Source: a virus (lineage: Duplodnaviria; Heunggongvirae; Uroviricota; Caudoviricetes). Taken from it: a stretch of DNA of 5,061 nucleotides. The position numbers and the translations under genes were made by a program. Numbering within the stretch: position 1 is the stretch's first letter; each line of letters begins with the position of its first letter. Location: positions 1 through 5,061 of IMG/VR virus record IMGVR_UViG_3300013741_000048, one strand, 5' to 3'. Positions 1 through 5,061 of the stretch are shown piece by piece. A model generated the notes under the pieces. The model worked only from the letters and a program-made list of their open reading frames with translations, did not search any database and was not told the DNA's origin.

Positions 1-603
1 CAAAAGTGCCTGTAAGACAATAGGTTTTACCCTCTAACTCTATCGAAGCCCCTACATCAATAGGCAGCCTGGTCGCCAAACCATCCACCACCCCACTTTC
101 CAAGTCACATCCTGTGAAGTCTACTAATGCCTTATGTAGAGTTAAACTCTCATCTTCAGTAATAACCCCATCTTTAAGAATTTCCTTTACAAGTGCATAA
201 AGTTTTTTTCCTGGGTAGTTGTTCTTCAAAGCTCCATTTTGCTCAAGCCACCAATTAAGATATCTTATTTCTTCTTGAGTTAAGTTCCGATCAGCAATTA
301 ATCCTTTACATAGTCCATTAAGTAAATGGACATCTACATCCTTGGAGTAAAAATCAATTTCAGGGATATCAAGAATTTCCCTCTGTATTTGGAGAAGGCT
401 ATTTTTAAGGTCATCACGTTCTTCTGATGTGATTATTCCATCCGCAAGAATATCCGACACCCGTGCTGATAGACTTTTTATAACTCCATTATTGATAATC
501 TGCTTTGCTTCAAGTAACCATGTATCTAAGTAAAGAACCTCCTCTTCACGGACAACTCCATCTGCAANNNNNNNNNNTTAAAAGCGTAAAGCGCGTCTTC
601 CAT
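1..603 (-). CDS. Partial CDS (C-terminus beyond window start): hypothetical protein with four tandem TerB-like helical repeats followed by a BRCT-like motif; N-terminus interrupted by an N-run
   Basis: Hand translation of the minus strand gives an uninterrupted frame from 565 down to 2 (188 codons, no stop) in AT-rich DNA. It reads ADGVVREEEVLYLDTWL...ADGIITSEERDDL...ADRNLTQEEIRYL...KDGVITEDESLTLHKAL...IELEGKTYCLTGTF. Probable start is ATG at 601-603 (minus), 4 nt downstream of GGAGG (complement of 608-612), giving MEDALYAF before the gap at 568-577. It is absent from the ORF track because it has no Met and no stop inside the window. Domain names are from motif recognition, not a search. Confidence 0.6.
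568..577. other. Run of 10 N (assembly gap or masked bases) inside the N-terminal region of the minus-strand CDS
   Basis: Literal n characters. With exactly 10 bases the ATG at 601-603 is out of frame with the open frame below 565 (a TAA would be read at 578-580), so the true gap length is probably not 10. Confidence 0.95.
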
Positions 604-666
604 ACAACCTCCTTTTTTTGATAATCCTTGCACTCCTTGGCTACTCGTTCAAACCACATAAAGTTG

Positions 667-695
667 TTGACAATATTCAAAACCACAACTAAATT
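667..695 (+). promoter_or_regulatory. Candidate sigma70 promoter (TTGACA, 17-bp spacer, TAAATT) pointing toward the 68-aa ORF, flanked by direct repeats TTCAAA(A)CCACA at 648-658 and 676-687
   Basis: Perfect -35 hexamer TTGACA at 667-672, 17-nt spacer, TAAATT at 690-695 (4/6 match to TATAAT). Near-identical 11-12 nt direct repeats bracket the -35. Sequence-only prediction. Confidence 0.35.
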
Positions 696-786
696 ACAAC
701 TTAAAGATGTTAAAACAACGAACAGGCAGGACGCCCACGAAGTAGCCGCCTGGGGCATATGAAGTCCAGGATGATTCGTTAGCAAC

Positions 787-810
787 AAAAAAGCGCCCTA
801 CAGGACGCTT
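787..810 (-). terminator. Rho-independent terminator-like hairpin on the minus strand
   Basis: Plus strand reads AAAAAA GCGCCC TACA GGACGC TT. On the minus-strand transcript this is a GC-rich stem (one G-U wobble) with a 4-nt loop followed by a run of 6 U. On the plus strand the same stem has a C-A mismatch and no U-run. Confidence 0.5.
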
Positions 811-868
811 AGCTCTTTAACAATCTGGTCCCCATCAACAAGTAACTGATAACTTGAGGAGGTGTGAA

Positions 869-1075
869 ATGCACAAAACAGAACCAAAAATCGTCGCGCC
901 CGGATACACAAATGAGGAAATTTACGAGTGGATGGCAAAGAAGCTGGCAGCTATAAACCAGCTTCGTGAAGTGCTGTCTTATCGACAGGAAACAATAGAC
1001 TCCTTAAAAAAACTGGATCAGGAAATCACGGTTTTATCACAGGATGTTACTTTAGATATTGTGCAGACAAATTAG
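869..1075 (+). CDS. Small hypothetical protein (68 aa), predicted helical/coiled-coil
   Basis: ATG at 869 is 6 nt downstream of GAGGAGG (856-862); TAG stop at 1073-1075. The ORF track starts at the upstream in-frame TTG (854). Its 3' end overlaps the convergent 144-aa gene by 29 nt. No family recognised. Confidence 0.45.
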   Translation: MHKTEPKIVAPGYTNEEIYEWMAKKLAAINQLREVLSYRQETIDSLKKLDQEITVLSQDVTLDIVQTN

Positions 1076-1481
1076 GATCCCATTCATTTTCGTCAAAATC
1101 ATCAAAGTGATGAATTTGTGATCTCCAGTCTCGATAATCTAAAAATTTCTGGGCGGTTACGCTTATTTTATCAAGCATGAGTTCATCCTGAATTGAAAGA
1201 AGAAGTTCATCAAATTTCATCTCATTAATCTGTTTTGGCATCCAGTGATGCTTCATCAGAATAAGGTGAACCAGAGCTTTTTTCCCATTCAACTGATTAT
1301 AGGGAGTGCCGAATTTCTTCCGGTGCTCATGTAAGACAAGGTCCAGAAGAGTAAGTAATGTTGCCCTTGATTCAACTTTGCTTATTTCGACTGATGACAC
1401 TCCCCCACTGATTTCAATGCCCCGATACTTTCCAACATTTTCACAGTGGGATTTGTACAGCGTATAGATATTACCGGACAT
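1047..1481 (-). CDS. Hypothetical protein (144 aa), AT-rich, opposite orientation to the phage operon
   Basis: Complete ORF from ATG (complement of 1479-1481) to TAA (complement of 1047-1049), with a purine-rich stretch (AAAAGGAAAAG) just upstream. No family recognised from sequence. A weak R-x4-H motif (RSQIHH) near the C-terminus is HEPN-like but unconvincing. Confidence 0.6.
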   Translation of the reverse strand: MSGNIYTLYKSHCENVGKYRGIEISGGVSSVEISKVESRATLLTLLDLVLHEHRKKFGTPYNQLNGKKALVHLILMKHHWMPKQINEMKFDELLLSIQDELMLDKISVTAQKFLDYRDWRSQIHHFDDFDENEWDPNLSAQYLK

Positions 1482-1496
1482 TTCTTTTCCTTTTGC

Positions 1497-1544
1497 GTTG
1501 TTGGGGATAACCAGATTAACCGAATCCTTGTTGTTGGGGAATAA
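1497..1544. repeat. Two direct repeats GTTGTTGGGGA(A)TAA (1497-1510 and 1530-1544), 33 bp apart, immediately upstream of the 144-aa gene start
   Basis: Exact 14/15-nt match seen in sequence, with weaker similarity extending about 11 nt to the 3' side (CCAGATTAACC vs CTAGGTCCACC). The position fits operator or iteron-like sites in the promoter region of the minus-strand gene. Confidence 0.7.
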
Positions 1545-1765
1545 CTAGGTCCACCTCGCCTGATGTGGCTAAAAGCAGGCACATAACAGCTAAGTATTTT
1601 CAACCAGAGAGAATCCTTAGCGTTGTGGTGAATGCGGCTCAGCGCACGCGGGTTAAGGTTGAGGCTGACAGTCGACCTTCTGTGGATACCCACCCGCCTG
1701 GTGTGCAACCTTCGCCAGGCACCGGGAGGCACCCGGCACCACAACTTTATGCTGCGTGTAGTCTT

Positions 1766-1812
1766 GGCGGTACCAGCTTGTACCCTTGCTTCCGGCTGGT
1801 ACCGTCCTTTTT
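1766..1812 (+). terminator. Rho-independent terminator-like hairpin on the plus strand, upstream of yfdP
   Basis: Perfect 10-bp stem CGGTACCAGC (1768-1777) / GCTGGTACCG (1795-1804), extendable with G-U pairs, followed by C then TTTTT (1808-1812). There is no U-run on the opposite strand. Confidence 0.5.
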
Positions 1813-1901
1813 ACAAAACAGAGAAGAGCATCACCGGACGACGGGCTCATAACCCAATCCATCCGGGCGGCTGTCACCGCAGGTGTTCTTCTCTGTTTTG
1901 T
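1813..1901. repeat. Perfect 15-bp inverted repeat ACAAAACAGAGAAGA (1813-1827) / TCTTCTCTGTTTTGT (1887-1901) flanking a 59-bp GC-rich spacer
   Basis: Exact reverse-complement match read directly from the sequence. It starts right after the terminator U-tract and ends 48 nt before the yfdP start codon. Confidence 0.85.
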
Positions 1902-1949
1902 GGAGAAACCAACCGACCTTGCAGGGTCGATATGATGAGGAGCAGCAAA

Positions 1950-2312
1950 ATGGCTAGCGAACGCAGTACTGATGTGCAGGCATTTATCGGGGAGCTGGAC
2001 GGCGGCGTATTTGAAACCAAAATCGGCGCAGTTCTCAGTGAAGTCGCTTCCGGTGTGATGAACACGAAAACCAAAGGTAAGGTCTCACTCAACCTGGAAA
2101 TCGAACCATTTGATGAGAACCGTGTGAAAATCAAACACAAACTCTCATATGTTCGCCCGACTAACCGCGGGAAAATTTCCGAAGAAGACACCACCGAAAC
2201 GCCGATGTATGTCAATCGCGGTGGTCGTCTGACTATTCTGCAGGAAGACCAGGGACAATTACTGACTCTTGCCGGTGAACCTGACGGAAAACTCCGCGCA
2301 GCAGGTCATTAA
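1950..2312 (+). CDS. yfdP: YfdP-like prophage protein of unknown function (120 aa)
   Basis: ATG at 1950 is 7 nt downstream of AGGAG (1938-1942). The product MASERSTDVQAFIGELDGG... matches my recollection of E. coli CPS-53 YfdP in sequence and length. The longer track ORF (1632..2312) extends into the GC-rich island with a non-protein-like translation. Confidence 0.8.
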   Translation: MASERSTDVQAFIGELDGGVFETKIGAVLSEVASGVMNTKTKGKVSLNLEIEPFDENRVKIKHKLSYVRPTNRGKISEEDTTETPMYVNRGGRLTILQEDQGQLLTLAGEPDGKLRAAGH

Positions 2313-2377
2313 TATCGTTCTTAATTAACTGATTATTTATCTCATCACTGAATATCTTTATATAATGAGGACTTATT

Positions 2378-3202
2378 ATGTCTCAGAACTTAGACGCAAC
2401 CGCAATTAATCAAATCCATGCCCTTATTTCTGCTCAGGGTGTTAATGAAATTATCAGTAAGATTGGTGCCGATGCTGTGGCATTGCCTGAGAATTTCCGC
2501 ATTCATGATCTGGAAAAATTTAATTTAAATCGCTTCCGTTTCCGTGGTGCGCTTTCCACTGCCAGCATCGATGACTTTACCCGTTATTCTAAAGATCTTG
2601 CAGATGAAGGCACCCGCTGCTTTATCGATGCTGATAATATGCGTGCCGTCAGTGTGCTTAACCTGGGTACTATTGATGAACCAGGTCACGCCGATAACAC
2701 CGCCACTCTCAAACTGAAAAAGACAGCACCGTTCTCTGCTCTGTTGTCTGTTAATGGCGAGCGTAATTCCCAGAAGTCACTGGCAGAATGGATTGAAGAC
2801 TGGGCCGACTACCTTGTGGGCTTTGATGCTAATGGTGACGCTATTCAGGCAACAAAAGCGGCTGCGGCTGTCCGTAAAATCACGATTGAAGCAAACCAGA
2901 CCGCTGATTTTGAAGATAATGACTTCAGCGGCAAACGCTCCCTGATGGAGTCTGTCGAAGCGAAGACCAAAGACATTATGCCAGTGGCATTTGAATTTAA
3001 ATGCGTTCCGTTTGAAGGTCTGAAAGAACGTTCTTTTAAATTACGCCTCAGCATTATCACTGGCGATCGTCCTGTACTTGTTCTGCGCATTATTCAGCTG
3101 GAGGCTGTGCAGGAAGAAATGGCTAACGAATTTCGTGATCTGCTTGTTGAGAAATTCAAGGACAGCAAAGTAGAAACCTTTATTGGTACTTTCACCGCCT
3201 GA
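2378..3202 (+). CDS. yfdQ: YfdQ-like prophage protein (274 aa; DUF2303 family as recalled)
   Basis: Complete ORF with RBS GAGG (2367-2370) upstream of ATG 2378. Length and sequence match my recollection of CPS-53 YfdQ. Family assignment is from memory, not a search. Confidence 0.88.
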
Positions 3203-3214
3203 TTTGATTACTGC

Positions 3215-3236
3215 AAATGCCCCTGCGGGGGCATTT
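3215..3236 (+). terminator. Hairpin AAATGCCCC-TGC-GGGGGCATTT downstream of yfdQ; weak or bidirectional terminator-like element
   Basis: 9-bp inverted repeat with a GC core and 3-4 nt loop, followed by TTTAT. The U-tract is short, so termination is probably partial. Confidence 0.4.
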
Positions 3237-3329
3237 ATGGAAACGTAATTGACTCAATAATCGCCGGATGGTGAGGGCTTCCTTTTACCAGAATTCAGCG
3301 CGGTGCAGCGCATATACGTGGAGAACAAA

Positions 3330-3866
3330 ATGTCATTTATTAAAACTTTTTCCGGGAAGCATTTTTATTATGACAGGATAAATAAAGACGATATCGTGAT
3401 TAACGATATCGCAGTTTCCCTTTCAAATATCTGTCGCTTTGCCGGTCATCTTTCACACTTCTACAGCGTCGCCCAACATGCGGTGCTTTGCAGCCAGCTG
3501 GTGCCGCAGGAATTTGCTTTTGAAGCGTTAATGCATGATGCAACAGAAGCGTATTGTCAGGACATTCCCGCACCACTGAAACGCCTTCTTCCTGACTATA
3601 AACGGATGGAAGAAAAAATAGACGCCGTAATCCGTGAGAAATACGGGTTACCCCCGGTTATGAGTACACCCGTGAAATATGCCGATCTCATCATGCTGGC
3701 AACCGAACGCCGCGATCTCGGGCTTGATGATGGCTCTTTCTGGCCTGTACTGGAAGGCATCCCGGCAACAGAGATGTTCAACGTGATTCCACTGGCACCG
3801 GGCCATGCCTACGGGATGTTTATGGAACGCTTTAACGAATTATCGGAGTTACGCAAATGCGCATGA
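3330..3866 (+). CDS. yfdR: HD-domain phosphohydrolase, YfdR-like 5'-deoxynucleotidase (178 aa)
   Basis: ATG at 3330 is 6 nt downstream of GGAG (3320-3323); the track ORF starts at an upstream in-frame GTG (3303). The protein has H...HD spacing (SVAQHAV ... LMHDATEAY) typical of HD-domain metal-dependent phosphohydrolases. Length matches my recollection of E. coli YfdR. Confidence 0.85.
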   Translation: MSFIKTFSGKHFYYDRINKDDIVINDIAVSLSNICRFAGHLSHFYSVAQHAVLCSQLVPQEFAFEALMHDATEAYCQDIPAPLKRLLPDYKRMEEKIDAVIREKYGLPPVMSTPVKYADLIMLATERRDLGLDDGSFWPVLEGIPATEMFNVIPLAPGHAYGMFMERFNELSELRKCA

Positions 3867-4219
3867 ATGTTTTCGAAATGGAAGGGTTTCTTCGCGGGAA
3901 ATGTGTACCGCGAGATCTGAAAGTGAATGAAACGGATGCTGAATACCTGGTGCGTAAATTCGATGCGCTTGAAGCTAAATGTGCAGCACAGGAAAACAAA
4001 GTAATACCAGTGTCAACTGAACTGCCACCAGCAAATGAAAGTGTTCTGTTATTTGATGCTAATGGAGAAGGCTGGCTGATTGGCTGGCGTTCTCTCTGGT
4101 ACACCTGGGGACAAAAAGAAACCGGAGAATGGCAGTGGACATTTCAGGTCGGGGACCTTGAAAACGTCAATATCACTCACTGGGCAGTAATGCCAAAAGC
4201 ACCGGAGGCTGGAGCATAA
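3857..4219 (+). CDS. yfdS: YfdS-like phage protein (120 aa; DUF551 as recalled)
   Basis: ATG 3857 follows GGAG (3845-3848). An alternative ATG at 3863 forms an ATGA overlap with the yfdR stop (3864-3866). The C-terminal region (WQWTF...ITHWAVMPKAPE) resembles DUF551 phage proteins. Confidence 0.8.
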   Translation: MRMNVFEMEGFLRGKCVPRDLKVNETDAEYLVRKFDALEAKCAAQENKVIPVSTELPPANESVLLFDANGEGWLIGWRSLWYTWGQKETGEWQWTFQVGDLENVNITHWAVMPKAPEAGA

Positions 4220-4524
4220 TGACCACTTTTACCGACAAAGAACTGATTAAAGAAATTAAAGAGCGTATCAGCAGCCTTGACGTGCGAGACGATATTGAGC
4301 GCCGTGCTTATGAAATCGCACTCGTATCTCTGGAAGTAGAGCCAGATGAACGCGAAGCCTATGAATTATTCATGGAAAAGCGTTTCGGTGACTTAGTAGA
4401 TCGTCGGAGAGCAAAAAACGGCGATAACGAATACATGGCATGGGATATGACTCTCGGTTGGATCGTCTGGCAGCAACGAGCTGGTATCCATTTCTCAACA
4501 ATGTCACAGCAAGAGGTGAAATAA
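4219..4524 (+). CDS. yfdT: YfdT-like small phage early protein (101 aa), function unknown
   Basis: TAATG overlap with the yfdS stop (4217-4219 / 4219-4221), GGAG at 4211-4214. Length and sequence match my recollection of CPS-53 YfdT. Confidence 0.78.
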   Translation: MTTFTDKELIKEIKERISSLDVRDDIERRAYEIALVSLEVEPDEREAYELFMEKRFGDLVDRRRAKNGDNEYMAWDMTLGWIVWQQRAGIHFSTMSQQEVK

Positions 4525-4874
4525 TGGAGCCATACAGCCTCACACTCGATGAGGCCTGTCAGTTTCTTAAGATATCCAGACCAACCGCCACCAACTGGAT
4601 ACGAACAGGCCGCCTACAGGCAACACGTAAAGATCCAACCAAGCCAAAATCTCCTTACCTCACAACACGGCAAGCCTGCATTGCGGCGCTTCAGTCTCCG
4701 CTGCATACTGTCCAGGTGAGCGCGGGTGATGGCATAACAGAGGAAAGAAAATGTCACTCTTCCGCAGAGGTGAAATATGGTACGCCAGTTTCACATTGCC
4801 GAACGGTAAAAGATTTAAACAGTCTCTTGGAACAAAGGACAAAAGGCAGGCGACAGAACTCCATGACAAGCTAA
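4524..4874 (+). CDS. xis: Excisionase, P22-type Xis (116 aa)
   Basis: ATG 4524 is 7 nt downstream of GAGG (4513-4516) and overlaps the yfdT stop (TAATG). The N-terminus [26 protein letters not shown] is a typical excisionase/AlpA-type winged-helix motif. Its 3' end overlaps the integrase start. The track ORF (4440..4874) is an in-frame upstream extension overlapping yfdT and is not preferred. Confidence 0.85.
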
Positions 4875-5061
4875 AGGCTGAAGCATGGCGGGTCAGCAAA
4901 CTTGGTGAAATACCTGATATAACGTTCGAGGAAGCGTGTGTCAGGTGGCTTGAAGAGAAAGCACATAAAAAATCACTGGACGATGACAAAAGCCGGATCG
5001 GATTCTGGCTTCAACATTTCGCAGGAATGCAACTAAGAGACATTACTGAATCAAAAATTTA
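4751..5061 (+). CDS. int: Tyrosine integrase, P22/e14-type; N-terminal ~103 codons only, continues beyond window end
   Basis: ATG 4751 with GAGG at 4739-4742. The N-terminus [48 protein letters not shown]... is the characteristic arm-binding N-terminal domain of P22-family integrases (recalled). Frame is open to the last base. Confidence 0.92.

Follow-up and report, generated by a model that had tools for sequence, protein, structure and literature searches.

The left third of the window (the whole stretch of 5,061 nucleotides analysed here) lies beside the phage operon that runs from yfdP to int, and most of it is antisense to this early-left operon. The question raised by the locus is whether this block is a single module of defence cargo, as the initial annotation had proposed, or an assembly of parts with separate histories. 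The three genes claimed there do exist: one for a protein with a BRCT domain, one for a protein of 68 amino acids (the 68-aa gene) and one for a protein of the ECs1072 family (Table 1). The block had been described as AT-rich and distinct in composition, and its GC content is 0.396 (positions 1–1481) as compared to 0.472 in the rest of the window (1482–5061); the contrast is steepest against the GC-rich block at 1488–1950 (0.533). The synteny check among related prophages shows a variable region, and the block occupies the lambdoid position typical of prophage-expressed morons, both as anticipated. The block is indeed accessory cargo, carried by a lambdoid prophage of Escherichia coli.

The idea of one three-gene insert, in contrast, has to be given up. 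Among 5426 complete E. coli genomes, ECs1072 is found in 421, the 68-aa gene in 416 and both in 407; the BRCT gene is found in 47, and all three genes occur together in 12. The block consists of two separately inherited units, a BRCT-domain gene tied to cI and a swappable converging pair, and is not one defence module. As an explanation of the whole, we lean slightly towards a lysogeny-side accessory region, containing these two independent units, in a lambdoid prophage resembling e14 and CPS-53. As had been noted, no protein of the three could be placed in a described defence family; the sole exception, and the sole direct hint of defence, is a partial, domain-level match of the BRCT protein to PADLOC PDC-S48. 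A search of the three proteins for a catalytic or membrane domain that would hint at an effector mechanism gave none. Defence or exclusion expressed in the lysogen is plausible, as a hypothesis only.

Table 1. Features of the left part of the window (positions in the window; strand in parentheses)
Feature	Position	Strand	Remarks
BRCT-domain protein gene	1..603	(-)	codons 1-217 of 296; 3' end left of window
pL and repressor-operator-like repeats	653..712	(+)	-35 at 667-672, -10 at 690-695; repeats at 653-667 and 696-710
Conserved pL leader	713..828	(+)	common to prophages of different immunity types
Exchangeable cargo cassette	829..1487	(.)	68-aa gene and ECs1072; inverted TCCCCAhCAACrA copies at borders
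68-aa acidic protein gene	869..1075	(+)	pI 5.0; PHROG 1744; first gene of pL transcript
ECs1072-family protein, 144 aa, all-alpha	1047..1481	(-)	antisense to pL transcription unit
Conserved right flank of slot	1488..1603	(-)	5' region common to any minus-strand cargo
GC-rich structured element	1604..1815	(+)	related to prophage sRNA family STnc100/PasD, below Rfam threshold

The start codon of the BRCT gene is located at 603–601, so that the window covers residues 1–217 of the protein; ten N at 568–577 hide 59 nt of the gene. The full-length gene is present in a related locus (L001, 11762–12652; protein WP_000389078.1). In the protein, two four-helix units precede a BRCT domain at the C-terminus, which matches Pfam PF00533 over residues 206–290 (29 bits, cut-off 21.3, E = 1.3e-6) and shows the BRCT alpha/beta fold in the predicted structure (AF2 model, pLDDT 70). 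Across 28 homologues, T214-G215 and R222 do not vary and either K or R stands at position 258; in the phmmer alignment, these residues are located opposite the RFC1 segment VITG..ER..SDK. They make up a putative phosphate pocket, by analogy with the T/S-G, R and K residues of RFC1 p140. Of the earlier description of the protein as TerB-like or BRCT-like, the second part stands, with a Pfam score above the cut-off; the first does not, as the N-terminal helical repeats give no sequence match to the TerB model (Pfam PF05099). The same helices show weak matches to phage regulators of the YmfL type (NCBIfam, E = 1.6e-4; PHROG 6499). The match to PDC-S48 aligns residues 119–251 with positions 239–377 of the 411 in the model (E = 2.4e-7). 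It covers about a third of the model and lacks the N-terminal 238 positions; as it does not extend over the full length, we do not assign the protein to PDC-S48, which is itself an unvalidated candidate. We found no literature that links BRCT to anti-phage defence and none that mentions PDC-S48.

The BRCT gene is located between cI, which lies to the left of the window, and pL with its operator repeats at 653–710, giving an immunity cassette in the order cro, OR, cI, BRCT gene and OL/pL. The promoter that had been assigned to the block as its own (TTGACA-17-TAAATT, 667–695; 10 of 12 in the promoter scan) is the plus-strand phage pL with predicted repressor operators. In 26 kb, ACAACTTWWWGNTGT is found only at OR, at the pL site (653–712) and at 1741 (six observed versus 0.08 expected; four versus 0.04 within the window), and a 12-nt exact repeat, ACATAAAGTTGT, is common to the pL site and OR. 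Loci with the same cI in E. coli, Citrobacter and Serratia show no variation in the promoter or its operators. This conservation ends at 712; from 713 on, the window is homologous to prophages of other immunity types. At the equivalent boundary, e14 has its own promoter, TTGACA-17-CATAAT. Judged from the sequence, 653–712 is the predicted left edge of the immunity cassette. The locus has the marks of a lambdoid immunity cassette, namely operator repeats (predicted from sequence) shared by the two divergent control regions, and a conservation that follows the cI allele.

In the E. coli, Citrobacter and Serratia prophages, the BRCT gene is always convergent with the same 228-aa cI (HTH and S24 domains), and distant homologues are located downstream of cI in Vibrio K139 and in Pseudomonas phages. 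An internal deletion has removed the gene from prophage L017, the cI of which is 93% identical. Inheritance of the BRCT gene, which sits in the immunity cassette, follows one cI allele, and the gene can be lost by deletion. A search for its promoter gave no sigma-70-like site (best 7–8 of 12 matches, with no credible −10); its putative divergent promoter must also lie within 653–712.

The constant link between the BRCT protein and an S24 repressor could reflect regulation instead of defence. The protein would then be a lysis-lysogeny regulator. Its input would be DNA damage, sensed as 5'-phosphate ends or gaps, or else a bound protein of repair or replication; its output would be a change in the RecA-dependent self-cleavage of the adjacent S24-type cI or at the cI operators. 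A 2026 preprint on Roseobacter prophages describes cI and BRCT modules as DNA-damage-responsive regulatory cassettes. The position of homologues next to S24-type cI in unrelated temperate phages (Escherichia, Citrobacter, Serratia, Vibrio, Pseudomonas) agrees with a regulator, as do the weak YmfL-type matches and a protein devoid of enzymatic or toxic domains. However, a prophage with the same cI (L017) does without the gene, few E. coli genomes (47 of the 5426) carry it, and the partial PDC-S48 match points to defence islands; sites adjacent to cI are, moreover, classic for exclusion genes (lambda rexAB; glo of K139 by annotation). We regard a purely regulatory role as rather doubtful.

For a cI-linked accessory gene, the obvious comparison is with lambda rexA-rexB, exclusion genes of the immunity region that are inherited with the immunity type and are dispensable for repression. 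The BRCT gene is likewise accessory and located between OL/pL and cI. It differs from rexAB in being a single gene, convergent with cI and not co-transcribed from pRM, in encoding a BRCT domain and not a membrane/sensor pair, and in showing no sequence or domain similarity, its only PADLOC match being that to PDC-S48. A true homologue of the BRCT protein is found in orf2 of Vibrio K139 (32.6% identity over 95% of the query, E = 7e-39). This gene comes directly after cI and has the exclusion gene glo as its other neighbour; the operon, cI-orf2-glo-int, is annotated as lysogenic, with transcription in the lysogen. Unlike the BRCT gene, orf2 is on the cI strand, and K139 is a P2-like phage (Peduoviridae). 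To our knowledge, orf2 of K139 has no assigned function.

The second unit occupies a slot directly after the pL leader, the conserved flanks of which give a minus-strand terminator and a common 5' region. The hairpin at 791–810 in the leader has an 8-bp GC-rich stem when folded, and the terminator scan places an intrinsic site at 810–791 on the minus strand; read on this strand, the hairpin and its T-run form what is predicted to be a canonical intrinsic terminator for cargo transcripts. An rrn-type boxA, GCTCTTTAACAA, follows at 812–823 (exact match, 0.04 expected), with TGCTCTTTAACAA as its counterpart in the related locus L006. The terminator that the initial annotation had given to the block is real in form, but it is backbone sequence common to all cargo variants. 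Lambdoid morons, such as those of HK97 or lom and bor of lambda, are autonomous inserts of promoter, gene and terminator. The cargo here resembles them: it is AT-rich, is present in some prophages and not in others, runs against the operon around it and has an intrinsic terminator behind it. It differs from them in that terminator and 5' flank are conserved backbone serving any cargo. Since the backbone supplies both, the arrangement behaves as a fixed expression slot and not as a set of self-contained morons. The suggestion of morons expressed from the prophage fits the placement and orientation of the block, but not the 68-aa gene, which is pL-sense and therefore probably an early lytic gene that is not expressed in the lysogen.

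Loci L003 and L006 match the window at 578–828 and again from 1488/1511 on, and the sequence between differs. The left exchange junctions are located at 825–844 and the right junctions at 1488–1511, beyond which loci with different cargos are at least 97% identical. TCCCCAhCAACrA is found at 829–841 (+), 1495–1507 (−) and 1528–1540 (−), three copies as compared to 0.06 expected. At least seven unrelated cargos occupy the slot, six of seven being minus-strand genes, and a 928-nt slot query (window 713–1640) is matched over at least part of its length in 1928 of the 5426 complete E. coli genomes. Searches of the alternative cargos with Pfam, PADLOC and NCBIfam gave no family, only sub-threshold Pfam matches and one collagen-repeat match (in a 311-aa protein of L009). 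PHROGs assign a family to six of the seven E. coli/Citrobacter cargos, and each of these families is function-unknown. The right flank contains two copies of the CCCCAACAAC motif and direct repeats; no consensus promoter was found in it (1488–1603), and the cargo promoter is presumed to lie there. The GC-rich structured element separates yfdP from the slot and matches Rfam RF02076 (STnc100) with 42.8 bits (gathering 47, E = 5e-7); no related locus reaches the gathering level. Because this sub-threshold match spans the full model length, the element is likely a relative of STnc100 and not a member. The STnc100/PasD prophage sRNA family is described in bioRxiv 10.64898/2026.05.13.724894.

In the window, the slot holds a conserved converging pair, with ECs1072 antisense to pL and the 68-aa gene pL-sense; the last 29 nt of the 68-aa gene overlap the 3' end of ECs1072. 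Residues 4–144 of ECs1072 match positions 2–142 of the 142 in NCBIfam NF033230 (154.9 bits, cut-off 70), and the protein also matches PHROG 5286. Its AF2 model is all-alpha (pLDDT 94.2, pTM 0.88) and has no structural relatives among PDB or BFVD structures; Foldseek against BFVD returned no match with E below 1. When PDB sequences were searched with a profile built from 47 homologues, only myoglobin came up, which we attribute to chance, and a Pfam scan of all 47 gave nothing consistent. A weak fold resemblance to HD-domain phosphohydrolases was dismissed, as the combination of a conserved H...HD...D metal motif and a significant fold match was not found. The family comprises 64 clusters (50% identity) among 1.84 billion proteins, and ECs1072 is under purifying selection (dN/dS 0.25 versus E. 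albertii). The literature on ECs1072 gave nothing beyond one microarray table. The 68-aa ORF is preceded by the Shine-Dalgarno sequence GAGGAGG, matches its PHROG with E = 5.8e-33 and is also under purifying selection (pN/pS 0.028/0.141); the E. albertii copy is frameshifted within an A-run. Neither ECs1072 nor the 68-aa protein has a match at E up to 1 in PADLOC-DB 2.0.0, the set searched, which covers systems described up to 2023.

In L025 (E = 6e-11) and in Serratia L008, homologues of the 68-aa protein at 30–34% identity have an ECs1072 homologue as partner, and in both loci the pair is convergent and overlapping, with identities of 30–38%. In Serratia L010, a 68-aa homologue stands without ECs1072. 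Nor is ECs1072 bound to the partnership, because its homologues occur without a detectable 68-aa partner in L011, L026–L030 and ST64B. In other prophages, ECs1072 homologues sit antisense in the interval from Q to the holin gene, a moron-like placement, and some homologues are found in non-prophage chromosomal contexts. Prophage e14 of E. coli K-12 has a similar design in the same slot, from the pL leader to an STnc100-like element and upstream of xis and int: the small pL-sense gene ymfJ is convergent with antisense ymfI, with a 63-nt overlap. BLASTP rules out YmfJ and YmfI as homologues of the 68-aa protein and ECs1072. In e14, ymfJ is induced late in the SOS response along with intE (PMC11002266). 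A small pL-sense gene convergent on an antisense cargo gene occurs three times, with unrelated proteins, and this recurrence suggests a general device by which a prophage, once induced, could turn off the cargo that it carries.

The same pair could be read without any phage defence, as a toxin-antidote or addiction-type pair or as a kil-like host-takeover gene held in check. The 68-aa protein would harm the host, and the antisense 3' UTR of ECs1072, together with its protein, would neutralise leaky expression in the lysogen. The convergent and overlapping 3' ends would suit such a pair, as would the terminator located 236 nt past the ECs1072 stop codon, since the ECs1072 transcript would then cover the whole 68-aa gene in antisense. 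The tight co-occurrence of the two genes and the like sense/antisense design in e14 and L010 point in the same direction. On the other side, the lone 68-aa homologue in L010 does no evident harm, ECs1072 homologues also stand alone, some of them outside prophages, and neither protein resembles known toxin or antitoxin families; we consider an addiction-type pair unlikely. A type II toxin-antitoxin pair was rejected: the genes are convergent and not co-directional, and there is no Pfam or NCBIfam match to a toxin or antitoxin.

The genes could also be ordinary early lytic functions (replication or recombination accessories, anti-host-defence) that do nothing in the lysogen. In favour of this, the 68-aa gene is read in the pL direction and opens the operon, the flanking yfdP, yfdQ and yfdR are early genes, and anti-defence genes are likewise small, fast-evolving and grouped at operon starts. 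A search for a sigma-70-like promoter upstream of ECs1072 gave at best 7–8 of 12 matches and no credible −10, which also favours early lytic functions. However, the only promoter identified reads against ECs1072 and against six of the seven alternative cargos, and the minus-strand terminator lies just downstream of these genes. The patchy distribution and dispensability of the ECs1072/68-aa cassette (by exchange) and of the BRCT gene (by the L017 deletion) argue against core lytic functions, as does the annotated lysogenic operon that contains the K139 homologue. We regard this explanation as very unlikely and keep to a lysogeny-side accessory region with two independent units. As no promoter was found for ECs1072 or the BRCT gene, we infer their expression in the lysogen only from orientation and the terminator.

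A mechanism can be proposed on this basis. A weak promoter that diverges from pL would give expression of the BRCT protein in the lysogen. The putative RFC1-like phosphate pocket of this protein (T214-G215, R222, K/R258) may bind 5'-phosphorylated DNA ends or a phosphorylated partner, and binding would serve the exclusion of incoming phage DNA or the tuning of induction. ECs1072 would be the prophage-expressed effector, for defence, exclusion or another lysogenic-conversion function. Upon induction, pL transcription would pass antisense through ECs1072, and the 68-aa protein, the first pL product, may be the cognate partner or antidote of ECs1072; the resident phage would thereby escape its own cargo. 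Prophage abortive-infection genes with built-in self-immunity are found in P22 and lambda (sieB with esc/sas) and in Salmonella BTP1 (BstA with aba). The likeness is in the proposed logic only, a prophage-expressed early-left gene with a cognate element from resident early transcription. ECs1072 is non-homologous to both, soluble and all-alpha, with neither the transmembrane segments of SieB nor the KilA-N domain of BstA, and, as its putative partner, a separate converging protein gene would take the place of an internal start, antisense RNA or DNA site.

That the 68-aa protein and ECs1072 form an undescribed two-component superinfection block, with switch-off by the 68-aa protein as self-immunity, and that the BRCT protein is a cI-linked DNA-end sensor, seems improbable to us. 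If true, ECs1072, an orphan all-alpha fold, would block superinfecting phages in the lysogen from a backbone slot, and convergent pL transcription and the 68-aa protein would turn it off at induction; the BRCT DNA-end sensor would be common to temperate phages of several proteobacterial orders. In phages that range from P2-like phages of Vibrio to lambdoids of enterobacteria, the BRCT family is tied to S24-type repressors. As a conserved neighbour of the repressor, its role in exclusion or in the control of induction could be settled by a few deletions. The slot, with at least seven function-unknown families, is a compact and easily cloned source of candidate exclusion and lysogenic-conversion genes.

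The window derives from an e14/CPS-53-like lambdoid prophage of E. coli, as judged from the ORF listing and megablast. Its left end falls within the BRCT gene, whose ORF looks broken in the window because of a run of ten N. The GC content is 0.396 for 1–1481 and 0.472 for the rest of the window. From the gene listing and this contrast, the genes and the compositional difference described in the initial annotation are therefore real. Their assignment to a single three-gene module does not hold. Of 5426 complete E. coli genomes, 421 have the ECs1072 gene, 416 have the 68-aa gene and 407 have both; 47 have the BRCT gene and 12 have the entire region 1–1900. Many prophages match from 713 on but have another repressor and lack the BRCT gene; in others the BRCT gene is present and the 68-aa/ECs1072 pair is replaced by a different gene. 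The region does vary among related prophages, as proposed, but as separate units rather than as one insert. Beyond int, L001 carries a tRNA gene that is likely the attachment site; a second integrase gene (intF) and CP4-6-like genes follow, so the prophage sits in a composite island.

Features of the window and of related loci. Positions are those of the window unless a locus is named; gene numbers give the left-to-right order in L001 (near-identical NZ_CP062811).
Feature	Position	Strand	Remark
cro-like gene	L001, gene 1	-	
cI	L001, gene 2	+	228-aa repressor, HTH_3 and Peptidase_S24 domains
BRCT gene	start codon 603–601; gene 3	-	296-aa protein; 3' end overlaps cI 3' end
Ten N	568–577		stand for 59 nt of BRCT gene (L001 12568–12626)
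First helical unit of BRCT protein, residues 34–92	about 330–500	-	weak matches: YmfL-family regulators (NCBIfam NF041471, E 1.6e-4); PHROG 6499, annotated 'transcriptional regulator' (E 6e-5)
BRCT remnant	L017 956–1200		first codons and last ~125 nt only
Putative OL/pL	653–712		
Promoter TTGACA-17-TAAATT	667–695	+	
pL leader	713–828	+	left flank of slot
Hairpin	791–810		
boxA match	812–823	+	
TCCCCAhCAACrA copies	829–841; 1495–1507; 1528–1540	+; -; -	bracket cassette, inverted, coincide with exchange junctions
68-aa gene	869–1075; gene 4	+	
ECs1072	1047–1481; gene 5	-	144 aa
GC-rich block	1488–1950; gene order 6		GC 0.533
STnc100-like element	1604–1815	+	GC-rich, structured; full-length match, sub-threshold (42.8 bits, gathering score 47)
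Third operator-like copy, ACAACTTTATGCTGC	1741–1755	+	within STnc100-like element, ~1 kb from OL
yfdP, yfdQ, yfdR, yfdS, yfdT, xis, int	gene order 7	+	
tRNA gene	L001 17981–18054	-	directly past int, outside window
ECs1072-family ORF, Serratia prophage	L008 5062–5508	+	unannotated; converges on 68-aa homologue
ECs1072-family ORF, Salmonella phage ST64B	L015 3359–3712	+	unannotated; between Q (sb49) and holin gene (sb51), antisense to annotated sb50
ymfJ (pL-sense) and ymfI (antisense), K-12 e14	L031 1572–2159		converging, 63-nt overlap, same slot

Wherever the BRCT gene occurs in prophages of E. coli, Citrobacter and Serratia, it is convergent with the same 228-aa cI, and the region beyond the BRCT gene is variable. 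An alignment of six loci shows the intergenic DNA ahead of the BRCT gene to be near-invariant from the start codon through a plus-strand promoter. The repeats flanking this promoter recur in the control region between cI and cro (OR), one of them as the exact 12-mer ACATAAAGTTGT. Within 26 kb, the motif ACAACTTWWWGNTGT is found only in OR, at the 653–712 site and once at 1741 (6 matches against 0.08 expected; 4 against 0.04 in the window); as the motif was derived from those same sites, the informative part is its confinement to them. Conservation ends at 712, the exact start of homology with prophages of other immunity types, and at the equivalent position K-12 e14 has its own promoter (TTGACA-17-CATAAT) and its own repeats. 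The invariance of the promoter, the repeats shared with OR, the break at 712 and the e14 equivalent lead us to read 653–712 as OL/pL, which would locate the BRCT gene between OL and cI. In lambda, rexAB is found in this place; the BRCT gene has the opposite orientation. The BRCT gene is dispensable for the immunity cassette: L017 (NZ_OW967966), with a cI of 93% amino-acid identity, carries a BRCT ORF with an internal deletion. L017 is thus a natural deletion mutant, open to phenotypic comparison. The operator-like copy at 1741 may be a distant repressor site or may match by chance. PGAP calls a 'frameshifted hypothetical protein' over the surrounding STnc100-like element (ymfH in K-12), probably miscalling an ORF where there is an RNA gene. 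STnc100 is related to PasD according to a 2026 preprint (bioRxiv 10.64898/2026.05.13.724894).

The 296-aa protein is a BRCT-domain protein by the Pfam criterion. All 28 homologues share T214-G215 and R222, with K or R at position 258; these positions align with the segment of RFC1 that binds the DNA 5'-phosphate. The protein also has four repeats of an ADG-x-[VI]-T-x-EE-like motif. On testing, the TerB-like assignment found no support, and the sole PADLOC match is partial, to the candidate system PDC-S48. Other phages, namely Pseudomonas phages Marin and PG1 and Vibrio phage K139, have homologues (~33% identity) that come after cI in the same orientation; in K139 the homologue is orf2 of the annotated lysogenic operon cI-orf2-glo-int. 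Modules of cI and BRCT have been noted in Roseobacter prophages, with DNA-damage sensing assumed (2026 preprint). The tie to S24-type repressors is thus broad. The BRCT gene may be an exclusion gene expressed in the lysogen or a modulator of induction; the data suit both alike.

Pairwise BLAST against loci with other cargos places the exchange junctions around the pair in two tight clusters, one per side. Left junctions lie mostly at 825–844 and right junctions mostly at 1488–1511; three loci (L005, L007, and L021) break earlier, at ~778–780, and resume at 1551. In the pL leader, the hairpin is followed directly by GCTCTTTAACAA, matching rrn boxA, and the leader of the Citrobacter locus L006 has the full boxA, TGCTCTTTAACAA. 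The order hairpin then boxA is that of rRNA operons and differs from lambda nut; with no N-like gene evident, it suggests that antitermination in the early-left operon depends on host factors. On the minus strand, this hairpin precedes TTTTTTGTT and so has the form of a canonical intrinsic terminator. The right flank contains two copies of CCCCAACAAC, about 20–50 nt upstream of whichever minus-strand gene occupies the slot; each minus-strand cargo examined has them in its 5' region. A third copy, in inverse orientation, is found at the left junction (3 matches against 0.06 expected). These copies may mark hot spots of recombination, serve as a regulator site or be a 5' UTR element that the cargos share. 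The terminator and 5' flank, previously taken as the module's own, are therefore backbone and serve any cargo.

Besides the pair, the slot accommodates a family of 159–164 aa with two transmembrane segments (judged by hydrophobic stretches), a coiled-coil protein of 171 aa that contains cysteine pairs, a protein of 167 aa, one of 170 aa that has a hydrophobic stretch at its N-terminus and a weak LprI-like match, a plus-strand 91-aa gene, an 87-aa gene and e14 ymfJ/ymfI, with L006 counted among the loci that supplied cargos. No Pfam, PADLOC or NCBIfam assignment was obtained for any of these, and those placed in PHROGs all fall in families of unknown function. ymfJ/ymfI has no sequence kinship with the 68-aa/ECs1072 pair.

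ECs1072 is a member of NCBIfam NF033230. Clustering of 1.84 billion proteins at 50% identity gives it 64 relatives, all of 145–155 aa, and its predicted structure is all-alpha and confident (pLDDT 94). The 68-aa ORF has a strong Shine–Dalgarno sequence and belongs to PHROG 1744. Both ORFs are under selection (dN/dS 0.25 for ECs1072 against the E. albertii copy; pN/pS 0.028/0.141 for the 68-aa ORF). A convergent, 3'-overlapping pair is also found in L025 (ECs1072 homologue with 38% identity, small protein with E 6e-11) and in Serratia L008 (a 68-aa homologue plus a 148-aa ECs1072 homologue that lacks a gene call). The pairing has exceptions: L010 has only the small gene, and several ECs1072 homologues are alone, some of them lying antisense in the interval from Q to the holin gene, which is also a classic moron site. 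Comparison of 1005–1481 and its surroundings with the E. albertii copy (L012) shows ~95–99% identity in the flanks and in codons 1–45 of the 68-aa gene; divergence is much higher in ECs1072 (dS 0.72) and in the last third of the 68-aa gene. This pattern suggests that alleles were replaced or that the cassette evolves rapidly. L012 also has one A more in the A-run at ~1005, so that the small ORF is frameshifted and runs to 80 aa. ECs1072 was growth-phase responsive in a Sakai microarray, which shows only that its RNA is detectable.

Upon derepression, pL would fire at ~702, read the 68-aa gene first and continue antisense through ECs1072. In the lysogen, ECs1072 would be transcribed from the right flank and end at ~791, so that its 3' UTR would be antisense to the 68-aa gene; the 68-aa protein may be its cognate partner. 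The e14 pair supports this mechanism indirectly: its sense gene ymfJ is, like intE, strongly induced at a late stage of the SOS response, with far weaker induction of the antisense gene ymfI (PMC11002266). The main weakness is that no credible sigma-70 promoter was found for ECs1072 or the BRCT gene.

The closest systems in position and logic are lambda rexAB, K139 orf2-glo, P22 sieB/esc and BTP1 BstA/aba. Homology is limited to K139 orf2, itself uncharacterised to our knowledge, and every gene described here already has a public annotation, be it hypothetical, 'BRCT domain-containing' or 'ECs1072 family'. We therefore rate them as prophage accessory cargo at lysogeny-side hot spots. For these genes, the defence role proposed in the initial annotation is a plausible hypothesis. 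The slot is common and its occupants are all of unknown function; the sense/antisense pairing hints at a self-silencing design that can be tested.

What the first reader, a model, noticed from the sequence alone, without database searches (positions are those of the whole stretch)
1..603. Uncalled long minus-strand ORF with four tandem ADG[VI][VI]xxEExxL repeats ending in a BRCT-like GKTYCLTGTF motif
The ORF track misses this frame because it has no Met and no stop in the window. Hand translation shows 188 stop-free codons in AT-rich DNA, which is very unlikely by chance. Four repeats spaced about 40-50 residues apart (ADGVVREEEVLYL, ADGIITSEERDDL, ADRNLTQEEIRYL, KDGVITEDESLTL) resemble TerB/DjlA-N-type helical units. 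The last residues in the window (LEGKTYCLTGTF) resemble the start of a BRCT fold as seen in NAD-dependent ligase C-termini. I do not recognise a TerB-repeat plus BRCT architecture as a characterised prophage protein; the rest of the protein lies left of the window.
Basis: partly seen in the sequence, partly recalled or inferred. Interest (0 to 1): 0.7.

Follow-up and report, generated by a model that had tools for sequence, protein, structure and literature searches.

The report
Prophage immunity-region BRCT protein gene
The open frame is a real, already annotated 296-residue prophage gene of unknown function, with a duplicated helical domain and a DNA-ligase-type BRCT domain; it always travels next to the phage repressor gene, so it is most likely a lysogen-expressed protein that acts on DNA ends, possibly to exclude other phages.

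Summary
Window 2-565 (minus strand) is 188 stop-free codons, and chance gives that with P about 3e-7. The start codon is in the window, at 601-603, beyond the N-run. In near-identical E. coli genomes the N-run stands for 59 bases, which puts that ATG in frame. The complete gene is 296 aa, RefSeq WP_000389078.1 'BRCT domain-containing protein', PHROG 3989 (unknown function).

The BRCT call is confirmed (Pfam 29 bits against a cut-off of 21.3; fold matches). The four repeats are real: two tandem units of about 85 aa (hhalign E 1e-29), each made of two half-units. The TerB reading fails every test I could run; the likeness is one short helix-turn motif.

The 68-aa and 144-aa neighbours are not conserved partners. 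The conserved partner is the CI-type repressor, convergent and immediately downstream in 80 of 80 viral contigs, with overlapping 3' ends in 77. In Vibrio phage K139 and Pseudomonas phage phi1 the homologue lies directly downstream of cI. The same helical unit plus BRCT module is fused to a DEDDh exonuclease in the untested PADLOC candidate PDC-S48.

Best guess (about 0.4): a lysogen-expressed DNA-end binder that gives superinfection exclusion. The function is untested.

The parts
2..565 (-). Codons 30-217 of the 296-codon gene (188 stop-free codons). The remaining 79 codons, which hold the rest of the BRCT domain, lie left of the window.
   Evidence: The 188 residues are identical to L001/WP_000389078.1.
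568..577 (.). N-run that stands for 59 real bases, covering codons 9-28 of the gene (codon 29 is split, its last two bases being window 567-566). This stretch includes most of helix 1 of the first helical unit.
   Evidence: Alignment with NZ_CP062811.1; translation of the complete gene.
578..603 (-). Start codon ATG (601-603) and the first 8 codons, MEDALYAF.
   Evidence: The start is conserved in all related loci.
608..612 (-). Shine-Dalgarno sequence GGAGG, preceded by a conserved A-run.
   Evidence: Read from the sequence; conserved in 56 distinct upstream sequences.
624..652 (-). Candidate promoter of the gene: -35 TTGAAC (652-647), a 17-nt spacer, then TGc + AAGGAT (632-624). The two blocks are conserved while the spacer varies.
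   Evidence: Phylogenetic footprint. Calling it a promoter is an inference; the consensus scan did not flag it.
653..667 (.). Operator-like site ACAACTTTATGTGGT (read on the minus strand). It abuts the candidate -35 of the gene and overlaps the -35 of the opposing PL-like promoter.
   Evidence: Present with at most 2 changes in 80 of 80 related loci, 63-69 nt before the ATG, and identical in 77 of them. A related site lies in the cI/cro intergenic region of L001.
667..695 (+). PL-like promoter (TTGACA, 17 nt, TAAATT) pointing away from the gene towards the 68-aa gene, yfdP-yfdT, xis and int.
   Evidence: 10 of 12 matches. It is flanked by the two operator-like sites.
696..710 (.). Second operator-like site, ACAACTTAAAGATGT.
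359..565 (-). Helical unit 1, residues 30-98 of unit 10-98, with motifs ADGVVREEE (565-539) and ADGIITSEE (445-419).
95..358 (-). Helical unit 2, residues 99-186, with motifs ADRNLTQEE (295-269) and KDGVITEDE (175-149).
41..94 (-). Linker, residues 187-204 (GVVDGLATRLPIDVGASI). It is highly conserved within Enterobacterales and has low model confidence.
2..40 (-). First 13 residues of the BRCT domain (ELEGKTYCLTGTF, residues 205-217), including the Thr214-Gly215 phosphate-pocket motif.

Best explanation
Window 1-603 holds the 5' two-thirds of an intact 296-codon gene. The gene belongs to the immunity cassette (cro - OR - cI - this gene - OL/PL) of a KplE1/CPS-53-like lambdoid prophage.

The protein has three parts:
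1. Two tandem four-helix units of about 85 residues. This is a distinct domain with no Pfam model, and it is not TerB by the tests run here.
2. A conserved linker.
3. One BRCT domain of the LigA/RFC1 class, with the phosphate pocket intact (Thr214-Gly215, Arg222, Lys265).

Proposed working (inferred, not shown):
- In the lysogen the gene is transcribed from a weak promoter that abuts a CI operator. The geometry resembles lambda OR2/PRM, so CI may activate it.
- In other phages the homologue sits directly behind cI, apparently in the same operon.
- The BRCT domain binds 5'-phosphorylated DNA ends or nicks, such as those of incoming or replicating phage DNA.
- The helical units mediate oligomerisation, partner binding or ligand binding.
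- The outcome is exclusion of superinfecting phages. It would be a nuclease-less relative of the PADLOC defence candidate PDC-S48.

Shown here: the gene is real, its domain make-up, its linkage to the repressor, and its family relationships.
Inferred: when it is expressed, that it binds DNA ends, and the exclusion phenotype.
For: Real gene under purifying selection:
-.

BRCT domain:
- Pfam score above the cut-off.
- The best solved-structure sequence match is the RFC1 BRCT.
- NCBIfam matches cover only the LigA and PolIII-epsilon C-terminal BRCT.
- T214, G215, R222 and K265 are each kept in 76-81 of 82 relatives about 30% identical to one another.
- They sit where the canonical Ser/Thr-Gly and alpha2-Lys pocket lies (PMC10386641).
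- RFC1-type BRCT regions prefer 5'-P DNA (PMC9293004, citing Kobayashi 2006).

Linkage to the lysogeny module:
- The gene is convergent with a CI-like HTH+S24 repressor, with overlapping ends, in E. coli, Citrobacter and Serratia.
- The repressor is convergent and immediately downstream in 80 of 80 IMG/VR contigs, with 3' ends overlapping by 9-18 nt in 77.
- The homologue lies directly downstream of cI, in the same direction, in Vibrio phage K139. That record annotates a lysogenic promoter PL upstream of cI, followed by cI-orf2-glo-int, and glo is an exclusion gene.
- The same arrangement occurs in Pseudomonas phage phi1, a metagenomic relative and a Pantoea P2-like prophage, where the order is CI - gene - int.

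Promoter and operator footprint:
-.

Accessory character:
- GC is 38.5% against about 46-50% in the flanks.
- 47 of 5426 E. coli genomes carry the gene.
- Strain RM9088 has the same cI/cro type with the gene cleanly missing.

Defence link:
- 103 of 150 family representatives hit PADLOC PDC-S48.
- The PDC-S48 profile is DEDDh exonuclease + helical unit + BRCT.
- 17 of 150 representatives carry RNase_T.
- The same helical domain heads a 1059-aa protein immediately upstream of a Druantia DruE helicase, E 1e-179.
Against: - No experiment on any member was found. PDC-S48 is itself only a computational candidate, and no paper in the library mentions it.
- This protein lacks the exonuclease. It matches only positions 239-377 of the 411-position PDC-S48 profile, so it has no evident effector.
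- In the E. coli type the gene is convergent with cI rather than co-transcribed with it. Its promoter is inferred from conservation only, and CI could repress it rather than activate it.
- Position next to the repressor is equally expected for a regulator of induction. A 2026 preprint reads cI- or BRCT-based modules in Roseobacter prophages as DNA-damage-responsive regulators (10.64898/2026.07.02.736140).
- DNA-end binding by this BRCT domain is extrapolated from RFC1/LigA.
Confidence: 0.4

Rival explanations
1. Lysis-lysogeny regulator. The protein senses DNA damage (nicks, ends or a phosphorylated partner) through its BRCT domain. It then tunes repressor stability or prophage induction as part of the immunity circuit.
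For: - It is invariably adjacent to the repressor gene in unrelated phage groups.
- Its 3' end overlaps that of cI, which would allow antisense or transcriptional interference.
- A preprint interprets BRCT-containing modules that replace quorum-sensing modules in Roseobacter prophages as DNA-damage-responsive regulators.
Against: - RM9088 keeps the same cI/cro/operator set without the gene. In all, 72 E. coli genomes carry the cI/cro type and 47 carry the gene. The circuit therefore appears to persist without it.
- The partner repressors are of three different kinds: S24 LexA-like, 186-type CI, and a short HTH_3 protein. That argues against a specific effect on S24 autocleavage.
- The helical unit plus BRCT module is also fused to exonucleases, and the helical domain alone also sits next to DruE. 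Those contexts are not regulatory.
Confidence: 0.25
2. Phage DNA-metabolism or anti-defence factor. The protein either protects or processes the phage's own ends or nicks (cos ends, integration or excision intermediates, a ligase cofactor). Alternatively it acts as a nuclease-less decoy that blocks host PDC-S48-like nucleases.
For: - The BRCT domain is of the ligase/clamp-loader class.
- In P2-like prophages the gene lies between cI and int.
- It is a truncated relative of a nuclease-bearing candidate defence protein.
Against: - It lies outside the early-left recombination operon and points the opposite way.
- Its distribution is patchy and its DNA is AT-rich, so it does not look like a core function.
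- Placement in the lysogenic transcription unit fits poorly with a function needed early in infection.
Confidence: 0.15
3. One reading: the N-terminal repeats are TerB/DjlA-N-type units, so the protein would be a TerB-like (metal or membrane-stress) sensor fused to BRCT.
For: - The motif h-x-DG-x-[IV]-[TSD]-x-x-E is shared with TerB.
- TerB is the commonest weak Pfam hit in the family: 14 of 150 full-length members at E<=0.01 and 7 of 24 N-terminal domains at E<=1, best E about 1e-4. DUF533, a TerB relative to my knowledge, appears in 3-4 members.
Against: - All those hits fall below the Pfam cut-off and cover only about 27 residues of the 118-position model. The same motif also draws EF-hand and SHOCT hits.
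- The window protein itself has no TerB hit at E<=1.
- hhalign of the domain profile against TerB and DjlA gives probability <=1.5%.
- An HMM search of PDB sequences finds no TerB.
Confidence: 0.1
4. The frame is a pseudogene or a chance open frame.
For: There is an N-run inside the frame, and the gene runs off the window.
Against: - P(no stop) is 3e-7.
- The frame shows coding periodicity, and pN is far below pS.
- The gene is intact and identical in length in 47 E. coli genomes and hundreds of relatives.
- The sequence that fills the gap in near-identical genomes is in frame.
Confidence: 0.01

Closest known systems
Vibrio phage K139 Orf2 (NP_536630, 301 aa; also kp3 of phage Kappa)
   Same: It is a full-length homologue: 32.6% identity over 95% of the protein, with the same two helical units plus BRCT. 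It lies next to the repressor gene in the lysogeny module, and the next gene, glo, is an exclusion gene.
   Different: K139 is a P2-like phage, and orf2 lies directly downstream of cI in the same direction (cI-orf2-glo-int). Here the gene is convergent with cI and has its own promoter region at OL. The function of Orf2 is not annotated in the record, and I could not read the 1999 paper.
PADLOC phage-defence candidate PDC-S48 (PDLC05027/05028)
   Same: It shares the helical unit and the BRCT domain. This protein hits the profile at E 2.4e-7, and 103 of 150 family representatives hit it.
   Different: The PDC-S48 profile begins with a DEDDh (RNase_T) exonuclease, positions 1 to about 185. This protein lacks that domain and has a second helical unit instead. 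PDC-S48 is an untested candidate.
BRCT domains of NAD-dependent DNA ligase LigA and of RFC1 (p140)
   Same: These are the best sequence and fold matches. The GxTxxxTG...R...G(S/R)K signature is conserved.
   Different: There is no ligase or clamp-loader module. Some sources label relatives 'NAD-dependent DNA ligase', which is an over-annotation from the BRCT domain alone. A family-specific insert, SSRDWxFSSH with an invariant Trp257, precedes helix alpha2.
Lambda rexA/rexB, and stk of phage 933W: exclusion genes carried inside the immunity region. This comparison rests on my own knowledge.
   Same: The position is the same, between cI and OL/PL. Lysogenic expression is probable, the gene is dispensable for the switch, and its base composition is foreign.
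   Different: There is no sequence or fold relationship. The orientation is opposite to cI, and the phenotype is untested.
TerB (PF05099) and the DjlA N-terminal domain
   Same: Both have a short DG-x-[IV]-[TS]-x-x-E helix-turn motif and an all-helical build.
   Different: The domain fails the Pfam cut-off, the hhalign comparison and the fold comparison.

Membership tests
BRCT domain (Pfam PF00533) | Score above the Pfam gathering cut-off | tested here: met
   29.0 bits against a cut-off of 21.3, residues 206-290 of the full-length protein. 94 of 150 family representatives also match.
BRCT domain (Pfam PF00533) | A beta-alpha-beta-beta-alpha-beta-alpha fold that matches solved BRCT domains | tested here: met
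Phosphate-binding BRCT of the LigA/RFC1 class | A Ser/Thr-Gly motif after beta1 and a Lys at the N-terminus of alpha2, plus the RFC1-type Arg | tested here: met
   T214 is kept in 76 of 82 relatives, G215 in 81, R222 in 77 and K265 in 81. The pocket definition is from PMC10386641. Equivalence to the RFC1 residues rests on the HMMER alignment and my own knowledge.
Phosphate-binding BRCT of the LigA/RFC1 class | Preferential binding to 5'-phosphorylated DNA ends or nicks | not testable with these tools
   This needs gel-shift or fluorescence-anisotropy assays with purified protein.
NAD-dependent DNA ligase LigA (the label some sources give to relatives) | Adenylation, OB, Zn-finger and HhH domains, and a full-length model score | tested here: not met
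   Only the C-terminal BRCT region of the LigA models is matched, at 20-30 bits against cut-offs of 369-1051.
TerB (Pfam PF05099) / DjlA N-terminal domain | Score above the Pfam gathering cut-off over the whole domain | tested here: not met
   This protein has no hit at E<=1. Its relatives reach at most 23 bits against 24.4, covering profile positions 8-35 of 118 only.
TerB (Pfam PF05099) / DjlA N-terminal domain | Profile-level homology to bona fide TerB or DjlA | tested here: not met
   hhalign of the 24-sequence domain profile gives probability 1.5% against E. coli DjlA and 0.7% against Sakai TerB. The targets were single sequences, so this test is weak.
TerB (Pfam PF05099) / DjlA N-terminal domain | Fold closest to TerB structures | tested here: inconclusive
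PADLOC candidate PDC-S48 | HMM match | tested here: met
   E 2.4e-7, but only profile positions 239-377 of 411 are covered.
PADLOC candidate PDC-S48 | N-terminal DEDDh exonuclease domain | tested here: not met
   This protein has no RNase_T or DEDDh match. The exonuclease-bearing members match profile positions 1 to about 260.
PADLOC candidate PDC-S48 | Demonstrated protection against phage | not testable with these tools
   No paper in the library mentions PDC-S48.
Immunity-region accessory (exclusion) genes of temperate phages, rexAB-like by position | Located between the repressor gene and OL/PL, or in the lysogenic operon | tested here: met
Immunity-region accessory (exclusion) genes of temperate phages, rexAB-like by position | Dispensable for the immunity switch | tested here: met
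   RM9088 carries the same cI/cro/OL with the gene deleted. 72 genomes carry the immunity type and 47 carry the gene.
Immunity-region accessory (exclusion) genes of temperate phages, rexAB-like by position | Expressed in the lysogen and excludes other phages | not testable with these tools
   The only evidence here is a conserved promoter/operator footprint and the K139 record's annotation of a lysogenic promoter and transcription start upstream of cI-orf2-glo-int.

The most novel reading that the evidence does not exclude
The duplicated four-helix unit is a so-far undescribed defence-associated sensor or adaptor domain. It is found fused to BRCT in prophage immunity cassettes, to DEDDh exonuclease + BRCT in PDC-S48, and at the head of a large protein partnered with DruE. 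On this reading the nuclease-less prophage form is a new kind of repressor-coupled superinfection-exclusion protein. It would recognise 5'-phosphorylated ends or nicks of incoming phage DNA, and CI would switch it on from a PRM-like promoter at OL.
Probability: 0.3. Interest if true: 0.65.

Novelty: new variant of a known kind. Interest (0 to 1): 0.5.

Why it matters
If the best explanation holds, a common but ignored prophage gene family would gain a function. The helical domain has 976 clusters at 50% identity, and members occur in Enterobacterales, Vibrio and Pseudomonas phages. It would be a BRCT-based way for lysogens to recognise foreign DNA ends. It would also give the first handle on the untested PADLOC candidate PDC-S48 and on a helical domain that also occurs beside a Druantia helicase.

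The conserved arrangement of operator and weak promoter would be a second example of a lambda PRM-type repressor-activated promoter, this time at OL.

If the regulatory rival holds instead, the protein would be a new DNA-damage input to the lysis-lysogeny switch.

Either way the gene is easy to test: one gene, a known host and available phages.

Tried and rejected
Searches that found nothing or only generic matches:
- TerB homology. Pfam on this protein, on 150 and 24 relatives, and on 10 N-terminal domains one by one gave only sub-threshold hits to a 27-residue motif.
- hhalign against DjlA and TerB was insignificant.
- An HMM of the N-terminal domain against PDB sequences found nothing relevant.
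- Foldseek against viral structures found nothing at E<=0.001.
- Rfam gave no match anywhere in the window.

Tools or papers that were not available:
- The AFDB Foldseek library was not available.
- The search for related loci with the diverse alignment A6 failed because no conserved stretch was long enough. I used the closer alignment A2 instead.
- The 1999 K139 control-region paper and the 2010 RFC1 BRCT-DNA paper are not held. Two K139-family papers say nothing about orf2.
- Literature searches for PDC-S48, and for BRCT together with anti-phage, prophage or exclusion terms, found no functional study.

Ideas tested and dropped:
- Co-occurrence with the 68-aa and ECs1072 genes is rejected: 13 of 80 loci have them.
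- An IS3 insertion explaining the N-run is rejected: in the one genome that has an IS3 nearby, it sits in the 68-aa gene.
- Contexts of the exonuclease-fused and single-unit relatives lay mostly on contigs too short to be informative.
Full report
**1. The observation**

On the minus strand, window 2-565 reads as 188 codons without a stop.
- The other five frames of the same stretch have 6-22 stops.
- Given the base composition (38.5% GC), the chance of 188 stop-free codons is 3.4e-7, and none of 20,000 shuffles was open.
- GC at codon positions 1/2/3 is 0.55/0.31/0.29.

The frame does have a start in the window: ATG at 601-603, preceded by GGAGG at 608-612. It looks out of frame only because of the ten N at 568-577. 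Twelve complete E. coli genomes match window 1-1560 at 98-99.6% identity over 99% of the query. In eleven of them the match spans 1607-1609 bases instead of 1560; the twelfth is longer because of an IS3 insertion. The alignment shows that the N-run stands for 59 bases. With them the ATG is in frame and the gene is 296 codons, with no stop or frameshift.

RefSeq already annotates it as WP_000389078.1, 'BRCT domain-containing protein'. PHROGs holds it as family 3989, function unknown, matched end to end at E 1.5e-128. So 'uncalled' reflects the ORF lister, which omits ORFs that run off the window.

Against homologues from Citrobacter, Serratia, Pseudomonas lundensis, Kosakonia and Pantoea, synonymous sites are saturated (pS about 0.8) while pN is 0.17-0.34. 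The gene is under purifying selection.

**2. Anatomy of the protein**

The motifs at residues 30, 70, 120 and 160 mark a genuine duplication.
- In an alignment of 82 relatives about 30% identical to one another, residues 10-98 and 99-186 match each other at hhalign probability 99.8%, E 1e-29.
- Each unit is itself made of two weaker half-repeats, E about 1e-7.
- AlphaFold2 with a diverse alignment models residues 10-186 at pLDDT 92.7 and pTM 0.89, as two four-helix bundles.
- The residues conserved across the family are G-x3-G-x3-D-x6-E-x3-L-x2-W in the first half of each unit and (W)P ... D-G-x5-E in the second half.

The C-terminus is a BRCT domain.
- Pfam PF00533 scores 29 bits against a cut-off of 21.3.
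- The best solved-structure sequence match is the RFC1 BRCT.
- NCBIfam matches cover only the BRCT ends of the LigA and PolIII-epsilon models.
- Thr214-Gly215, Arg222 and Lys265 are almost invariant. They sit where the canonical phosphate pocket lies: Ser/Thr-Gly after beta1 and Lys at the start of alpha2 (PMC10386641).
- RFC1-type BRCT regions bind 5'-phosphorylated recessed DNA better than 5'-OH DNA (PMC9293004, citing Kobayashi 2006).
- That this BRCT domain binds DNA ends is therefore an inference, not a result.

**3. The TerB idea**

I tested it in five ways, and none supports it.
- Pfam gives no TerB hit for this protein at E<=1.
- Among relatives, TerB is the commonest weak hit: 14 of 150 at E<=0.01 and 7 of 24 at E<=1. 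The scores stay below the cut-off (<=23 bits against 24.4) and cover only about 27 residues, profile positions 8-35 of 118. The same motif also attracts EF-hand, SHOCT and DUF533 models.
- hhalign of the domain profile gives probability 1.5% against E. coli DjlA and 0.7% against TerB of strain Sakai.
- An HMM search of PDB sequences finds no TerB.

The likeness is a helix C-cap followed by an N-cap box (DG-x-[IV]-[TS]-x-x-E). That motif can recur for structural reasons; this last point is my inference. No Pfam model covers the domain.

**4. Where the gene sits**

The window is a KplE1/CPS-53-like lambdoid prophage, with yfdP, yfdQ, yfdR, yfdS, yfdT, xis and int to the right. Immediately left of the window lies a 228-aa HTH + Peptidase_S24 repressor. 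It is convergent with the gene, and their 3' ends overlap by 18 nt. Beyond it come cro, ymfL and the replication genes.

Upstream of the gene, two operator-like 15-mers (window 653-667 and 696-710) flank a PL-like promoter at 667-695 that points rightwards. A related 15-mer lies in the cI/cro intergenic region. Shuffled sequence gives none. The gene therefore lies inside the immunity cassette, in the order OR - cI - gene - OL/PL. To my knowledge that is where lambda carries rexAB.

The linkage to the repressor is general.
- It holds in Citrobacter and Serratia prophages.
- In 80 of 80 IMG/VR contigs with relatives (68-100% identity) the repressor is convergent and immediately downstream. In 77 of them the 3' ends overlap by 9, 15 or 18 nt.
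- Only 13 of those 80 carry the 68-aa or the ECs1072 gene, so these are not partners.
- Distant homologues keep the association in other layouts. In Vibrio phage K139 the order is cI-orf2-glo-int; the record annotates a lysogenic promoter upstream of cI, and glo is an exclusion gene.
- In Pseudomonas phage phi1 and in a metagenomic relative the gene follows the repressor directly.
- In a Pantoea P2-like prophage the order is 186-type CI, gene, int. In Kosakonia it is HTH_3, a 207-aa gene, the gene, int.

The gene is nevertheless dispensable for the switch.
- E. coli RM9088 has the same cI/cro/OL type with the gene missing. Its first 35 or so bases, its ribosome-binding site and its overlapped 3' end remain.
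- 72 of 5426 complete E. coli genomes carry this cI/cro type, and 47 carry the gene.

**5. Expression signal**

In 56 distinct upstream sequences the following blocks are conserved, separated by variable stretches:
- GTCAACAACTTTATGTGGT, followed directly by TTGA(T/A)(T/C);
- a variable 17-nt spacer;
- TG(C/T)AAGGAT;
- an A-run, then GGAGG, then ATG.

This is the footprint of a -35 hexamer plus an extended -10 element. The -10 is weak. The operator abuts the -35 with its centre near -43, the same geometry as lambda OR2 at PRM. I infer that the promoter depends on CI and is active in lysogens. That would match the position directly behind cI seen in other phages, but nothing here shows it.

**6. 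Relatives and what they suggest**

The helical domain alone finds 976 clusters at 50% identity. The architectures are:
- two units + BRCT, about 300 aa, the majority;
- one unit + BRCT, about 200 aa;
- DEDDh exonuclease + units + BRCT, about 450-470 aa, 17 of 150;
- a version with a hydrophobic, apparently membrane-spanning N-terminal segment (my reading of the sequence);
- two units heading proteins of about 1060 aa.

103 of 150 representatives hit the PADLOC 'phage defence candidate' PDC-S48. The PDC-S48 profile is exonuclease + unit + BRCT. The window protein matches only positions 239-377 of 411, so it is a nuclease-less relative. One of the 1060-aa proteins lies directly upstream of a Druantia DruE helicase (E 1e-179), with a gene carrying an McrBC Pfam hit two genes further downstream.

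No paper in the library mentions PDC-S48 or assigns a function to any family member. One 2026 preprint mentions cI- or BRCT-based modules in Roseobacter prophages and presumes them to be DNA-damage responsive.

**7. Verdict**

Four things are solid:
- the gene is real;
- the BRCT call is right;
- the repeats are real, but they are not TerB;
- the gene belongs to the repressor cassette, not to its right-hand neighbours.

The function is unknown. I rank the possibilities as follows:
- Lysogen-expressed DNA-end binder that excludes superinfecting phage: about 0.4. It fits the position, the dispensability, the foreign composition and the defence-linked relatives.
- Regulator of induction: about 0.25.
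- DNA-metabolism or anti-defence role: about 0.15.

The family is catalogued but uncharacterised, and the specific protein is identical to a RefSeq entry. The novelty lies in the function and in the helical domain, not in the existence of the gene.

Noticed in passing
window 568-577: The 10-N run is not a length-true mask. In near-identical genomes it replaces 59 bases, so coordinates to its right are shifted by 49 relative to the real sequence.
   Followed up: yes
window 653-710: An OL/PL-like control region: two operator-like 15-mers flank a TTGACA-17-TAAATT promoter that faces the early-left operon. A related 15-mer lies in the cI/cro intergenic region of the reference locus (L001 7025-7039).
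   Followed up: yes
window 722-738 and 791-810 (minus strand): Two terminator-like hairpins on the minus strand lie upstream of the gene's promoter region; the one at 810-791 has 8 pairs followed by a T-run. They would stop leftward transcripts coming from the ECs1072 gene before these reach the OL region.
   Followed up: no
window 869-1075 (+) and 1047-1481 (-): A 68-aa gene (PHROG 1744, unknown function) and the 144-aa ECs1072-family gene (NF033230, PHROG 5286, unknown function) are convergent, with 3' ends overlapping by 29 nt, and both are AT-rich. DNA from this part of the window (about 713-1560) is found in over 1500 E. coli genomes, far more than carry the BRCT gene. In one genome an IS3 interrupts the 68-aa gene (L033).
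   Followed up: partly
window 1503-1555: A direct repeat, GGGGATAACCAGATTAACC / GGGAATAACTAGGTCCACC, 34 nt apart, lies just upstream of the ECs1072 start. It may be a regulatory site.
   Followed up: no
window 1560-1950: A GC-rich stretch (54-56%) before yfdP holds a 25-nt inverted repeat, 1813-1837 / 1877-1901, 84% complementary with 39 nt between the arms. RefSeq annotates a frameshifted hypothetical pseudogene here. The 226-aa ORF listed from 1632 is an artefact of read-through into yfdP, whose real start is the ATG at 1950. There is no Rfam match.
   Followed up: partly
L032 (E. coli RM9088), about 3885-4040: This is a natural deletion variant of the same immunity cassette. The BRCT gene is replaced by about 80 nt of unrelated sequence, but its promoter, RBS and first codons and its 3' overlap with cI are kept.
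   Followed up: yes
L019 2262-10159: A 1059-aa protein whose N-terminus carries the same two helical units sits directly upstream of a DruE helicase, with a gene carrying an McrBC Pfam hit two genes further downstream. It matches no PADLOC Druantia accessory-protein (Dru) model, only a weak PDC-S48 hit over its N-terminal units, so this may be an undescribed Druantia-like variant.
   Followed up: partly
L011 (Sulfurimonas phage SNW-1) 3929-4986: A 207-aa relative with one unit plus BRCT is annotated 'DNA polymerase'. It is divergent from a cII-like gene and is followed by a thermonuclease-family gene.
   Followed up: no

Follow-up and report, generated by a model that had tools for sequence, protein, structure and literature searches.

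The window, by which we mean the whole 5,061-nt stretch analyzed here from a Caudoviricetes record (IMGVR_UViG_3300013741_000048), contains a 68-aa ORF (869–1075, plus strand) and a 144-aa gene (1047–1481, minus strand) that meet tail to tail. This arrangement had been proposed in a sequence-only reading of the same DNA and is confirmed by the ORF list; the strong RBS attributed to the 68-aa ORF is also present, as GAGGAGG at 856–862, six nt 5′ of the ATG. The pair is represented in RefSeq by WP_000549626.1 and WP_000016389.1. The features of the locus, with related loci designated by L numbers, are:

667–695, plus strand: inferred pL-like promoter, TTGACA-17-TAAATT, scoring 10/12 in a promoter scan
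785–810, minus strand: predicted intrinsic terminator with an 8-bp GC-rich stem, a 4-nt loop and U6
812–823, plus strand: boxA, an exact GCTCTTTAACAA equal to the rrnB boxA core, in the pL leader 45 nt 5′ of the small ORF
822–842, plus strand: left arm of an inverted repeat that brackets the cargo, AATCTGGTCCCCATCAACAAG, kept in L094 and L106
869–1075, plus strand: YdfC-family small protein, 68 aa, with a strong SD; first ORF of the putative pL operon
1047–1075: tail-to-tail overlap of the two coding regions, 29 nt
1047–1481, minus strand: ECs1072-family protein, 144 aa, all-helical and hydrophilic, antisense to the pL operon
1482–1550, minus strand: region upstream of the ECs1072 gene, with SD AAGGA, two direct repeats and a −10-like GTTAAT
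1551–1581, minus strand: interleaved palindromes GCCTG..CAGGC and CCAC..GTGG, upstream of the putative ECs1072 promoter region

The window is the immunity-to-integrase arm of an SfV/SfIV/CPS-53-type lambdoid prophage. By megablast, positions 600–1950 match E. coli chromosomes and phages SfIV, Kati, and vB_EcoS-569R4 at 98–99% identity. Gene order was taken from L001, a RefSeq-annotated genome 98.8% identical to the window, and runs from a cI-like XRE repressor (+) and a BRCT-domain protein (−) through the hypothetical 68-aa protein (+) and the ECs1072 family phage-associated protein (−) to a frameshifted pseudo-CDS, followed by yfdP, yfdQ, yfdR, a DUF551 protein, yfdT, excisionase, and integrase (all +). 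Pfam identifies DUF2303, HD, DUF551, and HTH_17 in the downstream genes, and an STnc100-like sRNA (STnc100/PasD-like, with a DicF-like terminator) lies downstream of the pair, before yfdP.

The pair occupies a moron slot that has the cI repressor gene on one side and the early-left genes on the other. The slot takes other cargos using the same promoter region and terminator, as in L106 (E. coli 2003-3014), whose flanks are identical to the window up to 828 and from 1497 onward and enclose a 171-aa minus-strand gene with no small ORF. SfV shares with the window only the stretches 713–780 and 1551–4950, and carries orf33 in place of the pair. Because neither alternative cargo comes with the small ORF, we conclude that the small ORF travels with ECs1072. 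Of 5,426 complete E. coli genomes, 408 carry the cassette, and Salmonella ST64B as well as prophages of Klebsiella, Enterobacter, Citrobacter, and Serratia have diverged versions of it; a related-locus search of genome and viral contigs returned 99%-identical copies only.

The 144-aa protein matches NCBIfam NF033230 with 154.9 bits (cut-off 70) across profile positions 2–142 of 142, and phrog_5286 with E = 2.9e-89. A profile search against 1.84 billion representatives recovered 76 clusters of ECs1072 relatives, mostly 144–155 aa long, in which R54, H72, and W134 are invariant. Its AlphaFold model is confident and all-helical (pLDDT 83.6, pTM 0.83), with no significant fold relative by Foldseek (E at least 0.86 in the PDB and at least 0.47 in BFVD), and the protein has no match among PDB sequence profiles. 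It is hydrophilic, with a maximum 19-residue Kyte-Doolittle value of 0.84.

The 68-aa protein matches phrog_1744 (E = 4.8e-34) and, by tblastn, the annotated ydfC/YdfC family at 38–39% identity over 66 of 68 residues (E = 1e-8), with matches in 19 phage records from Qin- and PPompW-like phages. Its alignment with annotated YdfC gives the common motif EPxIIAPxYTxxEhYEWM. In the 68-aa protein the conserved N-terminal motif reads EPKIVAPGYTxEEIYEWM (family form EPxIIAPGY(S/T)xxEIYxWM) and falls, in the predicted model, within 14 disordered N-terminal residues that precede one long helix. The protein matches no curated Pfam or NCBIfam model and is hydrophilic (GRAVY −0.46; maximum 19-residue Kyte-Doolittle value 0.29). 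YdfC is a protein of the dicBF operon with no assigned function (PMC5069750). In the window and in SfIV the gene shares the family trait of standing at or near the head of an early operon under repressor control, with an sRNA further downstream. The sequence-only reading had overlooked both the YdfC-family identity and the position as first ORF of a CI-repressed pL operon behind boxA.

Compared with its homologue in the metagenomic locus L006, the small ORF is 50% identical, with pS 0.69, pN 0.36, and ω 0.27, and with 25, 23, and 38 differences at codon positions 1, 2, and 3; it is intact in 84 of 85 copies from viral and genome contigs. The ω value, the codon-position pattern, and the intact copies together argue that it is protein-coding and under purifying selection. 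ECs1072 is intact in all 85 copies and encodes an identical protein in 82 of them despite many synonymous polymorphisms. Both genes are thus under purifying selection, as read from their substitution patterns. Neither has a Pfam match, and the PADLOC-DB v2.0.0 HMMs match neither protein nor five homologues, so the earlier statement that neither is recognizable as a toxin or antitoxin stands across Pfam, PADLOC, PDB sequence and fold, and BFVD fold searches. A literature search (ECs1072, the protein accessions, and STMMW_20121) found no functional study.

Downstream of the 144-aa gene, the terminator scan returned one canonical minus-strand terminator, at 810–785, in agreement with the earlier claim. 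Its stem, 810–791, is AAGCGTCCTGTAGGGCGCTT, followed by TTTTTT, and the scan found no further canonical minus-strand terminator between 1047 and 787. Read on the plus strand, 785–810 forms a hairpin within the pL leader, and boxA follows immediately 3′ of it. The hairpin is kept in L005, L006, and L094, where the L006 and L094 proteins are only 35–52% identical. The alternative minus-strand cargo of L106 stops 39 nt short of this hairpin, which can therefore be regarded as the minus-strand terminator of the slot. By its coordinates, the small ORF is nested between the ECs1072 gene and the terminator.

A minus-strand transcript would accordingly be expected to cross the whole small ORF and its RBS, as had been proposed, and the use of the same terminator in L106 strengthens this expectation. 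The geometry predicts complete antisense coverage of the small ORF by an RNA that would itself be a protein-coding mRNA. A 9-bp hairpin inside the small ORF (∼940–965) was considered as an earlier minus-strand terminator and rejected, as it has only three U and is not conserved; Rho may terminate the untranslated 3′ tail. In Serratia (L090) a terminator lies within the partner ORF, and in a subgroup with the pair in the late operon the U-tract of the hairpin is on the partner's strand, so that full-length antisense coverage is not universal. In Sakai, no terminator was found nearby.

In both the window and SfIV, the small ORF would be the first ORF of a CI-repressed pL operon. The pL-like promoter of the window carries operator-like repeats, AAGTTGT/ACAACTT, common to the cro-cI operator region of L001. 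At the same position SfIV has TTGACA-16-CATAAT (11/12) with TGTACC operator half-sites like those of the cro-cI operator, and its order is cI gene, terminator, near-consensus CI-operator promoter (pL), and then the small ORF first. The window differs from SfIV by a BRCT gene inserted between cI and the pL point. Good promoters also lie between cI and the partner in L100 and L105. Within 811–868 no sigma-70 promoter for the small ORF passes the promoter scan; the hexamer AACAAT, tried as its −10, is part of boxA.

Taken from the sequence alone, the boxA consensus (T/C)GCTCTTTAACAA occurs in the pL leader downstream of the promoter. The 12-mer has one exact match, where 0.04 are expected at up to one mismatch. 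It is kept in L005, L006, and L106, and in L094 takes the form CGCTCTTTAAAAA; the rrnB boxA sequence is present in a primer in PMC2176067. The order, hairpin then boxA, is of the rrn type. We infer that pL transcription is Nus-factor antiterminated, and such antitermination would explain how it crosses ∼875 untranslated nt (1076–1949), a stretch that includes the antisense ECs1072 gene and the sRNA terminator, to yfdP and on through int.

The promoter of the ECs1072 gene probably lies in the upstream region 1482–1550. Here the 11-nt direct repeat TCCCCAACAAC occurs in two copies 33 nt apart (plus-strand GTTGTTGGGGA at 1497–1507 and 1530–1540), and the −10-like GTTAAT (plus-strand 1515–1520) precedes the second copy. 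Sakai has TATAAT, and other subgroups have an extended −10, TGnTATCnT, at the matching place. This upstream element is conserved more than the protein: L094, at 35% protein identity, has almost the same 60 nt ahead of its ATG, and both repeat copies there are altered together, from TCCCCAACAAC to TCCCCAACAGT.

Part of this region recurs in inverted orientation in front of the small ORF. Inverted repeats of ∼20 nt join 822–841 with 1498–1517 and 829–842 with 1527–1540, with duplex energies of −22 to −27 kcal/mol compared with about −9 ± 3 for shuffles; for the arm at 822–842 the value is −24.3 kcal/mol, against −10.7 ± 3.1. These repeats could allow the two ends of the minus-strand mRNA to pair with each other, or serve as recombination or protein-binding sites. 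Because an inverted copy of the ECs1072 upstream motif precedes the small ORF, the partner might have a promoter of its own.

We surveyed every reachable diverged ECs1072 homologue and inspected its surroundings. A convergent, 3′-overlapping YdfC-like partner was found in 14 of 15 diverged ECs1072 lineages (22–70% identity); L004 was the sole lineage examined in which the ECs1072 homologue has no partner. Overlaps across homologous pairs range from 14 to 317 nt:

The window: 29 nt
L005, E. albertii: 64 nt, partner frameshifted in an A-run
L006, metagenome: 44 nt
L094, Logan assembly contig DRR517657: 80 nt
L090, Serratia: 14 nt
L091–093, Enterobacter: 107 nt
L089, Citrobacter: 86 nt, ORF uncalled by annotators
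L098, Salmonella ST64B: 71 nt, ECs1072 homologue unannotated in AY055382, partner sb50
L099, Klebsiella phage KPP5665-2: 95 nt
L095, O157 Sakai Sp4, with the name-giving ECs1072 (now ECs_5703): 317 nt
L100, Logan assembly contig SRR23595540: 35 nt
L101, Logan assembly contig SRR31860991: 65 nt
L102, NCBI assembly GCA_035092465.1: 41 nt
L104, metagenome: 197 nt
L105, NCBI assembly GCA_001422605.1: 95 nt

The partner subfamilies are homologous to one another (hhalign probability 95% and 89%), and the two families co-diverge, their pairwise identities being correlated (Mantel r 0.825, p about 1e-4). At all loci that come with context, the partner runs in the direction of the phage operon and ECs1072 lies antisense to it. 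The rule applies at the head of the early-left operon downstream of cI (pL), in pR between cII and O (Sakai), downstream of cro (L104), and in the late operon, where the pair lies between Q and the holin gene (ST64B, Klebsiella, Enterobacter, Citrobacter). For the late-operon subgroup, a strong terminator on the partner's strand precedes the partner by ∼20 nt, a placement consistent with expression only after Q antitermination. Since the hairpin is kept at 35–52% protein identity, the ORFs are intact, and the small ORF has an ω of ∼0.27, the arrangement is beyond chance. The comparison thus confirms the convergent overlapping pair and shows it to be a conserved accessory cassette, made of two genes, of lambdoid prophages. 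Solitary YdfC-like genes also occur, in Qin-like dicBF-type operons with no ECs1072; together with the partner-less L004, they indicate that the link between YdfC and ECs1072 is not obligatory.

Transcription in lysogens has been reported for one diverged copy. Among the genes of prophage ST64B, STMMW_20121 was singled out as transcribed from its own promoter in lysogens, antisense to lytic genes and in almost all conditions (Owen et al. 2020, PMC7067206). This 435-nt gene (2090066–2090500) reached 61–269 TPM in 16 of 17 conditions and 4.9 in late stationary phase; the neighboring holin gene gave 0.3–33 TPM and the neighbor STMMW_20141 1.5–7 TPM (PMC7067206). STMMW_20121 is a homologue of the 144-aa gene, ∼30% identical to it, likewise 435 nt long, and facing the same kind of convergent partner: its 71-nt overlap with STMMW_20131 (360 nt) is the exact geometry of the ECs1072 homologue and sb50 in L098. 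STMMW_20131 itself gave 23–258 TPM in lysogens (PMC7067206). As annotated, the CDS of STMMW_20131 reaches upstream across the terminator hairpin, and its reads may for this reason represent constitutive PR′ leader RNA; equally well, the signal could reflect expression of the partner in lysogens. That the antisense arrangement sets a lysogeny-expressed gene against a gene of a lytic operon was likewise overlooked in the sequence-only reading.

Our best model, which we hold tentatively, is mutually exclusive lysogenic and lytic expression of the two genes, reinforced by antisense RNA, with the small protein perhaps countering ECs1072. In the lysogen, CI would shut off pL and ECs1072 alone would be transcribed, as seen for its ST64B homologue. 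The ECs1072 mRNA would carry a 3′ tail of ∼260 nt complementary to the small ORF, its RBS, and boxA, so that leaky partner mRNA would be silenced. Once CI is lost, boxA-modified transcription from pL would make the YdfC-like protein first and would then run head-on through ECs1072, shutting it off by transcriptional interference and RNA duplex formation. More speculatively, the small helical protein might bind and neutralize ECs1072 protein already present; ECs1072 might then act as an effector specific to lysogeny, whether by exclusion, by abortive infection, or in a toxin-like manner, with the partner as the antidote of the resident phage.

The model draws on the architecture, the travel of the two genes as a unit, the orientation rule, co-divergence, purifying selection, and the ST64B RNA. 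We counted against it that neither protein has a recognizable fold or domain, which makes the effector and antidote roles conjecture, as well as the solitary YdfC-like genes and the partner-less L004, the STMMW_20131 signal in lysogens, the possible own promoter of the partner, and the non-universal antisense coverage. The earlier suggestion of cis-antisense control, as in toxin–antitoxin (TA) or abortive-infection modules, is upheld for the predicted antisense geometry, whereas no homology backs either kind of module.

The main rival, which we consider a serious reading on the unlikely side, makes the two genes neighbors only: the YdfC-like ORF would simply open the early-left operon, like ydfC in Qin dicBF, ECs1072 would be an unrelated, lysogeny-expressed moron that entered after it, and the antisense tail would be without regulatory effect, the overlap and distant terminator reflecting genome compaction. 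It would account for the YdfC-like genes of Qin-like phages that have no ECs1072, for the one partner-less ECs1072, and for a slot that accepts other cargos between the same promoter region and terminator, but those other cargos, at identical flanks in L106 and SfV, come without the small ORF. An overlap would also cost little where, as here, the C-terminal tails of both proteins are poorly conserved, and between the window and L005 a dS of 0.74 in ECs1072 and 0.18 in the small ORF shows recombination between the genes. Against mere adjacency, three different operon contexts contain the pair (pL; pR, in the cII-O interval; and the stretch from Q to the holin gene), co-divergence links the two families, and the overlap persists at 22–35% protein identity.

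Quite improbable, in our view, is a TA-like pair active in the lysogen, with ECs1072 as toxin and the YdfC-like protein as antitoxin or the reverse, both made continuously and their ratio set by the convergent overlap. Two small co-diverging proteins in a mobile cassette would suit such a pair, as would the motif-bearing inverted repeat in front of both genes and the lysogen RNA signal for both ST64B homologues; the partner's share of that signal, however, is explainable by PR′ leader RNA, and in SfIV the partner lies directly behind a CI-operator promoter. There is moreover no bicistronic operon and no toxin or antitoxin similarity in Pfam, NCBIfam, PADLOC, or PDB or BFVD structures. We reject the reading in which the 68-aa ORF is no gene and 811–1046 is merely the ECs1072 mRNA 3′ UTR or pL leader: the ORF is short, has no Pfam family, and is frameshifted in several database variants, with the E. 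albertii copy broken in an A-run, but its ω and pS against L006, its integrity in nearly all copies, a strong SD at optimal spacing, same-motif ORFs in 14 diverged lineages, and annotated YdfC genes all mark it as coding.

The locus was also compared with known prophage systems. In P22 sieB/esc/sas and lambda sieB, the prophage expresses an exclusion gene located within or beside the early-left region, and the phage escapes its own system; in P22 sieB/esc/sas, an antisense RNA shifts expression during lytic growth. The sas RNA is mentioned in this sense by Owen et al. (PMC7067206). Neither member of our pair has sequence or Pfam similarity to SieB. The sieB/esc system uses an internal in-frame start, whereas in our pair a protein gene of its own, convergent with the first, would supply the escape factor, and the antisense RNA, unlike sas, would be the putative effector mRNA itself. 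The pair is not known to confer exclusion.

The type I TA pairs txpA/RatA and bsrG/SR4 have 3′-overlapping convergent transcripts. So does yonT/SR6, a type I TA system on SPβ (PMC5848175). The pair described here resembles them as convergent prophage units with overlapping 3′ ends, one RNA being predicted to be cis-antisense to the other. Unlike them, both RNAs encode conserved hydrophilic proteins of 68 and 144 aa, and the locus has neither a small membrane toxin nor a dedicated non-coding antitoxin. The pair also departs from the established TA types: from type I in that both proteins are hydrophilic, unlike its small hydrophobic membrane toxins; and from type II in that the genes are convergent with a 3′ overlap instead of forming a co-directional autoregulated operon, and show no similarity to toxin or antitoxin families. 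Type III (ToxIN-like, with ∼34–45-nt tandem repeats upstream of a ToxN/AbiQ-type endoribonuclease), considered for the direct repeats in front of the 144-aa gene, was rejected as there are only two 11-nt repeats and no ToxN/Pfam or fold match.

The dicBF operon of Qin, ydfA-ydfB-ydfC-dicF-dicB-ydfD (PMC5069750), is similar in that a YdfC-family ORF stands close to the head of an early operon under repressor control; a long untranslated stretch with an sRNA (DicF there, STnc100/PasD-like here) comes next, ahead of small early genes. Qin-type operons differ from the window in that no ECs1072 lies antisense to the untranslated stretch. BstA of prophage BTP1, like STMMW_20121, is a lysogeny-expressed accessory locus, in the analogous place downstream of cI (PMC7067206), but it is unrelated in sequence and its self-immunity element is different. 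Already known were the ECs1072 family name and the flagging of one homologue as lysogeny-expressed; the account of STMMW_20121 in PMC7067206 leaves out the family, the partner gene, and the convergent architecture, and in the literature searched we found neither the partner gene nor the convergent architecture and its conservation described, nor the link to YdfC.

If the model of mutually exclusive expression holds, the YdfC family, in E. coli K-12 a y-gene of long standing, would gain its first role, and the model would describe a defense or toxin module whose effector and antidote lie on opposite strands and are switched by the lysis–lysogeny promoters. The more specific proposal, a new two-protein prophage system in which a defense or toxic effector of the dormant prophage is matched by an antidote encoded as the first ORF of the pL, pR, or Q-dependent late operon and the convergent, overlapping transcription keeps the two states apart, we judge unlikely; if it were true, solitary ydfC genes of other lambdoid phages' early operons, including Qin ydfC, would be counter-defense genes against ECs1072-carrying lysogens. 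Even with functionally unrelated proteins, the locus would be a clean natural case of a lysogeny-expressed gene placed head-on in a boxA-antiterminated lytic operon, useful for studies of transcriptional interference. The slot, with its fixed promoter, fixed terminator, and swappable cargo, is also a place to seek more prophage accessory genes. Upstream of the putative ECs1072 promoter, the palindromes at 1551–1581 are conserved in front of distant homologues and retained in SfV; they would form a candidate pseudoknot-like element in which 98.6% of cells are paired, with only two compensatory changes, both in L094.

The cassette formed by the YdfC-like small ORF and the ECs1072-family gene occupies a slot that holds different cargo in a sister prophage (L106, E. 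coli 2003-3014), whose promoter region, terminator and boxA are identical to the window's. The two loci have their flanks in common up to window position 828 and again from 1497 onwards. Partial matches to the cassette query occurred in ∼485 further complete E. coli genomes and, among the matches listed, covered the cassette ends or the right-hand edge only, a pattern consistent with swappable cargo. The features of the slot and its borders are:

L106 1201-1854, minus strand: cargo gene whose 171-aa product combines a coiled coil with CxxC...CxxC motifs
Window 812-823, plus strand: exact rrnB-type boxA core, GCTCTTTAACAA, in the pL leader immediately 3' of the 787-810 hairpin
Window 822-842 and 1498-1540: inverted repeats at the cargo borders
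L094 (Logan contig, DRR517657) 2928-2944 and 3608-3624: inverted repeats at the cargo borders
L094 2850-2871 and 3699-3720: pair of direct repeats of 22 nt with 95% identity, one at each cassette border, 849 nt apart

In three different cassettes the cargo is flanked by inverted repeats of ∼20 nt (AATCTGG..TATCCCCAACAAC). Base pairing between these repeats could bring together the two ends, 5' and 3', of the minus-strand mRNA (predicted dG −22 to −27 kcal/mol); alternatively, the repeats could serve as recombination or protein-binding sites. The 22-nt border repeats of L094 may be a remnant of cassette insertion or exchange. The boxA is kept in the E. albertii (L005), metagenomic (L006), L094 and L106 loci, and its presence in the pL leader suggests that the early-left operon would be under Nus-dependent antitermination.

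Further elements lie upstream of the ECs1072 gene and beyond it:

Window 1497-1507 and 1530-1540: 11-nt direct repeat in two exact copies at a spacing of 33 nt, GTTGTTGGGGA on the plus strand
Window 1551-1581, minus-strand sense: interleaved palindromes GCCTG..CAGGC and CCAC..GTGG
Window 1604-1815, plus strand: STnc100/PasD-family sRNA candidate (42.8 bits, E = 5e-7)

On the coding strand of the ECs1072 gene, each 11-nt repeat is followed by AAGGA, and both copies are altered in concert in L094, which suggests recognition by a shared, putative binding factor. The palindromes have the potential to fold into a pseudoknot. Distant phages conserve them ahead of their ECs1072 homologues, and they are also kept in SfV, which lacks the ECs1072 gene; two compensatory changes were found, both in one lineage. 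The sRNA candidate falls slightly short of the family's gathering score (47) and has a terminator hairpin at 1753-1807 that is also a weak DicF match; dicF occupies the equivalent position in the Qin dicBF operon. RefSeq annotates a frameshifted pseudo-CDS across it.

A further gene, probably an accessory or defense gene, lies between cI and pL:

Window 1-603, minus strand: gene for a 296-aa BRCT-domain protein with TerB-like repeats, incomplete at the window edge and partly masked by 10 N (568-577)

This insertion, present in some genomes only, overlaps the 3' end of cI in a near-identical RefSeq-annotated genome (L001). Its product matches phrog_3989 and, weakly, PADLOC PDC-S48 (E = 2.4e-7).

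The small ORF contains an A7 run (window 1003-1012) at which the E. albertii counterpart (L005 1070-1327) carries a +1 frameshift; frameshifts also occur in several singleton variants from the databases, and these changes could reflect assembly error or a slippage-prone site. The window's ECs1072 protein has two residue differences in all, G27 (not V) and M102 (not T), from the protein in 82 of the 85 other copies.

ECs1072 homologues lack annotation in the phage records of Salmonella ST64B (AY055382; L098 1845-2279) and Klebsiella phage KPP5665-2 (L099 1845-2291), and the annotated N-terminal extension of the ST64B partner, sb50, covers a terminator hairpin. In O157 Sakai prophage Sp4, the name-giving ECs1072 (now ECs_5703) lies between the cII-like ECs_1071 and the O gene; an unannotated YdfC-like frame, open for 169 codons (L095 29168-29677), overlaps it in antisense by 317 nt.

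Follow-up and report, generated by a model that had tools for sequence, protein, structure and literature searches.

In the pL operon of phage lambda the N-leader and sib hairpins are RNase III hairpins, and in the E. coli thrS operator an mRNA leader mimics a tRNA anticodon arm. DicF is released by termination together with processing by RNase III as well as RNase E. The put element of phage HK022 consists of two stem-loops directly downstream of the promoter (PMC9378689). Members of the STnc100 family are expressed, Northern-verified and Hfq-bound in EHEC (PMC5331693; PMC12711010); the family is related to PasD, and the STnc100/PasD consensus structure was made with RNAalifold (bioRxiv 10.64898/2026.05.13.724894).

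The locus described here belongs to a lambdoid prophage of the SfV/ST64B/CPS-53-like type and was analysed within a window of 5,061 nt, the whole stretch of DNA examined. An earlier note had singled out positions 1561-1930, upstream of yfdP, as a GC-rich, highly structured island without a protein-like reading frame. The GC content of the island is 55.1%, against 39.9% in positions 1-1560 and 46.3% in positions 1931-5061, rising to 63.7% in a core at 1622-1745 and to exactly 70% on one 60-nt line (1681-1740), in agreement with the hand-counted value of about 70%. On the left the contrast is strong; on the right, where yfdP begins with ∼53% in its first 100 nt, it is weak. All of the stems listed in that note are present in the sequence, and folding energies fell below those of dinucleotide shuffles, with z-scores of -2.6 (1600-1815), -3.75 (1743-1815) and -5.7 (1806-1950). 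The structure is borne out by compensatory changes in the segments termed modules A and C below, and this covariation among homologues is stronger evidence than the z-scores. At the place of the imperfect hairpin that precedes module A (Table 1), ST64B carries, by eye, a hairpin of other sequence (TAAGAG...CTCTTA).

The island had been regarded as one element, which it is not: BLASTN comparisons resolved at least three modules that travel independently and together make up a mosaic. The question of which neighbouring block it travels with has a divided answer, the 5' domain moving separately and the terminator and long hairpin moving with the downstream early-gene block. The gene order in SfV, ST64B, phiES15 and LLS is repressor, small ORF, island-type RNA and early genes. 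The island is absent from CPS-53 of K-12. An identification of the locus with 'pawZ' of CPS-53 was considered and rejected, pawZ being a 15-nt argW fragment at the prophage end according to the K-12 annotation and a paper.

Table 1. Features of the island and reading frames that overlap it, in window coordinates.
Feature	Position	Strand	Basis or remark
Imperfect hairpin abutting the structured domain on its 5' side	1589..1621	+	13-nt arms GCTAAGTATTTTC/GAGAATCCTTAGC, 85% complementary
Module A, STnc100-superfamily multi-helix domain ('X domain')	1622..1745	+	Rfam STnc100 alignment and covariation
P1 closing stem	1622-1630/1737-1745	+	Covarying helix
GAAU junction	1630-1633	+	Module A
P2	1634-1649	+	Covarying; followed by variable hairpins
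Pseudoknot, J2/3 AAGGUUG (1655-1661) with P4 loop CAACCUU (1706-1712)	1655..1712	+	7 nt, 100% complementary
P4, 6-bp stem GCCTGG/CCAGGC	1696-1701/1715-1720	+	Inverted-repeat search and fold; covarying, 65 distinct stem sequences
P5, 5-bp stem CCGGG/CCCGG, loop AGGCA	1722-1726/1732-1736	+	Inverted-repeat search and fold; covarying helix
Module B part 1, single-stranded linker, motif (A/U)UGCUGUGUGUAGUCUU	1746..1765	+	Candidate for a seed or Hfq-binding region
Module B part 2, intrinsic terminator	1766..1812	+	13-bp stem 1766-1778/1794-1806, 15-nt loop, U5 1808-1812
Module C, conserved three-way-junction leader RNA	1808..1906	+	Fold and RNAalifold
Outer helix, 23-25 bp	1808-1832/1882-1906	+	Module C
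Arm 1	1834-1866	+	Module C
Arm 1 tip CGGGCUCAUAACCC	1842..1855	+	Three G-C pairs, 7-nt loop CUCAUAA; equals tRNA-fMet anticodon stem-loop
Arm 2	1867-1880	+	Module C
(G/A)UG-GAG-AAA at 3' base of module C	1900..1935	+	Possible 11-codon mini-ORF, GUG 1900 to UGA 1933-1935
Module D, hairpin CGACCU/GGGUCG, loop UGCA	1914..1929	+	In MFE fold
95-aa ORF	1565-1852	+	Overlaps island
49-aa ORF	1786-1935	+	Overlaps island; match to phrog_33599, E 3.7e-18 (1786-1932)
74-aa ORF	1653-1877	-	Overlaps island; match to phrog_3651, E 6.6e-49 (1656-1877)
120-aa ORF	1382-1744	-	Overlaps island
226-aa ORF in frame with yfdP	1632-2312	+	Overlaps island

Taken literally, the statement that neither strand has a protein-like reading frame does not hold, since ORFs overlap the island. 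RefSeq/PGAP labels the equivalent of window positions 1625-1935 a 'frameshifted hypothetical protein', a 190-aa - strand CDS is annotated over the homologous region in phage F1055, and PHROG families are matched on both strands. These annotations would favour a decayed or overlooked protein gene, either the + strand PGAP pseudogene or the - strand ORF of the phrog_3651 family, which we nevertheless consider highly improbable. Relative to ST64B, the three phases of the island carry 28/26/27 substitutions and its indels measure 1, 1, 20 and 1 nt, unlike the neighbouring yfdP, in which substitutions number 25/34/76 by phase and indels are 12 and 3 nt long. Moreover, the lengths of the module A core (n = 142) represent all residues modulo 3, with 40 of the 142 lacking a stop-free frame, the module C variants differ in length by 8, 19 and 23 nt, and there was no significant Pfam match in the island. 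PHROGs are made from predicted ORFs, and a spurious family can arise from a conserved RNA. The phase counts and non-triplet indels uphold the non-coding conclusion. Because changes in homologues compensate within RNA helices, G-U pairs are valid only on the + strand and a codon-phase signal is absent, the island is, as judged from sequence comparison, a genuine non-coding RNA of the + strand, a structured ncRNA and/or regulatory leader rather than a gene, as the earlier note had proposed.

The same note had reported no match to a known phage RNA, which a covariance-model search overturned. The Rfam STnc100 model (RF02076) aligned over its full length (1-206) to window 1604-1815 at E 5e-7, its 42.8 bits falling just short of the gathering score (47), and accepted members in related contigs score 54-165 bits, with a continuum down to the window copy. 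Bona fide STnc100 copies and the window have the near-invariant motifs UGGUGAAU...CACCGGGAGGCACCCGGCACCA in common, and an exact 22-mer at 1720-1741 is common to more than 120 viral contigs. We extracted 142 unique homologous module A cores; among 40 representatives, P1, P2 and P5 were 94.5% paired compared to 82% in shuffles, with changes on both sides in 10 of the 19 pairs. P4 and the pseudoknot could not be aligned across subfamilies by MAFFT, and anchor-based extraction with a test of cognate versus non-cognate partners was used for these; P4 was found to vary widely among the homologous cores (Table 1). With the core motifs, P2, P4 and the closing stem present, covariation for P1, P2, P5 and P4, and a 3' intrinsic terminator giving a predicted RNA of 191 nt (1622-1812), module A is assigned to the STnc100/PasD superfamily as a predicted pseudoknotted multi-helix domain.

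In the window, SfV, ST64B and phiES15, module A is found in the early-left operon, with the repressor on one side and yfdP or kil on the other, and in E. coli K-12 (Qin) an unannotated domain of this type lies between dicF and dicB. Two types of copies were distinguished, type I being followed by a terminator in 56 of 77 cases and type II, which has the same 5' head as the window, by an RBS within 70 nt, not a terminator, in 57 of 63. The scores of -10-like sequences upstream of P1 fail to separate the two types. P2 resembles a terminator arm in one type I subgroup, with nothing general emerging.

Besides STnc100 and a weak DicF match, the only Rfam match in 1604-1930 was a weak one to ftsZ-DE on the - strand (1590-1649, 18.1 bits, E 5.3); none of the riboswitch or ribozyme classes in Rfam matched this region. 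A relation to the c4 RNA of phage P1 and to IsrK (RF01695, RF01394; RNase P-processed antisense RNAs) was considered and rejected, the covariance models having found nothing in the window at E up to 10. Genuine copies of C4 and isrK occur elsewhere in ST64B and in contig L233.

The pseudoknot joins J2/3 to the loop of P4. In relatives both positions are complementary with other sequences, for example CAGUUAA/UUAACUG in Qin, AAGGCUGG/UCAGCCUU in phiES15 and AGACUGACAAA/UUUGUCAGUCU; 40 distinct types were found, and cognate partners scored 12.6 versus 8.7 for non-cognate partners (Mann-Whitney p 4e-14). A competing local hairpin, 1655-1662 with 1672-1679, is present in the MFE fold. The pseudoknot is missing from the consensus structure line of Rfam STnc100 in the cmscan output, and RNAalifold, to our knowledge, predicts no pseudoknots. 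The covarying pseudoknot is an addition to the STnc100 fold.

Module B consists of a conserved single-stranded linker and a terminator. The linker, which can be written UGCUG(U/C)GUGUAGUCUU and has a U-to-C change at 1755 in the window, is kept directly 5' of wholly different terminator stems in ST64B, phiES15, LLS, L015, L053 and L236; the stems themselves are swapped for fully different complementary sequences in ST64B, phiES15, Kp4866-6 and LLS. The terminator has a perfect core of 10 bp (1768-1777/1795-1804) that extends to 13 bp, and folds with -25.7 kcal/mol (z -3.75), a value equalled by 0 of 200 shuffles; with more than 8 nt in its loop, it escaped a simple terminator scan. Since the U-tract to which the earlier note had drawn attention follows this strong hairpin, an RNA ending there is plausible.

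Contig L233 carries the 5' domain of the Qin DicF precursor (∼140 nt, almost identical to Qin) followed by a window-type terminator instead of DicF. Through this contig the locus and its flanks are linked to those of dicF in Qin-type prophages, and module B is placed, by comparison of the two arrangements, at the position DicF occupies in Qin. The Rfam DicF model (RF00039) gave 19.4 bits at 1753-1807 (E 0.92), which is not significant and is below 48 bits. The 190-nt DicF species of Qin starts ∼6 nt 5' of a GUUGUGG...CCACAAC closing stem that resembles P1.

Module C is the novel part of the island, with no Rfam match at E up to 10. Its MFE is -59.7 kcal/mol (z -5.7), and it contains a long-range inverted repeat (1813-1837/1877-1901) whose 25-nt arms are 84% complementary and include 15 perfect bp. 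RNAalifold of 21 diverse homologues returned 37 pairs, 9 with compensatory changes, and many of the U-G pairs would be A-C on the opposite strand. We found module C in more than 80 distinct viral-contig variants and in some two dozen species of Enterobacterales. A loose gapped pattern (GCATCACC N40-70 GCAGGTG) gave mostly chance matches and required filtering, and about a dozen non-enterobacterial matches from the genome scan were dismissed as chance or as one truncated tRNA-like sequence. Identification of module A or C as an HK022 put-like element was likewise rejected, the HK022 genome having no significant match to either motif.

The tip of arm 1 gives the longest common substring with E. 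coli metZ, 14 nt at window 1842-1855 corresponding to tRNA positions 29-42, a length reached by 0 of 2000 island shuffles. A relic of captured host DNA, one of the earlier suggestions, is rejected for the island as a whole, yet this short stretch is identical to the anticodon stem-loop of the host tRNA-fMet. A tRNA gene or tRNA-derived att remnant was not found, the window having no cloverleaf (ARAGORN, Rfam tRNA) and the 14 nt covering only part of the anticodon arm. Homologues found by BLAST have the loop CUCAUAA or CUCAUUA. The main viral-contig and genome scans required the motif, and its invariance there is by construction; with a motif-free anchor, 13 of 15 matches were true module C inner sequences, a small set, of which 10 kept the motif intact and 3 had a single change in the 3-bp stem, with the loop unchanged in all.

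Module C might mimic the anticodon arm of the initiator tRNA and, as a decoy or sensor, link early phage expression to the translation-initiation state of the host, a reading we regard as quite unlikely. Candidate partners would be VapC/MvpT-type toxins cutting tRNA-fMet, for which VapC is reportedly specific, methionyl-tRNA synthetase, or the 30S P site with IF3. The metZ identity is displayed as a 3-bp G-C stem and 7-nt loop at a conserved arm tip; every true homologue has this loop either unchanged or with A37U, with varying flanking helices; and many prophages of Enterobacterales carry the element, Shigella and Salmonella phages among them, all of which would suit mimicry. However, the match was spotted post hoc among many possible tRNA comparisons, only three of the tRNA arm's five stem pairs are retained, complementarity to AUG is trivial for any hairpin loop with CAU in it, and the conservation of the motif has to be read from the small anchor-free set.

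At the 3' base of module C, a start codon and GAGAAA occur in most variants, with an ORF of 4-46 codons whose peptide is unconserved beyond MEK(L/P)T; the conservation of (G/A)UG-GAG-AAA may lie at the RNA level rather than in a leader peptide. Module D is located just upstream of the yfdP RBS (GAGGAG, 1938-1943; ATG at 1950). Its homologues have a different stem (GGCGG...CCGCC) with a similar U(U/G)GCAG loop, identifying it as a predicted covarying hairpin before the RBS.

We consider it moderately probable that the island is a non-coding leader of the early-left operon, built of exchangeable + strand RNA modules, which provides both a terminated, processed sRNA and a gate and leader for yfdP-xis-int. 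Transcripts from an upstream early promoter would mostly end at 1808-1812, and trimming at the 5' side of P1 could give an A+B RNA of ∼190 nt and possibly a ∼60-nt seed-plus-terminator species, both proposed by parallel with the 190-nt and 53-nt DicF species and the ∼200-nt STnc100 RNAs. The A+B RNA would use the conserved linker to base-pair in trans, probably together with Hfq; this 190-nt species is postulated by analogy, as are its ends and its trans targets. The same terminator would limit read-through into yfdP-yfdT-xis-int, and on read-through transcripts modules C and D may form a structured 5' leader that controls processing, the 23-25 bp helix being suited to RNase III, and/or how the first downstream gene is translated.

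Several observations count against this combination of sRNA and leader. P1 has 9+4 bp here and is too short for a classical RNase III site (∼21 bp in Qin), the STnc100 score is below the gathering threshold, and the DicF score is not significant. A scan of 1400-2000 found no promoter-like site, and expression would therefore depend on an upstream promoter, a candidate for which was picked by eye. Furthermore, with 57 of 63 type II copies before an RBS instead of a terminator, a role of module A in cis fits as well as or better than one in trans, and it is unusual for an RNA that merely carries an Hfq seed to have a compact pseudoknotted fold and nearly invariant nucleotides at its junction.

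The locus could instead be a purely cis-acting leader, in which module A and/or C act on the polymerase or the transcript and the short terminated RNA is a by-product; we hold this to be somewhat unlikely. Possible modes are HK022 put-like processive antitermination, a ligand- or protein-controlled attenuator, or a processing/stability element, gating entry into yfdP-xis-int. Such a leader would explain why domain A has two expression platforms, terminator or RBS, as riboswitches and leaders do, and it suits the compact fold with its invariant junction residues, the K-12 copy directly before dicB, the constant placement of module C between terminator and first early gene in the relatives compared, and the alternative local partner of J2/3 (1672-1679) that competes with the pseudoknot. 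Against it, no consistent, mutually exclusive pairing of domain A with the terminator was apparent by eye, and the terminators are unrelated in sequence between relatives. No riboswitch family matches, and since HK022 lacks both motifs, a sequence relation to put RNA is absent. Domain A of Qin lies downstream of the DicF terminator and therefore cannot control it, and STnc100 RNAs accumulate and bind Hfq (PMC12711010).

Of 5426 complete E. coli genomes, 2782 have a match to a query of 1500-1960 and 1627 contain 80% or more of it; island matches were also present in Shigella, Salmonella, Klebsiella and Stx-converting phages. Annotation pipelines overlook the region or call it a frameshifted pseudogene. 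The island occupies a decision point, with the immunity region on one side and the excision/integration genes on the other, and an RNA made or gated here could act from the lysogen on host physiology, in the manner of DicF and STnc100/EcOnc27, and could also affect prophage induction. STnc100/PasD, the DicF precursor and the K-12 dicF-dicB spacer, treated separately so far, are joined as one modular system, and module C, with its copy of the anticodon arm of the initiator tRNA, offers a concrete lead to a new kind of phage-host interaction.

Unlikely when taken jointly are two linked readings, that module C is an undescribed, widespread prophage RNA with a deliberate copy of the initiator-tRNA arm, and that the STnc100 domain is a pseudoknotted binding module. 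If true, module C as decoy or sensor (VapC-type toxin, MetRS, or 30S P site with IF3) would tie early prophage expression or anti-defence to translation initiation, and the STnc100 domain would bind a ligand, a protein or RNA polymerase, beyond serving as the body of an Hfq sRNA. Lambdoid phages would then reuse this domain before terminators and RBSs, including in the unannotated dicF-dicB spacer of K-12.

Compared with HK022 put, the locus likewise has cis-encoded structured RNAs of 70-100 nt in an early operon of a lambdoid phage without an obvious N protein, before terminators; module C, however, follows its terminator, and HK022 is without the module A and C motifs. With the lambda N-leader and sib RNase III hairpins, module C shares a long, near-perfect pL-operon helix of RNase III-suited length directly upstream of a ribosome-binding region, but the sequences are not similar, and module C forms a three-way junction whose tip is conserved. 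The likeness to the thrS operator is that of a 5' leader hairpin near a translation start copying the anticodon stem-loop of a specific tRNA; the window differs in copying, as a putative mimic only, the initiator tRNA, in being phage-borne and in having no cognate synthetase gene downstream.

Close relatives are STnc100/PasD and DicF. With the former the window shares the full-length covariance-model alignment, motifs UGGUGAAU and CACCGGGAGGCACCCGGCACCA, the P1 closing stem, P4 and P5, as well as a structured 5' domain, single-stranded linker and intrinsic terminator totalling ∼190-210 nt and a location in lambdoid prophages. The first hairpin is GCGGCUCAGCGCACGC in the window and CCCCCUGUGCGGAGGGG in STnc100, the linker and terminator of the window are of the DicF type, and the window copy lies in the early-left operon downstream of the repressor, whereas the usual location is the late region, close to Q, tRNA genes or clusters, stx and lysis genes, often with copies in tandem. 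With DicF and its 190-nt precursor (dicBF operon, Qin) it shares the operon slot, after a CI-like repressor and small ORFs and before the first early gene. The STnc100-like domain follows DicF and precedes dicB in Qin and precedes the terminator in the window. The linker (seed) and hairpin loop differ from those of DicF, and shared targets such as ftsZ are therefore not expected. Nevertheless, both RNAs are composed of a 5' domain closed by GUUGUGG/CCACAAC, a linker and a terminator starting UUGGCGGUA(U/C)CAG, and natural recombinants exchange one for the other.

The window corresponds to the left arm of an SfV/SfII/ST64B/CPS-53-type lambdoid prophage, with the island (1561–1930) lying ahead of the yfdP block. 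In SfV, ST64B, phiES15 and LLS, the island homologue is found between a CI-type repressor, which precedes it on the same strand, and the first early-left genes; K-12 CPS-53 is without it. Of 5426 complete E. coli genomes, 2782 matched a query of 1500–1960 (1627 of them over at least 80% of it), and 65 phage records match, among them phages of Shigella, Salmonella, Klebsiella and Cronobacter as well as Stx2-converting phages. The island has 55.1% GC, whereas the sequence on its left has 39.9% and that on its right 46.3%, consistent with the GC excess over both flanks that the earlier note had described; the lines it put at about 70% trace to one 60-nt line at 70%, and every stem it listed was found. 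Folding z-scores within the island were −2.6, −3.75 and −5.7. BLAST against phages revealed breakpoints across it: 1560–1763 is matched in SfV, SfII, SfIV, ST64B and phiES15, 1764–1935 occurs together with yfdP in Stx2c phages, mEp460 and cdtI, and 1802–1913, in Salmonella F1055 and Klebsiella Kp4866-6, is not accompanied by the SfV-type 5′ domain. At least three modules therefore make up the island.

Coordinates of features in the window and in compared loci (L numbers; L226, E. coli K-12 Qin; L227, phage F1055)
Feature	Position	Strand	Remark
Near-consensus promoter, by eye	666–694		TTGACA, 17 nt, TAAATT
Hairpin and rrn-type boxA-like AGCTCTTTAACAA, by eye	795–832		~100 nt past the TTGACA promoter
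68–73-aa ORF	854/869–1075	+	first in gene order
144-aa ORF	1047–1481	−	directly before island
Module A	1622–1745	+	STnc100-like domain
Module B	1746–1812	+	linker and terminator
Module C	1808–1906	+	three-way junction
Module D	1914–1929	+	small hairpin preceding yfdP RBS
yfdP	1950–2312	+	after island; then yfdQ, yfdR, yfdS, yfdT, excisionase, integrase
phrog_3651 (162 aa) match	1656–1877	−	ORF over conserved RNA modules
phrog_33599 (62 aa) match	1786–1932	+	ORF over conserved RNA modules
Annotated 190-aa CDS, phage F1055	L227 2088–2660	−	same place as the phrog-matching ORFs
Accepted STnc100 tandem pairs/triplets	L020 2795–3798; L037 486–1488; L007 8044–8560; L021 342–1253		beside 1–4 phage tRNA genes
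STnc100-like domain, K-12 Qin	L226 2950–3090; NC_000913.3 ~1649449–1649589		between dicF terminator and dicB; unannotated
isrK and C4 genes, ST64B	L004 1409–1597	−	adjoining
isrK and C4 genes, related viral contig	L233 5052–5240	+	adjoining

From their sequence, the promoter and boxA-like element look like an early-left promoter and nut-like site upstream of the 73-aa ORF, which is without the arginine-richness of N. The window carries a run of 10 Ns (568–577), past which the AT-rich minus-strand ORF starting at 603 is out of frame, so that the upstream cargo gene (1–603) is unreadable. Elsewhere in the early region of ST64B and a related viral contig, isrK and C4 antisense RNA genes adjoin each other; such phages thus encode several distinct structured RNAs.

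No known phage RNA had been recognised in the earlier note; however, the Rfam STnc100 model aligned at full length to 1604–1815 with 42.8 bits (E 5e-7), just below its gathering score of 47. Viral contigs were scanned twice, for the 22-mer CACCGGGAGGCACCCGGCACCA and for the 5′ head TGAATGCGGC...GCGCNCGCGG, and each scan found at least 120 loci. The matches listed in both scans gave 142 unique cores of 72–142 nt (all but one 104–142); in common they have the closing stem P1, the GAAU junction, hairpins P2, P4 and P5 and, between P2 and P4, a middle that varies. Where the head is CCCCCUGUGCGGAGGGG, the copies count as accepted STnc100 members (54–165 bits), often in tandem and adjoining tRNA clusters, which suggests co-transcription and possibly shared processing; copies with the window's kind of head, GCGGCUNAGCGCACGCGG (type II), are sub-threshold. 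In 40 representative cores with the variable middle cut out, P1, P2 and P5 were paired at 94.5%, compared with 82% in shuffles and 35–50% in slid controls, and 10 of their 19 pairs showed changes on both sides, so that the covariation check proposed in the earlier note came out in favour of the stems. Likewise, P4 was present in 141 of the 142 cores, with 65 different stem sequences among the matches listed.

Module A also contains a pseudoknot. AAGGUUG (1655–1661), just 3′ of P2, is complementary to the P4 loop CAACCUU (1706–1712), and relatives preserve the complementarity of these two positions with different sequences (40 distinct types among the matches listed), cognate strands scoring 12.6 against 8.7 for non-cognate ones (Mann–Whitney p 4e-14). 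The pairing is absent from the STnc100 consensus structure line printed by cmscan. RNAalifold is not known to predict pseudoknots. A published STnc100 consensus structure was built with this program (bioRxiv 10.64898/2026.05.13.724894). As far as our searches show, a pseudoknot in the STnc100 fold is undescribed. The 5′ strand has an alternative partner, 1655–1662 with 1672–1679 (AAGGUUGA/UCGACCUU), which the MFE fold picks and which is partly kept in ST64B and phiES15; a conformational switch is possible.

In module B, hairpin 1766–1806 followed by U5 is predicted to be a strong terminator (−25.7 kcal/mol, z −3.75). Its stem is swapped for unrelated complementary sequences in ST64B, phiES15, Kp4866-6 and LLS, with the U-tract retained, as is the single-stranded motif (A/U)UGCUGUGUGUAGUCUU just 5′ of the terminator; a motif kept beside changing stems is the pattern expected of a seed or Hfq-binding stretch. 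Although Rfam DicF scored only 19.4 bits, module B is equivalent in position to DicF. Natural recombinants join the 5′ part of the DicF precursor to a window-type terminator: in L233, the 5′ domain (~140 nt, almost identical to Qin) is followed by such a terminator replacing DicF. DicF is released in Qin as two species, one of 190 nt whose 5′ end RNase III generates and one of 53 nt generated by RNase E. Counting back 137 nt in the K-12 sequence places the 190-nt start ~6 nt 5′ of a P1-like GUUGUGG...CCACAAC stem; in the window, P1 to the U-tract spans 191 nt. This P1-like closure is seen in the precursor 5′ part (L226 2752–2882; L233), which begins like the island domain (GUUGUGGCAACCCGCG... 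and GUUGUGGUGAAUGCGG...); the precursor part may represent a divergent relative of this STnc100-like domain. The module A domain also occurs between the dicF terminator and dicB in K-12, where it scored 34.4 bits against STnc100 (E 1.4e-5), with the pseudoknot at the same positions (CAGUUAA/UUAACUG) and a P1 of ~21 bp, by eye, that would suit RNase III.

Module C folds as a three-way junction whose outer helix is 23–25 bp long (−59.7 kcal/mol, z −5.7). For 21 diverse homologues, RNAalifold predicted 37 pairs, 9 with compensatory changes (e.g. C-G to G-C, 13:8 sequences), and many U-G pairs assign it to the plus strand. No Rfam family matched it. The module was found in more than 80 distinct viral-contig variants and in about two dozen Enterobacterales species, in most cases with a GGCGG-type terminator immediately 5′ and the first early gene (yfdP-like, rdgC-like or other) 3′ of it. 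The tip of arm 1, CGGGCUCAUAACCC (1842–1855), is identical to positions 29–42 of E. coli initiator tRNA metZ, the shared part being the CAU anticodon loop with three G-C pairs; a 14-nt match was reached in none of 2000 island shuffles, and ARAGORN called no tRNA. BLAST homologues keep the loop as CUCAUAA or CUCAUUA. With a motif-free anchor, 13 of 15 distinct inner sequences were true module C, the motif being intact in 10, while each of the other 3 has just one change, confined to the 3-bp stem. Because the identity was spotted post hoc and extends to just three of the five stem pairs, tRNA arm mimicry is treated here as a hypothesis. As far as searches show, module C with its initiator-tRNA anticodon-arm copy is undescribed. 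A metagenome-assembled gammaproteobacterial contig (L357 ~3650–3760) carries a truncated tRNA-fMet-like sequence, the 5′ half and anticodon arm running directly into the acceptor 3′ end, again with no ARAGORN call; these are probably the remains of a tRNA, without relation to module C.

In relatives, the stem of module D is swapped for GGCGG/CCGCC and its loop U(U/G)GCAG is retained. A conserved (G/A)UG-GAG-AAA at the 3′ base of module C could open a mini-ORF of 4–46 codons with unconserved peptide; in the window, a possible GUG1900–UGA1935 overlaps at its end, through an AUGA, an in-frame ATG at 1932, which precedes the annotated yfdP start by 18 nt. A further 17 residues on the N-terminal side of annotated YfdP are covered by the phrog_204 profile, and the true yfdP start may lie upstream and be translationally coupled.

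The island had been called ORF-free, which fails literally, five ORFs of 49–226 aa overlapping it, but holds in that phase and indels reveal no coding constraint. Against ST64B (78% identity), substitutions over the three phases were 28/26/27 with indels of 1, 1, 20 and 1 nt; yfdP, in the same comparison, gave 25/34/76 and indels of 12 and 3 nt. Among the matches listed, lengths of the 142 module A cores represent all residues mod 3, and 40 cores have no stop-free frame. Pfam returned nothing significant for the island, PGAP annotates a frameshifted pseudogene over it, and two of its ORFs match PHROG families. The simplest explanation of these families is ORF calling over conserved RNA, and they look like spurious families seeded by structured RNA.

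The earlier note's reading was essentially right, and the finding is real: the analysis shows the RNA structures, their conservation, the terminator-like hairpin and the non-coding status. As to function, we infer that early-left transcripts would end mostly at 1812, releasing a ~190-nt small RNA (modules A and B), perhaps trimmed further, that would work in trans like DicF and STnc100/EcOnc27, which are expressed and Hfq-bound in EHEC (PMC5331693, PMC12711010). The chief alternative, in which module A would act purely in cis, draws on type II copies, in which an RBS instead of a terminator follows in 57 of 63 among the matches listed, and on a fold unusually elaborate for an sRNA body. Under the trans-acting reading, the terminator would also gate entry into yfdP-xis-int, and modules C and D of the read-through RNA would control processing or translation. 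Other identities were tested and rejected: C4/IsrK, put RNA, a tRNA gene and known riboswitches. Most of the island belongs to known kinds, the STnc100 and DicF-type prophage sRNAs, of which it is a re-assorted variant that scores below threshold and occupies an unusual place in the operon.

Follow-up and report, generated by a model that had tools for sequence, protein, structure and literature searches.

A conserved RNA three-way junction with a likeness to the initiator tRNA anticodon arm in the early-left leader of e14/SfV/ST64B-type lambdoid prophages

A perfect 15-bp inverted repeat in viral DNA is the lower part of the closing helix (P1) of a conserved RNA three-way junction, composed of helices P1, P2 and P3 and located at positions 1813-1901 on the + strand of the window (by which we mean the whole 5,061-nucleotide stretch analyzed here, positions 1 to 5,061 of IMG/VR record IMGVR_UViG_3300013741_000048). 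The element is a real and conserved RNA motif, carried by prophages of a very common family and apparently not described before: it has no match in Rfam 15, its core sequence was found in no searchable paper, and literature searches on ymfH, ST64B small RNAs, SfV antitermination and VapC decoys turned up no earlier description. It belongs to a known kind, as structured phage leader RNAs and tRNA mimicry in mRNA leaders have precedents, while the architecture and the use of an initiator anticodon arm are new.

The left arm of the repeat (ACAAAACAGAGAAGA) occupies 1813-1827; after 59 intervening nt, its exact reverse complement follows at 1887-1901, which is the arrangement that the original prediction from this DNA had reported. 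The match had been called far beyond chance, and none of 200 dinucleotide-preserving shuffles yielded two matches with up to 2 mismatches allowed. The position claimed for the repeat, directly after a terminator and 48 nt from the yfdP start, proved accurate as well, with the repeat beginning one base past the U-tract at 1808-1812 and ending at 1901, ahead of the ATG at 1950. According to the repeat finder, complementarity of 84% extends over arms of 25 nt (1813-1837 and 1877-1901), and the RNA helix with G:U pairs amounts to 20 bp (1813-1832 with 1882-1901). Folding of the region 1805-1950 gave -60.6 kcal/mol for the + strand (z = -5.55, equally stable shuffles 0/200) and -58.2 kcal/mol for the - strand (z = -3.95); the identical fold was recovered within a 421-nt context.

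In the folded + strand, the 5' strand of P1 (1813..1832) comprises the left arm and five more pairs, and the 3' strand (1882..1901) is the right arm extended in the same way; both are supported by the repeat finder, the fold, the shuffles and covariation. The P2 hairpin (1834..1866), flanked in the fold by the single junction adenines A1833 and A1881, is built of the stems CCGGA/UCCGG and GA/UC, an internal loop and the tip GGG-CUCAUAA-CCC. The tip itself, CGGGCUCAUAACCC (1842..1855, + strand), contains three G:C pairs closing the 7-nt loop CUCAUAA with the anticodon CAU, as seen by comparison with the tRNA gene metY. P3 (1867..1880, + strand), recognized as a variable hairpin in the alignments, measures 14 nt in the window and up to about 41 nt in relatives, frequently with a UUGCAG loop. 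The junction is in all copies followed on the same strand by a stretch that is conserved and single-stranded according to alignments and folds, GGAGAAAC(C/U)AAC (1902..1913), whose GGAGA (1902-1906) can pair with the terminator U-tract at 1808-1812, so that P1 may run on into the terminator and be lengthened. Further 3', the fold contains a small hairpin, P4 (1914..1929, + strand), of the form CGACC-UUGCAG-GGUCG with a (U/G)GCA loop. Downstream of P4 lie a Shine-Dalgarno sequence GAGGAG (1937-1942, + strand) and the yfdP start codon (ATG at 1950, + strand, with an in-frame alternative ATG at 1932). A (U/G)GCA loop in P4, with the Shine-Dalgarno sequence coming next, was present in about 100 of 129 unique copies (GGCA in 46, TGCA in 42 and GTGCAG-type loops in 14 of these 129 relatives).

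Since the arm changes in the diverged copies of ST64B and phage LLS preserve base pairs, relatives were collected in two ways. An exact core pattern from the apical region returned 120 viral contigs. A second pattern, which fixed the top of the helix alone and left the interior free and so avoided ascertainment bias for the core, was scanned against one genome per species (35 loci, of which 34 were real), metagenomes and viral contigs; this core-free anchor required the conserved top of P1, and very diverged copies fall outside the sample. All collected copies fold as one three-way junction with a long P1, a P2 with two internal loops and a variable P3, and in these folds single adenines occupy two of the junction strands. 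The element is about 90-120 nt long, and 105-133 nt in relatives, with P3 varying in length.

The species-level scan placed the element in at least 16 genera of Enterobacterales (Escherichia, Shigella, Citrobacter, Enterobacter, Klebsiella, Kosakonia, Phytobacter, Atlantibacter, Trabulsiella, Buttiauxella, Leclercia, Pseudescherichia, Pseudocitrobacter, Mixta, Erwinia and Izhakiella), and Salmonella is added through the ST64B copy. With a 98-nt query of the element, matches were obtained in 2808 of 5426 complete E. coli genomes, at 3659 places in all (median 1 and maximum 5 per genome), almost all of them chromosomal. The K-12 copy resides in prophage e14, flanked by the repressor-proximal promoter and xisE (NC_000913.3, 1201098-1201202, minus strand), and is annotated there as part of "ymfH". 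The covariance model built for the element (R1) found exactly one copy in the whole ST64B genome and no match in HK022, HK639 or CPS-53. Rfam was scanned with the entire window, and with 1800-1950 at E values up to 10; apart from an STnc100-like neighbor this gave only noise, which at 1800-1950 came from fragments of the hairpin ribozyme, from miRNA precursors and from a snoRNA. The similarity of the left arm to the hairpin ribozyme, over AACAGAGAAG, scores 14.5 bits against a gathering score of 65, and we attribute it to chance.

Covariation was assessed in an alignment of 31 diverged copies with 34 pairs. Paired cells made up 94.1% of this alignment, compared with 35-49% when the partners were slid by 1-3 columns; double-sided changes were seen in 11 of the 34 pairs, with 51 compensatory cells, and the observed pairing or covariation score was reached in 0/500 shuffles. 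A set of 16 sequences gave the same picture. Among the 31 copies, pair 18-115 is CG in 18 and GC in 13, pair 21-112 is AU in 28 and GC in 3, pair 24-109 is AU in 25 and GC in 5, and pair 35-59 is GC in 19 and AU in 8. The P3 pairs 64-67 / 99-102 show double changes too, and the lower P2 stem occurs in the compensatory variants CCAGG/CCUGG, AGCGA/UCGCU and CGGGA/UCCCG, the latter two in some Kosakonia copies. Arm position 11 (G1823-C1891 in the window) is mismatched in 25 of the 31 relatives, and the perfection of the 15 bp is, judging from the aligned copies, a peculiarity of the lineage of this window. The suggestion that the repeat would form a stem-loop as RNA is supported in a more elaborate form: the repeat is helix P1 of a junction that is conserved among relatives, shows compensatory changes and retains G:U wobbles.

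These wobbles bear on the strand. Of the 31 copies, 28 retain the U:G wobble at 28-105 and 10 have a G:U at 12-121; because these wobbles would be A:C mismatches on the other strand, they favor an RNA made from the + strand, which is the sense strand of yfdP. Open reading frames have been annotated over the region: K-12 e14 has "ymfH" there, and other genomes have a "hypothetical protein, frameshifted". At most 22 of the 31 copies keep any one frame open and the length differences are not multiples of 3, so these annotated frames are very likely spurious. The idea that the element codes for a small protein has those annotations in its favor and is scarcely credible against substitutions that preserve pairs and an NCBI pipeline that itself flags the frame over the element as frameshifted.

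The original prediction had also considered that the repeat might act as DNA, either as a site for a dimeric protein or as the ends of a miniature inverted-repeat transposable element (MITE). The existence of a perfect 15-bp inverted repeat speaks for action of this type, to which extrusion of a cruciform can be added, but we regard all of it as very improbable. Half-sites for a dimer would lie at least 59 bp apart at a variable spacing, with the spacer length changing by about 30 nt among copies, whereas the arms co-vary through pair-preserving changes and keep their G:U wobbles on one strand only. For an insertion, the element is too sparse and too settled: it is present once per prophage, with the order cI...element...early-left at every locus examined, and the search for dispersed copies that had been proposed as a check ended with the low copy numbers given above, including the one copy of ST64B. 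Its flanks (...GTCCTTTTT / ACAAAAC...GTTTTGT / GGAGAAACC, the immediate ones being CCTTTTT and GGAGAAA) contain no direct repeat that could be a target-site duplication. The arms co-vary, moreover, where sites for a transposase would be kept unchanged. Presence or absence as a clean unit, the other check, also turned out negative, as CPS-53 of K-12 (the source of the yfdP name) has yfdP with neither the leader RNA nor the element and differs over the whole upstream block, with homology beginning only about 20 nt before the ATG, which is not the trace of a clean excision.

The accompanying statement that the arms match neither integron attC sites nor REP or ERIC repeats is correct as far as tested. 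For REP, ERIC and BIME, no Rfam family matched beyond noise at E values up to 10 in 1800-1950, and the copy number is too low for families numbering in the hundreds. The arms ACAAAAC / GTTTTGT misfit the attC consensus RYYYAAC / GTTRRRY, and their context is a prophage immunity and early region. What the element has in common with MITEs, REP and ERIC is the presence of short inverted repeats in non-coding DNA; unlike them, it is undispersed, lacks a target-site duplication, has arms that co-vary and occurs in one prophage context only.

That context is a lambdoid prophage of the SfV / SfIV / ST64B / mEp460 / e14 type. DNA nearly identical to the window is found in E. coli chromosomes beside thrW-proA, and among phages Kati, SfIV, SfV, SfII and mEp460 match it at 95-99% identity and ST64B at 78%. 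The gene order in the phages is constant: cro on the opposite strand, a cI-type repressor, optional extra genes, a long non-coding leader, the element and the first early-left gene, with no N-like gene at this position in the phages examined. Nearly every locus that extends far enough has a same-strand cI-type repressor 0.8-2 kb upstream of the element and a ymfL homologue beyond. On the 3' side, the window carries yfdP, yfdQ (DUF2303), yfdR (an HD-type nucleotidase), a gene for a DUF551 protein, yfdT, excisionase and integrase. Genes of the YfdP/Q/R type follow the element, but other first genes are also found among the loci, with N-termini such as MKLPK... and MNNPF...; since the first gene differs among loci, the element travels with the promoter and leader and not with a particular gene.

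The local order is likewise fixed, running from an STnc100-like leader through an intrinsic terminator, the junction and the UGCA-loop hairpin to the first early-left gene. A promoter scan located a candidate early-left (pL-type) promoter, TTGACA-17-TAAATT, at 667..695 on the + strand (10/12 matches), which we tentatively assign to the junction-bearing transcript. Downstream of it lies a conserved 5' leader sequence, AACAGGCAGGACGCCCACGAAGTAGCC (721-747, + strand), which is also found just 3' of pL-like promoters in ST64B and K-12 e14. Inside the element, neither a scan nor inspection by eye revealed a promoter on either strand. The leader contains a structured domain resembling STnc100/PasD at 1604..1815 (+ strand), with the closing helix GUUGUGGUG...CACCACAAC and a terminator at its end. 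It matches Rfam family RF02076 at 1604-1815 with 42.8 bits (E = 5e-07), which does not reach the gathering score of 47, and SfV and ST64B give comparable sub-threshold matches.

The related prophage small RNAs STnc100 and PasD associate with Hfq (bioRxiv 10.64898/2026.05.13.724894), and their canonical copies are located in the late region, either close to Q or 3' of stx2 (bioRxiv 10.64898/2026.05.13.724894; PMC12370729). Here, the STnc100-like domain is the immediate 5' neighbor of the junction; its terminator abuts P1 and the U-tract may pair into P1, but the Rfam match stops at 1815, 3 nt into the repeat, which leaves the junction outside the family. The intrinsic terminator (1766..1812, + strand), read from the sequence and seen in the fold, has its stem at 1766-1777 / 1795-1806 and its U-tract at 1808-1812, and at least 5 T directly precede P1 in 127 of 129 unique relatives. 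As the terminator sits directly 5' of the element, only read-through transcripts would contain the junction. P1 was itself considered as an intrinsic terminator and rejected: it is followed by GGAGAAACC, with no U-tract, and the + strand terminator scan made no call there.

The P2 tip, CGGGCUCAUAACCC at 1842-1855, is identical at 14 of 14 positions to the anticodon stem-loop of E. coli initiator tRNA-fMet (C28-C41 of metY, within the compared region ...gtCGGGCTCATAACCCgaag...) and takes the same fold, thereby reproducing the anticodon stem-loop of one specific tRNA. The identical stretch includes three consecutive G:C pairs, a mark of initiator tRNAs, and the CAU anticodon. We estimated the chance of such an identity, in the same fold, to one tRNA arm at about 6e-5. 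When 12-mers of metY were searched in 2.85 Mb of loci, about 250 matches were found at each of three anticodon stem-loop offsets and at most 2 at any other offset. ARAGORN detected no tRNA or tmRNA in the window, and no Rfam tRNA match was obtained either, so it is the anticodon arm alone that is copied, with no cloverleaf. About 95 nt separate the mimic from the start codon.

Loop conservation was counted in the 34 species-level loci, which had been collected without reference to P2. CAU is kept in all 34, and the exact 13-mer GGGCUCAUAACCC is present in 20; the other loops are CUCAUUC (7 loci), UUCAUAA (2) and CUCAUUA (1), and 4 loci have only two of the G:C pairs. In 290 anchor-matching instances, which include loci first collected with the core pattern, loops other than xxCAUxx were very rare, with CUUAUAA seen once. 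On this comparison of copies, no other free part of the element is as constrained as the loop triplet and its G:C-closed stem, whereas P3 is subject to drift. A minority of copies do not match the tRNA fully: about 10% have UC and not AA at loop positions 37-38, while real tRNAs have a purine at position 37, and the defective K-12 e14 copy has UUAAUAA instead of CUCAUAA. A 7-nt U-turn loop closed by G:C is a generic stable motif, and a resemblance of this kind could be convergent or fortuitous.

Pairing partners for the loops were also sought. No complementary RNA that could form a kissing complex with the P2 loop was found in the phage genomes. The only recurrent match, of 9-10 nt inside yfdR (3656-3664), is at chance level and absent from ST64B, and pairing of the P2 loop with the start region was discarded, given that AUGAG occurs in many yfdP-type starts and not in those of other downstream genes. 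Kissing between the P3 and P4 loops was rejected too: UGCA motifs recur in both loops with no co-variation.

From the observed structure, strand, conservation, fixed position and identity to the tRNA-fMet arm, we infer a processing step, a binding partner and a regulatory outcome. Our preferred reading, to which we give about even credence, is that the element is a cis-acting post-transcriptional control module of read-through transcripts, which would govern processing and translation and present an initiator-anticodon mimic. It would be transcribed on the + strand as part of the 5' leader that precedes the early-left genes in e14/SfV/ST64B-type lambdoid prophages, and the junction would be made only by those polymerases that pass the intrinsic terminator of the STnc100-like leader RNA, about 50 nt ahead of the first early-left gene (yfdP in the window). 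P1, whose duplex measures 20-25 bp and in most copies has a central mismatch that is conserved, could absorb the terminator U-tract and serve as a processing and insulating helix. Its 20 bp, with up to 5 U:G or U:A pairs added by the U-tract, have the dimensions of an RNase III hairpin, and judging from helix geometry alone an RNase III substrate is what P1 most likely is. The hairpin of the lambda N leader and the R sites of T7 are phage RNase III sites, and P1 is like them a large, near-perfect hairpin with an internal mismatch, in the case of lambda also placed in an untranslated leader between promoter-proximal RNA signals and the first early-left gene. There is no sequence relation to either, and the three-way junction with its invariant apical hairpin is a feature for which a cleavage site has no need.

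Cleavage in P1 would part a small leader RNA from the downstream mRNA, and the latter would then start near GGAGAAAC, followed by the P4 hairpin and the Shine-Dalgarno sequence. P1 would also hold out P2, whose tip (three G:C pairs and CUCAUAA) may be read by a factor that recognizes the initiator anticodon arm; the invariance of the tip calls for a specific reader, for which the 30S P site with IF3, or MetRS, are candidates. Binding at the tip would set the translation level of the first early-left genes. The nearest analogue is the E. coli thrS operator, which imitates an anticodon arm within an mRNA leader and to which ThrRS binds. Both are leader hairpins that copy the anticodon stem-loop of one specific tRNA, but in the present case the tRNA is the initiator, the hairpin stands on a 20-bp helix, the genes controlled would be phage early genes and not a synthetase, and the likeness is known from sequence and fold. 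Against our preferred reading, the roughly 95 nt between mimic and start codon exceed the distance of the anticodon-like domain of the thrS operator from its Shine-Dalgarno sequence.

Three other accounts of the RNA compete with this control module. The element may be a structural, processing or stabilizing hairpin only in the polycistronic early-left message, for example a site for RNase III or RNase E, or an insulating hairpin that separates leader RNA from mRNA, with the tRNA likeness meaningless and P2 kept for another factor or a tertiary contact. We consider this account unlikely, if well worth retaining: the long P1 duplex with its conserved central mismatch and its resemblance to the lambda and T7 sites fit it, as do the variation of loop positions 37-38 (AA, UC, UA), the e14 copy lacking CAU and the want of a complementary partner RNA in the phage genomes. 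A mere processing helix, however, needs no invariant apical sequence, and CAU with its closing G:C pairs is kept in 34/34 species-level copies while P3 and much of P1 drift; an identity of 14/14 to one tRNA arm in the same fold is also improbable by chance. That full identity, spanning the whole anticodon loop and the A38-C39 bond, is what makes an anti-defence role conceivable, in which the P2 tip would draw an anticodon nuclease specific for tRNA-fMet and either soak up the toxin or report its activation via early-left expression. VapC/MvpT of Shigella and Salmonella cuts tRNA-fMet between A38 and C39, and the type phages SfV, SfII, SfIV and ST64B infect species whose VapC does so (PMC4105405). 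Processing of P1 could free the apical part as a small RNA, and a K-12 'ymfH' clone that spans the element, and includes the upstream leader RNA as well, triggered a retron toxin in a screen (bioRxiv 10.1101/2020.06.22.160242). We nonetheless find the decoy or sensor improbable, because a substrate that an enzyme can cleave is ill suited to inhibit it stoichiometrically, the cut site reads U37-C38 and not A37-A38 in about 10% of copies, and many of the genera that carry the element have no known link to vapBC.

The remaining account, that the nascent RNA binds RNA polymerase and renders it resistant to terminators in the early-left operon, as the put sites of HK022 and HK639 do, strikes us as quite doubtful and on a par with the decoy. 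The element shares with put its nature as a structured RNA and its position in the early-left leader of lambdoid phages with no recognizable N gene, and the adjacent stem-loops P2 and P3 loosely recall the V-shape of put RNA (PMC9378689). It differs from put in being single-copy (a second, putR-like copy is absent from ST64B, including behind pR, and from the e14 region), and in lying after and not before the only strong leader terminator; a scan of 1900-5061 also gave no convincing + strand terminators. The put RNAs comprise two stem-loops in about 70 nt, and sequence similarity to putL of either phage is lacking, with no significant BLAST match in HK022, an annotated HK639 putL that is unrelated by eye and nothing found in either by model R1. 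A 13/14 match of the arm inside the HK022 nun gene was put down to chance. Overall, we would rank translation-linked regulation, on the analogy of the thrS operator, above the plain processing hairpin, and the latter above the nuclease decoy or sensor and the put-like antiterminator. A bolder form of the proposal, that the prophage leader RNA shows a functional initiator anticodon arm on a double-stranded stalk and thereby acts either as a new type of cis-regulator (through the 30S P site with IF3, or MetRS) or as a decoy or tripwire for tRNA-fMet nucleases such as VapC, we put forward tentatively, as possible and short of probable.

About half of the complete E. coli genomes carry the element, as do converting phages of Shigella and Salmonella and prophages of many other Enterobacterales, and it has gone unannotated or been mis-annotated as a small protein, with no entry in Rfam. 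In phages that have neither an N gene nor a put site, the control of the early-left genes, including excisionase and integrase, is a question to which the element and the terminator abutting it are the obvious entry point. A functional initiator-anticodon mimic would add a new case of tRNA mimicry, either to bacterial gene control or to the arms race between phages and host defence.

Transcription of the early-left region probably begins at a strong sigma-70-like promoter in the window at 667-695 (TTGACA-17-TAAATT). It is followed by a leader sequence, AACAGGCAGGACGCCCACGAAGTAGCC (721-747), which recurs just 3' of the pL-like promoters of ST64B and of the e14 region of K-12 and is probably a conserved 5' RNA element. 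Further along, at 791-823, a hairpin (AAGCGCCCTACAGGACGCTT) is directly followed by AGCTCTTTAACAA, which matches 12 of the 13 positions of UGCUCUUUAACAA, the consensus of the ribosomal-RNA boxA antitermination sequence. Here the early-left transcript may carry a boxA site for Nus factors; on the - strand, the same hairpin reads as a terminator. Two direct repeats, GTTGTTGGGGATAAC and GTTGTTGGGGAATAAC (1496-1542), lie just 5' of the conserved CCACCTCGCCTGATGTGGCTAAAAGCAGGC, a sequence that in phage LLS is found directly 3' of the pL promoter. They may serve as operator-like sites or mark a second promoter region.

Divergent from the pL-like promoter, an ORF occupies positions 1-603 on the - strand, where relatives carry the cI repressor on the + strand. 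This ORF had no Pfam match, and ten consecutive N at 568-577 break it, with a shift of frame beyond them. At the other end of the leader, the yfdP ATG at 1950 is preceded by another in-frame ATG at 1932 (1932-1952, MMRSSKMASERS...); since the earlier ATG overlaps the presumed Shine-Dalgarno sequence of yfdP, it is uncertain where YfdP really starts.

Between yfdQ and yfdR, at 3213-3235, there is a hairpin, GCCCCTGCGGGGGC, followed by ATTTAT, that resembles P4, the small hairpin preceding the yfdP Shine-Dalgarno sequence. Some viral contigs (loci L007, L020, L101, L124, and L121) lack yfdP and yfdQ and have the leader fused directly to the GCCCCTGCGGGGGC hairpin, or have it fused to a position within yfdQ. 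Small P4-like hairpins may be recombination joints between modules. Inside yfdR, GGTTATGAG (3656-3664) is complementary to the loop region of P2, one arm of the conserved three-armed RNA junction, and in mEp460 the match extends to 10 nt. As a partner of the P2 loop it was rejected, being a chance-level match with no counterpart in ST64B.

Two metagenome hits with unexpected taxonomic labels were judged differently. The locus from a bin labelled Geobacteraceae (L147) holds a true copy of the junction beside an e14-type cI and yfdPQR, and probably comes from an enterobacterial contig that was binned wrongly; the one from a Clostridiales bin (L160) matches the anchor pattern, which fixes only the top of the P1 helix, by chance. 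In the immunity-right region (right operon) of ST64B, an isrK match above threshold (64.3 bits, gathering score 50) lies on the - strand of the locus (L003, 21-97) and overlaps the gene sb41.

The early-left leader of the window also contains an STnc100-like RNA (1604-1815), which at 42.8 bits stays below the gathering score of 47. Canonical STnc100/PasD copies have been reported near Q or downstream of stx2 (bioRxiv 10.64898/2026.05.13.724894; PMC12370729), so the family may include leader RNAs from two different phage operons. In K-12 e14, the annotated ORF ymfH (L165 5070-5381 = NC_000913.3 1201069-1201380) lies wholly within the stretch made up of the STnc100-like RNA, its terminator, the junction, and P4, and is therefore probably not real. 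One study reported that a clone of ymfH triggers the retron-Sen2 toxin RcaT (bioRxiv 10.1101/2020.06.22.160242); should this be borne out, the triggering could be an RNA effect.
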